Source: Novosphingobium sp. (GTDB taxonomy: Bacteria > Pseudomonadota > Alphaproteobacteria > Sphingomonadales > Sphingomonadaceae). From it: 64,000 nt of DNA. This document shows, piece by piece, positions 1 to 64,000 of this stretch. How positions within the stretch are numbered: position 1 is the first letter of the stretch; each line of letters opens with the position of its first letter. The translations under genes were made by a program, and so were the position numbers. Where the stretch lies: contig JANMKT010000029.1 of NCBI GenBank assembly GCA_031372185.1, positions 9,010 through 73,009 of the forward strand, in the 5' to 3' direction. The notes beneath the pieces are model-generated. The model was not told the DNA's origin. It saw only the letters and a list, made by a program, of their open reading frames with translations, and ran no database searches.

Positions 1-1
1 C

Positions 2-415
2 CTCTCGCTCTATGGCGGGGTTCCGCGCGCGGAACTGGCCAGCGAATTGCGGCAGGTCGCCTTTCCCGAAGCAGCGATCATGCAAATCCGCGAGCTTCGG
101 GCGGGAGATAGCGTGGGCTATAACTCGACCTACACCGCCACTGCACCAGTGCGGGCCGGGGTCGTAAGCATTGGCTACGCGGATGGCTATCTGCGTTGCT
201 GGTCGGGTAAGGGGATGCTCCACTCGGGCGGAAGGCCGCTGCCCGTGCTTGGCCGGGTCTCGATGGACATGACCGTGATCGACCTTGCCGCCGCCCCCGA
301 ACTCAGTGAAGGCGATTGGGTCTCGCTCGACTATGCGTTACCGGAAGCGTCTGCAGCAAGCGGGCTGTCCCAGTATGAGTTGCTGACTCTGCTGGGCCGC
401 CGCTTTGGGCGCTGA
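2..415 (+). CDS. alr: alanine racemase, C-terminal part (5'-truncated by the window edge)
   Basis: Frame open from base 2 (LSLYGG...); motifs GDSVGYNSTY, IGYADGY and GRVSMDM of the Alr C-terminal domain. Confidence 0.9.
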   Translation, partial: LSLYGGVPRAELASELRQVAFPEAAIMQIRELRAGDSVGYNSTYTATAPVRAGVVSIGYADGYLRCWSGKGMLHSGGRPLPVLGRVSMDMTVIDLAAAPELSEGDWVSLDYALPEASAASGLSQYELLTLLGRRFGR

Positions 416-511
416 TCGGCAGTTTTTGCTGCGCAGCAAAGCCGTTGTTGCGTTGCCGTTGTTGCAAGTGCTAATAAGCTACCAATCGACACAATCCCCA
501 AAGGCAAATAG

Positions 512-1072
512 ATGAGCAAGAGTAGCGAAGCAAACGGTAAGGGCGATACCGTGATTATCAAGAAATACGCTAACCGGCGGCTCTACAATACGCAGTCGTC
601 AACCTATATCACGCTTGATCATCTCGCAAAGATGACCCGTGAGGGGACTGATTTCAAAGTGCTCGACGCCAAGACCGGGGCAGAGATCACGCACCAGATC
701 CTGACCCAGATCATCATGGAAGAGGAATCGACCACGGGCGAGCAGATGCTCCCGGTGAACTTCCTGCGCCAGTTGATCTCGATGTATGGCAATTCCATGC
801 AAGCGCTGGTCCCGCATTACCTTGAAGCCTCGATGGACAATTTCCGGACCAACCAGCAGAAGCTGCGCCAAGCGTTTGAAGACAGTCTGGGCAACAACCC
901 GCTGGCCAAGCTGGCTCAGCAAAATCTGGCGATGTTCAAGGCGGCCGCTTCTGCCTTCCTTCCCGGAGGAACCGAAGACAAGAAAGATGCCGCCGCCCAG
1001 AAGAGCGAGATTGCAGCCCTGCGCTCCCAGATGGCCGAAATGCAGAAGAAGCTCGACGCGCTGAGCAAGTAA
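512..1072 (+). CDS. phaR: polyhydroxyalkanoate synthesis repressor PhaR
   Basis: IIKKYANRRLYNT...YITL DNA-binding motif; QMLPVNFLRQLI. Confidence 0.95.
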   Translation: MSKSSEANGKGDTVIIKKYANRRLYNTQSSTYITLDHLAKMTREGTDFKVLDAKTGAEITHQILTQIIMEEESTTGEQMLPVNFLRQLISMYGNSMQALVPHYLEASMDNFRTNQQKLRQAFEDSLGNNPLAKLAQQNLAMFKAAASAFLPGGTEDKKDAAAQKSEIAALRSQMAEMQKKLDALSK

Positions 1073-1127
1073 CGCCGGGCCGAAGTGGCCTCGTCATATC
1101 ACCCTGATCAATTGAAGGCGATTTTCC

Positions 1128-2663
1128 GTGTCCGCTATTCGTCACGCCCTGTCCGTAACACGCGATGCGGACTTTGCCCTGTGGTATCAGGAAGTCATCT
1201 CCGAAGCCGAAATGGCCGAAGAATCTGGTGTGCGTGGCTGCATGGTGATCCGGCCCTGGGGCTATGGCATCTGGGAGCGGATTCAGGCGCTGATGGATGC
1301 CCGGATCAAGGCGGCGGGAGTTGAGAACTGCTATTTCCCGCTGTTCATCCCGCTCAGCTTCTTTGCCAAAGAGGCAGAGCATGTTGAGGGTTTCGCCAAA
1401 GAAATGGCAGTCGTCACCCATCACCGGTTGATTGGTGACGGGAAGGGCGGACTGGTCCCCGATCCCGAGGCGAAGCTGGAAGAACCGCTGATCGTCCGCC
1501 CGACGTCCGAAACCGTGATCGGTCAGGCGATGAGCCGCTGGATCCAGAGCTGGCGCGATCTGCCGATGCTGACCAACCAATGGGCCAACGTCGTCCGCTG
1601 GGAAATGCGCACGCGGATGTTCCTGCGGACCAGCGAGTTTCTCTGGCAGGAGGGCCACACCGCCCACGCTGACCAGAGCGATGCGATGGAAGAAACGCTG
1701 CGCGCGCTGGAGATGTACCGCTCCTTCTCGGAAGAAGCGCTGGCCATGCCGGTCATCGCCGGCGAAAAGCCCGAGAATGAGCGCTTCCCCGGTGCGGTCG
1801 CAACCTATTCGATCGAAGCGATGATGCAGGACGGCAAGGCATTGCAGGCCGGTACGTCGCATTATCTGGGCACGGGTTTCGCCGAGGCGGCGGGCATCCG
1901 TTATCAGGACAAGGAAGGCCAGCAGGCGCTGTGCCACACCACCAGCTGGGGGGTTTCAACGCGGCTCATCGGCGGCGTCATCATGACCCACGGCGATGAT
2001 GATGGCTTGCGGGTTCCGCCGGCGATTGCGCCGCACCAGATCGTGATCCTGCCGATGCTGCGCGACGGTGATGGCGATGCGGCGCTGCTGGCCTATTGCG
2101 CTGAAATCCGCGCTGAGCTCATCAAGCAATCCACGCTTGGCGAGCCGATCCGCGTGTTGCTCGACAAGCGCGCCGGCAAGGCCACCCAAAAGCGCTGGGG
2201 CTGGGTCAAGAAGGGCGTGCCGCTGATCCTGGAAATCGGCGGACGCGATGCGGCAAGCGGCCAGGTTTCAGTACTGCGCCGCGACCGGCTGTGGCGCGAT
2301 GATGCCAAGCCCAACTTTGTCGGGCAGGGCAGGGAAGAATTCCTCGGCTCGGCCGCCGGTGAGCTTGAGGATGTGCAGGCCTCGCTCCATACTGAGGCAA
2401 AGAACCGCCTCGACACAAACATTGCCCGCGACGTCACCGATCTTGCCGCGCATTTCACGGGCGGTGAGAATAAATTCGTCGGCTGGGCAGAAGTCCAATG
2501 GTCGCGACCGACAGGCACGACACTCATCAAGATCGTCGAGCAGTTGAAAGCCCTCAAACTCACCATGCGCAACACCCCATTGGATACCGCGCCTGCGGAT
2601 GGAGTGTGCTTCTTCACAGGCGAGAAGGCAGTTGAGCGGGTGCTGGTGGGGCGAACTTATTGA
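1128..2663 (+). CDS. proS: proline--tRNA ligase (archaeal/eukaryotic-like type)
   Basis: RPWGYGIWE, RPTSET, RTSEFLWQEGHT, QAGTSHYLG; no large INS editing insertion. Confidence 0.95.
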   Translation: MSAIRHALSVTRDADFALWYQEVISEAEMAEESGVRGCMVIRPWGYGIWERIQALMDARIKAAGVENCYFPLFIPLSFFAKEAEHVEGFAKEMAVVTHHRLIGDGKGGLVPDPEAKLEEPLIVRPTSETVIGQAMSRWIQSWRDLPMLTNQWANVVRWEMRTRMFLRTSEFLWQEGHTAHADQSDAMEETLRALEMYRSFSEEALAMPVIAGEKPENERFPGAVATYSIEAMMQDGKALQAGTSHYLGTGFAEAAGIRYQDKEGQQALCHTTSWGVSTRLIGGVIMTHGDDDGLRVPPAIAPHQIVILPMLRDGDGDAALLAYCAEIRAELIKQSTLGEPIRVLLDKRAGKATQKRWGWVKKGVPLILEIGGRDAASGQVSVLRRDRLWRDDAKPNFVGQGREEFLGSAAGELEDVQASLHTEAKNRLDTNIARDVTDLAAHFTGGENKFVGWAEVQWSRPTGTTLIKIVEQLKALKLTMRNTPLDTAPADGVCFFTGEKAVERVLVGRTY

Positions 2664-2758
2664 GGAACTCAAGATGTCGCAAACCGCAATCCAGACTGTG
2701 CGAATTGCAATTGTTACTGAAACACACTATATTCGCGTAACACCAAGCAAGGCCGATC

Positions 2759-3001
2759 ATGGGCAAGCACGAAACCATCAAGCCAAGCAGCACCGAGCGG
2801 GTGCGCAAACACCGCGCCGAAATGCGCGCCAAGGGCTATCGGCTTAAGCAGGTGTGGGTACGGGACAGGAACGATCCTGCGTATATAGCTGAGATTGAGC
2901 GCTCGAATCGGATCATAAACGAATTTGAGCGAAAGCATCCCGAAGAAGCAGGCTGGATGGATGAATTTGTCGCGCGCGCATGGAATGACCTGCCGGATTG
3001 A
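2759..3001 (+). CDS. antitoxin, MazE-like (DUF3018-type)
   Basis: 80 aa, RVRKHRAEMRAKGYRLKQVWVRD; stop overlaps the toxin start (TGATG). Confidence 0.75.
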   Translation: MGKHETIKPSSTERVRKHRAEMRAKGYRLKQVWVRDRNDPAYIAEIERSNRIINEFERKHPEEAGWMDEFVARAWNDLPD

Positions 3002-3330
3002 TGGCTGCGCGAGGAACGGTCCTGATCGTATCTACTGGAGGCGGGTTTCGTGCCAAGCCGCGCCCTGCGGTTGTCATTCAGGACTCGCGATACGAATTTG
3101 CCGAGACGATCATCGTGGTTCCGCTCACAAGCTTTGAAATCGACGAAGATCCGGCGATGCCGCTCTTTCTTCCCGACGGCGGAAACGGTCTTGCGGAAGC
3201 AAGTCGATTCATGACTCAAAGGATGGGTGCGATTCCAAAGTCTGATGTTGGACGCGTTATTGGCGTTCTGTCGGAGGAAGACCTGGAACGGGTCGATCTC
3301 GCTCTCCAAATGGTGCTTGGCTTGGGCTAA
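3001..3330 (+). CDS. PemK/MazF-family toxin
   Basis: RG..V....KPRPAVVIQD....IVVPLTS pattern of PemK-like endoribonucleases. Confidence 0.88.
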   Translation: MAARGTVLIVSTGGGFRAKPRPAVVIQDSRYEFAETIIVVPLTSFEIDEDPAMPLFLPDGGNGLAEASRFMTQRMGAIPKSDVGRVIGVLSEEDLERVDLALQMVLGLG

Positions 3331-3376
3331 CCAAAGCCGCTGGCGTGAGGCTGCACGACCGGCTACCGGATATTGC

Positions 3377-5617
3377 ATGCCCAAACCCCAGCCTGGCCTG
3401 CCCAGCCCCAAACAGATCCTCGAATTCGTCGCCAGCTCTCCCACGCCCGCAGGCAAGCGCGAGATTGCCCGTCATTTCGGCCTCAAAGGGCAAGAGAAGA
3501 TCGCGCTCAAGGCGCTGCTCCGCGATATGACCGATGAGGGCCTGATCGACGGCGAAAAGCGGGCGTTCCACCGGATGGGCGGAGTGCCCAAGGTCACCGT
3601 ATTGCGGGTAATGGTGATCGAGGACGGCGAGGCCTTCGCCATCCCCGACAATTGGTCACCCGATGATGCCAGCCCTCCGCTGCGGCTGCGGCTGGTCGAA
3701 AAGGGTAGCCGCAGCGCGCTCAAAGTGGGCGACCGGGTGCTCGCCCGGACCGAGGAAGCGGGCGCCGGGTGGCGCGCGTTCCCGATGAAAAAGCTGCCCG
3801 CCAGCGAAGAGCAATTGCTCGGAGTGGTGGAAATTGACGGAGCGGGGAAGGGCTGGCTGGCTCCGGTCGACAAGCGGGTCCGCAACGCCTCGCCGATTGT
3901 CGATCTGGGCGGAGCGGAAGCGGGCAATCTGGTGCTGGCTGAACCTGCCGGGCGCTCGACCCGCGCAGGGGTCAAGGTCACTCAGATCCTCGGCGATCCG
4001 CTCGCGCCGCGCGCCTTCAGCCTGATTGCAATCCACAAGTACGGCATTCCCAATAGCTTCGACGAAGAAACGCTGGACGAGGCGGTGCTTGCTGCCAAAC
4101 TGCCATTGAGCGCCGAAAAGCGCGAGGATTTGCGCCACCTCCCGATTGTCGCGATCGATCCCAGCGATGCGCGCGATCATGACGATGCGATCTGGGCTGA
4201 GCCCGATGACGCGGGCGGTTTCCGGGCGCTGGTGGCCATCGCCGACGTCTCGTTTTATGTCCGCCCCGGCAGCCTGGTAGACCGGGAGGCGCGCAAACGC
4301 GGCAATTCGGTTTATTTTCCGGACCGGGTCGTGCCGATGCTGCCCGAAGTGCTGAGCGCCGATGTCTGCAGCCTGCGGGCCGGTGAGGACCGGGCGGCAA
4401 TGGCCTGCCATCTGGCAATCGATGCCGATGGCCAGGTGACGTCGTGGCGCTTCACCCGCGCCATCGTCCGGATCGCCGAAGTGATTGCCTATGAAGAAGC
4501 GCAAAAGCGGATTAATGAGGGGACAGCAGGGACAAGCTTGCAGAACCTGTGGGCCGCCTGGCGCGTGCTGGCTGCGGCCCGCGCTGCCCGTGATCCGCTC
4601 GACCTTGACCTGCCCGAGCGCCGGGTGATGCTGGATCAGCAGGGCCGGATTACCGAAATTGCCTTGCGCGAGAGGTTGGATGCGCACCGTGTGGTCGAGG
4701 ATTTCATGATTTCCGCCAATGTTGCGGCTGCCAAAGCGCTGGAAAGCAAGCTCGCGCCAGTGGTTTACCGAATCCACGAACCGCCGAGCCGGGAAAAGCT
4801 GGTTGCGCTGAAGGATTACCTCGCCAGCTTCGAGCGCAAGTTCGCACTGGGTCAGGTCATCACCCCCAGCCTATTCAACCGACTTCTCAAGGATGTCATC
4901 GATGATACTGAAAAGGCGCTGATCATGGAGGCGGTTCTGCGCAGCCAGACTCAGGCCTACTACGGACCGAGCAATGCCGGACATTTCGGATTAGCGCTGG
5001 CCAGCTACGCCCATTTCACCTCGCCAATCCGCCGTTATGCCGATCTTCTGGTTCACCGCGCGCTGGTCGATGCCTTCCACCTAGAACAGCCGGCACCACA
5101 AAACGGACTTCCCGCAGCCTCAGGCCTGTCGAGCCGCGACCGCGAAGATCTGGGCAAGGTCAGCGAAGCGATCAGCGCAACTGAGCGCCGCGCGATGATG
5201 GCTGAGCGCGAGACGACCGACCGTTATGTCGCCGCCTGGCTATCCGCCCGCGTGGGTGAGGTTTTTGCGACCCGGATCACCGGGGTCCAGAAATTCGGCT
5301 TTTTCGCCACCATCATTGGCCTTGGCGGTGATGGGCTGGTCCCGGTTTCAACGCTTGGTGCCGAGCGGTTTTCCTATGATGAAAGCGCCCAAGTGCTGAG
5401 CGGCGAGCAGAGCGGCACCAGCTATGCCATGGGTATGATCGTCCGCCTGCGTCTGGCCGAGGCCAATGCGCTGACCGGCGCGTTGAAGTTCGAGCTGGAA
5501 CAAGGCGGGAGCAGCAGGATCGAGCCGCGCGGCACCCGGCCTGTGAAACCGGGCAAACACATGGTCGGCAAGCGCGGTCGTCCCGGCAATATGCGGCACT
5601 CGAACCGCAAGAAATGA
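3377..5617 (+). CDS. rnr: ribonuclease R family exoribonuclease
   Basis: RNB motifs DPSDARDHDDA and HFTSPIRRYADL; C-terminal S1 domain; ATG at 3377 chosen over the upstream in-frame extension. Confidence 0.9.
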   Translation: MPKPQPGLPSPKQILEFVASSPTPAGKREIARHFGLKGQEKIALKALLRDMTDEGLIDGEKRAFHRMGGVPKVTVLRVMVIEDGEAFAIPDNWSPDDASPPLRLRLVEKGSRSALKVGDRVLARTEEAGAGWRAFPMKKLPASEEQLLGVVEIDGAGKGWLAPVDKRVRNASPIVDLGGAEAGNLVLAEPAGRSTRAGVKVTQILGDPLAPRAFSLIAIHKYGIPNSFDEETLDEAVLAAKLPLSAEKREDLRHLPIVAIDPSDARDHDDAIWAEPDDAGGFRALVAIADVSFYVRPGSLVDREARKRGNSVYFPDRVVPMLPEVLSADVCSLRAGEDRAAMACHLAIDADGQVTSWRFTRAIVRIAEVIAYEEAQKRINEGTAGTSLQNLWAAWRVLAAARAARDPLDLDLPERRVMLDQQGRITEIALRERLDAHRVVEDFMISANVAAAKALESKLAPVVYRIHEPPSREKLVALKDYLASFERKFALGQVITPSLFNRLLKDVIDDTEKALIMEAVLRSQTQAYYGPSNAGHFGLALASYAHFTSPIRRYADLLVHRALVDAFHLEQPAPQNGLPAASGLSSRDREDLGKVSEAISATERRAMMAERETTDRYVAAWLSARVGEVFATRITGVQKFGFFATIIGLGGDGLVPVSTLGAERFSYDESAQVLSGEQSGTSYAMGMIVRLRLAEANALTGALKFELEQGGSSRIEPRGTRPVKPGKHMVGKRGRPGNMRHSNRKK

Positions 5618-5620
5618 GAT

Positions 5621-5712
5621 CCGTCGTCCCCGGCTTGACCGGGGGACCGCTGGCCTCATCTACGCAAGGTCGGATCGACGAGGCCAGCGGTCCCGGATCG
5701 AGTCCGGGACGA
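5621..5712. repeat. CGTC-type palindromic REP-like element between convergent rnr and usp
   Basis: Ends tcgtccc/gggacga; central stem ggaccgctggcctc/gaggccagcggtcc; two terminal hairpins; shares 27 identical nt with a pdhC coding segment. Confidence 0.85.
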
Positions 5713-5715
5713 AGA

Positions 5716-6168
5716 TCAACTCAACCGTTCGAGATCCGCATCACTCATCCTGCCGGGGATGATGTAGAGCGGGCAGGGGAGTTGTCCCACTGCGGAGCTG
5801 AAATGCGTGACCAGAGGGCCGGGGCCGCCTTCTGATGCAGCGCCCAGCACCAGCGCGGAAACTTCCGGATGTTCGGCCAGATACTCGCGGATCACCTTTT
5901 CGCCCTCGCCATGGCGGACCGATATCACCGGCATCTGCCCGCTTTCGCTCAGCAAGCTGCCCGCGGCACTGGTCACCAGCGTCTCGGCCCGGGCGTGGGC
6001 TTCTGCCTCAATCGTCGCCTGTACTCCGCCAAAGGCGACGAACGGCTGGCGCGGGATCAGCGCCAGCAGATGCACCGCGCCGCCGGTGCGCGCGGCGCGG
6101 CTGGCAGCGAAGCGCAATCCAACGCTCGCCTCTTCAGTCTCGTCCATGATTACCAGATAGACGCGCAT
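5716..6168 (-). CDS. universal stress protein family
   Basis: 150 aa; YLVIMDETEEASVGLRFA...LVLGA...GPGPL. Confidence 0.8.
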   Translation of the reverse strand: MRVYLVIMDETEEASVGLRFAASRAARTGGAVHLLALIPRQPFVAFGGVQATIEAEAHARAETLVTSAAGSLLSESGQMPVISVRHGEGEKVIREYLAEHPEVSALVLGAASEGGPGPLVTHFSSAVGQLPCPLYIIPGRMSDADLERLS

Positions 6169-6296
6169 CGTCCGGACCCCTCACGGCCCAGCTATCCGCT
6201 GAAAACGTATTCTGCGCAAGAACCTTGCCCCGCGCCGTCATTTTGGCCAGAGACTGAACCGGTATATTGTGCCTGAACAGAACCGGACCTGCACCC

Positions 6297-7535
6297 ATGC
6301 CGATCGAAATCAAGATGCCCGCGCTGTCCCCCACCATGGAAGAGGGGACGCTGGCCAAATGGCTGGTCAAGGTGGGCGACAAGGTGCTGTCGGGCGACAT
6401 CATGGCCGAGATCGAAACCGACAAGGCGACAATGGAATTCGAGGCGGTCGATGAAGGCGTGATCATCGCGATTGCAGTGAGCGAGGGTAGCGAAGGCGTG
6501 AAGGTTGGCACGGTGATCGCCACGCTGGCGGGAGAGGATGAGGATGCGAGCGCAGCACCTGCGCCCAAGGCCGCGCCCGTCGTCCCCGCGAAGGCGGGGA
6601 CCGCTGGCCTCGTCGATCCGACCCCTGCGCCCAGCGCCCAGCGGCCGGAGGCGACGAATGATAGTCGCGTCATCGCCTCGCCGCTGGCCAAGCGGATTGC
6701 TGCGGAGCGCGGGATTGATCTGGCAGGCGTGACAGGCACCGGCCCGGGCGGGCGGATCGTCAAGGCGGACGTTGTGGAAGCAAGGCCGGTGGCAGCCGCT
6801 TCGACAGTGGCCGCGACCACTTCAGCCCCAACACCGGACTTCGGTATTCCCTATGAGGCGGAAAAACTCAACAACATCCGAAAAATCATCGCCCGCCGCC
6901 TGACCGAGGCCAAGCAGACGATTCCGCACATTTACCTCACCGTCGATGTCCGGCTCGATGCGCTGCTCAAACTGCGCGCCGAACTTAACAAGGCACTTGA
7001 AGCACAGGGTGTAAAGCTCTCGGTCAATGACCTTCTGATCAAGGCACTGGGCAAGGCGCTGCTGCTGGTGCCCCAGTGCAATGTCAGCTTTGCAGGCGAC
7101 GAGCTGCGCAAATATGCCCGCGCCGACATCTCGGTGGCGGTGGCTGCGCCATCGGGCCTGATCACGCCGATCATCGTTGATGCCGCCAACAAGTCCGTTT
7201 CGCAAATATCGAGGGAAATGAAAGCACTGGCCGACAAGGCCCGCGAAGGCAAGTTGCAGCCGCATGAGTATCAGGGCGGCACCGCCAGCCTGTCCAACCT
7301 CGGCATGTTCGGGATCAAGCAATTCGATGCGGTGATCAACCCGCCACAGGGCATGATCATGGCAGTCGGCGCGGGCGAGAAGCGGCCCTATGTGGTCGAT
7401 GATGCGCTCGCCATCGCCACCGTGATGAGCGCCACCGGCAGCTTCGATCACCGCGCGATCGACGGCGCAGACGGCGCGGCGCTAATGCAAGCGTTCAAGG
7501 GACTGGTTGAGATGCCTTTGGGCTTGGTGGCGTAA
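6297..7535 (+). CDS. pdhC: pyruvate dehydrogenase E2 dihydrolipoamide acetyltransferase
   Basis: Lipoyl domain (ETDKATME), E3-binding ASPLAKRIA, catalytic DHRAIDG. Confidence 0.95.
6577..6657 (+). repeat. in-frame palindromic REP-like element inside the pdhC linker
   Basis: ccgtc-gtccccgc-gaag-gcggggac hairpin; gggaccgctggcctcgtcgatccgacc identical to the reverse complement of the 5621-5712 element; ends in gacga. Confidence 0.85.
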
Positions 7536-7536
7536 G

Positions 7537-8949
7537 ATGTCTGGCCCATATGATCTCATCGTTCTCGGTTCAGGCCCTGGCGGCTATGTTGCGGCGATCC
7601 GGGCTTCGCAGCTTGGGTTGAAGGTGGCGATTGTCGAGCGCGAGCTGATTGGCGGGATCTGCCTCAACTGGGGCTGCATTCCGACCAAGGCGCTGCTGCG
7701 TTCGGCTGAAATCTTCCACTACATGAAGCACGCCAAGGATTACGGGCTGACAGCGCAGGGTATCAGCGCCGATTTGGAGGCGGTGGTCAAGCGGAGTCGG
7801 GGCGTGGCCAAGCAGCTCAATCAGGGGGTTACCCACCTGATGAAGAAGAACAAGATCGCCGTGCATATGGGCGAGGGCCGGCTGCTCGCGCCCGGTAAGC
7901 TTGAAGTCAAGAACGACAAGGGAACCGAAACCCTCAGCGCCAAGCATATCATCGTCGCCACCGGAGCCCGCGCGCGCGATCTGCCGTTCGCCAAAGCCGA
8001 CGGCAAACGCATCTGGACCTATCGCCACGCCATGACCCCGGCCGAACTGCCGAGCAAGCTGCTGGTGATCGGATCGGGCGCAATCGGAATTGAGTTTGCC
8101 AGCTTCTACAATGATATGGGTGCCGAAGTTACCGTTGTTGAAATGCTCGACCGGATCGTTCCGGTCGAGGACGCTGACGTTTCCGCCTTCCTCGAAAAAT
8201 CGCTCAAGAAGCAGGGCATGACCATTCTGACCGGGGCCGGGGTTGCAAAGATCGACGTCACGACCTCGGGTATCAAAGCGGCGATCAAGGGCAAGGACGG
8301 CAAGGTCACCGAGAGCGAGTTCAGCCATGTGATCGTCGCCGTCGGGATTGCTCCAAACACTAAGAACATTGGCCTCGAAACGCTTGGTATTAAAGCCGAA
8401 CGCGGGATCATCGCGATCGACGGGATGGGCCGCACCAATGTTCACGGGATCTGGGCAATTGGCGACGTCACCCCCGGCCCGTGGCTTGCCCACAAGGCCA
8501 GCCACGAAGGCGTGATCGCGGCCGAGGCGATTGCCCAGGCGCTGGGCGATACGGAGGTGCATCCGCACGCCATGGACAAAAACAACATCCCCGGCTGCAC
8601 CTATTGCCACCCGCAGGTAGCCAGCGTCGGCCTGACCGAGGCCAAGGCGAAGGAAGCCGGATACGCCGTCAAGGCCGGAACCTTCCCGTTCATCGGCAAT
8701 GGCAAAGCGATCGCGCTGGGCGAGGCCGAGGGCTTCATCAAGACCGTGTTCGATGCCAAAACCGGCGAATTGCTGGGCGCGCATATGGTCGGCGCCGAAG
8801 TGACCGAGCTAATCCAGGGCTATGTCGTGGGCAAAACGCTGGAAACCACCGAGGCTGAACTGATGGCCACGGTGTTCCCGCATCCGACATTGTCTGAAAT
8901 GATGCATGAATCGGTGCTGGCCGCTTATGGGCGGGCACTGCACATTTAG
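7537..8949 (+). CDS. lpdA: dihydrolipoyl dehydrogenase (E3)
   Basis: GSGPGGYVAA, GGICLNWGCIPTK redox disulfide, HPTLSE. Confidence 0.96.
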   Translation: MSGPYDLIVLGSGPGGYVAAIRASQLGLKVAIVERELIGGICLNWGCIPTKALLRSAEIFHYMKHAKDYGLTAQGISADLEAVVKRSRGVAKQLNQGVTHLMKKNKIAVHMGEGRLLAPGKLEVKNDKGTETLSAKHIIVATGARARDLPFAKADGKRIWTYRHAMTPAELPSKLLVIGSGAIGIEFASFYNDMGAEVTVVEMLDRIVPVEDADVSAFLEKSLKKQGMTILTGAGVAKIDVTTSGIKAAIKGKDGKVTESEFSHVIVAVGIAPNTKNIGLETLGIKAERGIIAIDGMGRTNVHGIWAIGDVTPGPWLAHKASHEGVIAAEAIAQALGDTEVHPHAMDKNNIPGCTYCHPQVASVGLTEAKAKEAGYAVKAGTFPFIGNGKAIALGEAEGFIKTVFDAKTGELLGAHMVGAEVTELIQGYVVGKTLETTEAELMATVFPHPTLSEMMHESVLAAYGRALHI

Positions 8950-8950
8950 G

Positions 8951-9057
8951 CTAGAGCGTGATGCGAAAAAGGTGGGAACCGGTTTTTCGTAATAAATCAC
9001 GCGACAACAAAGAATTATAGAGCATGATGCGATTCAGTTTTATCGCATCATGCTCTA
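8951..9057. repeat. CIR/RIME/Bru-RS-like alphaproteobacterial intergenic repeat
   Basis: tagagcgtgatgcgaaaaa...gaaccggtttttcg...atcacgc arm, then a perfect 16-bp IR (tagagcatgatgcgat 9018-9033 / atcgcatcatgctcta 9042-9057) with GANTC at 9031-9035; lies between convergent genes. Confidence 0.8.
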
Positions 9058-9066
9058 ATGGGCGGA

Positions 9067-9408
9067 TTAACTGTTTTGCGGTCCGGCAATCAAGGCTTGT
9101 CGGACAATGTTTTCGAACACGGCAATATGCAGTGGTGCGTCGAATTTGCAGCCGAACGAACGTCCCTCGTGCCAGCAAATGTTGGCTTTCAGGACTTGCA
9201 GGCCCGGGATCTTGATCCATAGCGGCTTGTCCGGGCTGCCATTTGGCAGCCAGGCAATCCGAAAGCCTTGCTCGGAAATGTCCTCCAGTCTGATCATTGC
9301 CCACGGGCGCGTCGTACCTTGCCGCACTTCGCAAAACAGCGTTACCTCTGATCGACCTGACCGGTCGGAATCATCGCCTGAATCTGCGATGAAAGTTTGA
9401 CGCTTCAA
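9067..9408 (-). CDS. PilZ domain protein
   Basis: DRSGR followed by LEDISEQGFRI (DxSxxG), ending GCKFDAPL. Confidence 0.75.
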   Translation of the reverse strand: MKRQTFIADSGDDSDRSGRSEVTLFCEVRQGTTRPWAMIRLEDISEQGFRIAWLPNGSPDKPLWIKIPGLQVLKANICWHEGRSFGCKFDAPLHIAVFENIVRQALIAGPQNS

Positions 9409-9714
9409 TTTGACCCCCTTTTTTCAGTCGTATTAGCGGCGGGGTGTTTCCAATCGGTTAGCGACTTTGGCCCTTTTGAAAAATATCCGTCGGACTGCTG
9501 GTTTGGTGAAGCTAGGGCGAGGTGATTGAGGCTATCTGCCACAGGCCAGATATCTCGAAGCAATTTTTTGCCTATGGCGCGCCGAATAGGCCGGGTTATA
9601 GACTTTGCCGAACCAATCCGTTTAACCGCCGATCTCTCCGCCCGGCAGTTGCGTTGGCGGAGTCCGGCCGCCAGACACTGGTTCAATTTTGCTCGCTCCG
9701 GGTAGGAACATCGA

Positions 9715-12189
9715 TTGCCGATTATTTCTCTGCAAGACCAACGTGATCCCTTGGTTACCAATGGCTTGACGATTGTGGGCGCAGGGGCGGTTGGAATTGC
9801 GATCGCGGTCTATCTGGCACGGCGAGGAATAGCGGTGACCTTGCTTGAGGGCGGGCCGCAGACTCCGCCCGCTGATTACTCAAAAGCCAATATTGGCCCA
9901 AATGTTGGCCGTCAGCTTGATGGCTTGCTGGGCGGACGAATGAAGGCATTTGGCGGCACGACGCGCCTTTGGGGTGGCCAGTTGGTCCCGTTCGACGCCC
10001 CGGATTTCCAGGCGATCGATCAAGCGGGGCGAACGCTTTGGCCGATTGGCTACAATGATTTTCTTCCCTGGATCAGCGCTGCCTATGATCTTCTCGGCGT
10101 TAATGAGCAGTCTCGGCAAATCGACAAAATCTGGCAGAGCGCCGCGGGGCAGGATCCTGCGATTGGCCATGGCCTTCGCATGACGATGAATATCTGGCTG
10201 AGACAACCGGATTTCACCAAGCTGTTCGCCTCGGCCCTGGCAAACAACCCGCTGATCCGGGTTATTACGGACGCTGCCGTCCAGCAATTGCAGTTCACAG
10301 CCGACGGACGGGTTGATGCGCTGATGCTGCTGGCAGCGGATGGCTCTGAATATACGTGCAAGGCGGAGACCATCATCCTGGCGAATGGAACGCTCGAAAT
10401 TGCCCGTCTGCTGCTGAAGGCTCAAAAGCTGGATCCACACTGCCCGTTTCGCGAAAATCGCCATGTTGGCCGGTGGTTCATGGATCACCTGCACGGCCTT
10501 GCCGGCGAGATTGAGGTTCGCAAGCCCAAGCGACTGTCCACCTGGTTCGACAACGTCTATTTCGATGGCCACAAGTACAATGTGAAGATCCGGCAGGATG
10601 CATCAGGGCGCAAGGCAGGCGGATCGAACATTGCCGCAACGATCAACCCGCGGATGCAAGCGGGATCGGTGGCACGCGAGGCTAAGGATCTGATGCTGCG
10701 CCTCTTTGGCGGCAGAACTTCGCTGATCGCTGATTTGCGCGAGGGATTGGTATTGTTGCGCATCATTGCGCCTGTCGCCTGGCGCTACGTTGTCAAACGC
10801 CGCGCCGGGAGCCTCTTTGATCAGGGGGTTCATCTCGGCCTGGAGATCGAGCAGTTACCGACTTGGGACAGCTATCTGCTGCTGGATCCCGCGTCACCTC
10901 CCGAAACGGCCCCGGTAGGCGTGCATTGGCACGTCGATAATCGCGAAATGCCGGCCATTCGGCAATTCTGCGAGGCGGTAATAAGTGCCTTTGACGAGAG
11001 CGGCATCGGCAGCATCAAGCTGGACCCCCGGATTGTCGCCGAAGACATTGCATTCCTTGATGAATGCCATGATGCCAACCACCAGATGGGCGGCGCACGA
11101 ATGGCCGATTGTCGAGAAAATGGCGTGGTCGATCACGAGTGCCGCGTGTTCGGATCGCCCAATCTCTATATTGCCGGTGCCGCGACTTTTCCGTCAGGCA
11201 GCTTTGCCAATCCGACCTTGAGTGCAATCGCGCTTGGCCTAAGGGTTGCAGCGAAAGTCACGGAAGCCGGGAGGTCCCGGGACACAGTGATCAGTCGCCT
11301 CATCTTTGGGACTGCGCGTCTCACCGGAGGAGCAAGCAAGGCAGCCTCTATCCGGATGCTCGACATGGTCCTCGATGCCGGTGTGCGAGCCATCGACTGT
11401 GCGCCGCCCTACGGCATGGGTACCGCCGAGCAGGTCGTTGGCAAGGCCTTGCAGCGCCGGATGGACGGCAACATGATCGAGATCATTGCGAAGGTCGGCT
11501 TGCCACGGCCATCACACGCCTACCCCAAGACGTGGTTGCGCGCGATCAAGCGGTTGGTGAAGAAGCCGATGCCTGCCAATCTTTCGGGATGGGCGCCGGT
11601 TGAGGCGGCGAAAGCCTTTGGTGTGAGCGACTTTTCGGACGAAGCGCTCGGTGCGTCGGTGGCCCGGACGATTAAAAATCTTGGTCGATTTGATCGGTTG
11701 TTGCTGCATGAGTGCGGTCCCGATGAGTATACTCCAGACGTCGCAAAATCACTTGCAGCAATTGCCGGACAATGGGGCGCACAACCCGGCTATGCCTGGG
11801 GCGCCAAGTTTGACCCAACGCTCAATGCCTGCTTTCCTGCCGATTACATGGCCGAATGCGCCATTGATCCCGGCATACTGGCTGGAACTTCAGCACCGCC
11901 TTTGCGTCCGGGCATTCTGTTCCATTCGGTTGTTCCGACCATGGGCTACCTGATGGCCAACGATCCCGCATTTTCAAAAGTGCTTGAGAAAGCGGCAGAG
12001 TTCCTGCTTGCTTTCGACAAGCCGACAGCGCGGATTGCCGTAACCTATGCACTGGCCGCTGAGCGGGCACCAACGGCCCGGTTCGTCTTTGCCTCGAACG
12101 ATCCGGTGCGGTTGCATGCGCTTCTCGCTGCATTCCAGACAATTGACCGGGAGAATCTTCGATCAAAAATCGCAGCATTGTTCGCATGA
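9715..12189 (+). CDS. GMC-family FAD oxidoreductase fused to an aldo/keto reductase domain
   Basis: N-terminal GAGAVG FAD motif, HQMGGARM, FPSGSFANPTL; C-terminal IDCAPPYG, AKVG, LLLHE; one uninterrupted 824-aa ORF. Confidence 0.8.
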   Translation: MPIISLQDQRDPLVTNGLTIVGAGAVGIAIAVYLARRGIAVTLLEGGPQTPPADYSKANIGPNVGRQLDGLLGGRMKAFGGTTRLWGGQLVPFDAPDFQAIDQAGRTLWPIGYNDFLPWISAAYDLLGVNEQSRQIDKIWQSAAGQDPAIGHGLRMTMNIWLRQPDFTKLFASALANNPLIRVITDAAVQQLQFTADGRVDALMLLAADGSEYTCKAETIILANGTLEIARLLLKAQKLDPHCPFRENRHVGRWFMDHLHGLAGEIEVRKPKRLSTWFDNVYFDGHKYNVKIRQDASGRKAGGSNIAATINPRMQAGSVAREAKDLMLRLFGGRTSLIADLREGLVLLRIIAPVAWRYVVKRRAGSLFDQGVHLGLEIEQLPTWDSYLLLDPASPPETAPVGVHWHVDNREMPAIRQFCEAVISAFDESGIGSIKLDPRIVAEDIAFLDECHDANHQMGGARMADCRENGVVDHECRVFGSPNLYIAGAATFPSGSFANPTLSAIALGLRVAAKVTEAGRSRDTVISRLIFGTARLTGGASKAASIRMLDMVLDAGVRAIDCAPPYGMGTAEQVVGKALQRRMDGNMIEIIAKVGLPRPSHAYPKTWLRAIKRLVKKPMPANLSGWAPVEAAKAFGVSDFSDEALGASVARTIKNLGRFDRLLLHECGPDEYTPDVAKSLAAIAGQWGAQPGYAWGAKFDPTLNACFPADYMAECAIDPGILAGTSAPPLRPGILFHSVVPTMGYLMANDPAFSKVLEKAAEFLLAFDKPTARIAVTYALAAERAPTARFVFASNDPVRLHALLAAFQTIDRENLRSKIAALFA

Positions 12190-12547
12190 CACCAACCAGG
12201 AGGCCATTTCTTGCAAGCAGATTTTGCCGATTGGGCTGACATAGCCAGCTGAAAAACGCTGTCTATGTCAGCCTCTTCCGATCATTCGCAAACCGTCAAA
12301 GAAATAGTTGGCGCCAAATCCGATCGGAGAACCGCGAACCTTGTAGTAGAGCGCGGCCATGCTCATTGCTGCCCGCCATTGGCTGCACACGGGTTGAATG
12401 CATAGGCGCTGCCGCAGGATAACTTCCTCAGTCTCCTCAGGGGGAAACCGGAAGTGCCGTGGCGGATTGGGCCTTGTCGACTGATGTTTCGCGCGTTTGA
12501 TGAATGAACGCGAGACCTGCCGGTCGATTGCAGCTATCGGGCCACGC

Positions 12548-13330
12548 ATGAAGCCCGAACAATTGTCTCTCGCGGATGGCTCAGGCAAGCTGCTGCTGGC
12601 TTCGATCCATGACGTCGGTCCGCGCTTTGAGCGCGAAGTCGATCAGCTTGCGGAGCTGCTGGTGCGGTGCCTGGGCGAACCGCGGTTTGCCATGCTGGTT
12701 GTGCCTGATCACTGGGGAGCGGCGCCGTTGCGCGAGGCTCCAGCCTTCGGCCGAAACCTGCGTGAGTGGTCCGACCAGGGCGTCGAGATATTCGTCCACG
12801 GCTGGTACCACAAAGACGAGGCCCGCCATTCACGGTTGGATCAAATAAAGGCACGGGTTCTTACCGCCAGCGAAGGTGAGTTTCTTGGCCTCGACCGACA
12901 GATCGCCGCGCAGCGAATGGCTGATGGCAAGGCATTGATTGAGGACATTATTGGCCGACCAGCCGCTGGCTTCATCGCGCCAGCCTGGCTTTATGGCCCG
13001 GGCGCGCATCAGGCACTGGCGCAGAGTGGCTTTGCCCTGGCCGAAGACCATATGCGGGTCTGGCAGCCCGCCACCGGTCATGTTGTCGCGCGCGGTCCGG
13101 TGATGACATGGGCCAGCCGGAGCCGATCGCGCCAGCTGAGTTCGCTCGCCTTTGCCGGACTTGCGCGATATTGCTTGCAAGGTCTGAAAGTGGCACGGGT
13201 CGCCGTTCACCCTGGTGATACCAGCGTTCCTGCACTGCTGGGAAGTATCGAGAAGACACTGAAAGCCTTCGCCAGGCGCAGACCGGCAGGGCGCTACGCC
13301 GATCTGCTGCGAGGACCAGCCATCGCATGA
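12548..13330 (+). CDS. polysaccharide deacetylase family (DUF2334-like)
   Basis: SIHDV, HGWYH, EGEF, GFIAPAW, RVAVHP motifs. Confidence 0.8.
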   Translation: MKPEQLSLADGSGKLLLASIHDVGPRFEREVDQLAELLVRCLGEPRFAMLVVPDHWGAAPLREAPAFGRNLREWSDQGVEIFVHGWYHKDEARHSRLDQIKARVLTASEGEFLGLDRQIAAQRMADGKALIEDIIGRPAAGFIAPAWLYGPGAHQALAQSGFALAEDHMRVWQPATGHVVARGPVMTWASRSRSRQLSSLAFAGLARYCLQGLKVARVAVHPGDTSVPALLGSIEKTLKAFARRRPAGRYADLLRGPAIA

Positions 13331-14454
13331 TGGAACCCATCAAGATCGCCGTGCCGATCCATAGTTTCGAGCCGGGCGGGGTTGAGCGGGTGGCACTCAA
13401 CCTGTGCCACGCGTGGACCGATTCCGGCGATGTCGTGAAAGTCGTGCTGGGGCGGCGCGACGGCGCCATGGCGCAGGTGGCACCCGGCCTCGATTACGTC
13501 GTTCGCAAAAGCATTATCCCAACCGCCTCCTTCGAGACCTTGTGGATGATCTGGTGCCTCTGGCGATTTCTCAGGCGTGAGGCAGTCGATCTGCTGTTCT
13601 GCCCGGGCAACAGCTACTCGGTGGTCGCCGTCGCGATGAAACTGCTGCTGGGAAGGCGTTGCCCGCCAGTGGTCGCAAAGATCAGCAACGATCTGGCCCG
13701 TCTTGATATGATTCCACCGGTACGTTGGGGCTATCGGCGCTGGCTGCGTCTGCAGGGACGCATCATTGAACGGTTCACCGGCATGGTCGAGGAAATGCGC
13801 GATGAAATCGCCAATGCAACCGGTGTGGCAGCGGCGCGGATCACAATAATCAAGGATCCGGCATTGACTGCGGAACAATTTGCCGTGCTTTCCGCAATTG
13901 GACGCGATGCTAGCGAACCGGAAGTGTCCCGCTACCTCGCTGTCGGCAGGCTGGCTCCGCAGAAGAACTTCGCACTTTTAATCCGCGCCTTCGCTGCGGC
14001 TGCACCATCCTACAGTGAGCTGGTAATCCTGGGCGAGGGGCCGGAGCGGCCTGCTCTGGAAGCTTTGGCTGCTAAGTTCGGCGTTGCAGATCGGGTATCG
14101 CTACCGGGGCACTGCAACGATACAGCAGCATGGTACCAAAACAGTTCCGCCTTCGTGATGTCCTCCGACTACGAGGGTGTTCCGGCCGTGATAATCGAGG
14201 CGCTGGCAGCAGGACTGCCTGTTGTAGCTACCGCTTGCAGCGTGGGCATGCCCGGATTGCTTGGCCATGGTGCCTTCGGTTTGCTTGTCCCCGCTCGAGA
14301 TGAAATCGGCTTTGGCAAGGCCCTGGAACGAATTCATGGGTTCCCCTTTGATGCTGCGGTGGCAAGATCAGCGGCAAACGCGTTCACCCTGGCGCAAGCA
14401 GCGCCGCGCTACCGGTCACTTTTTGTGGAAACGGCAGCTCCACGCGGACACTAA
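13327..14454 (+). CDS. GT4 glycosyltransferase (WabH/PglJ-like)
   Basis: GGVERV, AVGRLAPQKNF, SSDYEGVPAVIIEALAAG. Confidence 0.9.
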   Translation: MMEPIKIAVPIHSFEPGGVERVALNLCHAWTDSGDVVKVVLGRRDGAMAQVAPGLDYVVRKSIIPTASFETLWMIWCLWRFLRREAVDLLFCPGNSYSVVAVAMKLLLGRRCPPVVAKISNDLARLDMIPPVRWGYRRWLRLQGRIIERFTGMVEEMRDEIANATGVAAARITIIKDPALTAEQFAVLSAIGRDASEPEVSRYLAVGRLAPQKNFALLIRAFAAAAPSYSELVILGEGPERPALEALAAKFGVADRVSLPGHCNDTAAWYQNSSAFVMSSDYEGVPAVIIEALAAGLPVVATACSVGMPGLLGHGAFGLLVPARDEIGFGKALERIHGFPFDAAVARSAANAFTLAQAAPRYRSLFVETAAPRGH

Positions 14455-14570
14455 TATAAAAGACCTCAAATTCGATTACACCGTTCTGTAAGAATGAACC
14501 TGCACAAGCTGCGGAGTTTTCGTGTCCACGGCGTCAAAACTTTAGTCGCTGAACAACAAGGTCTGGATTA

Positions 14571-15503
14571 ATGCATCAAGAGACCCTCGGGCGTAGTCTG
14601 ACGACATCGAGGCTGGCTGGCCTGCTTCCTTCGGGCGAAAGATTGGGAACGCGCCGATTAGCGGGATTGTTCAGTGTTCTGATGTCGCTGGCGCTCCTGG
14701 TGATGGTGGCGGTTCAGTTCCACCGCCTTTCGGTTCCCCTGATGGCCGAAATGATCCCGGCATCCTTGGGATTCTGGGTTGTTTTCGTGCTCTATTATCT
14801 GGCAGGTCCATTCAGCGAATGGCTGATTTATCGTAAGCTGTGGAATCTTCCAGCAGCCGGGATCGGCGCATTGCTGCGCAAACTCGTCAGCAATGAACTG
14901 TTGCTCGGCTATCTGGGCGAGGCACAGTTCTATGCATGGGCGCGCGGTCGCCTGAACATGACAACCGCTCCCTTCGGCGCCATCAAGGATGTCACCATCC
15001 TTTCGGCACTGACTGGCAACATTGTCACCTTGATGATGCTAGCCTTGGCCTGGCCATTGGTAACCACCGGTGCGATCGGGATAGAGCTGAAAACGGCGTT
15101 TCTGTCTCTTGGCGTGGTGTTGGTCACTTCGTTGCTGATTTGGCTGTTTCGCCAGAGGCTGTTCACCCTGCCAAAAATTGACCTGTGGTTCATTTCCATC
15201 GTCCATGTTGTGCGGATAGTGGTTTTGCTCGGCCTGTCCGCACTGATGTGGCATCTGGTCTTGCCGCAGGTTGCGCTGGGCATGTGGCTGGTTCTGGCAA
15301 CGCTGCGCATGCTGGTTTCCAGACTTCCCTTTGTTCCCAACAAGGACGTCGTATTTGCCGGGCTTGCAGTCTTCCTGCTGGGGCACGAAGGACTGATTAT
15401 CAGTCTGATGGCGATGATGGCAGCAATTCTGCTTGTCACTCATCTCTGCGTTGGCGCGGCTTTCGCCGTAGCGGATCTAGTTGATTCCAGGAGAATTACA
15501 TGA
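14571..15503 (+). CDS. polytopic membrane protein, possible flippase-like (LPG synthase TM-like)
   Basis: About 8 hydrophobic segments; located inside the glycosyltransferase cluster; family call tentative. Confidence 0.55.
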   Translation: MHQETLGRSLTTSRLAGLLPSGERLGTRRLAGLFSVLMSLALLVMVAVQFHRLSVPLMAEMIPASLGFWVVFVLYYLAGPFSEWLIYRKLWNLPAAGIGALLRKLVSNELLLGYLGEAQFYAWARGRLNMTTAPFGAIKDVTILSALTGNIVTLMMLALAWPLVTTGAIGIELKTAFLSLGVVLVTSLLIWLFRQRLFTLPKIDLWFISIVHVVRIVVLLGLSALMWHLVLPQVALGMWLVLATLRMLVSRLPFVPNKDVVFAGLAVFLLGHEGLIISLMAMMAAILLVTHLCVGAAFAVADLVDSRRIT

Positions 15504-16030
15504 AGCGTCTGTCGATCATCCCGGCCTTGCTCGTCGTGGCCGCCGCGCCGGTTCCATCATCCCCCGATCTTGGCAAAGCCGAGGGGCTTTGCCGCGTTGG
15601 CGAAACCGGTCCTGCGCTGCTGATTGCAATCGATGGCCTCAAGGACCGGCAAGGATCGCTCAAGCTGGAGGTCTATCCATCCAATGATGCAGATTTTCTC
15701 CAGGATGACAATTTATTGATCAATGCCGGCAAGACCTTCCGGCGAGTTGAGCAGCCGGTCCCATCGTCAGGTCCTGTCACCCTGTGCATTCGGATTCCCG
15801 GCCCGGGTGCCTACAGCGTCTCGCTGCTTCACGACCGCGATATGAACCGAAAATTCGGCTGGACCATCGACGGGATTGGTTTCTCGGGTAATCCACGCCT
15901 TGGCTGGAGCAAGCCACACGCTGCAATCACGCGCATTATGGCCGCTGCAGGGGTCACGCGCACCGCGATCGTCCTCAACTACAAGCGTGGCCTGGGTGTC
16001 GCACCACTGCGACAGGCAGGAGCACGATAG
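15500..16030 (+). CDS. DUF2141 family secreted protein
   Basis: Signal peptide; GAYSVSLLHDRDMN...GIGFSGNP. Confidence 0.8.
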   Translation: MKRLSIIPALLVVAAAPVPSSPDLGKAEGLCRVGETGPALLIAIDGLKDRQGSLKLEVYPSNDADFLQDDNLLINAGKTFRRVEQPVPSSGPVTLCIRIPGPGAYSVSLLHDRDMNRKFGWTIDGIGFSGNPRLGWSKPHAAITRIMAAAGVTRTAIVLNYKRGLGVAPLRQAGAR

Positions 16031-17184
16031 TGAAAATAGTCGATGTCTGTGCGTTCTTTTCGCCGCAGGGGGGCGGGGTGAAGACCTATATCGAACAGAA
16101 GCTGGCAATCGGTCCTTCACTCGGTCATGACATCACCGTGCTGGCGCCCGGCGACAGTCATGAGGTGATCGAACGTGGCCCCGGTGCGCGGATCGTCACA
16201 ATCCCTTCGCCCCGTTTCCCGCTTGACCGCAAATACTGGTATTTCGCCGATGAGGTGGCGCTGCATGCTGCACTCGATGCCCAAGCACCCGATTTCGTCG
16301 AGGTCTCCTCGCCGTGGCGCAGCCCGGCGATGGTCGCGCGCTGGCAAGGTCAGGTACCCCGATCACTGATCATGCATGCAGACCCGCTTTCTGCCTACGC
16401 CTATCGCTGGCTCGAACCGGTGCTCTCGCGAGAGACAATCGACCGAAGGTTTGAGCCCTTCTGGTCACATTTGCGCACGCTGGGCCACTCTTTCGATCGT
16501 GTCGTTTGTGCCAGCCAGGAATTGCGCGAGCGGCTCGCTGCGGGCGGTGTGACCAACACGGCGCTGCATCCCATGGGTATCGAGGCCGGGTTGTTTTCGC
16601 CCGCCCGTCGCAACCTGCAACTGCGTCGCCAGCTTCTGGCGCTCTGCGACCTGACCGAGGATGCGCATTTGCTGATCGGCGTCGGGAGATTGTCAGCCGA
16701 GAAGCGCTGGCCAATGATTGTCGATGCAGTGGCAGCTGCCAGCCAATCGCGTCCGATCGGGTTGGTCGTTCTGGGCCACGGTAATCAGGAACACCGCATC
16801 GCGCGCCAGATTGCCGGCAATCCCCACATTCAAATCTTGAAGCCTGAACGCAATCGCGAAGCCTTCGCCGCGATGCTCGCCAGTGCTGATGCGCTGGTTC
16901 ACGGCTGCGAAGCGGAAACCTTTTGTATGGCCGCAGCCGAAGCGCGCGCCAGCGGGGTTCCAGTCGTCGTCCCGGACCGGGGCGGAGCGACTGACCATGC
17001 CCGAGATGGCGCAGGACAGACCTACCGGGCGGGAAATGCCTTGTCGGCGGCCAATGCGATCGGCAGAGTGCTCGAAAATTCACAACCTGTTGCCGTCACT
17101 GGGCAGGTGACCATGCAAGACCATTTCCGCGCATTGTTTGCCGACTATGCCGAGCTTGCCAGCAGGACTAGGCGGGTCGCCTGA
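16030..17184 (+). CDS. GT4 glycosyltransferase
   Basis: GGGVKTY, GVGRLSAEKR, ETFCMAAAEARASG. Confidence 0.88.
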   Translation: MKIVDVCAFFSPQGGGVKTYIEQKLAIGPSLGHDITVLAPGDSHEVIERGPGARIVTIPSPRFPLDRKYWYFADEVALHAALDAQAPDFVEVSSPWRSPAMVARWQGQVPRSLIMHADPLSAYAYRWLEPVLSRETIDRRFEPFWSHLRTLGHSFDRVVCASQELRERLAAGGVTNTALHPMGIEAGLFSPARRNLQLRRQLLALCDLTEDAHLLIGVGRLSAEKRWPMIVDAVAAASQSRPIGLVVLGHGNQEHRIARQIAGNPHIQILKPERNREAFAAMLASADALVHGCEAETFCMAAAEARASGVPVVVPDRGGATDHARDGAGQTYRAGNALSAANAIGRVLENSQPVAVTGQVTMQDHFRALFADYAELASRTRRVA

Positions 17185-18310
17185 CGGTTTTCAGCACGCG
17201 GCTGCCCAATCGCGAAATTGCCAGATCGACAGCACCCTCTTCGTGGTTCTGGGCGAAACGAAACAGCGTTGCCGTTACTATTGCCCAGGCTGACAGATGG
17301 ACAAGTGCCGCAAGGGCCGGCTGCGCCGAAAACCCGGTCTCGACCGCATGTGAAGTGCGCATGAACAGGACTATCGCTGCGATGCCGATGAATGCACCCG
17401 CACCACCGCTCTTGCGGCGTGGCGGCACGGCAAGCGCCAATGCAACCCACGGCAGGGCGAGGCAGAAGATTGCACTGGAAATGCGCGCCAGAAGGGCCGA
17501 CATAGCTGGACTTGTTTCACTCACCCGCACCTGCTCAAGCGCAGCTTTGCGCCCAAGCTCAAGCGACGGCATCCGATCAAGCCGGTCGAGCAGTGGCAGA
17601 CGGATTGCCTGTTCTTGCTTCAGATCAAATGCCATCCGGTATTTTCCGAAACGCAAGACCCGGTTCTGACCATCGGCTTGTCTCTGCACCGCGAGTCCAT
17701 TTTCGAGCTCAAGTTCGATCCGCCCGTCTTGACCCCTTCTCGCGTTGGCATGCGCAGCCGAATAGGTCGTATCGCCGCGACTGATAAAGACGCTTCCGAC
17801 ACCGGTTTGTCCAACCGATACGGGGGCAGCATAAAGATCGGTCTGACTGTCGAGCGAGATGAATTCATCGAGTGGAATAGGCAGCCCGAAGGTACCGTTG
17901 CGGACCTCGATTGAAATCTCATCAAGCGCGCGTTCGCCCCATGGCTCAACCTCCATCCTGATTGCCAACAAGGTCAGGGCCGCCAATGCGGCGATCAGCA
18001 TCGGTGCAAGCAGCATACGCGCGGGTGACTGACCCAATGCAGCGAACAATTGCCACTCGCCGCGCCGCGCCATCGAACGAATTGCCCACGCCGGGGCAAT
18101 GAAGCTGGCGAGTGGCAGAGCAACGGCGAGATATTCCGGAATCAGTGCTGACATCATACGGATCATCAGCAGAGCCGGGGCGTTGGTTCCCCCCGCAATG
18201 CCCCAGAGCCGCGGAATGTTCTCGAGACTCAACATGGCGACCACAATGGCAAGTGTGGCAACGAAGGGCGCGAATTCCTGACGCGCAAGATAGCGGTCCA
18301 GGTCTGTCAT
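17168..18310 (-). CDS. LptF/LptG family permease (stand-alone paralog)
   Basis: LDRYLARQ, ALIPEYL..ALP, GEWQLFAALG, periplasmic beta-rich region, three C-terminal TM helices; ATG 18310 (alternative TTG 18340). Confidence 0.8.
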   Translation of the reverse strand: MTDLDRYLARQEFAPFVATLAIVVAMLSLENIPRLWGIAGGTNAPALLMIRMMSALIPEYLAVALPLASFIAPAWAIRSMARRGEWQLFAALGQSPARMLLAPMLIAALAALTLLAIRMEVEPWGERALDEISIEVRNGTFGLPIPLDEFISLDSQTDLYAAPVSVGQTGVGSVFISRGDTTYSAAHANARRGQDGRIELELENGLAVQRQADGQNRVLRFGKYRMAFDLKQEQAIRLPLLDRLDRMPSLELGRKAALEQVRVSETSPAMSALLARISSAIFCLALPWVALALAVPPRRKSGGAGAFIGIAAIVLFMRTSHAVETGFSAQPALAALVHLSAWAIVTATLFRFAQNHEEGAVDLAISRLGSRVLKTVRRPA

Positions 18311-18740
18311 TGGACGAGGAATCAAGGCCAAAACGAACAACCAGCTTGCAAAGTTGTGTTCAAGGTCGATGGGGGCGGGTCAAAATCCACGAGAATTAGA
18401 CGCCGCACTTGGCGGATGTCCCCAGCTCTGGCCCGATCTGATGCACGTTGATCATTTATTCGATGCTGTTAGCCTAAACACAACTCCTGGTGAAGCGATA
18501 ACCCACCTAACTGATCGCGTTCGACGAGCCGAACCTATTTCTGGTTCCAAGCAAGCTTTCAAATAGCGAATGGGTAAATATCCTGAGCATGACCATGCCA
18601 GTCTGGGTTGAGAACTGGACAGCAAACATGAACGGAAGAAAGGTGTGCTTTTGCATGGATACCTATTCCATGAACCACCCGTGGCTAACGATCAGCGACT
18701 GACCAGTGAGCGCGTTACTGACGAACCCGGCGAATAGCAG

Positions 18741-18872
18741 ATAACTGACCTTTTTGAAACGCTGAGCGATCAGGTGGCAGCAACGGAAGCGGGCGACCTA
18801 TCAGGACAGCGGGCCATGCTGGTCACACAATCGCTTGCGCTCAATGCGATCTTTTTGGACTTGGATGCCTGA
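18741..18872 (+). pseudogene. degraded gene fragment in a low-GC island at the tRNA-Ser 3' end
   Basis: Startless frame ITDLFETLSDQVAATEAGDLSGQRAMLVTQSLALNAIF after an in-frame TAG; from memory resembles hypothetical proteins of tRNA-integrated elements (unverified). Confidence 0.3.
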
Positions 18873-19009
18873 AGATTCGTTCTAGCCGTGATGTAGCGCC
18901 GCGCCCTTGATCTTAGCTCGCGTTCGTTGCCTAGCACGCGCTCTATCGGGGAGCGTCTATGGGAATGACACCAGAAACTCATAAATTACTGAGAAATATC
19001 AATATTAAA

Positions 19010-19099
19010 TGGCGGACAGGGTGGGATTCGAACCCACGGTGAGCTTCCACCCACGACGGTTTTCAAGACCGTTGCCTTAAACCACTCGGCCACCTGTCC
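19010..19099 (-). tRNA. tRNA-Ser(TGA)
   Basis: GGACAGG acceptor stem, anticodon arm ACGGT-CTTGAAA-ACCGT, long variable arm, GGTTCGAATCC, encoded CCA; 90 nt. Confidence 0.97.
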
Positions 19100-19193
19100 T
19101 GTGAGCGGTGAAAAGCCGCTAGCGCCAGACAAGCCGTTTGCCAACCATGCTTTGCCGTTTTCATCTCGCTCTGCCTGTGCGACTACACCGGGA

Positions 19194-20234
19194 ATGTCGT
19201 TTTATCGCAATCTCAAACTGGCCTTACCTGTGGTTCTGGCCACCGCTTTGCTTTCGTTGCTCGCGCCCCGGCTAGCGGCACAGTCCGTCGAGGAGAGCGG
19301 CTTTCAGGGCTATTTGCAATTGCTGGCTGCCCGCGCCCGAAGTGAGGGGGTGAGCGAGCGGACCATCGCGGCGATGACCGGCGGGTTGACCTTCAATCCC
19401 CGCGTGATCGAGCTTGACCGGGCGCAACCCGGCGCAATTCCTGGCTCCATGCCCGCGTTGGCACCGTATCTGCGAACTCATGTCGATGCGGCGCGAATTA
19501 CGGGCGGTCGCAGTGCCTATCAGTCAACTGCCACGATTACCCCGCAGATCGAGCAGCGCTATGGGGTTCCGGTGCCTATCATACTGGCGATCTGGGGGCA
19601 TGAAACCAACTACGGCCGTTACAAGGGCGATTTCGATCTGGCCCGCTCGCTCGCCACGCTGGCCTATGAAGGACGTCGCCGCCAACTGTTTGCGGATGAA
19701 TTCGTCGCGCTGCTCAAAATGGCCGATCGCGGGGTTCCGCGTCAGCGGCTCTATGGCAGTTGGGCCGGAGCCTTTGGCAATCCGCAATTTCTCCCCAGCG
19801 TTTATCTGCGCCTCGCCCAGGATGGCGACGGCGATGGCGATGCCGATATCTGGAATGACCGCGCCGATACGCTGGCCTCGATCGCCAACTATTTCCGCGA
19901 TGGCGGCTGGCGGACCGGCCAGCCCTGGGGGGTGCGCGCTGCGGTGCCGGGCGGATTTGATGCGGTTCCGGTCACGACCCGCCTCGAATCGCCTTCCTGC
20001 CCGCGGGTCCATGCCCGTCACTCAGCCTGGAAAACGGTTCGCGAATGGCGCGGTTTAGGGATCGTGCCACTGGGTGCAATTAACGATAATGTGCTGGTTA
20101 GCCTGATCGAACCGGATGGTCGGGGGAATTCTGCGTTCCTCTTAACCAGTAATTATCGGGTTATCCTCAATTATAACTGCTCGAATTACTACGCTTTGTC
20201 CGTGGGATTACTTGCAGATGAGATTGCCCGTTAA
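19194..20234 (+). CDS. lytic murein transglycosylase (MltB/Slt35 family)
   Basis: AIWGHETNYG catalytic Glu, GSWAGAFGNPQFLPS, YNCSNYYALSV. Confidence 0.9.
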   Translation: MSFYRNLKLALPVVLATALLSLLAPRLAAQSVEESGFQGYLQLLAARARSEGVSERTIAAMTGGLTFNPRVIELDRAQPGAIPGSMPALAPYLRTHVDAARITGGRSAYQSTATITPQIEQRYGVPVPIILAIWGHETNYGRYKGDFDLARSLATLAYEGRRRQLFADEFVALLKMADRGVPRQRLYGSWAGAFGNPQFLPSVYLRLAQDGDGDGDADIWNDRADTLASIANYFRDGGWRTGQPWGVRAAVPGGFDAVPVTTRLESPSCPRVHARHSAWKTVREWRGLGIVPLGAINDNVLVSLIEPDGRGNSAFLLTSNYRVILNYNCSNYYALSVGLLADEIAR

Positions 20235-21108
20235 CCGATTTGCGCCGCTTGCGGTCCTGATCTTCCTCGCGGCTTGCGGCGGCGGTAATGAGTTTGCGCG
20301 GAACCTGCCGCCCGAACCTGCCAATGGTCCCGCCGCAGATTATCCGATGGTGATTGGCGCGCCCTTCGTGGTCGATGGCAAAACCTACACCCCGGTCGAT
20401 ACGATGAATTACGATGCGGTTGGCTATGCCGGGATGTTGGAGGGTTCGGGCACCAGTGGAGCGCCGGGCATCTCCGCCGCGCATCGCACGATGCCGCTGC
20501 CAAGCTATGTCGAAGTGACCGCGCTGACTAGCGGCAAGACCATCCTCGTCAGGATTGAACGGCGCGGCCCGATGACCGGAGCGAGGCTGACCGAGCTGTC
20601 GCCCGGTGCTGCGGCTCAGCTTGGGATCACCGGGCAGGAACGTGCTGCGGTTCGGGTTCGCCGGGTCAATCCGCCTGAGGTCGAGCGCGCGATACTGCGG
20701 GCCGGGCAAGCTGCGCCAGCGCGGATGGATACGCCCAAATCACTGCTCGCAGTGCTGACCCGCAAGCTTGACCAGCAGGATGGCGTCTTGCCCAAAGCAG
20801 TGCCTGCTCCCGGACCGATCCTGAAACCACTGCCTGTGCCGCCCGAGGCTGCAACAACGCCTTCTGCATCCGCCCCGCCGCCGAGACCTGCCGCACAGAC
20901 CGATTCGCTGATTGTCCAGGTTGCGGCGTTTTCCACGCATGAGCGGGCTGCAACTATAGCTGCCAAGCTTGGCGCGCGACTGAGCCAATCCAGGCGGCTG
21001 TGGCGGGTCCGGATGGGGCCGTTTGCCGCGCAAGCCGAGGCCGCTGCAGCGCTGGCGAAGGCCAGGGCTGCCGGGTATAGCGACGCTCGAATCCAGCGCG
21101 CTGACTGA
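20218..21108 (+). CDS. rlpA: RlpA family septal lytic transglycosylase lipoprotein with SPOR domain
   Basis: Lipobox LAAC, AAHRTMPLPSYVEVT, C-terminal VQVAAFS SPOR domain. Confidence 0.85.
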   Translation: MRLPVNRFAPLAVLIFLAACGGGNEFARNLPPEPANGPAADYPMVIGAPFVVDGKTYTPVDTMNYDAVGYAGMLEGSGTSGAPGISAAHRTMPLPSYVEVTALTSGKTILVRIERRGPMTGARLTELSPGAAAQLGITGQERAAVRVRRVNPPEVERAILRAGQAAPARMDTPKSLLAVLTRKLDQQDGVLPKAVPAPGPILKPLPVPPEAATTPSASAPPPRPAAQTDSLIVQVAAFSTHERAATIAAKLGARLSQSRRLWRVRMGPFAAQAEAAAALAKARAAGYSDARIQRAD

Positions 21109-21142
21109 TCGTTTCTGATCATCGCGTGCAGAAATCGCACAG

Positions 21143-22315
21143 GTGATAGGGAAGCATTTTTTGAAACGGTTTGGTTTACCCCTGTTGCTGATGCTGGCTG
21201 TGCCTGGTGCGGCTGCGCCGGCTTCGCCACAGGCCCCGGCTCCGGCGCTGACCCAGCGGATCCCAACCGCGCTGCTGGTCGATTTGAGTTCGGGCCAGAT
21301 CCTCTATTCGCAGGCAGCTGATCGCCGGTTTCTCCCCGCCTCGATAACCAAGGCGATGAGTGTGCTGGTCGCTTTTGAACTGATCGCCAGCGGCAGGCTG
21401 CGCGAGGATCAGCGCTTCGTGGTGGACGATGCCATCGCCCGGCAATGGTCGGGCAAGGGCACAAGCCTGTTCCTTAGGCCCGGAATGGAAGTGACCGTAG
21501 CAGACCTATTGCGCGGCATGACCATAGTTTCCGCCAATGATGCAGCAATCGTGGTGGCCAAGGGTGCGCTTGGCAGCACCGCGACCTGGACCGCCGAAAT
21601 GAATGCGCAAGCCCGGCGCCTAGGCATGACAAACAGCCATTTCAGCACCCCCAACGGCTGGCCGGATCGCGGCGCAACCTATGTCAGCGCAAGCGATCTG
21701 GTGCGACTGGCCGATGCCCTGATCAGCCGCCACCCTGCACTCTATCGCCGCTATTTCGGGCACCCGGCGATGATCTGGAACGGACGGGCGTTTACGAGCC
21801 ATGATCCGTTCGCCGGAATGGTCGCCGGTGCAGACGGGATCAAGACCGGCCATACGTTCGAGGCCGGGTTTAATTTCTTGGGCGCAGTCGAACGCGCTGG
21901 GCGGCGGCTGGTCTTGGTGACCGCCGGTGCCCAGAACGCGGATTTGCGCGCCAAGGCCTCGCGCGCGCTGATCGAATGGGGTTATTCAGCGTGGGATAGC
22001 CGAGCTCTGCTGAGCAAAGGCACACAGGTCGGCAACGCCCGCGTGCAGGGCGGGATTGGACGGCAGATTGCACTCAGTGTCCCGCGCAATTTCAGCATTG
22101 CGGTGCCAAAGGGCAGCAATCCGCAAATCACCGCGCAGATCATCTACCACGGCCCGCTGCGCGCGCCGATCGTCAAGGGCTCAGCTGTGGCCGGACTGCG
22201 GATCCAGATCGCCGGGCAGCCCGCGCATATCCTGCCGCTGGTGGCCGCGACAAGCATTGGCAAAGCGGGACCGCTTGACCGGCTTATCAATGGGCTGGCA
22301 GGGCTGGTATCGTGA
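21143..22315 (+). CDS. D-alanyl-D-alanine carboxypeptidase (peptidase S11)
   Basis: PASITK (SxxK), SAN, KTG motifs. Confidence 0.92.
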   Translation: MIGKHFLKRFGLPLLLMLAVPGAAAPASPQAPAPALTQRIPTALLVDLSSGQILYSQAADRRFLPASITKAMSVLVAFELIASGRLREDQRFVVDDAIARQWSGKGTSLFLRPGMEVTVADLLRGMTIVSANDAAIVVAKGALGSTATWTAEMNAQARRLGMTNSHFSTPNGWPDRGATYVSASDLVRLADALISRHPALYRRYFGHPAMIWNGRAFTSHDPFAGMVAGADGIKTGHTFEAGFNFLGAVERAGRRLVLVTAGAQNADLRAKASRALIEWGYSAWDSRALLSKGTQVGNARVQGGIGRQIALSVPRNFSIAVPKGSNPQITAQIIYHGPLRAPIVKGSAVAGLRIQIAGQPAHILPLVAATSIGKAGPLDRLINGLAGLVS

Positions 22316-22950
22316 AACGCGGAAAACTCATTGCGCTGGAAGGCGGGGAAGGGGCGGGCAAATCCACCCAGGCCCGGCTGCTGGCTGCGGCGCTGGAGGC
22401 GCGCGGGATCGCCTGCCTGGTTACCCGTGAACCGGGAGGCACGCCCGGCGCCGAGGCAATCCGCGCCCTGCTGCTTGGCACCGAGGGCGACGGATGGCAT
22501 CCCCGCGCCGAAGCCCTGCTGTTTGCGGCTGCAAGGTCCGATCATGTCGAACGGCTCATTCTGCCTGCGCTCGACCGGGGCGAATGGGTGATCTGCGATC
22601 GCTTCGTCGATTCGAGCCGGGCCTATCAGGGTGGCGGCGGCGGGCTGAGTGACGCTGAAGTAGTTGAATTGCACCGGATCGGCAGCAAGGGCCTGATACC
22701 TGATCTGACGTTGCTGATCGAAATATCGCCCGAGGTTGCCGCAACCCGGCTGGAAAGCCGCGATGGCGGAGCGGCGGACCGGATCGGCGGGCGCGGTGCC
22801 GCCTACCACGCGGCAGTCGCTGCAGCCTTTGCCCGGATAGCCGAGGCCGAACCTGCCCGCTTCGCCCGGATCGATGGCAATGGCAGCGCCGAGGGTGTTC
22901 ATGCTGCAATTGTCAGTGCGCTTTCGCCCCTGCTGGATCTTGGTTCATGA
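22312..22950 (+). CDS. tmk: thymidylate kinase
   Basis: EGGEGAGKST, TREPGG, CDRFVDSS. Confidence 0.96.
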   Translation: MKRGKLIALEGGEGAGKSTQARLLAAALEARGIACLVTREPGGTPGAEAIRALLLGTEGDGWHPRAEALLFAAARSDHVERLILPALDRGEWVICDRFVDSSRAYQGGGGGLSDAEVVELHRIGSKGLIPDLTLLIEISPEVAATRLESRDGGAADRIGGRGAAYHAAVAAAFARIAEAEPARFARIDGNGSAEGVHAAIVSALSPLLDLGS

Positions 22951-23909
22951 CCATGGCCGGACATGATGAGGCCTGGCGTGAATGGCGCGCCGCCATGGCG
23001 TCATCGCGGATGCATCATGGCTGGATTCTCAGCGGTTTGCGCGGAATAGGCAAGGGGTCCTTCGCTCTGTCAGCTGCAGCTGAACTGGTGGCGGAAGCGG
23101 AGATTCCTCAGCCAAAACCCACCGCGCACCCCGATATTATCACGCTGGAGCATTTGCCGGCCAACGATGATGAGGAAAAGAAGCGCGCCGAGGGCAAGCC
23201 GTTTCAGACCAAACGCAACATCACCATCGATCAGATCCGCCGGATGCAACAACGCCTGGTGACCCGGCCCACACTGGGCAGCCGCCGGGTCATCATCATC
23301 AATCCGGCTGATGATATGGAAAAGAATGCGGTCAACGCCCTGCTCAAGAGCCTGGAAGAGCCGCCGATCGGAACCTTTTTCCTGCTCGTGGCACACCGCC
23401 CGGGGCGGTTGCTGCCGACGATCCGCTCGCGTTGCCGGGTCTTGCGTTTTGCGCCGCTTAACCCCGCCGCGATGGAGGAAATCCTCCTTCGTGAGGCGCC
23501 CCAGGCGGACGCCGCCACGCGTGCTGCTGCCGCAGCTGCCGCCGATGGATCGCCCGGCGCTGCGCTGGAGTTTGTCGGGCAGGAACTTGGGGCTTTGCAC
23601 AAGCTGATGCTCCGGCTGCTGCACGAGGGTGACGAGAGCTTTGCCCTGCGCGGTGCACTGGCGGGCGAGATCGGCGCGCGGCCGGACCGGGAACGCATGC
23701 AGGCCTCGGTTGAACTGGCCCGGGCCGTCCTTGCAGCAGAACTGGCTGCTGCCGGGCCAGAGCGGCAGGGCCGGATTATCGAGGCGCATGGCGCACTGGT
23801 GCAACTCGGCGGGCAATTGCCAACTTACAACTTCGATCCTGGATTGGTGGTGATGGAAATTGGCGGGTTGCTGGCCTCCGCCGCCGCCCCTAGAGAGACC
23901 ACAGCCTGA
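22947..23909 (+). CDS. holB: DNA polymerase III subunit delta-prime
   Basis: G.RGIGK, HPD, NALLKSLEEPP, LPTIRSRC; tmk-holB-metG synteny. Confidence 0.92.
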   Translation: MTMAGHDEAWREWRAAMASSRMHHGWILSGLRGIGKGSFALSAAAELVAEAEIPQPKPTAHPDIITLEHLPANDDEEKKRAEGKPFQTKRNITIDQIRRMQQRLVTRPTLGSRRVIIINPADDMEKNAVNALLKSLEEPPIGTFFLLVAHRPGRLLPTIRSRCRVLRFAPLNPAAMEEILLREAPQADAATRAAAAAAADGSPGAALEFVGQELGALHKLMLRLLHEGDESFALRGALAGEIGARPDRERMQASVELARAVLAAELAAAGPERQGRIIEAHGALVQLGGQLPTYNFDPGLVVMEIGGLLASAAAPRETTA

Positions 23910-23936
23910 AATTTCCTGAAAAGACAGCACCCCGGC

Positions 23937-25490
23937 ATGGCCGAACCTTTCTACATTACCACCGCGATCAGCTATCCCAACGGCAAGCCGCATATCGGCC
24001 ATGCCTATGAAGCGATTGCCGCCGATGTGATCGCCCGGTTTCAGCGGCAAATGGGCCGCGATGTGCGGTTTCAGACCGGCACCGACGAGCATGGCTTGAA
24101 GATGGCCCAAAAGGCGCGCGAGCTGGGCGTGACGCCGGCTGAACTTGCCGATGAAATGTCGCAATATTTCATTGATATGTGTGATAAGCTCAATGTCAGT
24201 TATGACGTTTTCCAACGCACGACCGAACCGCGCCACCACCTTGCCAGCCAGGAACTGTGGCGGCGGATGGAAGCCAATGGCGATCTCTACCTCGATCGCT
24301 ACGAAGGCTGGTACTCGATCCGCGACGAAGCCTATTACGATGAAAGCGAGTTGATCGAAGGGGAGGGGACTGAAAAACTCTCGCCGCAAGGCACGCCGGT
24401 TGAATGGACGGTCGAGGAAAGCTGGTTTTTCCGCCTGTCGAACTATGGAGATCGTTTGCTGGCGCTTTATACCGACAATGCAGACTGGTTGCAGCCCGAT
24501 AGCCGCCGCAACGAAATCATGCGCTTCGTCGAAGGAGGCTTGCGCGATCTGTCGGTCTCGCGGACCAGCTTCGATTGGGGGGTCAAGGTTCCCGGCAGCG
24601 AAAAGCACGTCATGTATGTCTGGGTTGATGCGCTTACCAACTATCTGACCGGGTTAGGTTTTCCTGATGACACACCGGAAATGCAGAAATGGTGGCCGGC
24701 TGATATTCACCTGATCGGCAAAGATATTGTCCGCTTTCACGCGGTCTACTGGCCAGCCTTCCTGTGGAGCGCAGGACTGGAATTGCCCAAACAGGTGTTC
24801 GGGCATGGTTTCTTGCTCAACCGGGGGCAAAAGGAATCGAAGTCACTCGGCAATGTCACCGATCCGATTGAATTGGCGGAACGCTATGGCGTTGATGTGC
24901 TGCGCTATTTCCTGATGCGCGAAGTCCCATTCGGGCAGGACGGCAGCTATTCGCCCGAAGCGATTGTTTTGCGGGCGAATGCTGAACTTGCGAACAGTTT
25001 TGGAAATCTGGCGCAGCGCACATTATCCATGGTCTTCAAGAATCTGGATGGCAAGGTGCCAGCGTGGGGCAATGCGCCGGAAGACACCAAACTGCGTTCA
25101 CAGGTAAGAAGTGCTGTGCTGAATGATTTGCTTCAAGAATTCCAGAAACTGTCATTCTCGACAGGACTTGAAGCATGGATGAAAGCTGTATTTGCTTGCA
25201 ATGCCTATGTTGATGAAATGGCACCATGGGCGTTACGAAAAAGCGATCCGGCACGAATGACTGAGGTGCTTGGGACACTCTACCGCTGCATCATCGATTT
25301 AGCGATCGGACTGATCCCGATTGCGCCGACGTCAGCTAATAACCTGCTTGATGCAATGGGTGTAGCAATGACTGATCGTGATTTTGACTGGATAGCCAAC
25401 GGCAATCCGGGCAATCCGACAGCCCATGTCGTAGAGCAACCCACACCCATATTCCCCCGCCTCGAACTCCCCGCCGAAGAAACCGCCTGA
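23937..25490 (+). CDS. metG: methionine--tRNA ligase
   Basis: PHIGH (HIGH), GTDEHG, GKDIVRFH, KESKS (KMSKS variant). Confidence 0.97.
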   Translation: MAEPFYITTAISYPNGKPHIGHAYEAIAADVIARFQRQMGRDVRFQTGTDEHGLKMAQKARELGVTPAELADEMSQYFIDMCDKLNVSYDVFQRTTEPRHHLASQELWRRMEANGDLYLDRYEGWYSIRDEAYYDESELIEGEGTEKLSPQGTPVEWTVEESWFFRLSNYGDRLLALYTDNADWLQPDSRRNEIMRFVEGGLRDLSVSRTSFDWGVKVPGSEKHVMYVWVDALTNYLTGLGFPDDTPEMQKWWPADIHLIGKDIVRFHAVYWPAFLWSAGLELPKQVFGHGFLLNRGQKESKSLGNVTDPIELAERYGVDVLRYFLMREVPFGQDGSYSPEAIVLRANAELANSFGNLAQRTLSMVFKNLDGKVPAWGNAPEDTKLRSQVRSAVLNDLLQEFQKLSFSTGLEAWMKAVFACNAYVDEMAPWALRKSDPARMTEVLGTLYRCIIDLAIGLIPIAPTSANNLLDAMGVAMTDRDFDWIANGNPGNPTAHVVEQPTPIFPRLELPAEETA

Positions 25491-26266
25491 TGCTGATCGA
25501 TTCGCATTGCCACCTGGAATATAAGGGCCTGGTCGAGGATCAGGCCGGGGTCCTGTCACGCGCCCGCGCGGCAGGCGTCGGGGGCTTTCTCAATATCTCG
25601 ACCCGCCAGCGCGAGTGGGATCAGGTCATATCCACGGCCATGCGTGAGCCGGACATCTGGGCTAGCGTCGGAATCCATCCGCATGAGGCCGATGACCATG
25701 CCGATCTGGGCGAAGCTGTGCTGCTCGCAGCAACCGATCACCCTAGGGTGATCGCGATTGGCGAAACCGGGCTGGATTATTACTACGACCATTCCGACCG
25801 CGCGACGCAGCGGGCGCTGTTCCGCACCCATATTGCGGTAGCACGGCAAACCGGCCTGCCGCTGATCATCCACACCCGCGATGCCGAGGATGATACCGCT
25901 GCGATCATTGCGGATGAAATGGCGCAGGGCGCTTTCCCGGCGCTGATCCACTGCTTCACTGCGTCGGCTGAGTTTGGCCGCAAGATGCTCGAACTTGGCC
26001 TCACTATCTCGATTTCAGGGATCATAACCTTCAAGAATGCCAAAGATTTGCAGAAAGTTGCTGCCAGTCTGCCTGAGGATCGCCTGCTGGTTGAAACCGA
26101 CGCGCCATTCCTGGCACCAGTGCCGCATCGCGGGCGGCCGTGCGAGCCAGCATTTGTGGCTGATACTGCTCGCTTTGTCGCCCAGCTGCGCGGCGTAACC
26201 CCTGAGGCTTTGGCGGAACAGACTACACGCAATTTCGCCACCTTGTTCAAGAAGGCCGCAGTGTGA
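25490..26266 (+). CDS. TatD family hydrolase
   Basis: DSHCH, GETGLDY, IHTRDA, IHCF, ETDAPFL. Confidence 0.95.
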   Translation: MLIDSHCHLEYKGLVEDQAGVLSRARAAGVGGFLNISTRQREWDQVISTAMREPDIWASVGIHPHEADDHADLGEAVLLAATDHPRVIAIGETGLDYYYDHSDRATQRALFRTHIAVARQTGLPLIIHTRDAEDDTAAIIADEMAQGAFPALIHCFTASAEFGRKMLELGLTISISGIITFKNAKDLQKVAASLPEDRLLVETDAPFLAPVPHRGRPCEPAFVADTARFVAQLRGVTPEALAEQTTRNFATLFKKAAV

Positions 26267-27030
26267 AACTGCTGATGCTCGGCGCCGGCACTTCGACAGG
26301 GGTACCCCGGATCGGCAACGATTGGGGCCTTTGCGACCCGGCAGAGCCGCGCAACCGCCGCTCACGCGTTTCGATCATAGTTGAAAGCACTGAAGGAACC
26401 CGGCTGCTGGTCGATACCTCAACCGATCTGCGCAACCAGCTGCTCGCCAATGATATTGACCGGGTTGATGCGGTGTTCTGGACCCACGATCACGCCGATC
26501 ATTGCCACGGGATCGATGATCTGCGGCCGATGCGCTATGGCCGATCGGGGCCGCTACCGGGCTTTGCTGCCGATGAAACGGTGCGGCGCTTGCGTCAGCG
26601 GTTCGGGTATGTTTTTGCCGGGCAAGATGGCTATTACACCATCGTCAACATCGACTCGCTCGATCGGCTGCGGATGTTCGGCGGGATTTCAGTCGGAAGT
26701 TGCCAGATGCCGCATGGTCCGGCACAAACCACCGGGTTCCGGTTTGAGGCAAACGGTAAATCAATTGGTTACGCGACAGACTTCAGTGCGATTACGCGCG
26801 AGATGGTTGAGCTGTTCGATAGCGTCGATCTGCTAGTAACCGATTGCCTGCGCCGTGAACCGCATCCTACCCATGCGCATCTTGGCATGGCGCTGGAACT
26901 GATCGAAGCCTCGCGGGCGAGCCGCGCAGTTCTGACGCATCTCGACAAGTCACTGGATTATGCCACATTGTCTGGCGAAGTCCCGCCGCATGTGGTGGTC
27001 GGCTTCGATGGCATGGAGCTGGAATTGTGA
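26263..27030 (+). CDS. MBL-fold metallo-hydrolase (PhnP-like)
   Basis: LGAGTSTGVP, THDHADHCHG, THL. Confidence 0.92.
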   Translation: MKLLMLGAGTSTGVPRIGNDWGLCDPAEPRNRRSRVSIIVESTEGTRLLVDTSTDLRNQLLANDIDRVDAVFWTHDHADHCHGIDDLRPMRYGRSGPLPGFAADETVRRLRQRFGYVFAGQDGYYTIVNIDSLDRLRMFGGISVGSCQMPHGPAQTTGFRFEANGKSIGYATDFSAITREMVELFDSVDLLVTDCLRREPHPTHAHLGMALELIEASRASRAVLTHLDKSLDYATLSGEVPPHVVVGFDGMELEL

Positions 27031-27197
27031 ACGGTTCGGTCATCGTCTCGCTCATTGCGTTGACTGGAAGTCTGGTGCTTGCACTGCGTAATCTGCGCGG
27101 GGACAACCTCTCTCTCGAAACAAAGTCCTGGATGGCGGTGGCCTGGTTGCTGATTATCGCAGTCGTTGCCTTCGCGGCGGGGCAGTTATCCGCGTGA
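27027..27197 (+). CDS. small two-TM membrane protein, 56 aa (absent from the ORF track)
   Basis: GTG overlaps the MBL stop (GTGA); MNGSVIVSLIALTGSLVLALRNLRGDNLSLETKSWMAVAWLLIIAVVAFAAGQLSA. Confidence 0.7.
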   Translation: MNGSVIVSLIALTGSLVLALRNLRGDNLSLETKSWMAVAWLLIIAVVAFAAGQLSA

Positions 27198-27220
27198 GGA
27201 GCAGTTGCCGCTCCTTTATT
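27198..27220 (+). terminator. possible intrinsic terminator
   Basis: ggagc-agttgcc-gctcc followed by tttatt; short stem. Confidence 0.4.
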
Positions 27221-27221
27221 A

Positions 27222-27249
27222 ATTTAACATAATATATATTATCAATCTT
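27222..27249 (-). other. dif: chromosomal dif site (XerC/XerD recombination site)
   Basis: Minus strand AAGATTGATAA-TATATA-TTATGTTAAAT; XerD arm identical to E. coli TTATGTTAAAT; 11-6-11 layout; KOPS polarity flips here. Confidence 0.88.
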
Positions 27250-27251
27250 AT

Positions 27252-28046
27252 ATGTCCTCAGAATCAGATCCCCCTCTCGAACGTCTCCTGCGGATAATGG
27301 CCCTGCTGCGCGACCCCGTATCAGGCTGCGAATGGGACCGTGTGCAAAGTTTTGCCACCATCGCACCTTACACAATCGAAGAGGCCTATGAAGTTGCCGA
27401 CGCAATTGAGCGCGGCGACATGCTGGCGCTCCGCGACGAACTTGGCGATCTGTTGCTTCAGGTCGTGTTCCACTCCCGCATTGCCGAGGAAGCCGGCCTG
27501 TTCGATTTCGCTGACGTCGCTGCTGCGATCAATGAGAAAATGGAAAGTCGCCATCCACAGATCTTCGGTGATGCCATGCATGCAGACCAATCGCGCCAGG
27601 AACGCTGGGAAACACTCAAGGCAAGTGAACGGAGCGCCAAAGGCTCAACCAGCGCACTTGATGGAGTGGCACTTGCCCTCCCCGCGCTAATGCGTGCAGA
27701 AAAACTGCAAAAACGCGCAGCCCGGCAGGGTTTCGACTGGCCGGATGTCGCAGGTCCGGCGGCAAAAGTATGCGAGGAAATGGACGAACTGGCTGCCGCA
27801 CGAACTGAGGTGGAACGCGTGGAAGAGGCTGGCGACTTGCTATTCGCCGCAGTCAACCTCGTCCGCGCTTATGAAATCGCCCCCGAAGACGCATTGCGGG
27901 CGGCAAACTTGAAATTCGATCGGCGGTTTCGTGCGATGGAGCAACTCGCAACAAGCAAGGGGCAGAGCTTCGAAGCGCTCGACCTTGAACAGCAGGAGCA
28001 ACTCTGGATTGACGTCAAAGCGTCAGAGTCTGGAAAAACGTCCTAG
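27252..28046 (+). CDS. mazG: nucleoside triphosphate pyrophosphohydrolase MazG
   Basis: CEWDRVQ, YTIEEAYEV, ELGDLLLQVVFH, EEAGDLLF. Confidence 0.95.
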   Translation: MSSESDPPLERLLRIMALLRDPVSGCEWDRVQSFATIAPYTIEEAYEVADAIERGDMLALRDELGDLLLQVVFHSRIAEEAGLFDFADVAAAINEKMESRHPQIFGDAMHADQSRQERWETLKASERSAKGSTSALDGVALALPALMRAEKLQKRAARQGFDWPDVAGPAAKVCEEMDELAAARTEVERVEEAGDLLFAAVNLVRAYEIAPEDALRAANLKFDRRFRAMEQLATSKGQSFEALDLEQQEQLWIDVKASESGKTS

Positions 28047-29354
28047 ATCGCGCGAATTGAGCCGCACTTCCAGGTGCCGCAGCGGACCGCGTTCGTCTTC
28101 ACCGCCTTCGCAATCTGTTGTCACTTCACCATTGGCAAAAAGCCAGGCAATGCGCTGGCCGTCACTGGCCGGAATTGAAAATTTGTGCAGCTTGGCTCCC
28201 GCAGTCAGCACCTCGCTGGTTTTGGCCAGCAAGACTTCGCACCCCTCGCCAGTCAACGCCGAAATCGGAACGACAATTTCATCGTCGTGAAGGTTCACCT
28301 GTTCAACAAGCTCAACCGCACGCTCAGGATCAAGCAGGTCCCATTTGTTCCAGGCTTCGATTATCGGGATCTTCGGCTCGGACGCATCAGGATCAAGCAA
28401 CCCCAGTTCGCCCAAAACATGCAGCACTTGCCGCTTCTGTGCGGCAGTATCCGGGTTAGCGATATCGCGGACATGGACAATCAAATCTGCTGCAGTAACC
28501 TCTTCCAGCGTGGCCCGGAACGCAGCCACCAGCTGTGTCGGCAAGTCCGATATGAAGCCGACCGTGTCGGACACAATTGCCTTGTCCAGCCCCGGCAGAC
28601 GTACCGCCCGCATGGTCGGATCGAGCGTGGCGAACAGCAGATCTTCGGCCATCACCGCCGCGCCGGTCAGACGGTTGAACAGCGTTGATTTGCCGGCATT
28701 GGTGTAACCCACCAATGCCACGACCGGCCATGGCGCCTTTTCCCGCCGCGAGCGGTGAAGTCCGCGTGTCCTTCGCACCTGCTCCAGCTCGCGCCGCAGC
28801 CGGGCCATCCGGTCGCGGATCTGGCGCCGATCCGCCTCGATCTGGGTTTCTCCAGGGCCGCCCAGAAAGCCGAAGCCGCCGCGCTGACGCTCAAGGTGGG
28901 TCCAGCTACGGACCAATCGACCGGCCTGGTAATCGAGGTGAGCGAGTTCAACTTGCAGCCGCCCTTCAGCGGTTGCTGCGCGCTCGCCGAAGATTTCAAG
29001 GATCAGCCCGGTCCGGTCGATCACCTTGCGTTTGAGCTTTTCTTCCAGGTTGCGTTGCTGGATCGCGGTTAGCGCAGCATCCACGATGACCAGTTCCGCC
29101 TCATTTTGGGAGCAGGCTATTGCAATATTGGCGATCTGGCCTTCGCCCAGCAGCGTCGCGGCGCGCGCATCGCGGAGCGGAATAGTGAGAATTTCGGTGA
29201 CCACCAGCCCGATTGCCAGTGCCAGCCCCCGCGCTTCCTCGGCCCGAGCTTGCGCATCTATCGCTCCAGCACTGCGCCCACGCAATTCCGGGCAAACGAC
29301 TAGCGCCCGTGCCCCGCGGGTAACTTCGCCGTCGAACTCGTCAGAATTGCTCAG
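28023..29354 (-). CDS. hflX: GTPase HflX
   Basis: [33 protein letters not shown]; N-terminus extended to CTG 29354 (ORF track starts at TTG 29285). Confidence 0.93.
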
Positions 29355-29929
29355 GCGTCACCGCCCTCTTCCCCATCCCAATCACCGGAGAGGTCAACCG
29401 GGCTGGCCGGCTGAATCGTCGATACCGCGTGCTTGTAGGCCAGCTGAACATAGCCGTCCCGCTCTAGCAACATACAAAACAGATCAAACGCAGCGACCCG
29501 GCCCTGCAGCATCACCCCGTTGACGAGGAACATGGTAACCTGAACTTCGGCTTCGCGAACGCTGGTCAAAAAGACATCCTGCAGCAAACGGATCTTCTTG
29601 GTTCCTTCTGCACCGTTGGCGAACATGCGCACGTCGATTGGCTGCCCCGGCATGATCGTGGAAACAGCGTGTTTGTAGATCAGCTGGGTCTGACCATCGC
29701 GGCGCAGCAGGATCGAGAAATTGTCAAACCACGTCACAATGCCCTGCAGTTTGACACCTTTGACCAGAAACATGGTCACGGGCACTTTATTCTTGCGGAG
29801 TAAGTTCAGGAACTGATCCTGAAGGCTCTGACTCTTCCCGCCGATCGAGGTTACAGCAGGCTCTGCACTTGATTCTTCGACTTCGGCTTTTGCGGGTCGA
29901 GCGCGTGCGGAAAGTGTGCGTTCGGACAT
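29351..29929 (-). CDS. hfq: RNA chaperone Hfq with two tandem Sm domains
   Basis: Two units LQD.FL...VTMFLV.GV.LQG...YKHAVSTI; GGAG SD before ATG 29929. Confidence 0.95.
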
Positions 29930-30050
29930 TGGTGTCTCCATTTTATTGGCAGCCGCTTGTGCGATCTGCAATCTGGCCAATCCCTGCAGAAGCGGGGAAT
30001 CGAACCGGTAATGATATGATGCTAACGCCATCAGGCTGGATGGTAAATAC

Positions 30051-31445
30051 TCAAATTTCCAGCGCCTCATCCTCGTCCTCACGGCGATCTACCATGCCGA
30101 GAAGTTTGAGTTTGCGGTGGAGTGCTGAGCGTTCCATCCCGATGAAGTTCGCGGTCCTCGAAATATTGCCTGAAAAGCGGCGGATCTGAACCCGCAGATA
30201 CTCACGTTCAAAGTTCTCCCGCGCTTCCCGCAAGGGCACCCCCATCAACGCCGAAATTCCCGAGCCACCGCTAATTCGGCCGTTAAGCACTTCGGCAGGA
30301 AGCATATCCGGTTCAATTCGGGCGAGTTTGTCACGCGGAGTGAGAATGATCGTGCGTTCCACTACATTGCGCAGCTGGCGCACATTGCCCGGCCATTCAT
30401 AGGATTGCAGCCCGACCATCGCCTCTGCGCTCACTTCAGGCGGTGCCACGCCTTGATCGGCGGCAAAGCGGGCGAAGAAGTGATCTACCAGCGCCGGAAT
30501 ATCCTCGCGCCGATCCGATAGTGAGGGGATCGCTACCGGCACAACATTAAGCCGATAGAACAGATCTTCACGGAAGCGTCGCTCGGCGATTTCTTTCTCC
30601 AGATTACGCGCGGTTGATGAAACCACCCTGACATCGACCCTGATCTGACGATGCCCACCGACCCGCACGATCGCCTGTTCCGTCAGAACCCGCAAAATCC
30701 GGGCCTGAGTGGAAAGTGGCATGTCGGCCACTTCATCGAGGTACAGGGTCCCTCCATCGGCCATTTCGAGCAGCCCGGCACGTACCAACTTGCCGTCCAC
30801 TTCTTCGCCGAACAGCTCTTGCTCAAATCGTTCGGGCGTGATCCGCGCCGAGTTGACGGTTACGAAAGCCCCGCCCGCGCGCGAACTCCAACTGTGGAGC
30901 AGCCGCGCTGCCACTTCCTTGCCCGATCCAGCTGGTCCGGTAATCAGCAGGCGGCTGCCGGTATTGGCGACCCGCTTCAAGGTGGCGCGGACTTGATTGA
31001 TTGCAGAGCTGTTGCCGGTAAACTCGTCCGAGGTCACAAACCCTTCGCGTAACCGGGCGTTCTCGCGGCGCAGGTTCTCGGTTTCGGTAGCGCGCGCGAC
31101 CAGCAGCAACAGCCGCTCCGCTTCGAACGGTTTCTCGATGAAATCCATCGCGCCCCGGCCAATCGCTGAAACTGCCGTGTCGATATTGCCGTGCCCTGAA
31201 AAGATGATCACTGGCAATTCCGGCTCGCGGCTCTTGATCGCATCGAGCACTTCAAGCCCATCCATTGGGCTGCCGTGAAGCCAAACGTCGAGCAGGACGA
31301 GCGAGGGGCGGCGCTGATCGATCGCATCAAGTGCTGCCTGGCTGTCACCCGCAGTGCGGCATTCATAGCCCTCGTCGCTCAGCACCCCGGCTACGAGTTC
31401 GCGGATATCGCGTTCATCATCGACGATCAGAATATCAAGCGCCAT
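30051..31445 (-). CDS. ntrX: response regulator NtrX
   Basis: Receiver, AAA+ domain lacking GAFTGA, Fis HTH ([11 protein letters not shown]); downstream of ntrY. Confidence 0.93.
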
Positions 31446-31454
31446 TCAATCTTC

Positions 31455-33668
31455 CTACTCGGCTGCTTCATGTGATCGCTGCCTGGACAACGGATCACGG
31501 GCAAAGCGCATGGAAACTATGGTCCCACCTAGGTTCCCGGCGGCAAATGACATTTCGCCGTCATGCTCTTCGACGATTTTGTTGACGATCGCGAGGCCGA
31601 GCCCGGTACCCTTATCCCGCGTCGTGACATAAGGTTCAGTGATCCGCTCTTTGTCTTGAGGCAGACCGATGCCGTTGTCGGTTATAGTAACGACTACGTC
31701 TTCATTCTTGTGACGAAGCGATACAGCCACTTTTCCGCGATAGTCGGAATCTGCCGACTTCTGCCGAGCTTCGACCGCTTCGATGGCATTCTTGAGGACG
31801 TTGGTCATCGCCTGGCCAAACTGATGGCGGTCGCAGGCGATAATCCCTATTTCTGGATCGCAATCGAACGTGAAATCGATGTCCGGACGCGACACTTCCT
31901 GGAGGAACAGCGCTTGCCGGGCAAGATCGACCGGATCTTCGCCGCGGAACACGGGCTTTGGCAGGCGGGCGAAGGAGGAGAATTCATCGACCATCTTGCG
32001 AAGGTCGCCAACCTGGCGGATGATCGTATTGGTCAGTTCCTCGAACAATTCCGGATCGGCGGTGATCTGTTTGCGATAGCGTCTGCTGAGCCGTTCAGTG
32101 GCAAGCTGAATTGGCGTTAGCGGGTTCTTGATTTCATGGGCAATCCGCCGCGCCACATCGGACCAGGCAGCCTGGCGCTGATCCAGCACCTGGCGGGTTA
32201 TGTCCTCGAAAGTTATCACTGTTCCGGCCTTCTCGCGGGTCAGCTTGACCGCCAGCGTCAGCAGCTCGTTACCGCGGGCATATTGGATCAGTCCGCCACT
32301 CAGTTCACCTTCTACCATCGCTGCGATCGGCGGGGCAATCTCACTCAATTTGCCCCCCACTGAGCCAGCGCCCTTTTGTTCAAGCAGCAGCTTCTGGGCC
32401 GAACTGTTCATCAGCAGAATCTCGCCTGCTGGATTGATCGAAATGATCCCGGCAGTGATTGATTCAAGCACGGCTTCGATAAAGGCGCGGCGTTCATCCA
32501 ATTGCTGATTGGCACCAACCAGCGCCTGCGTCTGACGCTCCAGCTGCCCGGTCATCCGGTTGAATGCACGATTGAGCAGGCCGATTTCATCTGCTCCGGT
32601 GCGGCCCTCGACCCTCAGCGCAAAATTGCCGCTCCCCACTTCGCGCGCAGCAGCAACCAGGTCGTAGAGCGGCTTTACCTGGCGGTCGGCAAAGCGCAGC
32701 CCGAACCAGACCGAAAGCCCGACCAGTCCCAACGAGGCGACAAATAGCGCGACATTGAACTGCAACTGCTGAATTCGCGCGCGTTTTGTGAGCATATCAT
32801 AGGCAACCACGATGTTCTCGGCCCGCTTGCCCTGGCTTAAGGTCAGCAAATCCGAACTACGCGCTGTGTAGAGATATATCCCCGCGCGCCGGTCAATGGG
32901 CGTGACCGCCTCGATCTTGTCAGCTTGCGAGCTGACCACGATCGCCTCGCCGCGATCGAGCTTTCGCAAGACATCGGATGAAACCTGCTCGGAAAGCGGG
33001 CTCTCCCCCAGCAGCAGCGCCGCCCGGCGCAAGGACCCATCGCTGACTTTCTGGAGAATTGTGGACTGGTTGAGCTTCCGATGGGTGGCCTGATATTTGT
33101 AGTATTCCGGGAAAGCCGGGCTGGTGATCGGTTCCTGGCTGAGGAAATCGCGCAAGTCACCGGCCATGGCCAGCGATTCATATTCCATGTCACGCTGGGT
33201 CTGCTCGTAATAACCACGCGCCAGCTTGTTGGCGTTTTCCAGCATCCCGCGCGAACTGTCCGAAAACCAGAATTCGACGCCTGACTGGAACAGGAAAGAG
33301 GCAAAAATCACCAGCATCAGCGTCGGTACCGCCGAGATCATCGAGAACAGGAAGACCAGGCGAACATGGAGGCGCCCCGTGCCACCGACATTTTCCGCTG
33401 CGCGCTGCAGGGCCAGTCGCCTGCCGAGCAAGACCAGGATCGCCATAGCCGGGACGAGTGTGCCGATCAGCAGCGTTGCGGTAAGATCGGACGGGAGAAG
33501 CTGACCCTTTTTCGACTGGGCGCTGACCGCAACCCAGGTTGTCGCCGTCATGATCAGGAATGCGAGGACCGCAACGATTTCCATCACTGCAAAGAAATTG
33601 GCCCGGCGAGCACCGATCTGGATGCGCCGCCACCAGCGCGGCCAGGCTTGAGTGCGCGAAGAGTTCAT
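31455..33668 (-). CDS. ntrY: sensor histidine kinase NtrY
   Basis: TM-HAMP-PAS, H-box RRIAHEIKNPLTPIQL, GTGLGL. Confidence 0.93.
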   Translation of the reverse strand: MNSSRTQAWPRWWRRIQIGARRANFFAVMEIVAVLAFLIMTATTWVAVSAQSKKGQLLPSDLTATLLIGTLVPAMAILVLLGRRLALQRAAENVGGTGRLHVRLVFLFSMISAVPTLMLVIFASFLFQSGVEFWFSDSSRGMLENANKLARGYYEQTQRDMEYESLAMAGDLRDFLSQEPITSPAFPEYYKYQATHRKLNQSTILQKVSDGSLRRAALLLGESPLSEQVSSDVLRKLDRGEAIVVSSQADKIEAVTPIDRRAGIYLYTARSSDLLTLSQGKRAENIVVAYDMLTKRARIQQLQFNVALFVASLGLVGLSVWFGLRFADRQVKPLYDLVAAAREVGSGNFALRVEGRTGADEIGLLNRAFNRMTGQLERQTQALVGANQQLDERRAFIEAVLESITAGIISINPAGEILLMNSSAQKLLLEQKGAGSVGGKLSEIAPPIAAMVEGELSGGLIQYARGNELLTLAVKLTREKAGTVITFEDITRQVLDQRQAAWSDVARRIAHEIKNPLTPIQLATERLSRRYRKQITADPELFEELTNTIIRQVGDLRKMVDEFSSFARLPKPVFRGEDPVDLARQALFLQEVSRPDIDFTFDCDPEIGIIACDRHQFGQAMTNVLKNAIEAVEARQKSADSDYRGKVAVSLRHKNEDVVVTITDNGIGLPQDKERITEPYVTTRDKGTGLGLAIVNKIVEEHDGEMSFAAGNLGGTIVSMRFARDPLSRQRSHEAAE

Positions 33669-33718
33669 CGTTGCTAGCTTACAACACCACTGTTGCTCAA
33701 TTGCAAGGGCTTTTGCCG

Positions 33719-35131
33719 CTAGTCAGGGCGAGCGCAGGCTTCTGGATCAATTGCCAGTTCGGACAGGCGCTTGCGCAAAGTATTACGATTTATTCCAAGC
33801 ATTTGGGCGGCCCGCAGCTGATTGCCGCCGGTTGCTTTAAGCACTTCGCTGAACAGCGGCCGCTCGAATGCGGCCAATGCACTGTCATAGACCGTGCCCG
33901 AAGCGGGCTGTTCTGTTTCAAGCCACTGCTTTACGGCATTGTCGAGGCCCACACTCCCCTGAGCGCAGCTGTCCGACCGTGCAGTTTGCACCAGGTGCGA
34001 TGCAAGAGCTGCTGCGTCGACAATTTCTTCGCGCGCAAGCAGGGCCAGGCGGTAAATAAAGTTGCGCAGCTCGCGCACGTTGCCGCGCCACGGCTGCCGG
34101 GCAAGCAGTTCTGCCGCATCGGGTGAAAGTTGTCGGCGCGGCAGACCCTCTGTGGCGGCGAGGATCAGAAAATGATGGGCAAGCGCCGGAATATCGGAGG
34201 TGCGTTCACGCAGGGCCGGAAGCGTAATCGGCACCACATTTAGCCGGTAGTAAAGATCTTCGCGAAAAGTCCCGGCCGCGATCATCGGTTCAAGATCGCG
34301 ATTGGTGGCAGCAATGATCCGCGTGTCGATCGCCACTTCCTCACGCCCGCCAACCCGGCGGATCCGGCCTGATTGCAACGCCCTGAGCAGCCGGGTCTGC
34401 GCCTGCATCGGCATGTCGCCAATTTCATCGAGGAACAACGTGCCCCCGGCGGATTGCTCAAACTTGCCGATATGCCGCGCGATGGCCCCTGTGAAGGCGC
34501 CCTTTTCATGGCCAAACAGCTCGCTTTCGATCAGTTCGGCAGGGATCGCAGCGGTATTGACCGCAACAAATGGCCCGGCTTGCCGTGCGCCAAGCTGGTG
34601 GATCGCCTCGGCGACCAATTCCTTGCCTGTGCCGCTTTCACCCAGGACCAAGACGGTCAGATCATTGCGCAGAACCCGAGTGATCATCCGGTAGACCCCC
34701 TGCATCGGCGCGCTACGGCCAACCAGTGGCAGCCCCACCGGGGCTGGCTCATCTTCCTCGTCAGCGCGCAATCCACTGGTCCCGATTGCCTGGCGGACGG
34801 TTCGCGCCAATTCGTCAATGTCGAATGGTTTGGGGAAATACTCAAATGCGCCGGTGTCACTGGCACGCACCGCCGTATCAAGCGTATTCTGCGCCGAGAG
34901 GATGATGATCGGCAACTTTGGGAAGCGCTCTCGGACCCGGCCCAAACTCTCGATCCCGTCGCCATCGGTCAGCATCACATCGGTGACCAGCGCCGAAAAC
35001 TCCTTGTGGCCGAGCAGCTGATCGCGGCCTGCAATGCTGTCACAGCGTGTCACTGGAAAGCCCTCTGCCTCCAAAGCGGCGGTGATGACGATAGCAATGG
35101 TTTCGTCGTCTTCGACCAGCAGCACATTCAT
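33719..35131 (-). CDS. ntrC: nitrogen regulation response regulator NtrC
   Basis: Receiver, GESGTGKE, GAFTGA, WRGNVREL, Fis HTH. Confidence 0.92.
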   Translation of the reverse strand: MNVLLVEDDETIAIVITAALEAEGFPVTRCDSIAGRDQLLGHKEFSALVTDVMLTDGDGIESLGRVRERFPKLPIIILSAQNTLDTAVRASDTGAFEYFPKPFDIDELARTVRQAIGTSGLRADEEDEPAPVGLPLVGRSAPMQGVYRMITRVLRNDLTVLVLGESGTGKELVAEAIHQLGARQAGPFVAVNTAAIPAELIESELFGHEKGAFTGAIARHIGKFEQSAGGTLFLDEIGDMPMQAQTRLLRALQSGRIRRVGGREEVAIDTRIIAATNRDLEPMIAAGTFREDLYYRLNVVPITLPALRERTSDIPALAHHFLILAATEGLPRRQLSPDAAELLARQPWRGNVRELRNFIYRLALLAREEIVDAAALASHLVQTARSDSCAQGSVGLDNAVKQWLETEQPASGTVYDSALAAFERPLFSEVLKATGGNQLRAAQMLGINRNTLRKRLSELAIDPEACARPD

Positions 35132-36216
35132 GTCAGTCGGTCCTGATCTGGGCGGCGGACTTCGCTGGCCATCGGCAAGTGAACGCGAAAATGCGTCCAT
35201 TGCCCGGAGTCGTCGCGGTCATGGCCAACCCGGCCGTTCATATCCCGAACCAGACGGCGAACGAGAGCCAGGCCCAGCCCCTGCCCGCTCTTCTTGGTCG
35301 TCACGAACGGCTCAAACACGTGGTCACGCATGGCTGGATCGATCCCCGGTCCATTGTCCGAAACGCGCAGCTCGATCGGCAGGCGCACCGGCTTGCCCTC
35401 GGCTGAGGGCTGGAGCTGGAGTCCACTGGCAAAGCGGGTGCGAACCACTACCTGCGGCGGCGCGCTGTTGCGGCAGGCCTCGCTGGCATTGGCGAGCAGG
35501 TTGATCAACACCTGGACCAGCGCATCGACATTGCCGAGTACCTGCGGGAGTGAGGGATCGAACTCCTCGGTAACAAGCGGAGCCTGGCCACTTGCATCAA
35601 GCACCGCGCGGGCACGGCGGATAGCTTCATGGAGATTGCAGGGTGCCAACACTTGCGGAGTGCGACTGCTGAGGGATTGCATCTGGTCGATCAGCTTGGC
35701 GATCCGGTCGACCTCATCGGTGATAAGCACGGTCAGCGTCAGGTCCGCCCCAGCCAATTTGCGCCCAAGCAATTGCGCCGCGCCGCGAATCCCGGCGAGT
35801 GGATTTTTGATCTCATGGGCAAGGATTTCCGGCGCGCGGACCACCACATCATCGCTGCCCGGATTCTCGCCCATTGCACCGGCGCTGCTGACATCGTGGA
35901 TAGTCAGCACTTGCCAGCCCGCCTGATCGATCACCGGAGCGATCATCACGTCAAGCAGGCGCGGCCCCTGCCCAGGCAAAAAGACACTGGTCGCACGAGC
36001 AGAAATCTGCGCATCGCTGTCTGCCAAACCCTCGGTCAGGCGCGGCTCGTCGAAGCGGAGCACTTCGCCGAGCGACCGCCCGGCCAGACGACGGATACTC
36101 TGGCCAAGAAATTGCTCAGCAGCCGGATTGGCAGAAGCTATTTTCTGGTCCGGCCCCAGCAGCAGCACCGCCAGCGGCAGGCTGGCAAGTTGGCGCTGCG
36201 CATCGGGCGAAAGCAT
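35128..36216 (-). CDS. ntrB: histidine kinase NtrB
   Basis: PAS, LAHEIKNPLAGIRGAAQLL, GQGLGL. Confidence 0.92.
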   Translation of the reverse strand: MLSPDAQRQLASLPLAVLLLGPDQKIASANPAAEQFLGQSIRRLAGRSLGEVLRFDEPRLTEGLADSDAQISARATSVFLPGQGPRLLDVMIAPVIDQAGWQVLTIHDVSSAGAMGENPGSDDVVVRAPEILAHEIKNPLAGIRGAAQLLGRKLAGADLTLTVLITDEVDRIAKLIDQMQSLSSRTPQVLAPCNLHEAIRRARAVLDASGQAPLVTEEFDPSLPQVLGNVDALVQVLINLLANASEACRNSAPPQVVVRTRFASGLQLQPSAEGKPVRLPIELRVSDNGPGIDPAMRDHVFEPFVTTKKSGQGLGLALVRRLVRDMNGRVGHDRDDSGQWTHFRVHLPMASEVRRPDQDRLT

Positions 36217-37232
36217 CAGGCCGCCTGGCGCTGGAGAAACGGGGCAAAGAACCCGGTCAGCGAACGGATGACTTCCACCGGATCATCGATAAAATTCACC
36301 TTGTTGCGGAACTCAGCCGAGCCGGGCAGGCCTTTGGTATACCAGCCCAGGTGCTTGCGGGCCATCTTGACCCCGGTGTCGCTGGTATAATGAATGAGCA
36401 TTGCCTCATAATGCTCTAAAATCAGGTCAAATTGTTGGTCAATCGTTGGATCGGGCAAGCTGACGCCATGACGCAGCCAATGCATCACCTGACCCAGCAG
36501 CCACGGCTTACCATAGGCCCCACGTCCGATCATCACCCCGTCCGCGCCGCTTTGTTCCAGCGCGCAGGCCGCATCATCAATTCCGCAAATGTCACCATTG
36601 ACGATTACCGGGATCGAGACCGCTTCCTTGACGCGGGCGACAAAGGCCCAATCGGCATCATCCCGGTACATCTGGTTGCGGGTGCGGCCGTGCACGGTGA
36701 TCATTTTTGCACCGAGATCCTGCGCAATCCGGGCCAGTTCCGGGGCATTGAGCGAGGCATGATCCCAGCCCATTCGCATCTTGACCGTCACCGGCACATC
36801 AACCGCGTCAACCGTCGCCTTGATCAGCGCGGCAGCCAGCGGCAAATCGCGCATCAGAGCGGACCCGGCATCGCCATTGACCACTTTCTTGACCGGGCAG
36901 CCCATGTTGATGTCGATGATGGCCGCGCCGCGATCAGCGTTGAGCTTGGCTGCTTCGGCCATTTCAGCCGGTGAGCAGCCAGCCAATTGAAGCGAAACCG
37001 GCTCTTCCACCGCATCCCAGGCCGCTTTCTGCAGCGATTGGCGGGTTTCACGGATCATCGCCGGGCTGGCGATCATTTCGGTCACGTTGAGCCCCGAGCC
37101 ATAGTGCCGCACCAGTTTGCGGAACGGCATATCGGTCACCCCGGTCATCGGGGCGAGAATAACCGGACAGTTGATCTGGACCGGGCCGATCGAAATCGGG
37201 GCCAGCTGGGGCGGAGCGGGAAGCGGGTTCAT
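36216..37232 (-). CDS. dusB: tRNA-dihydrouridine synthase DusB (NifR3)
   Basis: [29 protein letters not shown]. Confidence 0.96.
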
Positions 37233-37306
37233 CGTACGTGCCTAAAATTTAGGCAGCGCATAGTGGATTGCCCCTTTGACAGCAAGCGATTACCCGCGCG
37301 GACAGT

Positions 37307-38458
37307 ATGACCAATCCTGCCTCCTCCATCCCTCATACCGCCGCCATCATAGTCGCAGCCGGTGCCGGCTTGCGTGCGGACCAGGCCGTCCCCAAGCAAT
37401 TCGCACGCTGGCGCGGCAGGCCGGTGGTGCGGCATTCGGCGGAAGCTTTTGCTGCAGTGGGCATTTCTCCGATCGTGGTGGTGATCCCTCAAGGCGCTGA
37501 CGCCATTGCGCAAGCGGCGCTGGACGGTATTCCCGGCGTCCGTTTCGTAACCGGCGGTGCAACGCGTCAGCAATCGGTTTGCAACGGTCTTGCAAGCCTG
37601 GAAGTCGAATCGCCAGAGATCGTCCTGATTCACGACGCCGCTCGCCCCGCCCTGCCCCGCGCTGTGATCGAGCGCCTCATGGCCGCCATCGCTGTTCACC
37701 CGGGAGCCATCCCGGTTTTGCCAATAGTGGATAGCCTTGCCGAAGCAGCTGGCGCAGTAATGGGCAAGCCCGCGGATCGTTCGGCGCTGCGCCGGGTGCA
37801 GACACCGCAGGCGTTTCGCTTTGCCGAAATCCTTGCCGCTCACCGCAACTGGAGCGGGGCGGCAGACGCGGGTGACGATGCCCAGATTGCCCACGCTGCC
37901 GGAATGGCAGTAGCGTTGGTTGATGGAGATGAATGCTTGAGCAAGCTAACCTTTGCCAGTGATTTCGCCCCGGCACTGCCGCCTGTCCGGGTGGGCAGCG
38001 GCTATGATGTTCACCGCCTTGCTGATGGCGAAGAGCTGTGGCTTTGCGGGGTAAAGATCGCCCACTCCCAAGGGCTTGCTGGACACAGCGATGCCGATGT
38101 CGCGATCCATGCCTTGGTCGATGCGCTGCTCGGGGCGATTGGCCAAGGTGATATCGGCAGTCATTTCCCGCCGAGTGAGCCGGAATGGCGCGGTGCTTCG
38201 TCGGATCGTTTCCTAAGCTATGCGGTCGCGCTTGCGGCAGCGACGGGCTATGCTGTCGGTAATGTCGACGTCACCTTGATCTGCGAAGCACCGCGCATTG
38301 GCCCGCACCGCGAAGCGATGCGAGCGCGGCTCGCCGAGCTGCTGGGCGTTGACATTACTGCGGTGAGCGTCAAGGCGACAACCACCGAACGCCTTGGATT
38401 CACTGGTCGCGCAGAAGGAATCGCCGCGCAGGCCGTTGCTACCCTGTTCCTTAACTGA
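37307..38458 (+). CDS. ispDF: bifunctional IspD/IspF
   Basis: IVAAGAG.R, IHDAARP, QTPQAF; RVGSGYDVH, GHSDADVAIH, GDIGSHFP. Confidence 0.96.
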   Translation: MTNPASSIPHTAAIIVAAGAGLRADQAVPKQFARWRGRPVVRHSAEAFAAVGISPIVVVIPQGADAIAQAALDGIPGVRFVTGGATRQQSVCNGLASLEVESPEIVLIHDAARPALPRAVIERLMAAIAVHPGAIPVLPIVDSLAEAAGAVMGKPADRSALRRVQTPQAFRFAEILAAHRNWSGAADAGDDAQIAHAAGMAVALVDGDECLSKLTFASDFAPALPPVRVGSGYDVHRLADGEELWLCGVKIAHSQGLAGHSDADVAIHALVDALLGAIGQGDIGSHFPPSEPEWRGASSDRFLSYAVALAAATGYAVGNVDVTLICEAPRIGPHREAMRARLAELLGVDITAVSVKATTTERLGFTGRAEGIAAQAVATLFLN

Positions 38459-38470
38459 AGGACTTTGCCA

Positions 38471-39001
38471 ATGCGCTGTTTACCTCTCGCTGTTGCCGCC
38501 GCGCTGACCGTGCTGCCAGGTTTGGCCCACGCCGCCGAGCCGCCATGCCTGACCTCGGGCGAATTCGCCTCACTTTCGAGCTATGCCTTGCCCAGCATGA
38601 TCCGTGGCACTGCGCAGCGCTGCGCTGCCGTTTTGCCGGGCAATGCCTTCCTCCGCACCGGCAGCGATCAGTTGGCGTCACGCTATGATGCGCGCAAATC
38701 AGCTTCCTGGCCCGGCGCCAAGGCAGCCTTTATCAAGATCGGCGCAGCCACCAATCCGCAGGCAGCAGATATATTCAAGCTGATGTCCGACGATGCTCTG
38801 CAGCCGATGGTCGATAGTCTGATCCAGGGCATGGTCGGTCAGCAATTGCCGACAACCCGCTGCAGCGCGGTGAACCGGCTGGTCATGCTGCTTGCGCCCC
38901 TCCCCGCCGAAAATACGGCTGAACTGATCGGGCTGGCCGCCGGTTTGGGGGCGAAGGACGGCAAGGCCAAGGTCGGCCAGTTCAGCATCTGTACCGCCTG
39001 A
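38471..39001 (+). CDS. secreted hypothetical protein
   Basis: Signal peptide ending AHA; four Cys. Confidence 0.75.
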   Translation: MRCLPLAVAAALTVLPGLAHAAEPPCLTSGEFASLSSYALPSMIRGTAQRCAAVLPGNAFLRTGSDQLASRYDARKSASWPGAKAAFIKIGAATNPQAADIFKLMSDDALQPMVDSLIQGMVGQQLPTTRCSAVNRLVMLLAPLPAENTAELIGLAAGLGAKDGKAKVGQFSICTA

Positions 39002-39498
39002 TGATTGGCGGCTTGCTTCCTGACGAGCTAATAGCGCTGGCGGCCCGTGTGGTTGCAGAAAACCGCGCATCCGGGCGGACAATTGCGCTGGCCGAAAGCT
39101 GCACGGGCGGGCTGGTTGCGGCAGCGATCACCGAGATCGCCGGATCATCGGCGGTGCTGGACCGGGGTTTTGTTACCTATTCGAACGAAGCCAAGCACGA
39201 AATGCTCGGCGTTTCGAGCGACATAATAGACACTTTTGGCGCGGTTTCGATCGCTTGCGCGTGGTCGATGGCACAAGGTGCCTTAAAGCACAGCCGGGCC
39301 GATGTCACCGTCGCAATCAGCGGGATTGCCGGCCCCGATGGCGGCAATGCGCAGAAACCGGTCGGCACAGTGGTCTTCGCCCGGGCAATCCGGGGCAGTG
39401 ACGAAGTAATGGCCGAGGAGCGGCTGCTTGAAGCCACCAGCCGCGCCGAGGTGCGCTATCAGGCGACGCTGATGGCACTGGAATTGCTGCTGCCGTAG
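39001..39498 (+). CDS. CinA family nicotinamide-nucleotide amidohydrolase
   Basis: AESCTGG, YSNEAK, SGIAGPDGG. Confidence 0.92.
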   Translation: MIGGLLPDELIALAARVVAENRASGRTIALAESCTGGLVAAAITEIAGSSAVLDRGFVTYSNEAKHEMLGVSSDIIDTFGAVSIACAWSMAQGALKHSRADVTVAISGIAGPDGGNAQKPVGTVVFARAIRGSDEVMAEERLLEATSRAEVRYQATLMALELLLP

Positions 39499-39920
39499 AG
39501 TTCTTCAGCGCGGGCTTCGAACGCGCCGACCATCTTGCGGAACGCCCGGTCGAAATATTGTCCGGCAAGCCGCTCAAACATAGCGTTACGGAAAGTGAAC
39601 TCAACGCTGAACTCCACTTCGCAGCCGCCCCCCTCGCAAGCGGAAAACGCCCAGACATTGTCGAGATCGCGCAGCGGCCCATCGACATAGTGGACCTTGA
39701 TCAGTTCCGCCCGGCGCTTTTCAACCCGCGAAGTGAACTTTTCGCGCAGGGCCTTGAAACCGATCAGAATGTCAGCGATCATTTCGGTCTCGCTGTCAGA
39801 GCGGACTCTGGTCGCCACCACCCAGGGCAGGAATTCGCCATATCTAGCCACATCGGCGACCAGATCGAACATCTGTTCAGCCGACCACGGCATTCGCCGC
39901 ACTTCACGGATACCAGGCAT
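39459..39920 (-). CDS. RatA/PasT (COQ10-like START) family protein
   Basis: MFDLVADVARYGEFLPW, FTSRV, GPLRDL.N.W; next to lipA. Confidence 0.9.
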   Translation of the reverse strand: MPGIREVRRMPWSAEQMFDLVADVARYGEFLPWVVATRVRSDSETEMIADILIGFKALREKFTSRVEKRRAELIKVHYVDGPLRDLDNVWAFSACEGGGCEVEFSVEFTFRNAMFERLAGQYFDRAFRKMVGAFEARAEELYGSSNSSAISVA

Positions 39921-40849
39921 CAGCGTGCTTTTGAGAGCTGGATTTCGCGGGCTGCGCGCATTTGCTTGAAATCATCGCCGGCGTGATAGCTTGAACGGGT
40001 CAGCGGGCTGGCCGCGACTTGCAGAAATCCCTTGGCCCGGGCAATTGCACCATAGGCCGCAAAGGCCTGCGGGGTAACGAAATCGATCACTTTGGCATGC
40101 TTTGGCGTGGGCTGAAGATATTGCCCCATGGTCAGGAAATCGATTTCGGCACAGCGCATATCATCCATCACCTGATGCACTTCGAGCCGTTCCTCGCCCA
40201 GTCCCAGCATTACGCCGGACTTGGTGAATAGCCCAGGATCGTGGCGCTTGACCTGTTCAAGCAACCGCAGCGAAGCGTAATACCGCGCACCGGGCCGGAT
40301 CGTCGGATACAACCGCGGCACTGTTTCCAGATTGTGATTATAAACATCTGGACCCGCAATCACGATCGATTCGACCGCGCTTTCCATCTTGTTGCGGAAA
40401 TCGGGAGTAAGAATCTCGATCGTGGTGCCAGGGGTTGTCCGCCGCAGGGCTTCGATCACTTTGACGAACTGGCTGGCACCGCCATCGGGCAAATCATCCC
40501 GGTCAACCGAAGTAATGACGATATGCTCAAGCCCCAGCTTGGCGGCAGCGATGGCCACGTGTTCCGGCTCTAGCGGATCGACCGCACGGGGCATCCCGGT
40601 CTTGACGTTGCAAAAGGCGCAGGCACGGGTACAGACATCGCCCAGGATCATCACCGTGGCGTGTTTCTTGGTCCAGCATTCGCCGATATTGGGGCAGGCC
40701 GCTTCTTCACAGACCGTATTGAGGCCGAGATCGCGCATCAGCTGGCGGGTCTCGCCATAGCCCTTGCTGGTCGGCGCTTTGACGCGAATCCAGTCGGGCT
40801 TGCGTTGGCGTTCTGAGGGAAGAGCGGAGAGGGTTGGTAATGCGGTCAT
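39920..40849 (-). CDS. lipA: lipoyl synthase
   Basis: [24 protein letters not shown]. Confidence 0.97.
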
Positions 40850-40938
40850 TGCTAGCGATCTAGCCACGTTGTCTGGATTTGCCAATGGCAAGGTCCCACG
40901 GCTTGCGTTAAGGAGCCGTTGCCGTTAGCTACCAGCTC

Positions 40939-41907
40939 ATGGAATATATAGCATTCTCAACCTTTACCTCGCCGGTCATTCTGTTTTTCCTGCTTGGAGT
41001 GCTGGCAGCCACCTCGCGTTCTGAACTCGCCATTCCAGAGGCGATGGCCAAAGGCATGTCACTATACCTGATGGCCGCGATTGGTCTTAAAGGAGGGGTT
41101 TCCCTAGCAAAATCGGGGGTGGACGCAGAAATTGCGTTCGCTTTGATCGCCGGAATCACAGCCAGCCTCTCCATACCGCTGCTCGCTTATGCTGCCCTGC
41201 GTCGATTTGCGGAGCTGGACCAAATCAATGCTGGTGCCGTTGCAGCGCATTATGGATCGGTCAGCGTGGTGACATTCGTAACCGCTAATGAAGTGCTGGG
41301 CGTCATGGCCATGCCTCCCGCCGGTTATATGGTAGCGGTGCTGGCCGTTATGGAAACCCCGGCAATCCTCTCTGGTTTGCTGCTGGCCCGCCAAGGGAAA
41401 TCCGAAGCGGACCAGAGCAAGGGTGAATTGTTGCGCGAGGTGTTTCTCAATGCGTCGGTCGTGCTTCTGCTCGGCAGCTTTGCAATCGGTGTGATCGCCG
41501 GCCCCAAGGGCTTTGCAGAGGTAAAGCCTCTGTTTGAGAGCGGCTTCAAAGGAGTGCTGTGCCTGTTCCTGCTCGACATGGGCCTGATCGCTGCCCGGCG
41601 GCTGATGGATGCCCGGGCGCTGACCTGGCGTCTGGCAGTGCTGGCTATTATCTTTCCGCTGATTAACGGCACTTTGGGAGTTCTGCTGGGCACGGGAATC
41701 GGTCTTGATCCCGGCTCAGCAGCGGTCTTTGGTATGCTTTGTGCCAGCGCGAGCTACATTGCGGTGCCCGCAGCGATGCGACTGGCCTTGCCCCAAGCCA
41801 ATCCCGGCATTTATCTCAGCATGTCACTGTCACTCACTTTTCCGTTCAACATCCTGTTCGGTATTGGCCTGTTTGCGGCACTCGCGAACTGGCTGGCAGG
41901 AGCCTGA
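40939..41907 (+). CDS. SbtA-like sodium-dependent bicarbonate transporter family permease
   Basis: YLMAAIGLKGG, AAHYGSVSVVTF, FLLDMG, SASYIAVPAAMR, LTFPFNI. Confidence 0.88.
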   Translation: MEYIAFSTFTSPVILFFLLGVLAATSRSELAIPEAMAKGMSLYLMAAIGLKGGVSLAKSGVDAEIAFALIAGITASLSIPLLAYAALRRFAELDQINAGAVAAHYGSVSVVTFVTANEVLGVMAMPPAGYMVAVLAVMETPAILSGLLLARQGKSEADQSKGELLREVFLNASVVLLLGSFAIGVIAGPKGFAEVKPLFESGFKGVLCLFLLDMGLIAARRLMDARALTWRLAVLAIIFPLINGTLGVLLGTGIGLDPGSAAVFGMLCASASYIAVPAAMRLALPQANPGIYLSMSLSLTFPFNILFGIGLFAALANWLAGA

Positions 41908-41916
41908 GGCCAGACC

Positions 41917-42225
41917 ATGAATGAAACCGTAGTCCGAAAGCGTATCGAAATCCTGGTTGACAGCCCGCTGGTCCGCCGGGTGACTGCCGCGATCGAAGCA
42001 GCAGGGATCAGCGGATGGAGCGTGCTTCCAGTAACTTCTGGTCGAGGCCGCGAAGGCCGCTGGCATGAGGAACGCGTGATCGGAGTTGATAAATCCCTGG
42101 TCCTGTCAATCGCATCACCGGAAAAGGCCGCTGCGTTGGCAGAGGCATTGGCCCCGATCCTCACGAGCCACGGCCTGCTGCTCACCATGTGGGATGTAGA
42201 AGTAATCCGCGGGGAACGCTTTTGA
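41917..42225 (+). CDS. SbtB-like P-II family protein
   Basis: KRIEILV...GISGWSV....GRG.EG; directly downstream of the sbtA-like gene. Confidence 0.8.
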   Translation: MNETVVRKRIEILVDSPLVRRVTAAIEAAGISGWSVLPVTSGRGREGRWHEERVIGVDKSLVLSIASPEKAAALAEALAPILTSHGLLLTMWDVEVIRGERF

Positions 42226-42867
42226 ATGCCTGAATTTGCCGCTCTGATCGAAGGTTATCATCGCTTTCGGAACGGTCCTTTTCCGAACCAGAAGGAGCGG
42301 TTCGATCGATTGGCCAAGGAAGGGCAATCGCCCAAGCTGATGGTCATCGCCTGCTCTGACAGCAGAGTTGATCCGGCGCAGATATTTGACGTGGATCCCG
42401 GCGAGATTTTTGTTGTCCGCAATGTCGCTGCACTGGTTCCTCCGTTTGAAACAACCCCAGGTCTTCACGGCGTTTCTGCCGCGCTTGAATTCGCCGTGCA
42501 GGTCCTCGAGGTTCGTCAGATTGTGGTCATGGGCCACGGAATGTGTGGCGGATGCAGTGTCGCGCTCACCCGCGAAATGCACGGTACCGAACTTGGCGAA
42601 GGCGGCTTCATTGCCAACTGGATTGGGTTGCTGGATGAAGCGCGCGCGTCCGTTGCGGCCGCGCATGGGACGACCAGTCTCGTTTCCCAGCGCGCGATGG
42701 AAGAAGCGGCCGTCAAGGTTAGCATCGCCAATTTGCGTACGTTTCCCTGCATTCGGCGCAAGGAACACGAAGGCACGCTTAAACTTCGCGGAGCTTTTTT
42801 CGCTATTTCCGATGGTGTGCTGCACCTGCTCGATGAGATTTCAGGGCAGTTCGTGCAGGTCGAATAG
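42226..42867 (+). CDS. beta-class carbonic anhydrase
   Basis: CSDSRVDP, PGEIFVVRNVA, GHGMCGG zinc ligands. Confidence 0.95.
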   Translation: MPEFAALIEGYHRFRNGPFPNQKERFDRLAKEGQSPKLMVIACSDSRVDPAQIFDVDPGEIFVVRNVAALVPPFETTPGLHGVSAALEFAVQVLEVRQIVVMGHGMCGGCSVALTREMHGTELGEGGFIANWIGLLDEARASVAAAHGTTSLVSQRAMEEAAVKVSIANLRTFPCIRRKEHEGTLKLRGAFFAISDGVLHLLDEISGQFVQVE

Positions 42868-42883
42868 CGTGGCGCCACAGAAA

Positions 42884-42909
42884 AAGGGCGGCAGTTGCCC
42901 GCCGCCCTT
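42884..42909 (-). terminator. intrinsic terminator between convergent genes
   Basis: aagggcggc/gccgccctt stem with an adjacent A-tract (U-tract on the minus strand). Confidence 0.7.
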
Positions 42910-42934
42910 ACCGATTGTTACGCTAGTGCTTCAA

Positions 42935-44341
42935 TTACATAGTCGGCTTGGCAGCCAGCGATGCGGCGTAGATTGACCACAGCTGCGCCATCCCCTTGCG
43001 GGCGCCGCCAACCTTTGCAAAGCTGGCCCGTGCCTCGGCAGTCTGGCCAAGGCCCAGTTGGGCAATGCCCAGGCGGGTGTTGGCGCGGTCCTTGTCTGCG
43101 CCGGGCTTGGCTTCGGCAATCCGGTACAGATCGGCGGCCTTGGCGTAATCGTCATAGCTCAGGAATGCGTCGGCAGCGGCCATCGCGGTTGCCGCAGTCG
43201 CACTGCCGGCCCGGGCGTCGCGTTCAAACGCAGGCAGCGTCGCTTTATCTGCGGCAACTCGCCCATTAGCAATCGTTCGCGATTCGGCCACGAACAGGTC
43301 GGCTGCCTTGAGCTTGCCGGCAGCAGTGCCCTGGCCGATAATTTTCAGCACTTCACCGGGCGAGCGGCGCGCATCGGCAGCCTGGATATATTCGATATAG
43401 TCACGCTCTTCGAGGAAGCTCTTGGTCCGGTCCATCAAACGCATCAGATCAAGCGTTTCCTGCGGCTGAAACTTGCCCAGATCGCGGGCGATGGCGATCG
43501 CCGCGTTCCAGTTGATCGCGCTTGGATAGGTTTCAGCCAGGGCCGCGCTGAAGAACGCGGCTTCACTGTATAGCTTGTTGTTGTAGGCAACTGACAGGCC
43601 CCGACGCATCACATTCTGACCAGCCGGCTTACCGCTGGTTTGGCCAGCCTCAATCTGCTGACGCAGCATGGCAAGGCCCTGGGGCACCTGCTTGTCAAGG
43701 ATGTAGGCGTCAGCCAGCAATGCATCGGCATCATTGTCATGATAGCCACCGCCAACTGCGGCTGCCAGCGCGCTGCGCGCTGTGACGAAATCCTTGGCAT
43801 CAAAGGCAAGCGAGCCAAGGTAGAAATTCAATTTCGGTTGTTCGGCAGGTGCGACCTTGCCGCTTTCCAGCATTGTCGCGAGGGCACGACGCAGGATACC
43901 AGAGTCCTTCGACAGCTGACCAAGTCCAAGCGCCAGATTACCAGCCATCAACCGGTCGTCCTGATTGGCGATAATCCCATAGGCAGCGTCAAGCTGGGCC
44001 TTTTCAGCGGTAAGTGTGCTGCCCAGTGCAGTCAGTGCAGCGGCATTATTTTCGTTAGCCGCCTTGCGCGCGGTTGCACCCTGAGCGGCCCTGACTGCAG
44101 CTTCGGTCGCATCAACCCGGGCTCTGGCCGCAACCACATCGGCACGGGTCTTGGCCGCCTCAATCGCCTTCTGCAACGGGGCAGCTGCAGCCATGAATGG
44201 CTTGGACAGGCTAAGCTTTGGTGCGGCGGGCTTCTTTTCGGCGGCCAGCGCCGGGGCGCTCGCCAATCCGGCAACCGCTAGGGTGCCCAGCGCCAGTGCA
44301 ATGCCTGCGACAGAGTGGGTGAGAAATGTGCTGCGGATCAT
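42935..44341 (-). CDS. secreted TPR-like alpha-helical repeat protein
   Basis: Signal peptide; Ala-rich helical repeats; RLGIAQLGLGQTAEARASF. Confidence 0.75.
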   Translation of the reverse strand: MIRSTFLTHSVAGIALALGTLAVAGLASAPALAAEKKPAAPKLSLSKPFMAAAAPLQKAIEAAKTRADVVAARARVDATEAAVRAAQGATARKAANENNAAALTALGSTLTAEKAQLDAAYGIIANQDDRLMAGNLALGLGQLSKDSGILRRALATMLESGKVAPAEQPKLNFYLGSLAFDAKDFVTARSALAAAVGGGYHDNDADALLADAYILDKQVPQGLAMLRQQIEAGQTSGKPAGQNVMRRGLSVAYNNKLYSEAAFFSAALAETYPSAINWNAAIAIARDLGKFQPQETLDLMRLMDRTKSFLEERDYIEYIQAADARRSPGEVLKIIGQGTAAGKLKAADLFVAESRTIANGRVAADKATLPAFERDARAGSATAATAMAAADAFLSYDDYAKAADLYRIAEAKPGADKDRANTRLGIAQLGLGQTAEARASFAKVGGARKGMAQLWSIYAASLAAKPTM

Positions 44342-44639
44342 GGCATTCGTCTCCTTGAGCAACCGTAAAGGCGCAGGCTAAATCCTGCCTTGCCGGGGCA
44401 AAACTTCCAACGCGCTTCTGGCGGGATTTCGCCCGTTTGGCAACAGTGTGGCGCGCTATGGCCTATCCGCTTAACCGCGATTGAATGGCTCTTGCTCCGC
44501 GCATTCAGCTGGCCCGCTGGAAGTGTGGAAAAGACCGGCATTTCGCTGAGACATCCGCCGGTTTGGCTGGTCTTCCCAAACCCGATGGCCTAGGGATGAA
44601 AATACGAAATTCCCCACAAACAATTGATTGATCAGCTGC

Positions 44640-47363
44640 GTGAGCGACGACACCGAAATCCTCGACACACCCTCGCCAATGGGCGAATACCAGCGCATCG
44701 ACATCGTCGATGAGATGAAGACCAGCTATCTCGATTACGCGATGAGCGTGATCGTCAGCCGCGCGCTGCCCGATGTGCGCGACGGATTGAAGCCGGTTCA
44801 TCGCCGGATCCTGTTTGCCAGCCAGGAAGGCGGCATGGTCGCCGGCAAGCCCTATCGCAAATGCGCCAAGATCGTTGGCGACGTGATGGGCAATTATCAT
44901 CCGCATGGGGACAGCGCGATCTATCTGGCGCTGGTCCGCATGGCGCAGGACTGGTCGATGCGGGTGCCGCTGGTTGAGGGCCAGGGCAATTTCGGCTCGA
45001 TGGACCCGGATGCTCCGGCTTCGATGCGTTACACCGAAGCGCGCCTCGCCAAGGTGGCGAACAGCCTGCTTGACGATCTCGACAAGAATACGGTTGATTT
45101 TCAGGATAATTACGACGGATCGCGGCGCGAACCCTCGGTCCTGCCGGCCCGCTTCCCCAACCTGCTGGTCAATGGCGCGGGCGGGATCGCGGTTGGCATG
45201 GCCACCAACATTCCGCCGCATAATCTGGGTGAAGTGATCGACGGCTGCCTTGCCTTCATCGAAAATCCGGCGATTACATCCGAAGAACTCATCGAAATCA
45301 TTCCGGGACCGGACTTTCCAACCGCTCCGCTGATCCTTGGTACTGCGGGCGCACGGTCTGCCTATCTGACCGGGCGCGGTTCGATCATCCAGCGTTGCCG
45401 CCACGTGATCGAGGAAGGGCGCGGGGATCGGCGCTCGATCGTGCTGATTTCGATGCCTTACCAAACCGGCAAGAATAATCTGGTCGAAAAAATTGCCGAA
45501 GCCGCCAAGGACAAGCGGATCGAGGGCGTATCCGATATCCGCGACGAATCCAGCCGCAAGGGTGTCCGCGTAGTCATTGATCTGAAGCGCGATGCAACCC
45601 CCGAAGTGGTGCTTAACCAGCTGTGGCGGCACACCCCGGCGCAATCGAGTTTCCCGGCCAATATGCTGGCAATTCGCGGCGGGCGTCCGGAAACCTTGAT
45701 GCTGCGCGATATCATCGCGGCCTTCATCACCTTCCGCGAGGAAGTCATCACCCGCCGCACCAAGTTTGAGCTCAACAAGGCGCGCGACCGGGCGCATATC
45801 TTGCTCGGGCTGGTGGTCGCCGTCACCAATATGGATGAGGTGGTGCGGATCATTCGCGGATCGCGCAATCCGGTGGCCGCCCGGGCGGCGCTGACTGCGC
45901 GTGAGTGGCCGATTGGCGATATTGCGCAATATATCCGGCTGGTCGAAGCGATCGAGCCGGATGCCGAACAGAGCGGCGGCACCTACAAGCTGTCCGAAGT
46001 CCAGGTGAGGGCAATCCTCGATCTGCGCCTGCACCGCCTCACCGCGCTGGGCCGTGACGAGATCGGTGACGAGCTTAAAGAACTGGCGACCTATATCGAA
46101 TATTACCTTTCGATTCTGGCTGACCGGGTGAAGCTTTATGGCGTGATGCGGGACGAGCTGGTGGCGGTGCGCGAAGCCTTTGCCACGCCTCGGGTGTCCG
46201 AAATTACCGCCGCCTGGGATGGGCTGGACGACGAAGACCTGATCGAACGCGAAGAAATGGTCGTGACGGTCACCCTTGACGGTTACATCAAGCGCACCCC
46301 GCTCAGCACCTTCCGCGCACAAAACCGCGGCGGAAAGGGCCGCGCTGGCATGGCGACCAAACAGGAAGATGCCGTGGCGACGATGTTTGTCACCTCCACC
46401 CACAGCCCGGTGCTGTTCTTCTCCACCGCGGGCAAGGTCTATCGTCTGAAGGTCTGGCGCCTGCCCGAAGGCGGACCGGCCACCCGCGGCCGACCCATCG
46501 TCAACCTGCTCCCCGCGCTCGATCAAGGCGAAACCATTGCCACGGTGCTGGCGCTTCCCGAGGATGAGGCCAGCTGGGGCGAACTCAATGTCGTTTTCGC
46601 CACCGCCAAGGGCAGTGTCCGCCGCAACAGCATGGATGCCTTCGCCAATATCCCGTCGAACGGAAAATTCGCGATGCGGTTTGACGAGGGCTCGGAAGAC
46701 CGGTTGATCGGGGTGGCGCTGCTGACCAGTGACGATGATGTGCTGCTGGCAACCCGGCAAGGCAAGGCGATCCGCTTTGCCGCCGATGATATCCGCGAAT
46801 TCGTCAGCCGCACCTCGACCGGGGTGCGCGGCATGACGCTGAAGGGTGCCGGCGATGAGGTTATCTCGCTGTCAATCCTCCACCGCGTCGGAACCACGGC
46901 GGAAGAGCGCGAACAGTACCTCAAGTTCGCCCCGTGGAAGGGCGATCGCGAGGGACAATCCGAGCTTCCCGCCGAACGGATTGCCGAATTGGCGGAGCGC
47001 GAGCAGTTCATCCTCACCGTTTGCGCCAATGGCTATGGCAAGATGTCCTCGGCCTATGAATACCGCCGCACGGGCCGCGGCGGCCAGGGTATCACCAATA
47101 TCGACAATATCGCCCGCAACGGCCCGGTGGTCGCCAGTTTCCCGGCGATCCTGGCTGATCAGCTAATGCTGGTGACCGATCAGGCCAAGCTGATCCGCTT
47201 GCCGCTTGAAAGCCTGCGGGTGATCGGACGCGGCAGCGCCGGCGTGCGGCTGTTCAACGTGGCCGAACAGGAACATGTCGTTAGCGCGGTGCGGCTTGCC
47301 GAAGATGCTGAGGGCGATGAAGGCGAAGCCGAGATTGGCGATATCGCGGAGACCGAAGGTTGA
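44640..47363 (+). CDS. gyrA: DNA gyrase subunit A
   Basis: [22 protein letters not shown], GyrA-box QNRGGKG, beta-pinwheel repeats. Confidence 0.96.
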
Positions 47364-48205
47364 GCGCGCTGCGGATCGAACCAAGCGGCGGCGTCTGCGG
47401 GGCGCGGGTCACCGGCGTTGATTTGTCACTGCCGCTTGCACCCGAGATCGTGGCCGGGATTCGCGCTGCCTGGCTTGAACATCATGTCCTCGCCTTTCCC
47501 GATCAGCAAATCGGCGACGATGATCTGGAGCGGTTCACCCTGGCCTTCGGTGCCTTTGGCGAGGACCCGTTTTTCGCGCCCATCGCAGGGCGCGAGCATA
47601 TCGCCGCCGTTCGCCGCGAGGCGGATGAGCAATCACCGCTGTTTGCGGAAAACTGGCACAGTGACTGGAGCTTTCAGGCGCGGCCGCCCGCTGGCACCTG
47701 TCTGATGGCCGTCGATATTCCCCCGATCGGCGGCGACACCCTGTTCGCCAATCAGCACGCCGCGTGGGACGCCCTGCCCGCGACCCGCAAGCAGCAACTG
47801 GCCGATCTGGTCGCCGTTCACAGCGCCCGCCTCGCCTATGCTCCCGATGGTACCTATGGCACCAGGGACGCCGGGCGAAGCATGGACATCAGGCCCAGCG
47901 AAGCGGCCATGGCGATCCAATTGCATCCGCTGGTCCCGGCCCACCCCGAAACCGGACAGCGCGGATTTTACAGCACGCTGGGCTATATCATCGGCATCGA
48001 CGGGATGGCGCAGGACGCCGCAATCCCGCTGCTGATGGAGCTGCAGCAATGGCAAGGCGACGAGCGGTTCGTCTTTGCCCAGCGCTGGGAGCCGGGGATG
48101 CTGGTGATGTGGGACAACCGCTCGCTGCTCCACCGCGCTACCGGCGGCTACGAAGGCTACCGGCGTGAGTTGCACCGCACGACGATTGCGGCATGGCGGG
48201 GTTAG
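47360..48205 (+). CDS. TauD/TfdA family 2-oxoglutarate dioxygenase
   Basis: WHSD (HxD), GGDTLFAN, WDNRSLLHRA. Confidence 0.9.
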   Translation: MSALRIEPSGGVCGARVTGVDLSLPLAPEIVAGIRAAWLEHHVLAFPDQQIGDDDLERFTLAFGAFGEDPFFAPIAGREHIAAVRREADEQSPLFAENWHSDWSFQARPPAGTCLMAVDIPPIGGDTLFANQHAAWDALPATRKQQLADLVAVHSARLAYAPDGTYGTRDAGRSMDIRPSEAAMAIQLHPLVPAHPETGQRGFYSTLGYIIGIDGMAQDAAIPLLMELQQWQGDERFVFAQRWEPGMLVMWDNRSLLHRATGGYEGYRRELHRTTIAAWRG

Positions 48206-48858
48206 GCTTCGCGATTGCGCAAGGTTGAAATGACCCCGGTGCAGATCAGGAACTGCCCGAAATAATACAGTGGCCAGATCAGCAATCCCGGCAAGGCGCT
48301 GCTCGCCAACGCGCCTCGTTCAGCGAAAATCAACAGATCGGACGCCACAAACATCACTGCTCCAAGGCCAACCCGGTAGCGCGGAAAGCTGCTTGACCAG
48401 GCAGCAGCGGCCATCCCGCCCAGTGACAGCGCATAAATCGCAATTCCCGGTGCGCCGGTGCGATCGGCGGGGAGGAGGAACGAAATGATCGGCGTGGCCA
48501 GCAACAGCACCACCGCCGCCGCCTTCTGGCTTGGCGTCAGCGTCACCCGGCGATGGCGCAGATAAAGCGTGATCGCGATGACATGCCCGAACAGAAAGGC
48601 GACCGCTCCGGCATAGAGGCTCAGCTCGATCAGCACATCGCCCAGCGCGCCGAAAGCCATGACCAGTGCAATTGTTTGCCCATCGCGGCCGCCGTGCCGC
48701 TGCAATGCATAGAGCGCCAGCAGCGCGACCCCTGCCCCCTTCCAGGCCATCTGGTAAAGCCCGGGAAGCTGGGTGTCCTTGACGAAGTAAAAGCTGATCG
48801 CCGCCGCCAGGCTGGCGAGAAGCCATGGGCGTTTTTCGATCAAGGCGCGTTTTGGCAT
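48202..48858 (-). CDS. YhhN/lysoplasmalogenase family membrane protein
   Basis: [26 protein letters not shown]. Confidence 0.88.
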
Positions 48859-48929
48859 GGCGATTTTTTCTCCTCGGAGCGATGCTTGGCGCTGTAATTC
48901 GGCGAAGGCAACCGCTAGGCGCATCACCT

Positions 48930-50285
48930 ATGACCTATGACGTTCACATTATCGGCGGCGGCCTGGCCGGAAGCGAAGCGGCCTGGCAGCTTGCGCGGCG
49001 CGGGCTGCGCGTGCGGCTTTCGGAAATGCGCGGAGGCCCTGCTGCATTGGGGGGCGAACGTTCCCCGGTGCACCAGACCGACGGCCTGGCCGAACTGGTC
49101 TGCTCGAACAGCTTCCGCTCGGACGATTCGGACAAGAACGCGGTCGGTCTGCTCCATTACGAAATGCGCGAACTTGGCTCGCTGGTGATGGCTGCAGCCG
49201 ATAAGGCCAGCGTTCCGGCCGGATCGGCGCTGGCAGTGGACCGTGATGTGTTCTCAGCCGAGGTCGAGAAGGCACTCGCCGCCCAGCCCACGCTGGAAAT
49301 CGTGCGCGAACGGATCGATCAGCTTCCGTCCGCTGGCCTCACCATCGTCGCCACCGGGCCGCTTACCGCGCAGGCCCTTGCCCACAGCATCGGCGAAGCG
49401 ACCGGCGCTGACAGCCTGGCGTTCTTCGATGCAATTGCGCCGATTGTGCATCGCGAGAGTATCGACATGGAGATCTGCTGGATGGCCTCGCGCTGGGAAA
49501 AGGGCTCCGGCCCCGATGGCGATGGCAAGGATTACATCAACTGCCCGATGAACCGCGAGCAATACAGCGCATTCCACCAGGGTTTGCTCGATGGCGAAAA
49601 AACCGAGTTTCGCGAATGGGAAGCCAATACGCCATACTTCGATGGCTGCATGCCGATTGAGGTGATGGCGGCGCGCGGGCAGGATACGCTGCGGTTTGGC
49701 CCGATGAAGCCGGTGGGGCTGGATAATCCGCGCACTGGCTACTGGCCGTGGGCGGTGGTCCAGCTGCGTCAGGACAACAAGCTGGGCACGTTGTGGAACA
49801 TGGTCGGTTTCCAGACCAAGCTAAAGCATGCCGAGCAGGTCCGTCTGTTCCGCACTATTCCGGGGCTGGAGAATGCGGAGTTTGCTCGGCTGGGCGGGCT
49901 GCATCGCAACACCTTCATCAACTCGCCGATGTTGCTCGATCGCCAGTTCCGCTTGAAAACTGCGCCGCATATCCGGTTCGCCGGGCAGATTACTGGCTGT
50001 GAGGGCTATGTTGAAAGCGCTGCGGTTGGCCTGGTTGCGGGGATCATGGCGGCGGTCGAACTCGCCGGCCAGCCTTGGCAGGACCCGCCCCGCACCACCG
50101 CGCTGGGGGCGCTGATGGCGCATATCACCGGCGACGCTGAGGCGGCGAGCTATCAGCCGATGAACGTCAATTTCGGGCTGTTCCCCGCCCCGCCCGAGGA
50201 GGTGAAGAAAAAGCAGCGCAAGGAAGCCTATACCGCGCGGGCCAAAGCCGATCTGCCGGAATGGCTGGCCGGAGTGGCCGTGTAG
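48930..50285 (+). CDS. trmFO: folate/FAD-dependent tRNA U54 methyltransferase
   Basis: [34 protein letters not shown]. Confidence 0.96.
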
Positions 50286-50843
50286 CTATTGCAGCGAATC
50301 GAACGCTTCTTCGAAATCGTCGTTATCCTGAGCGTCCGGTTTCCGGCCCGTGACACGCTGCGGTAAACCTTTGGCCGGTGTGCTGCACCGGCATTGGGGT
50401 TGCGCAATGTCCTTGGGCTTGGTGGTCGCAAACTCATCGCGGCTGAGGATGGCATCGCCATTGCGGTCAGCCACTTTGAACCGGTTGGCGGTGCGCACCG
50501 CCCATTCCTCGAAAGTTAGCAGATTATTGCCGTCTAAATCGAGCTTGCGGAAATCGCGGGTGCGAATGGAGAGCATTTCGTTGCGCGTAATCCTCCCGTC
50601 AAAATCCCGGTCGATCCGGCCAAAGCGGCGCTGCTCGCGGCTGAGTTCAGTCGCCTCCGGTGGGGCAGGGCCACGCTTGCCGCGAATATCGCCGCTGGGC
50701 AAGGCACCGGGCGCAGCGACTTCCTCGCTCGCCAGATCGGGCGGCGGCACGCCGGTTTCGGTCGCGGCGCGGCCTTGCCACCAGAACAGCCCTGCGGCCA
50801 CGAGCAACAGCGCGGCTACCGCTCCCAGCACCATCCGGTTCAT
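50286..50843 (-). CDS. membrane-anchored EF-hand domain protein
   Basis: N-terminal TM; DRDFDGRIT, DLDGNNLLT, DRNGDAILS loops. Confidence 0.82.
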   Translation of the reverse strand: MNRMVLGAVAALLLVAAGLFWWQGRAATETGVPPPDLASEEVAAPGALPSGDIRGKRGPAPPEATELSREQRRFGRIDRDFDGRITRNEMLSIRTRDFRKLDLDGNNLLTFEEWAVRTANRFKVADRNGDAILSRDEFATTKPKDIAQPQCRCSTPAKGLPQRVTGRKPDAQDNDDFEEAFDSLQ

Positions 50844-50874
50844 TGATCATTATCCATTGTGGGCAACACATAAC

Positions 50875-51531
50875 CTAACGCCCCAGCATGCCAAGTCGCA
50901 TAGTGACCAGTACCGCGCTGCTGCCCACCAGCAAGTCGCTGGCATCGCGCCGCATCGCTCTTTTTGCCAGGCCATGCAGCACCGCCAGCGGGCGCAGCGT
51001 TCGCGGCAGATCGGGCCGCCGCCAGTCCTGGTCCTCGGCCAGCGCCCGTGCTTCGGCACGTTCCTCGGGGTCGCCCAGCTTGCCCGACAGATCGACCAGC
51101 GCCCAGCCACGCGCTGCCCGCGCCGCCTCACCCGGTTCGGCGCCCAGCAAGCGCGCCAGCCCGCCGAAGGCAGCCGCCCGGCCCTCGGCAAAGGATTCCA
51201 GCGCCGCGCCCGGTAGTGGCGGATCGCCGAGCAGACCTTCCCAGCCATCGACCAACCCCAACAGCGCGCCAGCCCCGGCACCCCAGTTACTGAGCAAGGC
51301 CAGCAACGGCTCACCATCAGGCCATAGAGCGGGAGCCTCACCCAGCCGGTCGCGCCACCAGGCCAGGCGAACCTGGCCGAGCAAGGGTTCGCGGGTGTTT
51401 CGCACGATCCCCGCCAGGCGGCAGTCCAGCGCCAGCAGGCCCAATGTCAGCGTGCGAGCTCGGGCCGGGGCATAGGCCAGCGCCAGCCGGTGACTGAGCG
51501 GAAGTTGTTCGAGAAGGAGATCAGACGCCAT
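50875..51531 (-). CDS. squalene/phytoene synthase-like protein
   Basis: LALAYAP, EPLLGQVRLAWWRDRL, LRPL.VL. Confidence 0.7.
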   Translation of the reverse strand: MASDLLLEQLPLSHRLALAYAPARARTLTLGLLALDCRLAGIVRNTREPLLGQVRLAWWRDRLGEAPALWPDGEPLLALLSNWGAGAGALLGLVDGWEGLLGDPPLPGAALESFAEGRAAAFGGLARLLGAEPGEAARAARGWALVDLSGKLGDPEERAEARALAEDQDWRRPDLPRTLRPLAVLHGLAKRAMRRDASDLLVGSSAVLVTMRLGMLGR

Positions 51532-51591
51532 CGCTCCACCGTCCCTGCCCTCGCCGCCGTGTCAAGAAATTCGCGGAAAAATCGATCAATC

Positions 51592-51607
51592 CTAAGACAA
51601 AATTAAC
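51592..51607 (+). promoter_or_regulatory. near-consensus CtrA box upstream of the tad genes
   Basis: CTAA-N7-TTAAC, one mismatch to TTAA-N7-TTAAC. Confidence 0.45.
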
Positions 51608-51681
51608 CGTGTTGCTTGAAGGTCCGCTCATCATGCCCCGTTATGTGCAGGGTGTTCTGATACCAATTTCAGGGGCATCCC

Positions 51682-52977
51682 ATGTTCAAATCGATTTTCC
51701 GAACCTTGCGCGCATTGCGATCGCACATCAGCGGAAACGCGACTTTGCTGATGGCGATCGGCATGCCGGCCTTCCTTGGCGCCGCTGGCCTCGCGGTAGA
51801 TGTAACCCAGTGGTACGCATGGAAACGCGAATTACAGCTGGCGACTGATCAGGCCGCGATTGCCGGAGCTTGGGCGCGCACCGATAGCACCACTGCAAAC
51901 ACTTACATCACGCGCGCCACCCAGGATTATAACGCGAATCTAGCGGTTGTCGCCGGCTTTGCGTCAACTCCAACCGTCCAGCTGGCGGATTATGCGAACG
52001 GTAAAGCCAACAGCGTTGCCGTAACCGCAACGGCAAGCAAATCGCTTCCATTCTCGAGCATCGTCAGCGGTCAGGTCGCGACAATCAAAGCCTATTCGCA
52101 GGCCAGCTTTGCCGCCGGCGCAGACTATTCGGCATGCCTGATTGCCACTACCGACACTGGTACTGGTTTGAGCGTAGGCGGAAACGCAACCGTCAAAGCG
52201 AAATGCGGTCTTGCCGCGCTATCCTGCTCGACCGATGCGATCACCATTTCATCCAGCGCGAGCGTAATCACTGATTCAATCGCCGCCTGTGGCACGGTCG
52301 ATGCACCCTCCTCGCTTGACAGCGTGATCACCGAAAATCTCGGATCAGGCGTGCTGACAGACGCTTACTCGGCGTTGACACCGCCAACCAACACTACAGC
52401 GCGAACCTATGCTTGCACCGGCACTGGCCAAAACAAAAAAGCAACGCCGCTTGCCGGGACTTACACTGGTGGGCTGAAGGTCGCTTGCACTACGACCCTC
52501 GGGAAAGGGGTCTACGTCATTAACGGCGGCGATCTTGATCTAACCGCCAATTATGGGGTTACCGGTACAAACGTCATGTTCGTGCTGAAAAACGGCGCAA
52601 CTCTGAAGCTTGGCGGCAGTGGGAATGGTAATAAGGTTACGCTGACCCCGATGCAGTCCACTGATTTCACCGCACTGGGCTATTCGCTGACGCTGGCTAA
52701 CCAATATGCCAACATGCTGATCTTTGAAGACCGCACCAGCACACCGGCAGGTGATCATATCATTAACGGCAATTCGACTTCGCTGTTTCAGGGTGTAATC
52801 TATCTGCCCAAGGGCACTGCCCGGATCAATGGCACGGCAACGCTTGACAGCACCTGCCTGCAAATCTCAGCGTACAAGATCAACATTCTGGGCAATGCCT
52901 CGATCGACACCCGTTGCCCGACCACCAGCGCGATTCATGCCGGTTCGGCAAAAGCAACCGTGAAACTAGTCGTATGA
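51682..52977 (+). CDS. TadG-like Flp pilus assembly protein
   Basis: G-NATLLMAI...GLAVD...LQLATDQAAIAGA Tad N-terminus; Cys/Thr/Gly-rich C-terminal region. Confidence 0.8.
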   Translation: MFKSIFRTLRALRSHISGNATLLMAIGMPAFLGAAGLAVDVTQWYAWKRELQLATDQAAIAGAWARTDSTTANTYITRATQDYNANLAVVAGFASTPTVQLADYANGKANSVAVTATASKSLPFSSIVSGQVATIKAYSQASFAAGADYSACLIATTDTGTGLSVGGNATVKAKCGLAALSCSTDAITISSSASVITDSIAACGTVDAPSSLDSVITENLGSGVLTDAYSALTPPTNTTARTYACTGTGQNKKATPLAGTYTGGLKVACTTTLGKGVYVINGGDLDLTANYGVTGTNVMFVLKNGATLKLGGSGNGNKVTLTPMQSTDFTALGYSLTLANQYANMLIFEDRTSTPAGDHIINGNSTSLFQGVIYLPKGTARINGTATLDSTCLQISAYKINILGNASIDTRCPTTSAIHAGSAKATVKLVV

Positions 52978-53447
52978 CCCGGATTCACCTCACCCCTCCG
53001 CGCTGGCTCATCTCGCTCGTCAGGGACGGGCGCGGAACGACCATTATTGAAACTGCGATTGTGGCACCAGTGCTGCTGACGATGGCGCTGGGCAGTTACG
53101 ATGTCAGCCGTATGATCGCCCGCCAGCATCAACTGCAGAGCGCTGCAGCGGATGTCGAAGGCATCGTCTTTGCCGTTTCGAGCGGCACCGCAACCGATAC
53201 CGTGAAAATAAAGGAAGTGGTCGTCGCGTCGCTGGCGCTGAGAACCGATCAGGTCACCGTGGCCAAGGTCTATCGCTGCGGAACAGCTGCGACTTTGGTA
53301 ACCAGCAGCTCAAGCTGCGCTACTGGCTCGGTTGTTTCCACCTATGTCAAGGTAAGCTTCAGCGATACCTATTCGCCAAGCTGGACGGGTTTCGGCGTTG
53401 GCCAGGCTTTGAATTATAACGTTGTCAGGACAGTGCAGGTCGGATGA
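52974..53447 (+). CDS. TadE-like pseudopilin
   Basis: DGRG-TTIIETAIVAP prepilin site (G-1, E+5). Confidence 0.85.
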   Translation: MTRIHLTPPRWLISLVRDGRGTTIIETAIVAPVLLTMALGSYDVSRMIARQHQLQSAAADVEGIVFAVSSGTATDTVKIKEVVVASLALRTDQVTVAKVYRCGTAATLVTSSSSCATGSVVSTYVKVSFSDTYSPSWTGFGVGQALNYNVVRTVQVG

Positions 53448-53878
53448 AAAATCGCCAGATCTTGAAGAGCATCTTTTGCGATAGACGCGGCTCCGCGTTG
53501 ATTGAGTTTGCCATTCTTGCGCCAGCTCTGATCGGGATGATGCTGGGCATCATGTTCATCGGTTTGCAGATGATGAGCTATAATTCAATCCGCTCCATTT
53601 CATCCGATGTCGCGCGCTATACCCTCGTCGAATATCAGAAGGTGAACAAGATCGGCGTGACCGAGATTCAGAACCAAGCGATCGCGATTGCAATAAATTC
53701 GCCATATGCTCTGGATGACGACAACCTCGACGTCACCGTCACCAAGCCGAATTCGGATATCAGCGGCACCACCAAGTTCACTGCCACGATCACCTACACG
53801 CCGTACAATCCGGTCGCATTCCTTGGAGTCCCCGGTCCAACCATGGTTGAAACCCGCTCGTTCTACGTAGGCACCTGA
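53444..53878 (+). CDS. TadE-like pseudopilin
   Basis: DRRG-SALIEFAILAP prepilin site. Confidence 0.87.
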   Translation: MKNRQILKSIFCDRRGSALIEFAILAPALIGMMLGIMFIGLQMMSYNSIRSISSDVARYTLVEYQKVNKIGVTEIQNQAIAIAINSPYALDDDNLDVTVTKPNSDISGTTKFTATITYTPYNPVAFLGVPGPTMVETRSFYVGT

Positions 53879-53884
53879 ACCGCG

Positions 53885-55270
53885 CTAATTTGAGCGATCA
53901 CAAACCTGCCGCACCGCATCGGCAATCTTTGCGGGATCGATCAGCGCCGCCTTTTCCAGATTGGCGGCATAGGGCAGCGGCACATCTTCATTGCAGACCC
54001 GCAGCACCGGGGCATCGAGATGATCGAAGCCCTCCTCCATGCAAATTGCCATGATCTCGGAGGCAATGCCGCACACAGGCCAGCCTTCCTCGGCCACAAC
54101 CAGCCGATTGGTCTTGGCCAGGCTCGTCAATACTGCCGAGCGATCAAGCGGGCGCAGCGTGCGCAGGTCGATTACCTCGGCGTTGATGCCTTCTGCGGCG
54201 AGTGTCTCGGCTGCATCCAGGGCCAGTCCGACCCCGATCGAATAGCTGACGATGGTCACATCCGTGCCCTCACGCATGATCCGCGCCTTGCCAATCGGCA
54301 GAACGTGATCATCGAGTTCGGGCAATTCGAAGCTGCGCCCATAAACCAGCTCATTCTCCAGGAAAACCACCGGATCTTCGCTGCGGATCGCGGCCTTGAG
54401 CAGGCCTTTGGCGTCCGCCGCGTCATAGGGCGCGATCACCACCAGGCCCGGAACGCTGGCATACCACGGGCCATAGTTCTGGCTGTGCTGTGCGCCGACC
54501 CGGCTGGCCGCGCCATTGGGACCGCGGAACACCACCGGACAGCGCATCTGGCCTCCGGACATGTAATTGGTCTTAGCCGCAGAATTAATAATATGATCAA
54601 TTGCTTGCATGGCGAAGTTAAACGTCATGAACTCAATGATCGGGCGAAGGCCGCCCATCGCCGCGCCGGTGCCGATCCCAGCAAAGCCGTATTCCGTGAT
54701 CGGAGTGTCGATCACCCGCTTTGGTCCAAACTCGTCGAGCAGACCCTGGGTGACCTTATAAGCGCCCTGGTACTCGGCAACTTCTTCACCCATAACGAAA
54801 ACGCGGGGATCGCGGCGCATTTCTTCGGCCATGGCATCGCGCAAGGCCTCACGCACAGTTGAGGTTTTCATATTTGTGCCAGCCGGAATAGAGGGATCGG
54901 CCTTGCGCGGGGCGTTCTTTTTCGCGTCGTCCCGGACTTGACCCAGGGTCGCTGGAGCCTTGGCGTTTCGTTCCGCAATCACATCGACGAGGCCAGCAGT
55001 CCCCGCTTTCGCGGGGACGATGGTGCCCCCCTCACCACCCATTACCGCGATCACGGTGCCGACTTTCACCCCTTCGCTGCCTTCAGGGATCAGGATCTGT
55101 CCGATAGTACCTTCATCGACGGCCTCGTATTCCATCGTCGCCTTGTCGGTTTCGATCTCGGCCAGGATATCACCGGATTTGACTGTATCGCCTTCCTTGA
55201 CCAGCCATTTGGCCAGGGTGCCTTCTTCCATGGTCGGCGACAGGGCGGGCATTTTCAGTTCGATTGCCAT
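53885..55270 (-). CDS. pdhB: pyruvate dehydrogenase E1 beta subunit with N-terminal lipoyl domain
   Basis: Lipoyl ETDKATME; [31 protein letters not shown]. Confidence 0.97.
54925..55023 (-). repeat. full-length in-frame palindromic REP-like element forming the pdhB linker
   Basis: 99 bp; minus strand ccatc-gtccccgc-gaaa-gcggggac-tgctggcctcgtcgat...gggtcaagtccgggacgacg; same family as 5621-5712 and 6577-6657. Confidence 0.87.
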
Positions 55271-56361
55271 CAGTAGCTCTCCACCAGCACATCGGTGTAG
55301 AGTTCGGACATCGCCGGTTCTGGCGAGTTCTCTGCAAAATCAGCCGCTTCAGAAACGGTGCTGCGAATTCGCTTGTCAATATCCTTGAGCGCGTCTTCCG
55401 TGACCCCACGGGCGAGCAGTTCGACCTTGGCCGCTTCGATCGGATCATGGTTGTCACGCATATCCTGCACTTCCTCGCGGCTGCGGTATTTGGCCGGGTC
55501 GGACATTGAGTGACCGCGATAGCGATAGGTGCTTAGCTCCATCAGCACCGGGCCGTTACCAGCGCGGACGAAATCAAGCGCAACCTGCGCGGCGGCGTGG
55601 ACTTCAAGCACGTCCATGCCGTTGACCGCCATTCCCGGAATGCGGAACGATGTGCCGCGGCGATAGAATTCGGTCTCTGCCGAGCTGCGCTTGACTGCCG
55701 TGCCCATTGCATAGCCGTTGTTTTCGATCACGAAGATGATCGGCAGCTTCCACAGCGCGGCCATGTTGAAGCTCTCATAAACCTGGCCCTGGTTGGCCGC
55801 GCCATCGCCGAAATAGGCCATGCAAACGCCGCCATCCTCACGGTATTTATGCGCAAACGCGAGCCCCGCACCAAGCGAGACCTGAGCGCCGACAATCCCA
55901 TGGCCGCCGTAAAACTTGTGCTCCACACTGAACATGTGCATCGAGCCGCCCTTGCCATGCGAGATGCCCGCTTGCCGCCCGGTCAACTCGGCCATGATGA
56001 CTTTGGGATCAATCCCATAAGCCAGCATGTGCCCATGATCGCGGTAGCCGGTGATGACGCTGTCGCGCTCGGCATCAAGCGCGGACTGAAGCCCGACCGC
56101 CACGGCTTCCTGGCCGATGTACAGATGACAGAACCCGCCAATCAGGCCGAGGCCGTAAAGCTGCCCGGCGCGCTCTTCAAAGCGGCGGATCAGCAGCATC
56201 TGCTCATAGAAATGCATCAACTCGGCATCGGTTGCAGCAAAGCGCTTGTTTTCGGCATGCGCCTGTTCAAGGCTGCGTAGCGCGAAGCTCTTCTCGTCTG
56301 ACGCTGCCTTGGCAAGCGCGCCCTTTTTTGAACGTGTTCGGCTGGTCGCGGGCTTGGCCAA
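55270..56361 (-). CDS. pdhA: pyruvate dehydrogenase E1 alpha subunit
   Basis: [31 protein letters not shown]. Confidence 0.97.
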
Positions 56362-56472
56362 GATGCTATCCCCTAAGGCGGATTATTGATCTGCCTATAG
56401 GGGACAGCTTCAATTAGGGAAACCGCTCCATACGTATTTTGTAGCGATTCCACATGAAGTTGCGGACAGCAG

Positions 56473-56784
56473 TTAGTCGAGCAACATCACCATTTCGTCG
56501 GGATGGACGACATTGAGATTGCTGCGCAGCAATTCACCGGCAAGATCGGGATCGGCATGGCGCGGATCGAGCAGCGCAACCCGGTTCTTGAGTTCGTCCC
56601 GCTGGGCAACGAGCAGCGTTAATTCCTTTTGATGCTGCGCCAGAACGCGATTGTTTTCGCTCCACGCCAACAATCCACTTGGACCCGCAAGCGCCATTGC
56701 GCCCAGCAGCAGAAGACAGATCCAGGCAACGCCCTGGGTCATGCCTTTATTTGCGAGCTTCGGATTGCGTTGGCCATTCGTCAT
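56473..56784 (-). CDS. septum formation initiator (FtsB/DivIC family)
   Basis: TM, coiled coil, DPDLAGELLR..L..VHPDE; usual position upstream of pdhA. Confidence 0.82.
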   Translation of the reverse strand: MTNGQRNPKLANKGMTQGVAWICLLLLGAMALAGPSGLLAWSENNRVLAQHQKELTLLVAQRDELKNRVALLDPRHADPDLAGELLRSNLNVVHPDEMVMLLD

Positions 56785-56944
56785 GAACCCTTAGAATCAC
56801 AGTTATTTCGGCGGTTCAAGCAATTTCGCATTACCAGCCGTAAGAATGCAACAAAGTCAGACGAAAGTGCGCCCGGAATGGCGGGAGGACCATTCCGGGC
56901 GCGATCGCCCTACGAGAGTTGGGGGGGAGAGGGCGATCGGAGAG

Positions 56945-57892
56945 TTATTTGCCTGAAGTATCTTCCTGACGATTGGCTTCATCCTTGATTTGGCCTTCTG
57001 TCATCCCGGAGATCAGGACCGTGCCAGTGCCGGTGAAGTTTGAGGCGGGGATGCGCGCGGTCTCGCCATCTACCTTGACCACGAGTTCCTGAACCTTTCC
57101 TTCGGTGTCAGTGATTACCTCGCGGACCTTGCCAATCTTCTCGCCATCGGGCGAAACGATCCGCATCCCGCGCGCGACATCGAAGGTCCCGTCAGCGTTG
57201 CCCGCTGCACTGCCAGCCAAAGCCAATTGCCCTGCCGCACCAGAGAACAGCCCATCGGGAGAACCTATTACATCGCCTGAACCTGAACCAGTCGCGCCAG
57301 AGAGCAGCCCATTGGCCGAACCCGCTGCATTGCCAGAACCCGAACCGGCAGCGCCTGAAAGCAGCCCGTTGGCCGAACCGGTTGCATTGCCCGCAGCCGA
57401 ACCGACGACCGAAGCAGACCGTCCATCAGCCGAACTGGCTGCGTCACGGCTGCTAGTTGCGAATGCGCCAGCGGAATTGCGCGTACTCGAAGCCGCGCTC
57501 CGCAAACCGTCCGTGCCGATCAGTTGAGCGTCAGCATTGCCCGAACCACTGGCGCTGCCATTGCCCGAGCCATTGGCCGAGAGATCGCGCATCGGGGTTG
57601 AAATTGTTTGAGCGAGCCCGCCGTCACCCGAAGCATTCGCCGAACCACCGGCATTGGCGCGGCCGCTGCGGCGATCAACCGACTTGGTAGCTGCCGCATC
57701 GGCTGTTCCTGAAGTCGTGCCACGCGTGGTGCTTTCAATCGAACGCATGTCCGGAAGGCCAATCGGACCCTGGCTGCCCAGTGTGCCGCCGAGCGAGCCT
57801 CCCAGACCACCGCTGCCACCAAGTAGCTGGGCCTGTGAGGGTGTGGCTGTGGCAACAAAAAGTGCTGCCGATGCAAGAATGATAGTTTTCAT
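56945..57892 (-). CDS. secreted Gly/Ser/Ala-rich protein with C-terminal PRC-barrel
   Basis: Signal peptide, AAGGA SD, low-complexity core, GMRIVSPDGEKIGKVREV PRC-barrel. Confidence 0.8.
   Translation of the reverse strand: MKTIILASAALFVATATPSQAQLLGGSGGLGGSLGGTLGSQGPIGLPDMRSIESTTRGTTSGTADAAATKSVDRRSGRANAGGSANASGDGGLAQTISTPMRDLSANGSGNGSASGSGNADAQLIGTDGLRSAASSTRNSAGAFATSSRDAASSADGRSASVVGSAAGNATGSANGLLSGAAGSGSGNAAGSANGLLSGATGSGSGDVIGSPDGLFSGAAGQLALAGSAAGNADGTFDVARGMRIVSPDGEKIGKVREVITDTEGKVQELVVKVDGETARIPASNFTGTGTVLISGMTEGQIKDEANRQEDTSGK
57237..57407 (-). repeat. three tandem 57-bp (19-aa) coding repeats
   Basis: GNATGSANGLLSGAAGSGS / GNAAGSANGLLSGATGSGS / GDVIGSPDGLFSGAAG; equivalent DNA positions 57237, 57294, 57351. 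Confidence 0.85.
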
Positions 57893-57950
57893 AGCGTCAA
57901 TCCTTCGTTGATCTCTGAGCCAGCGCACCTTGTTCGGAGCGCTTGTGAGA

Positions 57951-57980
57951 AAAACGTATGGACGCCTGAAATTTATCCAT
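57951..57980 (-). promoter_or_regulatory. putative ECF-sigma promoter of the PRC-barrel gene
   Basis: Minus strand ATGGATAAA-N15-CGTTTT, matching both halves of the 59276-59313 palindrome. Confidence 0.65.
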
Positions 57981-58013
57981 TAATTACCAATTAAAATCGC
58001 ATGGCACTGTTAT

Positions 58014-59246
58014 TCAATGTTTTATTTTGCATTCATGGCACAGTAGTCCGCGACCAAAGGTAGTGTCGGGGCCGCGCTTACCCAGATCACGGGCTTCGCG
58101 ATCAAGGATCGATACAATCGTTGGCGCGCCCCTCGATTGCAGCGCTGCCGCGGCGCGGGCTGCGACCAGCGGGGTTGCGAACGATGTCCCGCGTACTCTC
58201 ACCAACCGGCCAACCGCATCGGCCGCCAGCATATCGGCGCCGGGAGCCGCATAATCGAGGTGAAGCGCCCTGCCCGCTTCGATCAACGCCCGGTTACGGC
58301 CATCGACACCAGTTACAGCAAGAACGCCGACATAAGAGGCTGGATAAGCTGGCGGTGCCGCCGGACCGTCATTGCCAACCGCCGCGATAATCGTAGTGCC
58401 GCACGCGCGCGCCGCAGCGATTGCCCTCGCCAGCACCGGATTGGCTGGCCCCACCAGACTGACCGAGACCACTCGAACTTTCTGCCTGACCAGCCAGTCT
58501 AACGCGCGCGTGATGGCAAACGCCCCCCCGCCAGCCGGATCCCCGCCATAAACATCCGCTGCATAAATTCGCTGCACTCCGGCCCTGAACAGCAGCGAAG
58601 CGACCGCGCTGGCGTGATTGTTGGCGCTGGCAGTGCCGATGGCAAACGGCTGAATAGCCGCAACCGGCGTAGCGCCACCCGGCGCCCCATCAATAAAACC
58701 GACCGGTTCGCTGATAGCTGCCACAGCCGGAAGCCCCATTCGCGGGAGGGCGGTTTTCGCCAACGAACCACTGGCGAAGTGAAGTTGATCGGCAGTCACC
58801 TCACTATCGGGCGCGAGCCGGGTTGCGAGCTGCTGGGCATTGGCGAGCGACATCCCCTTGGGAATATTGAACCGGGTAACCGTCATCTCCAGTCCGGCGA
58901 GCAGGCGTTGCTCGACAAGTTCAAAACCCGCCTGGTTCAACCGGGTCAAAACATCCGGCGCAGGATCGAGCATCAGCAATTCTCCACGCCGAGCCGGGGC
59001 ACCATTGATATCCCGCTCAATTGTGCCGCGATTGGAACTGAGCAACCGATCGATCCGGTCAAGCCGCACCTGCTCCAGCTGCCGTCCGATCTGGCCCGTG
59101 GCACCGTCCAGCGTGGTGCCGATCGCCCCGGTGGTGCGATCGATCACGGCGCCGGGGAGTGGCAGGAGCGACGGCAGGCCAAGCTGGGCCTGGGACGGTG
59201 CGCCGAACAGAACGGCCAGAAAAAGGGCAATGGAAGCAGTGCGCAT
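58014..59246 (-). CDS. secreted S8 (subtilase) serine peptidase
   Basis: Signal peptide; FIDG (Asp), NHASAVASL (His), AAVGNDG, GTSFATP (Ser). Confidence 0.88.
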   Translation of the reverse strand: MRTASIALFLAVLFGAPSQAQLGLPSLLPLPGAVIDRTTGAIGTTLDGATGQIGRQLEQVRLDRIDRLLSSNRGTIERDINGAPARRGELLMLDPAPDVLTRLNQAGFELVEQRLLAGLEMTVTRFNIPKGMSLANAQQLATRLAPDSEVTADQLHFASGSLAKTALPRMGLPAVAAISEPVGFIDGAPGGATPVAAIQPFAIGTASANNHASAVASLLFRAGVQRIYAADVYGGDPAGGGAFAITRALDWLVRQKVRVVSVSLVGPANPVLARAIAAARACGTTIIAAVGNDGPAAPPAYPASYVGVLAVTGVDGRNRALIEAGRALHLDYAAPGADMLAADAVGRLVRVRGTSFATPLVAARAAAALQSRGAPTIVSILDREARDLGKRGPDTTFGRGLLCHECKIKH

Positions 59247-59275
59247 GGTGTCCTCGCGAATTATTCTTTATCGGG

Positions 59276-59313
59276 CATGGATGAAACGTTCCATCCGCTT
59301 CGTTTCATCCATG
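59276..59313. promoter_or_regulatory. palindromic bidirectional ECF-type promoter
   Basis: 13-bp IR catggatgaaacg/cgtttcatccatg; reads GGATGAA-N15-CGTTTC on both strands. Confidence 0.7.
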
Positions 59314-59323
59314 GAAAACGGCT

Positions 59324-59818
59324 CTGACCAAGACTGACAGCTTCGAGGATTGCCTCACCGCCTTACTACCGCGCCTTCGCAGGTTCGCGGTTGGTTTGGC
59401 ACGCGATCGCAGCGATGCCGACGATTTGTGCCAGATGACCGTTGAGCGAGTGCTCCTGTCGCGCAACCAATGGCAGGCTGGCACCCGTCTTGATAGCTGG
59501 ATCTACCGAATCATGCGTAATCTGTGGATCGATGAAACCAGGTCCCGCAGCCGCCGCAACCGTAGTTTCGTCGATGAAGAAGCGGGCCTCTCGGTTGGTA
59601 TGGACGGCGCGCAGGAAGCTGCGGTTGAGCTTTCAATGGTTGATCGCGCCATGGCCACCCTGCCAGACGACCAACGCGAGGCAGTGTTGCTGGTGATGGT
59701 CGAAGGCTATAAATATGCCGAAGCGGCGGAGATTGTCGGTTGTCCACCTGGGACGCTTGCTTCGCGCCTGGTCCGCGGTCGTGAGGCTTTGCTTCTGGCC
59801 TTGGGAGAAACCCGATGA
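59324..59818 (+). CDS. ECF RNA polymerase sigma factor (start uncertain)
   Basis: LLPRLRRFA, DADDLCQ, WIYRIMRNLWID, LPDDQREAV, GCPPGTLASRLVRGR; no in-frame ATG/GTG upstream of region 2; CTG 59324 assumed, ATG 59311 is out of frame. Confidence 0.85.
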   Translation: MTKTDSFEDCLTALLPRLRRFAVGLARDRSDADDLCQMTVERVLLSRNQWQAGTRLDSWIYRIMRNLWIDETRSRSRRNRSFVDEEAGLSVGMDGAQEAAVELSMVDRAMATLPDDQREAVLLVMVEGYKYAEAAEIVGCPPGTLASRLVRGREALLLALGETR

Positions 59819-60531
59819 CGATCGATCGCGAATTGCTGGCGGCTTATATCGATGGCGAGCTGGACGAGGTCACGGCAGCGCGAGTCGCCCGTGAAATCGC
59901 GGCTTCGCCGGAACTGGCCACGGAAGTTGCAGCACAGAGCGGACTTCGCGGCCTGCTGGCGACGCATTACGCCCCCGTGCTGGATGAGCCGATCCCAGCG
60001 GAACTGACCGATGCAATCGAGCAGTCCCGCAAGGTCGTCGATCTGTCTGAAGTACGCGCCCGCAAGGCCGAGCGCCGCTGGATAACGCTCCGCAACGTCC
60101 GTTTTATCGGTCCTGCGCTGGCGGCTTGCCTGGTGCTGTTCCTGATAATCCCGCGCGGGGTCACCGATGAGCAGGTGCGGACCCAGAATGGCCAGCATTA
60201 CGCTGCCGGACCCCTTGACGCCGCATTGACCGGGCAGCTTGCAGCCAATCAGGAACCTACGGCCGATCCCCGGATATTGCTGAGTTTTCTCACGCAAGAT
60301 GGTTCGTTGTGCCGCGGTTTTTCTGGGGCCAAGCTGGCCGGTATCGCTTGCCGTGAAGCGCGCGGCTGGCGTTTGCGGATGGAGCGGCCGGGCAGCGCGG
60401 CGGCCAGCACCGATTATCGCCAGGCCGGGGCAGCTGATGGCGATATCCTCGCCGCAGCGCAGGAAATGGTCAAAGGCGGTCCACTTGACGCTGAAGCTGA
60501 GCGCAAAGCGCAAGCCAATGGTTGGCGCTAG
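59815..60531 (+). CDS. transmembrane anti-sigma factor
   Basis: LLAAYIDGELD N-terminus, single TM, periplasmic domain with CRGF...ACR; ATGA overlap with the sigma gene. Confidence 0.8.
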   Translation: MTIDRELLAAYIDGELDEVTAARVAREIAASPELATEVAAQSGLRGLLATHYAPVLDEPIPAELTDAIEQSRKVVDLSEVRARKAERRWITLRNVRFIGPALAACLVLFLIIPRGVTDEQVRTQNGQHYAAGPLDAALTGQLAANQEPTADPRILLSFLTQDGSLCRGFSGAKLAGIACREARGWRLRMERPGSAAASTDYRQAGAADGDILAAAQEMVKGGPLDAEAERKAQANGWR

Positions 60532-60640
60532 GCGAGGTTGATCCGTTCAGCGAAGCCTGGCAGCAGGTTTGCAAGACTTGACATTTCCGTGTGGATGTTG
60601 CCAATCTGGTTTCTATTGAAACTATTTACGAGCCGCTGCC

Positions 60641-61723
60641 ATGACTGACCTGTTCGATAACCCGCTTGGCCTCGACGGCTTCGAATTCGTTGAGTTCTCG
60701 GCGCCTGAAAAGGGTGTGCTCGAACCGGTGTTCGCGGCAATGGGATTTGCCCTCATCGCCCGGCATCGCTCCAAGGATGTCCAGCTGTGGCGTCAGGGCG
60801 AGATCAATCTGATCGCCAATTACGAGCCGCGTAGCCCGGCTGCCTATTTCACCGCCGAACACGGCCCCTCCGCCTGCGGGATGGCCTTTCGCGTGCGCGA
60901 CGCGGCCAAAGCCTATGCTCTGGCGCTCGAACGCGGAGCTGAACCGGTTGAAGTCCGAACCGGCCCGATGGAACTCAGCCTGCCTGCCATTCGCGGCATC
61001 GGCGGCTCGATCATCTACCTGATCGACCGCTACGGCGATGACGGCCTGAGCATCTATGACATTGACTTCAACTATGAACCCGGCGCTGACCGCCATCCAG
61101 TTGGCGCAGGCATGCGGATAATCGATCACCTTACCCACAACCTTTACGGCGGGCGGATGGCCCATTGGGCGGCCTTTTATGAACGGATCTTCAACTTCCG
61201 CGAGATCCGCTATTTCGACATCAAGGGTGAATATACCGGCCTGACCAGCAAGGCGATGACCGCGCCCGATGGCAAGATCCGCATTCCACTCAATGAGGAA
61301 GGCCAGAAGGGAGGCGGCCAGATCGAGGAATACCTGCGCGCCTATAATGGCGAAGGCATCCAGCACATCGCCTTTTCCTGCGACGATCTTTATACTGCCT
61401 GGGACAAGCTAAAGGCGCTCGGCACCCCCTTCGCCCCGGCTCCGCCAGCGACCTATTACGAGATGCTGGCCGAGCGTTTGCCGGGACACGGCGAGCCGGT
61501 CGATGCGCTGCAAACCCGCGGCATCCTGCTCGATGGCTCGACCGAAAATAATGACCCGCGCCTGCTGCTTCAAATCTTCTCGAAAACCATGGTCGGGCCA
61601 GTGTTCTTCGAATTCATCCAGCGAAAGAAGGACGAAGGCTTTGGCGAGGGCAATTTCACCGCGCTGTTCAAATCGATGGAAGCCGATCAGATCCGGCGCG
61701 GGGCTTTACAGATCGACGGCTGA
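60641..61723 (+). CDS. hppD: 4-hydroxyphenylpyruvate dioxygenase
   Basis: [27 protein letters not shown]. Confidence 0.96.
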
Positions 61724-61753
61724 TACCAGATCTCGATGATTCTGACTCATTCC

Positions 61754-61774
61754 CCCCTCCCCGTTGGGGAGGGG
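61754..61774 (+). terminator. hairpin after hppD
   Basis: cccctcccc-gtt-ggggagggg perfect 9-bp stem followed by cttt. Confidence 0.55.
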
Positions 61775-61811
61775 CTTTATAGGTTCCGATCATCGAGATC
61801 TGGTATGAGTG

Positions 61812-61888
61812 TGGTGCGCCCGACGGGATTCGAACCCATGGCCCCCAGATTAGGAATCTGGTGCTCTATCCGGCTGAGCTACGGGCGC
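61812..61888 (-). tRNA. tRNA-Arg(CCT)
   Basis: GCGCCCG acceptor, anticodon arm CCAGA-TTCCTAA-TCTGG, GGTTCGAATCC, encoded CCA; 77 nt. Confidence 0.96.
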
Positions 61889-61925
61889 ACGACGCTCTCT
61901 TAAGCAGGCGCGCCGCCGCTGGCAA

Positions 61926-62396
61926 TCAGTTGAGTTCGTCCGGCGCTGCGACCGGAAATGGTAGTGGAACGAGCGCAATACCCTCCTCGATCAGCTCGAT
62001 TGCCTGCGTCGGAGTAGCCTGGCCGTGGATCACCTCTGCTTCGCGTTCGCCATAATGGATCGCGCGGGATTGTTCGGCAAACTTGTCACCTACCCAGCGT
62101 GAATGTTTGAGCGCTTCGGCTTGCATTTGCACCATAGCCTGGATCACCGTGGCAGCTTCTGGCGGCAGCGCCCCGCCGACTGCAGACTGCGGTTGCGGCG
62201 CCTGCGAAACTTGGGCAATCTGATTGCCCTTGCGGCTGACATTGGGCGCCATCGGGGCCTTGCTTACAGCTGTCGAACCACAAGCCGGGCAATGGACCAA
62301 ACCTGCTTCGCATTGCCGGCCGAAGTCTTCGGTTGAGCCAAACCATCCCTCGAACCGGTGTCCTGCCGATTGGCATTCAAGATCAAAAACAATCAT
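61926..62396 (-). CDS. DUF1178 family protein
   Basis: MIVFDL.C...H.FEGWF, CPACGS, FAEQSRAIHYGE. Confidence 0.9.
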   Translation of the reverse strand: MIVFDLECQSAGHRFEGWFGSTEDFGRQCEAGLVHCPACGSTAVSKAPMAPNVSRKGNQIAQVSQAPQPQSAVGGALPPEAATVIQAMVQMQAEALKHSRWVGDKFAEQSRAIHYGEREAEVIHGQATPTQAIELIEEGIALVPLPFPVAAPDELN

Positions 62397-63220
62397 TATG
62401 TAGGCAGATCGGGAATCATGCGACGATTTGCAAGGCTGGGCAATTGCTCCCGCACCTCAGCAAGCCGCTTTCGATCCAGATCGACAAAGCTCAGCCCCGC
62501 CGCCTCGCCGCCCATATCGAGCAGCACATCGCCCCACGGGTCGACGACCAGACTATGGCCATAGGTGCTTCGGCCATCCTCATGGGTGCCAACTTGGGCG
62601 GCGGCGATGACAAAGGCGCTCGCCTCGATCGCGCGGGCGCGCTGCAGGATATGCCAATGCGCGGCACCCGTCGGCACCGTAAAGGCGGCGGGGATCGAAA
62701 TCGCATCGCAGCCGGCCCGGCCCAACGCTTCGAACAGCCCCGGGAAGCGCAAATCATAACAGATCGTCAGGCCTAGACGGCCGATCGGCGTTTCGGCCAC
62801 AGCTAGCGCCTCGCCCGGCGCATAGGCACTGGATTCGCGCCAGCTTTCGCCACTGGCCAGATCGACATCGAACATATGCAGCTTGTCATAGCGGGCGGCA
62901 ACATTGCCGCTGGCATCGACCAGCAGCGAGCGGTTGGCCCAGCGGCCATCTTCGCGCAGCACTGCCAACGACCCGATCGCGACCCAGATCCCGGCCCGTG
63001 CCACCACCTCTTGAACCGCAGCCAGCACCGGGTTTTCGGCTTCGGTCACAATATGAGCCCGCGCCCTTTCGCGATTTCGGTCAAGCAGGCCGGACATTTC
63101 AGGGGTAAAGACCATCTCTGCCCCCGCCATCGCCGCCGCGCCTACCGCGCCCACCAGGGTCGCCGCATTGACCGCCGGATCGATTCTGGCAGTCATTTGC
63201 AGCACGGCGATGCGGGTCAT
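62396..63220 (-). CDS. carbon-nitrogen hydrolase (Nit1/deaminated glutathione amidase-like)
   Basis: FTPE, YDKLHMFDV, ICYDLRFP triad, TYGHS. Confidence 0.9.
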   Translation of the reverse strand: MTRIAVLQMTARIDPAVNAATLVGAVGAAAMAGAEMVFTPEMSGLLDRNRERARAHIVTEAENPVLAAVQEVVARAGIWVAIGSLAVLREDGRWANRSLLVDASGNVAARYDKLHMFDVDLASGESWRESSAYAPGEALAVAETPIGRLGLTICYDLRFPGLFEALGRAGCDAISIPAAFTVPTGAAHWHILQRARAIEASAFVIAAAQVGTHEDGRSTYGHSLVVDPWGDVLLDMGGEAAGLSFVDLDRKRLAEVREQLPSLANRRMIPDLPT

Positions 63221-63234
63221 CGGCGGATCACGCC

Positions 63235-63498
63235 TCAGCAGCCCAGCAACGGGTCAAGCTTGCCGGAAGCATCCAGCGCCATGAGTTCATCGCAGCCGCC
63301 GATCCCCACATTGCCGATGAATATCTGTGGAACGCTGCTCGCGCCGGGTGCACGTTCCACCATTTCGATGCGCTTTGGCCCGCCCATGGTGATGTCATAT
63401 TCGTCGTATTTCACGCCCTTGCCATCCAGCAGTGCCTTGGCGCGGGAACAAAACGGACAGCCCCACTTGGAGTAAATCTCAATCTGCGGGGAGCTCAT
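63235..63498 (-). CDS. grxC: glutaredoxin 3
   Basis: CPFC, SVPQIFI, GGCDEL. Confidence 0.93.
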   Translation of the reverse strand: MSSPQIEIYSKWGCPFCSRAKALLDGKGVKYDEYDITMGGPKRIEMVERAPGASSVPQIFIGNVGIGGCDELMALDASGKLDPLLGC

Positions 63499-63527
63499 GC
63501 ACTTTCCTTCGTTGTGGCTTCCGCCCC

Positions 63528-63550
63528 CTTGAAACAAGTCCGTGCTATCA
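63528..63550 (+). promoter_or_regulatory. possible RpoH (sigma32)-type promoter of the hsp20 gene
   Basis: CTTGAA at 63528 and a CTATCA(TAT) element at 63545, upstream of a heat-shock gene. Confidence 0.4.
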
Positions 63551-63562
63551 TATCTTCGTTTT

Positions 63563-63656
63563 GGTGTCATGGCCCGCATGGGGGTGACACCGCAGCGAAG
63601 CGCCAGGAACGGGCTTCGAGAGATTAAAGATTGCTCAAAGGAGGATTTTTATCATG
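63563..63656 (+). promoter_or_regulatory. ROSE-like RNA thermometer in the hsp20 5' UTR
   Basis: 5' hairpin ggtgtca/tgacacc; SD hairpin gaUUGCUc-aaag-GAGGauuu with a bulged G. Confidence 0.6.
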
Positions 63657-64000
63657 AACCGTTTTGATTTTACTCCCTATCGCCGCTCTACTGTCGGGTT
63701 TGACCGGCTGTTCGATCTGCTGGAAAACAACTCGCGGGCAAGTGCCGGTGACAATTACCCGCCGTTTAATATTGAGCGCCGGGGCGAGGATCATTATCGC
63801 ATCACACTCGCCGTCGCCGGATTCAAATCGGCTGATCTTGAGATAACTGCCCAGCAGAACCTTCTGATCGTGCAAGGCCGCAAGGGCGATGAGGCGGCTG
63901 ACGCCGAATTCCTCCACGTTGGAATTGCCCAGCGCGGGTTCGAGCGCCGCTTTGAACTGGCCGATTTCGTGCTGGTCGGTAATGCAAATCTGGAAGACGG
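63654..64000 (+). CDS. Hsp20/IbpA family small heat shock protein (3'-truncated)
   Basis: MNRFDFTPYRRSTVGFDRLFDLL, NYPPFNIE, YRITLAVAGF, HVGIAQRGFERRFELAD; GGAGG SD. Confidence 0.93.
   Translation, partial: MNRFDFTPYRRSTVGFDRLFDLLENNSRASAGDNYPPFNIERRGEDHYRITLAVAGFKSADLEITAQQNLLIVQGRKGDEAADAEFLHVGIAQRGFERRFELADFVLVGNANLED

Follow-up and report, generated by a model that had tools for sequence, protein, structure and literature searches.

The flexible linker between the lipoyl and E3-binding domains of the pyruvate dehydrogenase E2 subunit (PdhC) of a Novosphingobium genome holds a decayed, in-frame copy of a dispersed CGTC-tagged REP doublet. This stretch (positions 6578-6656) is probably the fossil of a non-autonomous element that was absorbed in frame in the ancestor of the clade, with little consequence for the enzyme. 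The genome under study, G000, is a draft of 2.64 Mb in 120 contigs (61.6% G+C, 94.6% complete). The window, i.e. the whole 64,000-nt stretch of DNA analysed here, corresponds to C80:9010-73009 of this genome, and positions refer to the window unless a contig is named.

A repeat element in the PdhC linker

The pdhC product has the domain arrangement of a typical PDH E2, with Pfam matches to Biotin_lipoyl (residues 4-77), E3_binding (125-159) and the catalytic 2-oxoacid_dh domain (186-410). The element encodes residues 95-120 (26 aa), located between Biotin_lipoyl and E3_binding, and the reading frame stays open across it. The features are as follows.

6297..7535, + strand: pdhC, dihydrolipoamide acetyltransferase (E2) of the pyruvate dehydrogenase complex, 412 aa (ORF and Pfam)
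6578..6656, + strand: decayed in-frame 79-nt copy of a ~91-nt CGTC-tagged REP doublet (profile match, alignment to G010)
6578..6581, + strand: left CGTC tag of the PdhC copy (sequence; no variation at this end among 59 full-length copies)
6582..6601, + strand: left hairpin of the PdhC copy, 8-bp stem GTCCCCGC / GCGGGGAC with the 4-nt loop GAAG, perfectly paired (sequence, fold)
6602..6623, + strand: left arm of the central palindrome, CGCTGGCCTCGTCGATCCGACC (27-nt match, alignment)
6624..6644, + strand: degenerate centre and right-arm remnant of the PdhC copy, in which pairing with the left arm is limited to CCAGCGG (6638-6644)
6645..6656, + strand: right-hairpin remnant CCGGAGGC and right GACG tag (6653-6656), 12 nt fewer than in G010 and L082
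5622..5712, no strand assigned: full-length intergenic copy between convergent rnr-like and usp-like genes (profile E = 3.3e-15, fold z = -5.6)

Within the PdhC copy, CCGCTGG (6601-6607) pairs with CCAGCGG (6638-6644) over 7 bp, and the terminal TCGTC/GACGA pairing adds a further 5 bp. A run of 27 nt (6597-6623) is the exact reverse complement of 5668-5694 in the intergenic copy (0 mismatches), and no shuffled sequence gave such a match (0/100). A profile built from 11 copies elsewhere in G000 recovers the PdhC copy with E = 1.1e-7 over positions 6578-6625. When the whole elements were folded as single-stranded DNA and compared with shuffles, the PdhC copy reached z = -1.8, compared to z = -5.6 for the intergenic copy. 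The fold of the PdhC copy has largely decayed, while its left hairpin is intact.

An earlier note, made from the DNA letters and open reading frames only, had described this palindrome, its pairings and its translation, all of which were found as described, together with the 27-nt identity, which is exact. Its proposal that the linker between the lipoyl and E3-binding domains had taken up a dispersed hairpin repeat in frame is borne out by the family membership and domain position of the element. At 412 aa, PdhC falls within the 410-437 aa of same-genus orthologues, and the linker is not lengthened overall. Given that the length is normal despite the insertion, some native linker must presumably have been lost.

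A family of REP doublets across the genome

Searching G000 by BLAST and an iterated nhmmer profile yielded 86 distinct loci, mostly intergenic, with 77 of at least 80 nt and 73 at E < 1e-10. Only about 6 of the 86 are internal to genes. A motif confined to this one site would have spoken against the earlier note, and this is not what was found. An Rfam scan of window positions 5400-6900 gave chance-level matches only (E 0.055 to 1, far below gathering scores).

The full unit of 90-92 nt runs from CGTC through a first hairpin (8-bp stem), a central palindrome (CGCTGGCCTCATCGA ... TCGATGAGGCCAGCG) and a second hairpin to GACG. Its ends are very sharp, the CGTC...GACG tag being invariant or near-invariant in 59 full copies. 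Hairpin loops come in two lengths, 4 nt (GAAA) and 5 nt (CTTGA or TCAAG). Tagged hairpins genome-wide number 27 with a 4-nt loop and 124 with a 5-nt loop, and this excess of 5-nt loops indicates that the long element is usually a mixed doublet. Most doublets pair a 4-nt- or 5-nt-loop hairpin with a 5-nt-loop hairpin. There are also ~17 short units of 29 nt, made up of tag, single hairpin and tag.

Based on gene calls from a crude self-trained codon model, the copies lie close behind genes, at a median distance of 3 nt past the upstream stop codon (normal range 0-8 nt), and in nine cases the stop codon of the gene is the TGA inside a CTTGA loop. By the same gene calls, 41 copies occupy unidirectional, 19 convergent and 3 divergent gaps, against a genome background of 1368, 337 and 344, respectively. 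The commonest length class, 92 nt (34/59 full copies), is never intragenic, while coding copies measure 90, 91 or 97 nt. The lack of the 92-nt class within genes is expected from a filter that keeps frame-preserving insertions. Neither 91 nor 97 nt is divisible by three, so one terminal base may come from the target.

No mobilising enzyme could be linked to the family. The earlier note had suggested a tyrosine transposase as a candidate, but no match to Y1_Tnp (PF01797; RAYT or IS200-type) was found in the 94.6% complete G000 draft. Y1_Tnp loci are present in G010, G003, G008, G001 and G004, with no family copy within 1.5 kb of them. No IS110 transposase (PF01548) or TnpB zinc-ribbon (PF07282) was detected in either G000 or G010, and a search for a parent insertion sequence with matching ends found none. 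As draft MAGs can miss insertion sequences, the absence of a mobilising enzyme is weak evidence. Flanking direct repeats of 2-9 nt occur at chance frequency around the 59 full copies, i.e. there is no target-site duplication.

Distribution in relatives and history of the PdhC copy

A pattern scan of one genome per species places the hairpin-plus-arm motif almost exclusively in Novosphingobium and unclassified Sphingomonadaceae MAGs. A few cultured strains carry it as well (N. sp. AP12, N. anseongense and Croceibacterium soli). When 30 relatives were searched by BLAST, numbers of full elements similar to those of G000 were seen only in G010, with weaker copies in G007, G015, G008, G001 and G003. 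Outside Novosphingobium this search gave a few marginal matches, in G020 and G029.

In an alignment of PdhC from the same 30 relatives, the element is present only in G010 (L008), where it measures 91 nt, is read in the same frame and encodes the peptide VVPANAGTAGPIDATSEPSGQRSPVEPGTT. The G010 copy stops two codons short of a conserved 11-residue stretch. A third Novosphingobium MAG, L082, has a full-length copy at the same place. The insert is not restricted to G000, since both G010 and L082 carry it at full length. The restriction does hold beyond these genomes, with the element absent from PdhC of 16 other genus members and 12 outgroups, which have ordinary Ala/Pro linkers of similar length. 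The distant orthologues in the alignment lack the peptide, consistent with the repeat origin that the earlier note had proposed.

In place of the family consensus, the PdhC copies of all three genomes have a degenerate right arm in common, GCC(C/A)A(G/A)(C/A)G(C/G)CCAGCGG, which points to common descent. The distance from the copy to the E3-binding domain is equal or one codon apart in the three genomes. Compared to those of G010 and L082, the G000 copy has a 12-nt in-frame deletion in the right hairpin. A tree of five proteins (1778 columns, insert columns removed) groups G000 and G010 as sisters with a support of 0.945, the next branch being G004, which lacks the insert. The likeliest history, as read from these alignments, would be one insertion in a recent ancestor of the G000/G010/L082 clade and subsequent decay in G000. 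The intergenic copy beside pdhC differs in hairpin subtype between G000 and G010, and only one hairpin is left in L082. These differences show exchange or turnover at a fixed site.

Other coding copies in G000

Five further housekeeping genes of G000 hold an in-frame element, i.e. those for PdhB, IleS, GlyS, TsaD and Fmt. In all five, Pfam domains flank or span the insert, and orthologues without the insert exist. When these empty-site orthologues were compared for junctions, the loops around the insertion sites were found to be highly variable.

54925..55021, - strand: PdhB (E1 beta, lipoyl-domain) copy, 97 nt, encoding a 33-residue peptide in the lipoyl linker; gene at 53888-55270
C9:7139-7235: IleS copy; same family in G007, L124 and L145
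C11:34588-34678: GlyS copy, peptide start GVVPAQAGTAGLID; common to G010, L081, L088 and L094
C49:3004-3094: TsaD copy, RRPGLVPGPLASS start, in another frame; also in G007 with identical junctions, absent from the sister G010
C113:28718-28807: Fmt copy, peptide start CRPRLDRGPLAS; G000 only

The PdhB copy is full in G010 and has left recognisable remnants in G007, G001 and G008. Of the six coding copies, four are read in the VVPAxAGTAGL frame, which has the fewest charges and comes closest to a linker sequence. In this frame the consensus of the family contains a TGA (TCGATGAGG); the coding copies are members of a subfamily lacking the in-frame TGA, or are similar to it. The occurrence of the TsaD copy in G000 and G007 and its absence from G010 imply that simple vertical descent cannot explain every copy. 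Import of a G007-like TsaD allele into G000 is not supported by the flanks, which show no greater similarity to G007 than to G010. At least four different palindromic repeat families occupy the IleS and GlyS sites, depending on the species.

Synonymous-site conservation of the hairpin

Third codon positions at identical residues were compared across the tag, left hairpin and left arm of the coding copies, and 75/78 are kept over eight species pairs. Between G000 and G010, 25/27 such sites in three genes are kept within the element, compared to 540/879 in the rest of the same genes. Codon bias was rejected as the source of this conservation, the codon-matched expectation being 16.4/27 against the 25 observed (binomial p = 3e-4). 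The loop codon varies freely (AAA, AAC, AAG, AAT, CAG) while the stems stay constant.

A purely neutral fossil does not predict synonymous conservation above that of the rest of the genes. The constancy of the stems could stem from selection, from gene conversion by other copies or from self-correction of the palindrome by template switching. The exchange or turnover seen at the intergenic site would favour a non-functional cause. We consider it rather doubtful that the in-frame hairpins are kept at the nucleic-acid level as opposed to merely being tolerated.

Origin and maintenance of the PdhC copy

We propose that an ancestor common to G000, G010 and L082 acquired the repeat in its pdhC linker. 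The copy lies in an orientation and frame that read VVPAxAGTAGL..., a sequence rich in Ala, Pro, Gly and Thr and free of stops. Ribosomes would read straight through the insert, and the 26 residues would join the flexible lipoyl-to-E3-binding arm. The G000 copy has since lost 12 nt of the right hairpin and most of the central pairing. Intragenic copies would survive only in permissive linkers or loops, with an open frame and a frame-keeping length. Given a linker length within the normal range, the effect on the enzyme is probably neutral.

Other readings can be set against this one. It is unlikely that the left hairpin of the coding copies is kept by selection on DNA or RNA, be it as a site that a host factor binds or cleaves, as an mRNA structure slowing the ribosome between domains, or as the substrate of a still-active mobilisation. 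Such selection would account for the synonymous sites kept between G000 and G010, for the same trend in all eight species pairs and for stems that stay fixed next to a freely varying loop codon. It sits poorly with loops that keep neither GNRA nor any other fixed form, and with right hairpins and central stems that have decayed in both the PdhC and PdhB copies. Furthermore, gene conversion from the 80-odd copies or template-switch self-correction conserves stems without any function, and the orthologous intergenic copy shows that exchange or turnover does occur (subtype change between G000 and G010, one hairpin in L082).

Still less probable is a hot spot at which G000, G010 and L082 each acquired their PdhC copy independently. 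The several repeat families at the IleS and GlyS sites would fit repeated insertion, as would the TsaD copy with identical junctions in G000 and G007 but not in G010, and the subtype difference in the intergenic copy adjoining pdhC. Against it, the three PdhC copies agree in frame, in their unusual right arm and nearly so in how far they lie from the E3-binding domain, the five-protein tree places G000 and G010 as sisters, and divergence in the central part of the element is similar to that in the rest of pdhC. PDH linkers are GC-rich and of low complexity, and a 120-contig draft could contain faulty joins. Even so, a chance resemblance, convergence of a GC-rich Ala/Pro linker or a chimeric assembly join can be regarded as negligible in view of the exact 27-nt match missing from all shuffles, the profile E-value, two flanks that form one continuous pdhC frame with the expected domains, and the same arrangement in two independently assembled genomes. 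A single ancestral insertion of a REP doublet, probably neutral, hence remains our preferred account of the PdhC copy.

The odd linker of G000 PdhC is repeat-derived and not an error. A free-living Novosphingobium lineage with a small genome would thereby join the organisms that translate selfish palindromes inside essential enzymes. The PdhC case suggests flexible linkers can be rebuilt from repeat DNA with their length unchanged, and the same few permissive sites are reused by different repeat families. The synonymous-site conservation bears on what holds REP sequences constant. If selection were its cause, REP hairpins in essential genes would function in DNA or mRNA. The PDH linkers, one IleS loop, two GlyS loops and one TsaD loop would then be maintained landing pads, at which several repeat families would replace one another across the Sphingomonadales.

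Comparison with known systems

Rickettsia palindromic elements (RPE) are the classic in-frame repeats (Ogata et al. 2000, Science 290:347, as summarised in PMC10969869). They resemble the present family in being palindromic, in lying in frame in many unrelated housekeeping genes and in being read as extra peptide that the fold tolerates. As far as that summary describes them, RPE-1-type elements differ in their greater length (about 100-150 bp), in a higher AT content and in occurring only in Rickettsia. According to the same summary, the intragenic share in R. conorii is far larger than the ~6/86 loci of G000, whose host is free-living. RPE-6 and RPE-4 have been identified as CGTC-1 and CGTC-4 repeats (PMC3733652).

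REPIN/RAYT systems likewise form inverted doublets that fold into a long hairpin, and are of high copy number, mostly extragenic and without target-site duplication. Their tag is GTAG, as opposed to CGTC here, and G000 lacks a Y1_Tnp gene. MITEs derived from DDE transposons are also short, non-coding, palindromic and dispersed, and are at times fused in frame to host ORFs; inverted termini are present in the G000 family, whereas the target-site duplication of MITEs is absent.

The closest counterpart is formed by the CGTC-tagged REPs (Di Nocera, De Gregorio, Rocco 2013, BMC Genomics 14:522; PMC3733652), a type that the earlier note had mentioned as common in Alphaproteobacteria. These have a CGTC tag, 8-/9-bp stems and 4-/5-nt loops, the 4-nt loop defining CGTC family 1 and 5-nt loops families 2-4 (PMC3733652). 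They are mostly alphaproteobacterial, including Sphingomonas, Sphingobium, Sphingopyxis, Novosphingobium and Erythrobacter, and mostly form inverted doublets just past ORFs, with no dedicated transposase known (PMC3733652). The tag, 8-bp stem and 4-nt loop of the PdhC copy match CGTC-1, and the families further agree in their high copy number, in a mostly intergenic location near ORF 3' ends, in being rare between divergent genes and in forming inverted doublets. The stem starts with GT...AC in the PdhC copy and with AT...AT in many others, the CGTC-1 criterion being complementary A-T at stem positions 1-2. The Novosphingobium doublet differs from CGTC-1 in its long conserved central palindrome (CGCTGGCCTCATCGA...) and fixed 90-92-nt unit, in the 5-nt-loop hairpin that forms one half of most copies, and in the tail beside the stem, which is CCA in the CGTC-1 consensus and CGC(TGG) here.

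Some CGTC REPs are intragenic and encode 20-30 residues, for which the authors suggest neutrality via flexible linkers or loops (PMC3733652). Additional file 3 of that study lists a CGTC-1 unit in the S. alaskensis PDH E1 (Sala_0526, residues 86-93, VAPAQAGA), a CGTC-1 single unit in its PDH E2 (Sala_1235, residues 180-187), and doublets in E. litoralis GlyS (VVPAKAGT...IPASAGMT) and IleS (PMC3733652). The Sala_1235 case differs from that of G000 in being a single unit further along the protein, the PdhC element of G000 lying in the first linker. The study did not cover the Novosphingobium lineage of G000, and, beyond its supplementary table, a literature search gave no specific report of palindromic elements lying in frame in sphingomonad genes. 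The phenomenon is already documented for the same genes, with nearly the same peptide, in other Sphingomonadales. In the light of the PDH E1/E2, GlyS and IleS cases, the PdhC copy thus adds to a described behaviour of these repeats. What is particular to G000 is the fixed three-part unit of ~91 nt, together with copies in the lipoyl linkers of both PdhB and PdhC, subunits of one PDH complex.

Intergenic, TsaD and stop-codon copies of the CGTC element

The intergenic copy of the CGTC element, a CGTC-tagged REP doublet, that lies between convergent rnr-like and usp-like genes differs in its hairpins between the genome under study (G000), its sister genome G010 and a third Novosphingobium MAG:

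G000, window 5622-5712: left hairpin with a 5-nt loop
G010, L008:3107-3197: hairpin with a GAAA loop
Third MAG, L082:2959-2995: reduced to a single hairpin

These differences indicate re-insertion or module exchange at a fixed site.

The insert in TsaD (C49:3004-3094) has junctions identical to those in the relative G007 (L192), and is absent from the sister genome G010 (L194) and from G004, the next branch. Hence, the pattern reflects either several clean losses or two separate insertions that hit one and the same boundary between codons. Import of an allele was also considered, and the flanking sequence shows no sign of it.

Genome-wide, nine genes of G000 (based on crude gene calls) have a predicted stop codon 17 nt inside a CGTC element. 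The TGA within the hairpin loop CTTGA provides this stop, and the repeat thus contributes the last five codons as well as the stop. A single 29-nt tag-hairpin-tag unit was also observed within a long open frame on contig C33 (4507-4535). The stretch of the frame downstream of this unit does not appear to be coding, which may reflect an error in the frame or a tail produced by read-through.

Insertion sites in the PDH linkers, IleS and GlyS

Peptides typical of other palindromic repeats occur in the PDH lipoyl linkers of other Sphingomonadales:

L024, G029 pdhC linker: PRKRESS..DSRLRGNDE
L051, G020 pdhB linker: SSRTRGSS..DSRVRGNDK
L035, G003 pdhB linker: PLPQAGG..PLPLAGGVGGG

Repeats seem to colonise PDH linkers recurrently across the order. 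In the E2 encoded by pdhC of a further genome (G009, L026), the E3-binding domain appears to be duplicated in tandem.

Among same-genus genomes, repeat-like peptides that differ by species (PLPSGEGPGVGG.., LRQAQGER.., SPSQVDGE..SPSTCDGE.., SPLQGRGRSG..) are found in the IleS loop following QWFVPMD (L055-L071) and in the GlyS loop following NILKKE (L168-L184), while both loops are without an insert in the outgroups. The two loops have the look of tolerant hot spots into which at least four families of repeats have inserted repeatedly.

The glyS gene of G000 carries a second in-frame insert (C11:35452-35598, outside the window), derived from a palindromic repeat family other than the CGTC element. 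The repeat reads CCCCTCCCGCTTGCGGGAGGGG...CCCCTCCCGCAAGCGGGAGGGG and encodes the peptide PLPLAGGAGGGSVPLSAASISDSPTPNPSRKREGN, with further copies of the family located at C27:3505-3605 and on C64, in addition to many partial matches. At locus L089, the CGTC element occupies the GlyS site that holds this second family in G000. A CGTC-tagged doublet has been listed for E. litoralis GlyS at residues 398-423 (PMC3733652), a position that may be equivalent to the second insert site of G000.

Follow-up and report, generated by a model that had tools for sequence, protein, structure and literature searches.

In Caulobacter crescentus, ceramide is glycosylated in sequence by the GT4 enzymes Sgt1 and Sgt2, which add a hexuronic acid (HexA) and then a second sugar and are encoded by adjacent genes (Stankeviciute et al. 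2019, PMC6445935). Among sphingomonads, the ceramide glucuronosyltransferases of Zymomonas mobilis and Sphingobium yanoikuyae are the characterised synthases of the glycosphingolipid (GSL) GSL-1 (Okino et al. 2020, as cited in PMC13318209). The gpgSDF genes of Pseudomonas aeruginosa lead to glucosaminyl-phosphatidylglycerol (Khan, Palmer & Guan 2025, PMC12713373), and hexSDF is the set of Clostridioides difficile. For export, the paralogs LptF2/LptG2 are needed by the sphingolipids of Caulobacter (Uchendu, Isom & Klein 2026 preprint, 10.64898/2026.04.12.717747). In the present study, we analysed a locus of six genes (Table 1) in a stretch of 64,000 nucleotides (the window) from Novosphingobium sp. 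(GCA_031372185.1 JANMKT010000029.1:9010-73009). Judged from sequence, this module most likely adds free glucosamine (GlcN) and a further sugar to the outer-membrane GSL and helps to export it. Gene assignments for these steps were not found in the searchable literature.

Table 1. Genes of the module in the window, with their profile matches
Gene	Position	Strand	Evidence
DUF2334 deacetylase	12497/12548-13330	+	PF10096 66.9 bits (cut-off 26); NF053788 (GpgD) 133 bits (cut-off 280)
GT4a	13327-14454	+	Glyco_trans_1_4 at 107.7 bits
Membrane protein, 310 aa	14571-15503	+	~8 hydrophobic helices; no Pfam or NCBIfam match
DUF2141	15500-16030	+	PF09912 53.9 bits (cut-off 24.4); N-terminal signal-like segment
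GT4b	16030-17184	+	Both GT4 domains; NF053787 (GpgS) 156 bits (cut-off 480)
LptF_LptG family	17168-18340/18310	-	PF03739 130 bits (cut-off 27.9); TIGR04407 LptF 115 bits; LptG model 60 bits

A preliminary description of this DNA had listed the same gene set as co-oriented and partly overlapping, and an ORF check of the window confirmed all six ORFs where it had placed them. The first five genes run in one direction, with ATGA stop/start overlaps at 13327-13330 and 15500-15503 and a TAGTG overlap of the DUF2141 stop and the GT4b start at 16028-16032, all read directly from the sequence; GT4b and the Lpt gene are convergent and overlap by 17 nt. The ends formerly given to the locus, 12548 and 18310, are internal ATG codons of the two outer ORFs and the likely starts of the deacetylase and Lpt genes. 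A GMC-AKR oxidoreductase and the cell-wall genes MltB/RlpA/DacC flank the locus. The grouping is not due to chance, since 40 other genomes have these genes in synteny. It is hardly credible that the substrate of the module is a polyprenol-linked or non-lipid glycan, be it an exopolysaccharide, a capsule or a protein glycan, and that the link of the module with sphingolipid genes is incidental. Polysaccharide loci often contain GT4 enzymes and CE4-like deacetylases, and sphingomonads make sphingan exopolysaccharides, but genes of the Wzx, Wzy, Wza and Wzc types were absent at 9-22 kb of the window, as had been noticed before, and a priming phosphoglycosyltransferase or ABC-type polysaccharide exporter was found neither in nor near the module. 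Moreover, an LptF-type permease repeatedly adjoins the module and its families are embedded in spt loci.

The distribution of the genes points to a sphingolipid function. Serine palmitoyltransferase (Spt) was present in the genome, with a profile score of 793 bits (cut-off 670), and LpxC was not found in the same genome. Synteny of the module was seen in 40 of the 301 genomes sampled from the order; these 40 loci, from at least 18 genera, keep the arrangement deacetylase-GT4a-membrane protein-DUF2141-GT4b. Novosphingobium kunmingense, N. rosa, N. flavum and N. aerophilum are examples of cultured strains that carry the module. GT4b and the deacetylase form the invariant pair across the loci; GT4a is present in 25 and missing from 15, and deacetylase-free genomes retain the trio of membrane protein, DUF2141 and GT4b. 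Together with a further GT4 on contig C16, outside the window, GT4b and the deacetylase show a nested distribution among the 301 genomes (223, 75 and 40, respectively), in which every GT4b-positive genome also carries the C16 GT4 and every deacetylase-positive genome also carries GT4b, as expected for successive steps of a pathway. Outside the order, a survey of 400 alphaproteobacterial genomes (308 genera) gave the deacetylase in one genus and GT4b-like proteins in three. Spt-like genes of 440-540 bits occur in all three genera, the exception being one 67%-complete genome of three in genus g111, with only a 232-bit Spt match. Over the sampled order and the outside alphaproteobacteria, an Spt-like gene accompanied the deacetylase and GT4b families in every genome where they were found; the co-occurrence check proposed in the preliminary description thus showed that the cluster is not common where spt is lacking. 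Lineages other than this one carry GT4b, the membrane protein and DUF2141 within sphingolipid loci, where spt, cerR-like, LptF/G and Sgt1-like transferase genes are the neighbours, and in genus g243 the whole set is placed ~10 kb from spt, with CerR-like and acyl-ACP-synthetase-like genes. Gene content, synteny, nested distribution, restriction to Spt-like carriers and placement in sphingolipid loci are the firm part of this study. The Spt-positive, LpxC-negative background, the confined families and the sphingolipid loci favour the general idea, already put forward, of a locus for GSL head-group synthesis and export, whereas the specific glycosyltransferase assignments made with it were not supported.

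In those assignments, GT4(16030), here GT4b, was the ceramide glucuronosyltransferase and GT4(13327), here GT4a, added the GlcNAc that the deacetylase converts to GlcN. GT4b has the GT4 (GT-B, retaining) fold, with PF13579/PF13439 at the N-terminus and PF00534/PF13692 at the C-terminus, all above their cut-offs. Its best NCBIfam match is GpgS, with the equivalog cut-off not reached (Table 1), and the C16 GT4 (genome G000, ~3677-4831 of the contig, minus strand) scores equally against this model (163 bits), so the match means only a lipid-type GT4. This type, the identity of 70-83% within Novosphingobium and the weak PglJ/BshA-type similarity of GT4a agree with the former scheme, but we regard it as very unlikely. 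GT4b is missing from 226 of the 301 genomes (75%), including 10 congeners with Spt-type biology, and therefore is not a universal ceramide uronosyltransferase. The C16 GT4, on the other hand, is found in essentially all genomes of the Sphingomonadaceae, mostly in single copy and with 55-84% identity, a level in line with the 62-69% identity published for Novosphingobium Sgt1a and the characterised enzymes of Zymomonas and Sphingobium. Its orthologues have the NCBI name and length of N. oxfordense Sgt1a, and in length, annotation name and conservation it resembles the two characterised enzymes, although it is located outside the window; neither GT4a nor GT4b fits their role. The core C16 GT4 is likely to be the ceramide uronosyltransferase.

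For GT4b, a function as HexNAc transferase of the Sgt2 type is likely, because the gene is accessory and always accompanies the deacetylase. The N-acetyl-hexosamine is most likely added by GT4b and not by GT4a, since GT4a is missing from 15 of the 40 deacetylase loci and GT4b from none; for the same reason the former view of GT4a as GlcNAc transferase was not sustained. In seven lineages (loci L159-161, L168-170, L178, L185, L186 and L192), a GT4b-like gene stands side by side with a C16-type, Sgt1-like GT4, which is the arrangement of the Caulobacter genes. Orthologues of GT4b are named "glycosyltransferase" by NCBI and have 383-386 aa, like N. oxfordense Sgt2, and Novosphingobium proteins of this name and length sit in the Sgt2 cluster of the published similarity network. 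According to the published identity table, N. oxfordense Sgt2 is 43.8% identical to Caulobacter Sgt2 (ACL94257); Caulobacter proteins were not among the best 120 matches of a family profile. The Sgt1 and Sgt2 assignments made here were drawn from gene distribution and adjacency, from annotation names and protein lengths, and from identity tables in the literature, and not from direct alignment. In the N. oxfordense study, the Sgt2 homologue was found and a diglycosyl GSL was not detected. Linkage to the deacetylase does not form a single clade on the GT4b tree, with at least seven gains or losses, and this scatter, together with the hexose added by Caulobacter Sgt2, makes the donor sugar of GT4b uncertain. 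The present locus also differs from Caulobacter in that the Sgt2-like gene is apart from the Sgt1-like gene and has as its partners a deacetylase, a second GT4, a membrane protein, DUF2141 and an LptF-type paralog, and in that the predicted second sugar is HexNAc/HexN. For GT4a, the best NCBIfam match was TIGR03088 (108 bits), PglJ scored 86 bits and BshA 52 bits, and the matches in PDB and NCBIfam were generic GT4 matches only. The HexNAc-transferase-like signature reported earlier for this protein is present as PglJ/BshA similarity, but it is no guide to the donor sugar because it reflects generic similarity of the GT4 C-terminal domain. GT4a is a retaining GT4 and an optional member of the module, and it may add a later, distal (third) sugar.

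The deacetylase belongs to the COG3233-type DUF2334 family. Its best NCBIfam match is GpgD (E 1e-38, positions 3-227 of 241), and by its score it is a distant GpgD homologue, not an equivalog. In the alignment of 36 orthologues, H38, D39, H101, H105, D107, E128, H238 and D241 are invariant, and the profile weakly matches the CE4 peptidoglycan deacetylase 3QBU. A signal peptide or TM segment was not found in the protein, which is therefore predicted to be cytoplasmic. As in gpgSDF and hexSDF, a COG3233/DUF2334 deacetylase and a membrane protein accompany a lipid-type GT4 synthase, and transfer of GlcNAc onto a membrane lipid followed by N-deacetylation to a cationic GlcN lipid is predicted here. 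An aminoglycolipid operon of this type, in which GT4b puts GlcNAc on phosphatidylglycerol (PG) or glycosyl-diacylglycerol (DAG) and the deacetylase turns the product into a cationic GlcN glycerolipid acting on membrane charge, with no part for ceramide, would account for the GpgD and GpgS matches and for the gene logic, and HexA-DAG glycolipids are also made by Caulobacter. We consider such an operon unlikely. Both enzymes score far under the equivalog cut-offs and the unrelated core C16 GT4 matches GpgS just as well; the membrane protein is not a UPF0104/YbhN (GpgF) flippase; the extra GT4, DUF2141 and the LptF paralog have no counterpart in gpgSDF; and the families are confined to Spt-like genomes and lie beside Sgt1-like GT, spt, cerR-like and LptF/G genes, with the deacetylase in just a single further genus of the alphaproteobacteria sampled from outside the order. 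The predicted acceptor is uronosyl-ceramide instead of PG or DAG. Distribution and gene neighbourhood support the general idea of GlcNAc addition and subsequent deacetylation to GlcN, proposed from the beginning.

The remaining genes may serve the export of the GSL. The 39 orthologues of the membrane protein gave no Pfam, NCBIfam or PDB sequence match, and PF03706 (UPF0104/YbhN, GpgF) did not match at E <= 1. The AF2 model (pLDDT 83, pTM 0.80) found no PDB fold match (best Foldseek E 0.3, TM <= 0.21), and homology to GpgF/UPF0104 was ruled out. The family is small (716 clusters at 50% identity among 1.84 billion proteins in the profile search); its gene adjoins GT4b in most of ~60 loci and stands beside LptF/LptG in one spt locus. 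We propose that this polytopic inner-membrane protein is a candidate flippase or export adaptor for the extended GSL. The DUF2141 protein has a hydrophobic segment at residues 4-22 and an all-beta AF2 model (pLDDT 88) without a significant PDB match, and a DUF2141 domain also ends LptZ, a Bacteroides protein that associates with the Lpt machinery. The DUF2141 protein of the module is a predicted secreted protein, a periplasmic beta-sandwich by its model, and is proposed as an accessory of GSL export. Structure comparison against PDB gave no mechanistic homologue for either protein.

The Lpt protein has a full-length PF03739 match and six TM helices, with hydrophobic segments arranged 3 + 3 around residues 128-277 and a periplasmic domain; its TIGR04407 score is below the canonical LptF equivalog cut-off of 230 bits. 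In the tree, it groups with LptF, and the split between LptF and LptG has an SH-aLRT support of 100%. An LptG partner was not found adjacent to it, and relatives have a separate canonical LptF-LptG pair scoring 190-250 bits plus this third paralog. The lone LptF/G paralog of the preliminary description is accordingly confirmed, and by these matches it is an unpaired, divergent and fast-evolving LptF-type paralog ("LptF3"). An Lpt paralog adjoins the module in 11 of the 40 loci, in four families. No LptF/G gene other than "LptF3" was detected in our assembly and the canonical LptF-LptG pair is absent, so the Lpt context of the strain is incomplete. LptF2/LptG2 of Caulobacter are similar in that a permease gene of the LptF/G family lies beside sphingolipid genes, with presumed LptB-powered extraction of sphingolipid from the inner membrane. 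They differ from the single, fast-evolving LptF-type gene found here, which lacks LptG, is linked to a glycan-extension module rather than to spt and in relatives is additional to the canonical pair. "LptF3" is proposed as the substrate-specific subunit of an LptB-driven GSL exporter.

Taken together, the core Sgt1-type C16 GT4 would form uronosyl-ceramide (GSL-1), to which the Sgt2-type GT4b would add an N-acetyl-hexosamine, probably alpha-GlcNAc from UDP-GlcNAc, at the cytoplasmic face. By analogy with gpgS/gpgD, the GpgD-like deacetylase would then take off the acetyl group to give free GlcN, and GT4a might add a further hexose to yield a GSL-3-like trisaccharide. The LptF-type paralog, the periplasmic DUF2141 protein and the membrane protein may flip the enlarged, partly cationic lipid and bring it to the outer membrane by extraction through the Lpt system; these transport roles are proposed from gene association only, and the acceptor lipid and the sugars are predictions from sequence. 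Some sphingomonads make alpha-linked GSL-3 and GSL-4A with GlcN on glucuronic acid (GlcA), which fits the retaining GT4 enzymes, the deacetylase and the patchy distribution. It is reasonably probable that this accessory module extends and exports the GSL that replaces LPS in Novosphingobium sp.

In the present analysis, six open reading frames were found at 12.5-18.3 kb of the window, and we consider it probable that this module as a whole acts as an accessory unit for the extension of glycosphingolipids (GSLs). The preliminary description of the six genes was borne out, as the ORFs, their Pfam and NCBIfam identities and their overlaps were all confirmed. The stop/start overlaps read from the sequence are ATGA at 13327, ATGA at 15500 and TAGTG at 16030. 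In agreement with the same description, Pfam and NCBIfam revealed no gene for polysaccharide polymerisation or export in the module or its flanks; a non-lipid glycan as the product appears extremely unlikely. The only sizeable intergenic space lies between GT4a and the membrane-protein gene. An internal promoter could be located there, and a consensus scan of the module for promoters and terminators, this gap included, gave nothing exceeding the shuffled background. The flanks consist of a GMC-AKR fusion oxidoreductase gene upstream and MltB/RlpA/DacC cell-wall genes downstream. The fusion gene, directly upstream, was rejected as a module member and is probably unrelated to it, since it was syntenic in none of 40 related loci.

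Features of the module and of related genes (window coordinates unless a contig or locus is named; G000, the genome holding the window)
Feature	Position	Strand	Family match or remark
GMC-AKR gene, 824 aa	9715-12189	+	GMC FAD-oxidoreductase fused to aldo/keto-reductase domain
DUF2334 deacetylase	12497/12548-13330	+	Pfam, NCBIfam
GT4a	13327-14454	+	Pfam, NCBIfam
Intergenic gap	14455-14570		116 nt, AT-rich
Polytopic membrane protein, 310 aa	14571-15503	+	no family match in Pfam or NCBIfam
DUF2141 protein	15500-16030	+	Pfam; N-terminal hydrophobic signal-like segment
GT4b	16030-17184	+	Pfam, NCBIfam
LptF/LptG-family permease (LptF3), convergent	17168-18340/18310	-	Pfam, NCBIfam
Third GT4, 385 aa (G000 contig C16)	~3677-4831	-	
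Second DUF2141 paralog (G000 contig C74)	~24984-25283	+	31% identity to module copy
GT2 and TupA-like ATP-grasp gene (locus L168, genome G601)	8036-9870		
GT2 (locus L159, genome G325)	9174-9977		

Glycosphingolipids take the place of LPS in sphingomonads, where they determine outer-membrane properties, and they are ligands of NKT cells (CD1d). The G000 assembly (2.64 Mb, 120 contigs, 94.6% complete) has its closest protein relatives, among the best 120 matches listed, in proteins named Novosphingobium or Sphingomonadales. LpxC was not found in a whole-genome search, and a serine palmitoyltransferase (Spt) on contig C103 scored 793 bits against an alphaproteobacterial equivalog cut-off of 670; the source is thus an LPS-less, sphingolipid-producing sphingomonad. 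Another candidate for spt, L002, was rejected as a 5-aminolevulinate synthase, the genuine Spt being that on C103.

For the distribution of the genes, 301 genomes were sampled evenly across the GTDB order (86 genera). The deacetylase was matched in 41 genomes from 18 genera, one match being weak and spurious, and GT4b, present in 75 genomes, accompanied it in all 40 genomes with a real match. Neither gene occurred in 10 genomes of the window's own genus. The third GT4 on contig C16 showed the opposite pattern, as it was present in 223 genomes, among them practically all of family f1 (mostly single-copy, 55-84% identity) and all 75 GT4b-positive genomes. This excludes GT4b as the universal enzyme for the first sugar. 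The earlier assignment of the two GT4s, in which GT4b adds the uronic acid to ceramide and GT4a adds GlcNAc, is very unlikely; its first step was not supported by this distribution, and the core C16 enzyme fits that role instead. The C16 GT4 has the length (385 aa) and the orthologue NCBI name (glycosyltransferase family 1 protein) of Novosphingobium Sgt1a, and its cross-genus identity fits the published 62-69% between Sgt1a and the characterised ceramide glucuronosyltransferases (Cer-GlcAT) of Zymomonas and Sphingobium (PMC13318209). It is likely the ceramide uronosyltransferase of G000 (Sgt1a/Cer-GlcAT type), judged by length, name and conservation. GT4b orthologues (384-386 aa) bear the NCBI name glycosyltransferase, as does the Novosphingobium Sgt2 homologue, and membership in the Sgt2 family is supported only indirectly, through length, name and distribution. 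The homologue searches each gave no Caulobacter or Zymomonas protein among the best 120 matches listed, and a scan of genome contigs gave close sphingomonad relatives only. The three sets of genomes are nested (40 in 75 in 223, out of 301), as would be expected for successive steps of one pathway.

In 20-kb regions around the deacetylase from 40 genomes, the module recurred, usually with the same gene order. Three genes were constant elements (deacetylase, membrane protein, GT4b), DUF2141 was nearly always present, and GT4a was found in 25 loci. GT4b accompanies the deacetylase in every case, whereas GT4a is often missing, and the simplest reading is therefore that GT4b makes the N-acetylated substrate of the deacetylase. 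A few genomes have GT4b and the deacetylase alone as neighbours, in the manner of gpgS-gpgD. The main rival reading is a glycerolipid aminoglycolipid system of the gpgSDF/hexSDF type (gpgSDF is the glucosaminyl-PG system of Pseudomonas aeruginosa; PMC12713373). The recently defined GpgD and GpgS models were indeed the top NCBIfam matches of the deacetylase and GT4b, respectively, but the scores (133 bits against an equivalog cut-off of 280, and 156 against 480) missed both cut-offs by a wide margin, and there is no UPF0104 protein. No defining test puts the module inside gpgSDF, and we regard this rival as unlikely. The deacetylase has no signal peptide or transmembrane segment on sequence inspection and is predicted to be cytoplasmic.

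Furthermore, the trio of membrane protein, DUF2141 and GT4b is kept in genomes of the order that lack the deacetylase, and in four lineages GT4b lies directly downstream of a C16-type GT4. In the 40 loci, the genes that flank the module in the window are not retained, which makes the module an accessory unit placed at differing sites. In the GT4b tree, linkage to the deacetylase changes 8 times, compared with 20 in shuffles, and is thus strongly clustered; the window copy falls within a 30-member clade of which 27 are linked. A separate clade of deacetylase-linked GT4b, which would imply a donor switch, was considered and rejected, since the linkage is clustered yet does not form one clade. 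One congeneric genome (G274) carries two module copies, L078 on contig C25 and L042 on C31; one is complete, and the other lacks the deacetylase and has a 53-aa deacetylase-like remnant ~5.5 kb downstream.

In 11 of the 40 loci, which extend to three further families within the order, the module has a divergent LptF/G gene as its neighbour. A canonical LptF-LptG pair of adjacent genes (190-250 bits) was present in each of the 16 relatives examined; this pair adjoins spt in Sphingomonas-type genomes, and the relatives with a module-adjoining Lpt gene carry that gene as an extra, much more divergent copy (88-186 bits). Because it is extra to the canonical pair, and because all module-linked copies group with LptF where the tree divides LptF from LptG, the gene was correctly called a lone paralog beforehand; it is a third gene, of LptF type, that has no LptG partner. 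In G000 it is the only PF03739 gene found, and the canonical pair was found neither by HMM nor by tblastn, most likely owing to an assembly gap in this 94.6% complete genome. In Caulobacter, export of sphingolipids requires LptF2/G2 paralogs, which partner with the single LptB, and the same work gives S. wittichii one LptFG pair only (10.64898/2026.04.12.717747); a third Lpt paralog tied to glycan extension is not described there.

The membrane protein was modelled with a confident predicted fold (pLDDT 83, pTM 0.80), for which the PDB gave no structural match (best E 0.3, TM ≤0.21), and sequence searches of Pfam, NCBIfam and PDB gave no match for any of 39 orthologues. Only 716 clusters came up when 1.84 billion representatives were searched in full with the family profile. 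With no sequence or fold match and so tiny a family, a UPF0104 flippase of the GpgF/MprF type was rejected, and the protein belongs to a small unclassified family rather than to divergent UPF0104. DUF2141 was modelled as a secreted beta-sandwich (pLDDT 88); an LptA/LptC jellyroll or known lipid binder was rejected, as Foldseek gave no significant match (best E 0.09). In the literature, DUF2141 appears only next to crtG in Sphingomonadales and at the C-terminal end of the Lpt-associated protein LptZ of Bacteroides. The second DUF2141 paralog, outside the window, may be the crtG-associated copy of Sphingomonadales carotenoid loci. From position and association, flipping is proposed for the membrane protein and periplasmic hand-over for DUF2141. 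We suggest, tentatively and with considerable doubt, that these two proteins and the unpaired LptF paralog provide a transport path reserved for GSLs whose head group is enlarged. The membrane protein would then be a sphingolipid flippase, and LptF3 would take the place of the housekeeping LptF, giving an LptB2-F3-G complex whose substrate selection is adjusted to the larger lipid bearing glucosamine (GlcN). If true, one subunit of the Lpt machine would be swapped for another.

Outside the order, 400 alphaproteobacterial genomes (308 genera) were surveyed. The deacetylase occurred in one additional genus and GT4b-like proteins (37-41% identity) in three. The tie to sphingolipid synthesis drawn in the preliminary description held here, the cluster not being common in genomes without spt: the outside genera with module families all had Spt-like genes, scoring 440-540 bits in all three GT4b-like genera on a model that gives HemA/Kbl paralogs roughly 200 bits, the exception being one 67%-complete genome of genus g111 with a match of 232 bits at most. 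In each of the three, the GT4b-like gene adjoins a C16-type GT4 (46-52% identity) near LptF/G paralogs. The fullest context was found in genus g243, where one 13-kb stretch ~10 kb from spt holds, in order, a CerR-like epimerase-family gene, an AMP-binding (acyl-ACP-synthetase-like) gene, DUF2141, LptG, LptF, a membrane-protein homologue, an ATP-grasp gene, a GT2, the GT4b-like gene and the C16-type GT4. This content parallels the Caulobacter sphingolipid locus, and the adjacent GT pair parallels ccna_00793/ccna_00792 (sgt1/sgt2). In the non-sphingomonad sphingolipid loci L168 and L159, the GT4 pair is separated from the transport genes by a GT2, in L168 together with a TupA-like ATP-grasp gene, which points to additional head-group chemistry of a different kind in those lineages. 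Further members of the GT4b family, among the 120 best matches listed, come from Emcibacter, Govanella unica, Rhodothalassium salexigens, Maricaulaceae, Parvularculaceae and a MAG labelled Bradymonadia, so that marine alphaproteobacteria may carry glycosylated sphingolipids more widely than documented.

In the proposed mechanism, the core Sgt1-type enzyme would form uronosyl-ceramide, GT4b (Sgt2-type) would add HexNAc at the cytoplasmic face, the cytoplasmic GpgD-like deacetylase would free the amine, and GT4a, where present, would add another sugar. The membrane protein, DUF2141 and LptF3 would then carry the enlarged lipid outward via the Lpt pathway. In the structural work of Kawahara and Zähringer, GSL-3/GSL-4A is reportedly Man-alpha1,2-Gal-alpha1,6-GlcN-alpha1,4-GlcA-alpha-Cer, and to our knowledge all known linkages of these lipids are alpha, consistent with GT4 enzymes of the retaining type. 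In that work, oligosaccharide GSLs are reportedly confined to some sphingomonads, in keeping with the patchy distribution of the module.

Parts of the module thus resemble three described systems, Sgt1/Sgt2, gpgSDF and LptF2/G2. In the literature searched, the first sugar transferase (Cer-GlcAT/Sgt1) and Caulobacter Sgt2 are the only genetically identified GSL glycosyltransferases; our search gave no genes assigned to the free-GlcN step or later sugars of GSL-3/GSL-4-type lipids, and no paper describing this module or a sphingomonad GlcN-GSL gene cluster. The crossing of the inner membrane by sphingolipids has been called 'a mystery'. The module offers a compact candidate set for the GlcN, later-sugar and transport steps, with two transferases, a deacetylase, a membrane protein, a periplasmic DUF2141 protein and a third LptF paralog. 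Named cultured carriers exist, among them Novosphingobium kunmingense CGMCC 1.12274, N. rosa NBRC 15208, N. flavum NBRC 111647 and N. aerophilum 4Y4. The nested distribution of the module would serve as a genomic predictor of sphingomonads making complex, partly cationic GSLs, and the finding makes the subsequent stages of GSL synthesis and transport in bacteria accessible to specific knock-outs and assays.

Follow-up and report, generated by a model that had tools for sequence, protein, structure and literature searches.

In-frame copies of a dispersed palindromic repeat in the interdomain linkers of PdhB and PdhC of a Novosphingobium genome

The window analysed here is a stretch of 64,000 nucleotides from a draft genome of Novosphingobium sp. 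(G000; 2.64 Mb, 94.6% complete; other G numbers denote the relatives compared). Its minus strand holds pdhB at 53885..55270, recognized by its open reading frame and Pfam domains and encoding an E1 beta subunit of 461 aa with an N-terminal lipoyl domain (Biotin_lipoyl 4-77, Transket_pyr 138-309, Transketolase_C 327-449). On the plus strand, 6297..7535, the same approach identifies pdhC, encoding the E2 dihydrolipoamide acetyltransferase (Biotin_lipoyl 4-77, E3_binding 125-159, 2-oxoacid_dh 186-410). Both genes carry an in-frame copy of one palindromic repeat between Pfam domains (PdhB 77|138, PdhC 77|125): a 99-nt copy, detected by nhmmer together with flanking TIR bases, on the minus strand at 54925..55023 in pdhB, and a copy of about 79 nt on the plus strand at 6578..6656 in pdhC, covering PdhC residues about 95-120. 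A free intergenic copy at 5621..5714, given without strand, lies between an rnr-like and a usp-like gene in convergent orientation; it was taken as the reference for an intact element and folds at -61.9 kcal/mol (z = -6.9).

An nhmmer search of the whole 2.64-Mb draft, seeded with this intergenic copy and run for one iteration, recovered 86 loci, mostly of 91-94 nt and with a clean consensus. The alignment of these genomic loci defines the element as a nested palindrome of ~92 nt, bounded by terminal inverted repeats (CGTCGTCCC...GGGACGACG). At either end there is an 8-bp hairpin, with stem variants GTCCCGGA, GTCCCCGG and (G/A)TCCCCGC and loops CTTGA/TCAAG or GAAA/TTTC, and inverted inner arms (CGCTGGCCTCRTCGA / TCGAYGAGGCCAGCG) flank a variable centre of about 12 nt. 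Solo terminal hairpins occur about 20 times in the genome.

The family is present in 9 of 41 genomes (this one and eight others), all of them Novosphingobium, and in none of the 16 other genera of the order. Across ~185,000 species, matches to the exact 21-nt arm pattern lie almost exclusively in Novosphingobium MAGs; the rest are a few isolates and scattered chance matches. The isolates strain MW5 and N. aerophilum 4Y4 have one arm match each. Judged from these searches, the family appears confined to part of the genus Novosphingobium. At a permissive E-value, Rfam gave only sub-threshold, miRNA-like chance matches for the free copy and none for the pdhB copy, and our literature search found no paper describing the family, and no relevant one on palindromic elements, in-frame elements or MITEs under Sphingomonas-type names.

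The 99-nt segment of pdhB, singled out in a preliminary description of this DNA, is a real copy of this family, matching the family model end to end (model positions 1-90, E = 2.5e-11). Read on the sense strand, 55023..54925, its ends are CCATCGTCCCCGCGAAAGCGGGGACTGCTGGCCTCGTCGAT...GACCCTGGGTCAAGTCCGGGACGACG and the whole segment is CCATCGTCCCCGCGAAAGCGGGGACTGCTGGCCTCGTCGATGTGATTGCGGAACGAAACGCCAAGGCTCCAGCGACCCTGGGTCAAGTCCGGGACGACG. The element encodes PdhB residues 85-115 (31 aa) within the interdomain linker 78-137; it lies in the linker, as had been proposed, and makes up about half of it. Of the two terminal hairpins attributed to this copy, the one at the 5' end (minus strand, 54999..55018; GTCCCCGCGAAAGCGGGGAC) is intact, with 8 bp and a GAAA loop read as VPAKAGT. 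It folds at -17.0 kcal/mol (z = -5.8), and its 20-nt motif has 2 matches within the window against 0.01 expected by chance. The 3' hairpin (minus strand, 54931..54947; CCCTGGGTCAAGTCCGGG), on the other hand, is eroded, with a fold of -7.5 kcal/mol that is no better than that of shuffled sequence (z = +0.3); in the ortholog of G010 it reads GTCCCGGATCAAGTCCGGGAC and forms a perfect stem. The fold of the pdhB copy as a whole reaches only -38.7 kcal/mol (z = -1.1).

In pdhC, the 5' hairpin (plus strand, 6582..6601; GTCCCCGCGAAGGCGGGGAC) is likewise intact and has one mismatch to the pdhB hairpin; the 27-nt 5' end folds at -18.2 kcal/mol, and the pdhB 5' end at -17.5 kcal/mol. The matching arm spans 41 nt at 6577-6617, is 93% identical to the pdhB arm and is read in the same frame, so that PdhB and PdhC do carry the 12 identical residues reported earlier. 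The pdhC copy comprises more than this 41-nt arm, however: it matches the family model over one half, its 5' arm is intact and its 3' hairpin is short by about 12 nt. Full-length orthologous pdhC copies exist in G010 and at MAG loci L105, L176 and L184 of other Novosphingobium, and they show that the segment in G000 is a whole element, now of about 79 nt, derived from such a full-length form by the loss of about 12 nt.

Two origins had been envisaged for the shared peptide, namely independent insertions tolerated in both linkers, or a short gene conversion in which the 41-nt arm and its 12 residues passed from one gene to the other at their paralogous 5' ends. Conversion would find a recombination substrate, since pdhB and pdhC have 83% identity over 161 nt of their lipoyl-domain DNA, and the loop bases seem to go with the genome (GAAA and GAAG in G000, GAAC and GAAC in G010). 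However, lipoyl domain and arm are separated by about 90-120 nt in which this similarity of pdhB and pdhC is interrupted. Across the genus, lipoyl-domain DNA groups by gene, both in a tree and in an identity table, and the pdhB-pdhC lipoyl identity within the genome (0.769) compares with a mean of 0.758 to the pdhC of other genomes. The pdhB arm is also as close or closer to copies elsewhere, with one mismatch in 36-37 nt to the C112, C108 and ileS copies against two in 38 nt when compared with pdhC. The centres of the two copies differ, as previously noted, and so do their 3' hairpins; the pdhC copy of G010 is a complete and different element, whose right hairpin reads GTCCCCGGTCGAGCCGGGGAC and not GTCCCGGATCAAGTCCGGGAC as in pdhB.

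In addition, the same peptide occurs outside PDH, in IleRS and GlyRS-beta, and the two inserts differ in their distribution among species. Among relatives with a readable linker, the pdhC insert is found only in G000 and G010, whereas the pdhB insert is found in G000, G010, G001 and G022, with a remnant in G007. Gene conversion is thus contradicted by the nearest-copy comparison and by the clustering of lipoyl domains by gene, and we consider it extremely improbable. A conversion tract running across the lipoyl domains was rejected as well, on the lipoyl-domain tree, the identity table and the nearest-copy comparison. Separate insertions into the lipoyl-domain linkers would account for both copies, and the proposal of independent, tolerated insertions from one dispersed family is supported by the 86 loci, the differing centres and the differing species distributions.

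The PDH genes are not the only coding residences of the repeat. The 86 loci were scanned for spanning open frames with coding-like flanks, which were translated and their hosts checked by Pfam; this procedure yielded three further genuine in-frame insertions in this genome, in ileS, glyS and tsaD, all with Pfam-confirmed hosts. In IleRS, PQWFVPMDA is followed by 34 inserted residues and then REK, and in GlyRS-beta ANILKKE is followed by GVVPAQAGTAGLIDATSAPGDQRSPVEPGSTN and then ALSY, both in the same frame as the PDH copies, whereas the TsaD insert (DRRPGLVPGPLASSTRGRDDEASGPRFRGDGG) is read in another frame. The IleRS and TsaD inserts map to loops of about six residues in the solved homologs 8wnf and 6nak, respectively. 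Relatives carry the same glyS insert, a second glyS site, the full-length pdhC inserts, and insertions in rnr and, in G007, in ileS. In total there are seven sites in six genes, and the 5' arm is read in the same frame at six of the seven. The genic share is small, with only about 5 of the 86 copies of this genome lying in genes. Other spanning open frames (C45:77730, C36:6745, C59:31382, C81:2557 and C11:91226) were left aside as probably spurious antisense or high-GC frames; they have Arg/His-rich translations and poor codon-position GC, and the C45 frame, the only one searched, had no Pfam match.

The six-frame translation of the consensus offers a simple account of the shared peptide. The frame used by most coding copies has a TGA stop when the loop is CTTGA and is open only with a GNRA-type loop, CCCCGCGAAAGCGGGG giving PAKAG. 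It then encodes a small, Ala/Gly/Pro/Thr-rich peptide, VPA[KNQ]AGTAGL(I/V)D...GQRSPVEPGTT, and the remaining open frames of the consensus give Arg/Trp/Cys-rich peptides. Near-identical peptides in PdhB, PdhC, IleRS and GlyRS-beta would thus arise because survival selects one variant and one frame. Such a frame filter is enough to explain the 12 identical residues of PdhB and PdhC, and the peptide is not specific to PDH.

The hairpin that follows the lipoyl domain had also been suggested to act as an mRNA signal, setting a translational pause or an RNase-protected boundary, for which the repeat would have been recruited in both PDH transcripts. In line with this notion, a perfect 8-bp GNRA hairpin (-17 kcal/mol) lies 6-18 codons past the lipoyl domain in both genes, and the stems GTCCCGGC/GCCGGGAC of G001, G022 and G007 against GTCCCCGC/GCGGGGAC of G000 and G010 look like a compensatory pair at synonymous sites. 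Yet both stem variants occur as free family members and track the dominant variant of each genome, so that the pair is better explained by different source copies. Moreover, the comparison across relatives shows that most orthologs of the genus lack the element in the pdhB or pdhC linker, and the hairpin is absent there in most of them. The same hairpin lies in ileS, glyS and rnr without an autonomous domain before it, and stem mismatches are found in the pdhC copy of G010 and the pdhB copy of G001.

The decay of the PDH copies points in the same direction. Per 90 nt, the median fold energy of the intergenic copies is -65.9 kcal/mol (5-95% range -80.8 to -50.6), whereas the pdhC copy reaches -47.0 and the pdhB copy -36.5, the weakest value of all full-length copies. 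The two PDH copies are the most eroded members of the family in the genome, and only the 5' hairpin is intact in each; no compensating changes accompany the decay of the second hairpin and the central stem. The 3' stem of pdhB differs between G000 and G010 at four positions of its 5' half, and none of these is compensated in its 3' half. The element-coded peptide itself is 20/31 identical (65%) between these genomes, compared with 92% for the flanking domains. With such erosion, there is no sign of an mRNA hairpin kept by selection; a PDH-specific role of this kind is unsupported, and we regard it as very unlikely. On the other side, both PDH copies combine a perfect 5' hairpin with a decayed 3' hairpin; two cases do not set this apart from chance, but some constraint, or homogenisation by other copies, may be involved.

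Our findings lead us to propose, with a probability of roughly 85%, that the pdhB segment represents an old copy, by now partly decayed, of a non-autonomous, MITE/REPIN-shaped palindromic repeat, inserted separately from the pdhC copy and tolerated as linker. As to its mode of movement, we infer that copies would insert anywhere in the genome, and that in essential genes an insertion would survive only where it leaves the frame open and lies in a flexible linker or a loop at the surface. Survivors in unrelated proteins would then carry the GNRA-loop variant in the one stop-free frame and hence nearly the same peptide. After insertion, the segment would behave as ordinary linker and drift fast, its fold-back structure worn away by point changes and by small deletions that keep the frame, with little change in total linker length. 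The element peptide is presumably made in the host proteins, as the intact open frames in essential genes suggest, and these proteins probably remain functional. Survival of tolerable insertions, and not function, would explain the pattern.

Elements of this kind have been described before. The Rickettsia palindromic elements (RPEs; Ogata et al. 2000/2002) are short, dispersed palindromic repeats without a transposase gene that also reside in frame in unrelated housekeeping genes; their peptides sit at fold-compatible positions, several families occur per genus and copies decay after insertion (PMC10969869). The Novosphingobium family is similarly palindromic, multicopy (86 loci) and devoid of a transposase gene of its own, and lies in frame, with open reading frames preserved, in unrelated genes (pdhB, pdhC, ileS, glyS and tsaD). 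Unlike the AT-rich, obligate intracellular Rickettsia, the host is a free-living, GC-rich (61.6%) freshwater bacterium. The element measures about 92 nt against about 100-150 for RPEs, it has two terminal 8-bp hairpins and a central stem, and its genic share, about 5 of 86 copies, is much smaller than that reported for RPEs. The Novosphingobium family, found only in this genus and likened to RPEs by description, would therefore best be regarded as an analog and not as a member of that group. Since in-frame palindromic elements are known from Rickettsia, to call the pdhB segment the most novel signal of the window was an overstatement. The family is new but of a kind already known; added interest comes from the frame filter and from the repeated occupation of identical codon positions by different families.

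Other likenesses concern the shape of the element. Bacterial MITEs are found inside genes, including intragenic ERIC and Correia elements, with occasional in-frame fusions to host open reading frames (PMC10969869). The Novosphingobium element resembles them in having terminal inverted repeats, a length below 200 nt, no open reading frame of its own and many copies, and differs from them in that neither a parent IS nor a target-site duplication was identified for it. The genic insertions of Correia and ERIC, unlike those described here, are mostly disruptive or regulatory. With REP sequences it has in common a terminal unit that is a 20-25-nt imperfect palindrome also found solo (about 20 cases), and with REPINs a full form made of two inverted units that form a long hairpin; as in REP/REPIN elements, the copies are mostly extragenic and often lie between convergent genes. 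REP/REPIN elements are mobilised by RAYT transposases (Y1, IS200/IS605-like), and to our knowledge they are not noted for in-frame residence in genes.

Besides its in-frame residence, the present family differs from REP/REPIN elements in that this genome is without a Y1_Tnp gene and the Y1_Tnp loci of relatives are not flanked by the element. A search for Y1_Tnp (PF01797, RAYT) in 12 genomes gave no match in the family carriers G000, G007 and G022, and in G010, G001, G003, G008 and G018 the 1.5 kb on either side of each Y1_Tnp locus contained no copy of the element. An association with RAYT was accordingly rejected, on the absence of PF01797 from G000, a 94.6% complete draft, and the lack of any Y1_Tnp locus flanked by the element. 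In G000, no pair of element ends brackets a gene within 3 kb, as a cargo-carrying composite would, and no parent IS with matching ends was identified within the same distance between ends. Filled and empty ileS sites show no clear target-site duplication, the linkers being too variable to define one.

With respect to the host proteins, the repeat peptide occupies the place where a flexible linker is expected in 2-oxoacid dehydrogenase E2 and in alphaproteobacterial lipoyl-E1beta proteins. It is Ala/Pro/Gly/Thr-rich and fast-evolving, and total length is kept, as in those linkers; it differs from them in being repeat-derived where orthologs have the usual Ala/Pro tract. The finding describes no new PDH regulatory device. 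It adds a free-living, GC-rich freshwater genus to the obligate intracellular Rickettsia as a host of selfish palindromic DNA that is read within essential proteins, and suggests a survival rule made of an open frame, a floppy small-residue peptide and placement in a linker or loop. Positions that are hit repeatedly in PdhB, PdhC, IleRS, GlyRS-beta, TsaD and RNase R may serve as a natural map of insertion-tolerant sites, and annotators may bear in mind that identical peptides in unrelated proteins can be repeat-derived and need not reflect shared function or gene conversion.

The history of the pdhB site was approached with a tree of IleRS, PdhA and PdhB core sequences, in which the terminal clades are supported and the genus backbone is unresolved. 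One conceivable history is a single ancient insertion in early Novosphingobium, inherited vertically and followed by many losses or overwritings. The element starts exactly 9 residues past GTVIA in four of the five carriers, G000 and G010 have flanks in common (DDAKK..RKADP), and the heavy erosion of the pdhB copies indicates that they are old. Against such a history, the carriers are scattered on the tree, where the insert needs 5 state changes. They do not form one clade in an AU test (delta lnL 472, p about 1e-129), a grouping that was named after the tree had been seen and on a poorly resolved backbone. In addition, each supported sister of a carrier has either no insert or, at that position, a copy of a second family, B, and the pdhB copies of G000, G010 and G007 carry the dominant hairpin variant of their own genome.

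Family B is another palindromic repeat (CCCACCCCC..CCCCTCCCGCAAGCGGGAGGGG..), with peptides HPxPLPQAGG / PLPLAGGxGGG. G001, with the family described here (family A), and its sister G003, with family B, have their inserts at exactly the same position, both followed by VRPEAAxRPxDP, and G022 (family A) and G023 (family B) repeat this pattern in pdhB. We tentatively favour repeated insertion, at a site that is preferred or the only permissive one, over a single old insertion with many losses, which we hold to be possible but less likely. PdhB measures 443-474 aa with or without the repeat, and therefore the repeat takes the place of linker sequence and adds no length. Across the family, the hairpin variants are in part specific to individual genomes, which simple vertical decay does not predict.

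Comparable cases are seen elsewhere. In glyS of this genome, family B also resides in frame, at a site that holds family A in another MAG. Six species have an empty IleRS loop after PQWFVPMD, two have family A in it and most others have longer inserts; several of the longer inserts have peptide motifs common across species, such as LRQAQGER in G010 and G020, and among all inserts of this loop the family-A and family-B-like ones are those tied to a repeat family. It is conceivable, if rather doubtful, that several unrelated palindromic families repeatedly overwrite a few permissive codon positions at constant protein length, so that linkers and loops are continually renewed from mobile-repeat DNA. 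The positions concerned would be the PdhB linker, the IleRS loop after PQWFVPMD and a GlyRS-beta site, and insertion might be directed to such sites, for instance by hairpins already present there. Coding copies may also be homogenised by dispersed ones, and this would account for hairpin variants specific to a genome. If such renewal took place, ordinary Ala/Pro linkers could in part be decayed repeats.

The lipoyl-domain coding regions of pdhC (window 6297-6457, + strand) and pdhB (window 55110-55270, - strand) are 83% identical over 161 nt. These regions group by gene across the genus, so the similarity reflects old paralogy that has been strongly constrained, rather than a recent conversion.

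The GNRA-type terminal hairpin of the ~92-nt palindromic element (family A) has genome-specific stem and loop variants. It is mostly CCCCGCG(AAA/AAG)GCGGGG in G000, the genome holding the window, and mostly CCCGGCG(AAA/CAG)GCCGGG in the relative G007; AAC is added in G010, and other loops dominate in G001 and G008. These differences suggest that the family undergoes concerted evolution or turnover within each genome.

A second palindromic family, B, was also observed, with outer CCCACCCCC/GGGGGTGGG and inner hairpins CCCCTCCCGCAAGCGGGAGGGG. It is likewise translated in frame (HPxPLPQAGG...PLPLAGGxGGG) and has about three copies in G000. Family B lies in glyS (G000 contig C11:35477-35576, outside the window), in pdhB of G003, G013 and G023 (L006, L017 and L018, respectively) and in ileS of G004 (L078), at codon positions that are taken by family A in sister species.

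Genus-wide comparison of ileS (loci L061-L090) shows no insert in the loop after PQWFVPMD in six species and varied inserts in the remaining ones, several with peptide motifs in common across species: LRQAQGER..NPAQxELVE in G010 and G020, SPSQVDGE..SPSTCDGEV in G003 and G008, and KTPGEKRWE in G014 and G015. The loop is an in-frame insertion hot spot.

Within the rnr-like gene of the window (3227..5617), GAGGGGACAGCAGGGACAAGC at 4517-4537 (+) encodes the peptide EGTAGTS. It occupies the exact position at which the G010 ortholog (L184:4302-4391) carries a complete in-frame family A copy (SVVPENAGTAGLIDAPSRFVACGPGSRPGRR), and may represent a 7-codon remnant left after internal deletion between GGGAC repeats.

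Finally, the PdhC linker of G035 (L058), which belongs to another family of the order, contains PSLPRKRESSAEEKVDSRLRGNDE, which looks like a further GC-rich repeat translated in frame in a different genus.

What the first reader, a model, noticed from the sequence alone, without database searches (positions are those of the whole stretch)
56945..60531. Self-contained ECF sigma/anti-sigma/subtilase/PRC-barrel module with a palindromic two-way promoter
Seen: the 65-bp gap between the S8 peptidase gene and the divergent ATG at 59311 holds a perfect 13-bp inverted repeat that reads ATGGATGAA-N15-CGTTTC on both strands. A third copy with identical spacing, ATGGATAAA-N15-CGTTTT, lies upstream of the secreted Gly/Ser-rich PRC-barrel gene. 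Known: ECF promoters are bipartite, often with CGT in the -10 element, and are usually autoregulated; TM anti-sigmas are released by proteolysis. Inference: a four-gene regulon in which one palindrome drives both the regulator and a secreted protease, which could process the repeat protein or the anti-sigma ectodomain in a feedback loop.
Basis: partly seen in the sequence, partly recalled or inferred. Interest (0 to 1): 0.7.

Follow-up and report, generated by a model that had tools for sequence, protein, structure and literature searches.

The report
Two-way palindromic ECF sigma promoter
A stress-signalling unit of a freshwater Novosphingobium (sigma factor, membrane anti-sigma factor, secreted protease, secreted glycine-rich protein) carries one promoter motif three times; two copies are woven into one 32-bp palindrome that most likely fires both ways, a layout conserved across Sphingomonadaceae and not found in the papers searched, whereas the unit itself is a known type.

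Summary
A perfect 13-bp inverted repeat (59276-59288 / 59301-59313) reads GGATGAA-N15-CGTTT on both strands. A third copy lies before the PRC-barrel gene. These are the only three matches in the 2.64-Mb assembly.

Comparison with 80 related loci supports the promoter reading:
- 78 keep the gene order anti-sigma <- sigma | -> S8 peptidase.
- All 78 keep the dyad GGATKAAACG-N12-CGTTTMATCC (66 exact, 12 with one mismatch), with 63 different spacers.
- 64 keep a non-palindromic GGATKAA-N15-CGT just after the S8 stop, before the PRC/Gly-rich gene where one is present.

The non-palindromic third site, and independent variation of one position in the two arms, argue for two superposed sigma promoters and against a dimer operator or a hairpin.

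The module is homologous to Sinorhizobium meliloti RpoE6-EcfR6 with its divergent serine protease SMa0142 (group ECF26). There the sigma factor was shown to induce the protease. That relative and three others outside the family have no palindrome.

Corrections: ATG 59311 is not the sigma start, which is probably ACG 59318 or CTG 59324. Nothing shows what the protease cleaves. No transcript data could be obtained.

Verdict: a known kind of module with an apparently undescribed, conserved promoter architecture.

The parts
56869..56902 (-). Intrinsic terminator after the PRC gene; left end of the unit
   Evidence: 14-pair stem (10 G-C) followed by a T-rich tail.
56945..57892 (-). Secreted Gly/Ala/Ser-rich protein with a C-terminal PRC barrel (315 aa)
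   Evidence: Pfam PRC, E 1e-6, residues 242-280. Signal-peptide-like N-terminus MKTIILASAALFVATATPSQAQ. Residues 23-235 are G 23%, A 18%, S 18%. A homologue lies downstream of S8 in about 70 of 80 loci.
57952..57978 (-). Predicted PRC promoter: -35 GGATAAA (57978-57972), N15, -10 CGTTT (57956-57952); predicted start near 57944
   Evidence: A GGATKAA-N15-CGT site lies just after the S8 stop in 64 of 80 loci, and it is not palindromic. The start site is inferred from the distance between CGTT and the mapped start at S. meliloti SMa0142.
58014..59246 (-). Secreted S8 (subtilisin-type) serine peptidase, 410 aa, with an N-terminal non-catalytic region
   Evidence: Pfam Peptidase_S8, E 3e-16. Subtilisin BPN' E 3e-17. 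D185, H211, N292, S354 and C403/C406 are invariant in 80 sequences. 32% identical over 367 aa to the S8 peptidase at the SMa0142 position on S. meliloti pSymA.
59276..59313 (.). Perfect 13-bp inverted repeat with a 12-nt spacer; the conserved core dyad is GGATGAAACG-N12-CGTTTCATCC at 59279-59310
   Evidence: The dyad is present in 78 of 78 related loci, 66 exact and 12 with one mismatch, with 63 distinct spacers. The exact dyad is in 68 of 401 genomes of the order, all in one family, and the control pattern is in none.
59279..59305 (+). Predicted sigma-operon promoter: -35 GGATGAA (59279-59285), -10 CGTTT (59301-59305); predicted start near 59313
   Evidence: Autoregulation is shown for the S. 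meliloti homologue RpoE6.
59284..59310 (-). Predicted S8 promoter: -35 GGATGAA (59310-59304), -10 CGTTT (59288-59284); predicted start near 59276, giving a 30-nt leader with GAGGA before ATG 59246
   Evidence: The homologous protease SMa0142 is induced log2 4.7 by RpoE6 from a mapped GGAATA...CGTT promoter.
59318..59818 (+). ECF sigma factor (sigma-2 plus sigma-4), probably starting at ACG 59318 or CTG 59324 rather than at ATG 59311 or TTG 59396
   Evidence: Pfam Sigma70_r2 and r4_2. 45% identical to S. meliloti RpoE6, E 5e-41. Relatives L002 and L003 have ATG where the window has ACG, and CTG is the only candidate start at the aligned position in many loci.
59815..60531 (+). Anti-sigma factor: N-terminal anti-sigma domain, one transmembrane helix (about 97-115), periplasmic alpha/beta domain; its start overlaps the sigma stop (ATGA)
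   Evidence: zf-HC2 weak hit, E 4e-4. Hydrophobic segment 92-118. AlphaFold2 mean pLDDT 86.5, periplasmic domain mostly above 95. No PDB relative by sequence or by fold. C166, C179, W185 and W237 are invariant in 52 sequences.

Best explanation
This is the Sphingomonadaceae version of the ECF26-type signalling module known from Sinorhizobium meliloti: RpoE6, its anti-sigma factor EcfR6 and the divergent serine protease SMa0142.

Proposed mechanism:
1. The membrane anti-sigma factor holds the sigma factor inactive until an unknown envelope signal inactivates it.
2. The freed sigma factor directs RNA polymerase to promoters of the form GGAT(G/T)AA-N15-CGTT.
3. The window has three such promoters. 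One lies before the PRC-barrel gene. The other two occupy the same 32 bp (59279-59310) on opposite strands, so that the -35 box of each (GGATGAAAC) is the complement of the -10 box of the other (CGTTT).
4. One promoter fires rightwards into the sigma/anti-sigma operon (start near 59313). The other fires leftwards into the S8 protease gene (start near 59276).
5. Both share one polymerase-sized site, so a polymerase can sit there in only one orientation at a time. The regulator and the protease are therefore switched on together, and any base change in an arm affects both promoters. That explains the near-invariance of the arms.

Shown here: the motifs, their uniqueness in the genome, their conservation pattern and the homology. 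Shown by others for a homologue: the sigma factor induces its own operon and the protease. Inferred: the transcription start sites, use of both directions in this organism, mutual exclusion, the signal, and the protease's substrate.
For: 1. The motif occurs 3 times in the window (0.01 expected) and only there in the genome.
2. Gene order is conserved in 78 of 80 loci.
3. The dyad is kept in 78 of 78 loci while the 12-nt spacer is free, with 63 distinct sequences.
4. The site just after the S8 stop keeps only GGATKAA(A) and (C)CGTT at the same spacing. It lacks the inner 'CG' and the outer 'CATCC' that are invariant in the dyad. The extra conserved bases of each arm are therefore exactly what the opposite-strand promoter requires (logos).
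5. Position 5 of the two arms varies independently: G/G 35, G/T 20, T/T 7, others 4 of 66. There is thus no selection for perfect symmetry or for base pairing.
6. In 10 complete or draft relatives, whole-genome hits to the motif cluster at the module, 2-9 per genome against 0-1 for the control.
7. The exact dyad is usually single-copy and is restricted to one family: 68 of 401 genomes, control 0.
8. Homology: sigma 45% identical to RpoE6, S8 32% identical over 367 aa to the S8 peptidase at the SMa0142 position, same gene order on pSymA.
9. RpoE6 overexpression raises rpoE6, ecfR6 and SMa0142 by log2 4.5, 3.6 and 4.7, and a PRC-barrel gene by 1.9, from GGAATA...CGTT promoters with mapped starts (PMC6180224).
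10. GGAATA(A)-N14/15-CGT precedes the S8 gene in Shinella, Agrobacterium, Paracoccus and Aminobacter.
11. No sigma-70-like promoter was found in the intergenic regions. No transcription-factor gene is conserved in the unit.
Against: - There are no transcript or start-site data for this organism or for any sphingomonad carrying the dyad.
- No binding or in vitro transcription data exist.
- The -35 box differs from the published ECF26 consensus (GGATGAA or GGATTAA against GGAATA).
- The sigma factor is almost as similar to the genome's own EcfG (41%) as to RpoE6 (45%), so which sigma factor reads these sites is inferred from linkage.
- In S. meliloti the mapped rpoE6 start is assigned to an RpoD/RpoH-like promoter, not a clean ECF motif. 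Autoregulation through an ECF promoter is therefore not universal in the family.
- In 12 of 78 loci one arm has a mismatch, so one direction may be weaker or unused there.
Confidence: 0.78

Rival explanations
1. The palindrome is the operator of a dimeric DNA-binding regulator (repressor or activator) that controls the two divergent genes. The resemblance to ECF promoter boxes is incidental.
For: It is a perfect dyad of two 10-13-bp arms with a fixed 12-bp spacer, centred between divergent genes. That is the classic geometry of a dimer operator.
Against: - The third conserved site, before the PRC gene, keeps the two boxes at the same spacing but is not an inverted repeat at all.
- Arm position 5 varies independently in the two arms.
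- No regulator gene other than the sigma factor is conserved in the unit.
- The boxes match the experimentally mapped promoters of the homologous S. meliloti sigma factor.
Confidence: 0.06
2. Only one of the two superposed promoters is used, for example the one towards the sigma operon. The S8 gene is transcribed from elsewhere, and the second motif is a by-product of the self-complementarity of the boxes (AAAC in -35, GTTT in -10).
For: - The -35 tail AAAC and the -10 core GTTT are complementary, so part of the symmetry comes for free.
- 12 of 78 loci have a mismatch in one arm.
- S. meliloti and Shinella manage with separate, non-superposed promoters.
Against: - The outer GGAT of each arm is not needed by the opposite promoter's -10 box. 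The PRC promoters show no conservation at those positions. Yet it is kept in both arms in 66 of 78 loci, and with one mismatch in the rest.
- The S8 gene is preceded by an ECF26-type motif in every outgroup examined, and it is the strongest-induced neighbour of RpoE6.
- No sigma-70-like promoter lies before S8.
Confidence: 0.1
3. The inverted repeat acts as a DNA or RNA hairpin (cruciform, terminator or attenuator) rather than as promoter boxes.
For: It can form a 13-bp stem. The terminator scan flags a weak stem-loop inside it.
Against: - It lies between two divergent gene starts, where nothing needs terminating.
- The predicted starts lie at its outer edges, so neither mRNA would contain both arms.
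- 24 of 66 loci break the pairing at arm position 5 without a compensating change.
- The spacer shows little self-complementarity: 2.2 of 6 pairs against about 1.6 expected by chance.
Confidence: 0.02

Closest known systems
Sinorhizobium meliloti RpoE6-EcfR6 with the divergent serine protease SMa0142 (group ECF26; Lang et al. 2018, PMC6180224; context noted there as widely conserved, citing Staron et al. 2009)
   Same: - Same gene order: anti-sigma <- sigma | -> S8 peptidase.
- Sigma 45% identical, S8 32% identical over 367 aa, anti-sigma N-terminal domains alignable.
[quoted passage not shown]
- A bipartite GGAxxAA...CGTT promoter precedes the protease gene.
- Small, mostly local regulon. A PRC-barrel gene is also among the RpoE6-induced genes.
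- Physiological role unknown.
   Different: - In S. meliloti the two promoters are separate and cross each other, and the rpoE6 start is assigned to an RpoD/RpoH-like promoter. Here the two are fused into one dyad.
- The -35 box is GGAATA there and GGAT(G/T)AA here.
- No PRC or Gly-rich gene follows the protease gene there.
- That module is plasmid-borne; this one is chromosomal.
Symmetric bidirectional sigma-70 promoters of E. coli and other prokaryotes (PMC12825309; PMC10268837)
   Same: One short pseudo-symmetric DNA segment can engage RNA polymerase in either orientation and drive divergent transcripts. One binding event excludes the other, which creates potential for competition.
   Different: There the two promoters share the -10 element, and the starts are typically 18 bp apart (also 10 or 23). 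Here the -35 of each promoter coincides with the -10 of the other, the predicted starts are about 37 bp apart, and the sigma factor is an ECF type. That paper mentions no ECF or alternative sigma factor.
EcfG/NepR/PhyR general stress response (group ECF15) of Alphaproteobacteria
   Same: - Similar sigma sequence: 41% to this genome's own EcfG on contig C97. Pfam PhyR_sigma2 also matches.
- A CGTT -10 box.
- PRC-barrel proteins are typical targets (PMC6599016).
- RpoE6 and the EcfG-type RpoE2 regulons overlap in S. meliloti.
   Different: The partner here is a transmembrane anti-sigma factor, not NepR/PhyR. The -35 box and the spacing differ: GGAT(G/T)AA-N15 against GGAAC-N16/17. The genuine PhyR-NepR-EcfG locus lies elsewhere in this genome.

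Membership tests
ECF26-type sigma/anti-sigma module (RpoE6 subgroup) | Sigma factor made only of sigma-2 and sigma-4 domains | tested here: met
   Pfam Sigma70_r2 (E 3e-13) and Sigma70_r4_2 (E 8e-17), nothing else; about 165 aa.
ECF26-type sigma/anti-sigma module (RpoE6 subgroup) | Sequence assignment to group ECF26 by the ECF classification models (ECFfinder / ECF Hub) | tested here: inconclusive
   Those models are not available here. The stand-in is 45% identity, E 5e-41, to RpoE6, which Lang et al. classed as ECF26. The genome's own EcfG (ECF15) is 41% identical. NCBIfam hits all fall below their cut-offs.
ECF26-type sigma/anti-sigma module (RpoE6 subgroup) | [quoted passage not shown] | tested here: met
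   ATGA start/stop overlap at 59815-59818. zf-HC2 hit at residues 5-24. One hydrophobic segment, 92-118. The AlphaFold2 model shows an N-terminal helical domain, a helix through the membrane region and a compact alpha/beta domain at 121-238. The N-terminal domain weakly resembles RslA.
ECF26-type sigma/anti-sigma module (RpoE6 subgroup) | Target promoter with -35 GGAATA and -10 (C)GT | tested here: inconclusive
   The motif here is GGAT(G/T)AA-N15-CGTT. That is one or two changes from GGAATAA, with spacing within 1 bp of the outgroup sites. It is a variant of the consensus, not an exact match. Recognition by this sigma factor is not shown.
ECF26-type sigma/anti-sigma module (RpoE6 subgroup) | Divergently transcribed serine protease gene next to the sigma gene | tested here: met
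   The S8 peptidase is divergent from sigma in the window, in 78 of 80 related loci, and in S. meliloti, Shinella, Agrobacterium, Paracoccus and Aminobacter.
Symmetric bidirectional promoters of the sigma-70 type | The two divergent promoters share (part of) one -10 element, with starts about 18 bp apart (also 10 or 23) | tested here: not met
   Here each -10 box coincides with the other promoter's -35 box. The two -10 boxes are 12 bp apart and the predicted starts about 37 bp apart.
Symmetric bidirectional promoters of the sigma-70 type | Polymerase binds in either orientation and the two events exclude each other | not testable with these tools
   Follows from geometry only: both promoters lie within the same 32 bp. 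It needs in vitro transcription or footprinting.
Anti-sigma factors released by regulated proteolysis (RseA/DegS/RseP, RsiW/PrsW/RasP type) | A defined site-1 protease cleaves the periplasmic part of the anti-sigma factor on signal | not testable with these tools
   The S8 peptidase is a candidate only by linkage. It stays with the sigma/anti-sigma pair where the PRC gene is absent. No cleavage data exist, and the periplasmic domain has no solved relative.

The most novel reading that the evidence does not exclude
The dyad is a single-occupancy, two-way promoter that splits each initiation event between 'more regulator' (sigma plus anti-sigma) and 'protease', at a ratio set by small arm asymmetries. 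The S8-facing arm has G at position 5 in 55 of 66 loci, the sigma-facing arm T in 27 of 66. In addition, the co-induced S8 protease is itself part of the switch: it cleaves the periplasmic domain of the anti-sigma factor, or a secreted Gly-rich protein that shields that domain. The module would then be a self-amplifying, possibly bistable, envelope sensor.
Probability: 0.2. Interest if true: 0.7.

Novelty: new variant of a known kind. Interest (0 to 1): 0.45.

Why it matters
- It would be a second way to build a bidirectional bacterial promoter. The described sigma-70 cases share a -10 element. Here an ECF sigma factor's -35 and -10 boxes are complementary enough to be laid over each other on opposite strands in 32 bp.
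- The layout gives a natural test bed for polymerase competition at a promoter that depends on one dedicated sigma factor.
- It offers a compact, probably orthogonal two-way part for the ECF-based genetic circuits already built from ECF26 members.
- It explains an unusually invariant non-coding 10-mer in Sphingomonadaceae.
- It defines a very small regulon (protease, Gly-rich PRC-barrel protein, sometimes an outer-membrane-like protein). That narrows the search for the still unknown function of the RpoE6-type systems.

Tried and rejected
- Supplementary tables of the ECF reclassification paper, to get the ECF26 subgroup with an S8 neighbour: not held. The main text mentions only the catalase/cytochrome b561 subgroup.
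- Literature searches for ECF plus palindromic or bidirectional promoters, and for the literal 10-mers, returned only unrelated papers and primers.
- ATG 59311 as the sigma start or as a conserved leaderless mini-ORF: rejected. An in-frame TGA follows after 8 codons, and the ATG is not kept in relatives such as L002, L011 and L022.
- TTG 59396 as the sigma start: rejected. The upstream 24 codons are conserved at the protein level, and 4 of 5 differences from L002 are synonymous.
- Membership of this genome's mobile palindromic repeat family: rejected, because the arm is unique in the genome.
- EcfG promoter reading (GGAAC-N16/17-CGTT): the GAAAC inside the arm is only 13 nt from CGTT, so it does not fit.
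- Fold search of the anti-sigma model against the PDB: nothing for the periplasmic domain (best E 0.4). Sequence searches of the PDB with the anti-sigma factor and the PRC protein gave nothing useful.
- Pfam on the optional outer-membrane-like protein: no family.
- The candidate fourth site on contig C30 could not be tested by conservation. That region is absent from 60 genomes of the genus.

Full report
**What is there**

Reading 56400-61200 and listing ORFs gives, from left to right:
- A strong terminator at 56869-56902 on the minus strand.
- A 315-aa secreted Gly/Ala/Ser-rich protein with a C-terminal PRC barrel (56945-57892, minus strand; Pfam PRC E 1e-6; composition).
- A 410-aa S8 peptidase (58014-59246, minus strand).
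- An ECF sigma factor on the plus strand, ending at 59818.
- An anti-sigma factor (59815-60531) whose ATG overlaps the sigma stop.

The S8 peptidase has an intact catalytic set. D185, H211, N292 and S354 are invariant in 80 homologues, and H211, N292 and S354 align with the catalytic His, Asn and Ser of subtilisin BPN'. The anti-sigma factor has a weak zf-HC2 anti-sigma N-terminus and one hydrophobic helix at about 97-115. It also has a confidently modelled periplasmic alpha/beta domain (AlphaFold2 mean pLDDT 86.5). That domain has no solved relative by sequence or by fold.

**The observation**

CATGGATGAAACG (59276-59288) and CGTTTCATCCATG (59301-59313) form a perfect 13-bp inverted repeat with a 12-nt spacer. 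GGATGAA-N15-CGTTT is therefore read on both strands. A third copy, GGATAAA-N15-CGTTT, lies on the minus strand at 57978-57952, 60 nt before the PRC start.

The pattern GGATRAA-N15-CGTTT has 3 matches in the window against 0.01 expected. The same three are the only matches in the whole 2.64-Mb assembly. The arm occurs nowhere else in the genome.

ATG 59311 opens only eight codons before a TGA, so it is not the sigma start. The gap is 64 bp, not 65.

**Is it conserved?**

A scan of one genome per species with the S8 protein found 208 relatives. I kept 80 loci, almost all Sphingomonadales. tblastn with the four proteins gave these counts:
- 78 of 80 loci have sigma plus anti-sigma divergent from S8.
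- About 70 have the PRC or Gly-rich gene downstream.

All 78 have the dyad GGATKAAACG-N12-CGTTTMATCC between sigma and S8. It is exact on both strands in 66 and has a single mismatch in one arm in 12. The 12-nt spacer is free, with 63 different sequences in 66 loci.

The exact dyad occurs in 68 of 401 genomes sampled across the order. All 68 are in the window's own family (20 of 96 genera), and the dyad is nearly always single-copy. The reversed control pattern occurs in none.

**Promoters or operator?**

The third site decides this. In 64 of 80 loci a GGATKAA-N15-CGT site sits just after the S8 stop, before the PRC or Gly-rich gene where one is present. Its logo keeps GGAT(T/G)AA(A) and (C)CGTT at the same spacing. 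It shows no conservation at the inner 'CG' or at the six bases after CGTT, both of which are invariant in the dyad. It is not an inverted repeat.

The extra invariant bases of each dyad arm are thus exactly those needed by a promoter on the other strand. The outer GGAT is that promoter's -35 box and the inner AACG is its -10 box.

Position 5 of the -35 box (G or T) varies independently in the two arms: G/G 35, G/T 20, T/T 7, others 4. There is therefore no selection for perfect symmetry, which a dimer operator would favour, or for pairing, which a hairpin would need.

No transcription-factor gene other than the sigma factor is conserved in the unit. No sigma-70-like promoter lies in the intergenic regions.

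**Link to experiment**

The S8 protein finds S8 peptidase genes on alphaproteobacterial plasmids. On S. meliloti pSymA the gene order is the same. The window's sigma factor is 45% identical to the sigma there (E 5e-41). The S8 proteins are 32% identical over 367 aa, including the non-catalytic N-terminal part. The anti-sigma N-termini align.

That locus is rpoE6-ecfR6 and SMa0142. Lang et al. 2018 (PMC6180224) report the following:
- They class RpoE6 in group ECF26.
- They state that its divergent arrangement with a serine protease gene is widely conserved in that group.
- RpoE6 overexpression raises rpoE6, ecfR6 and SMa0142 by log2 4.5, 3.6 and 4.7. A PRC-barrel gene rises by 1.9.
- The SMa0142 start maps 9 nt after the CGTT of a GGAATA...CGTT promoter.
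- They could not assign a function to RpoE6.

I used the distance from CGTT to that mapped start to predict starts near 59313 (sigma), 59276 (S8, leaving a 30-nt leader with GAGGA) and 57944 (PRC).

**What is specific to Sphingomonadaceae**

In S. meliloti the protease promoter and the mapped rpoE6 start cross each other and are not palindromic. In Shinella two GGAATA-type promoters stand back to back without overlap. In Agrobacterium, Paracoccus and Aminobacter a GGAATAA-N14/15-CGT site precedes the S8 gene. None of these loci has a PRC gene after S8.

The S8 gene is therefore the constant partner and target of this sigma/anti-sigma pair across Alphaproteobacteria. The PRC or Gly-rich gene, the shift of the -35 box to GGAT(G/T)AA and the fusion of the two promoters into one dyad were seen only in Sphingomonadaceae and in none of the five outgroup loci examined.

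The fusion is possible because the tail of the -35 box (AAAC) is the complement of the core of the -10 box (GTTT).

**Size of the regulon**

- In ten relatives' whole genomes the motif gives 2-9 hits against 0-1 for the control, clustered at the module.
- Nine loci have a fourth site just after the anti-sigma gene. It faces a roughly 280-aa secreted protein that looks like an outer-membrane beta-barrel and has no Pfam family.
- In Croceicoccus a site elsewhere precedes a secreted protein that looks related by eye. In N. flavum, where no PRC-type gene directly follows S8, a site elsewhere precedes a Gly-rich secreted protein.
- The window's genome has one copy of the module and no such outer-membrane-like gene.
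- A weight-matrix scan finds one further strong candidate on contig C30, before a TetR-like gene. It lies in an AT-rich region absent from 60 genomes of the genus, so conservation could not test it.

**Limits**

Use of both directions, mutual exclusion of the two polymerase orientations, the inducing signal and the protease's substrate are all inferences.

Formal ECF group assignment was not possible. The sigma factor is 41% identical to this genome's own EcfG, which sits in a normal PhyR-NepR-EcfG locus on contig C97. Assignment to the RpoE6 type therefore rests on the anti-sigma architecture and the gene context as much as on identity.

**Comparison and novelty**

The module is a known kind. 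The described bidirectional bacterial promoters are sigma-70 promoters that share a -10 element, with starts about 18 bp apart (PMC12825309). Here the -35 of each promoter is the -10 of the other, the predicted starts are about 37 bp apart, and the sigma factor is an ECF type.

Full-text searches for such a layout, and for the literal 10-mers, found nothing relevant. Earlier notes of this scan describe the same layout in other sphingomonad genomes. These are not independent evidence, but they show it is a recurrent feature.

I rate it a new variant of a known kind, of moderate interest.

Noticed in passing
window 59285-59400: The sigma gene has no canonical start codon upstream of its conserved N-terminal helix. 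The frame is open from 59285, and the first ATG/GTG/TTG is TTG 59396, which would remove 24 or more conserved residues. Close relatives L002 and L003 have ATG where the window and L001 have ACG (59318). CTG 59324 is the only in-frame candidate at the aligned position in at least 15 more distant loci. The leader from the predicted start would be only about 5-11 nt.
   Followed up: partly
L008 2717-3631 (minus strand); also L006, L007, L015, L020, L046, L051, L066, L076; L086: In nine related loci a fourth copy of the promoter motif sits just after the anti-sigma gene. It faces a roughly 280-aa secreted protein that looks like an outer-membrane beta-barrel and has no Pfam family. In Croceicoccus a motif-preceded secreted protein that looks related by eye lies elsewhere. 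The window's genome has no homologue.
   Followed up: partly
genome contig C30, about 26251-26277 (minus strand); locus L091: The best genome-wide match to the PRC-type promoter matrix (score 24.3, above the three known sites) is GGATTAA-N15-CGTTG. It lies in an AT-rich intergenic region about 130 nt before a 413-aa protein with a TetR-like N-terminus. The region is absent from 60 other genomes of the genus, so it may be a real extra target or a chance match in foreign DNA.
   Followed up: partly
genome contig C97, about 1636-3549: A standard general-stress-response locus: a PhyR-like sigma-mimic response regulator, a small NepR-like gene and an EcfG-type sigma factor, with a Dps-like gene nearby. 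Its sigma factor is the closest paralogue (41%) of the window's sigma factor.
   Followed up: no
window 58014-58040 (S8 C-terminus) and 60310-60351 (anti-sigma periplasmic domain): Two pairs of invariant cysteines: C403-x2-C406 at the very C-terminus of the S8 peptidase (80 sequences), and C166/C179 in the periplasmic domain of the anti-sigma factor (52 sequences). They may form disulfides or sense redox state in the periplasm.
   Followed up: no
window 60175-60528 (anti-sigma residues 121-238): The periplasmic domain is modelled with high confidence (pLDDT mostly above 95) as a compact six-strand, three-helix fold. It has no significant match in the PDB by Foldseek (best E 0.4) or by sequence.
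   Followed up: partly
L019 and L037: Two metagenome bins labelled Stagnimonas and Burkholderiales carry the full sphingomonad-type module, dyad included, with S8 59% and 56% identical to the window's. These are probably mis-binned sphingomonad contigs, or else horizontal transfer.
   Followed up: no
The genome search handles G213, G290, G371: Three genomes of the family carry two copies of the exact dyad on different contigs or positions, which suggests duplicated modules.
   Followed up: no
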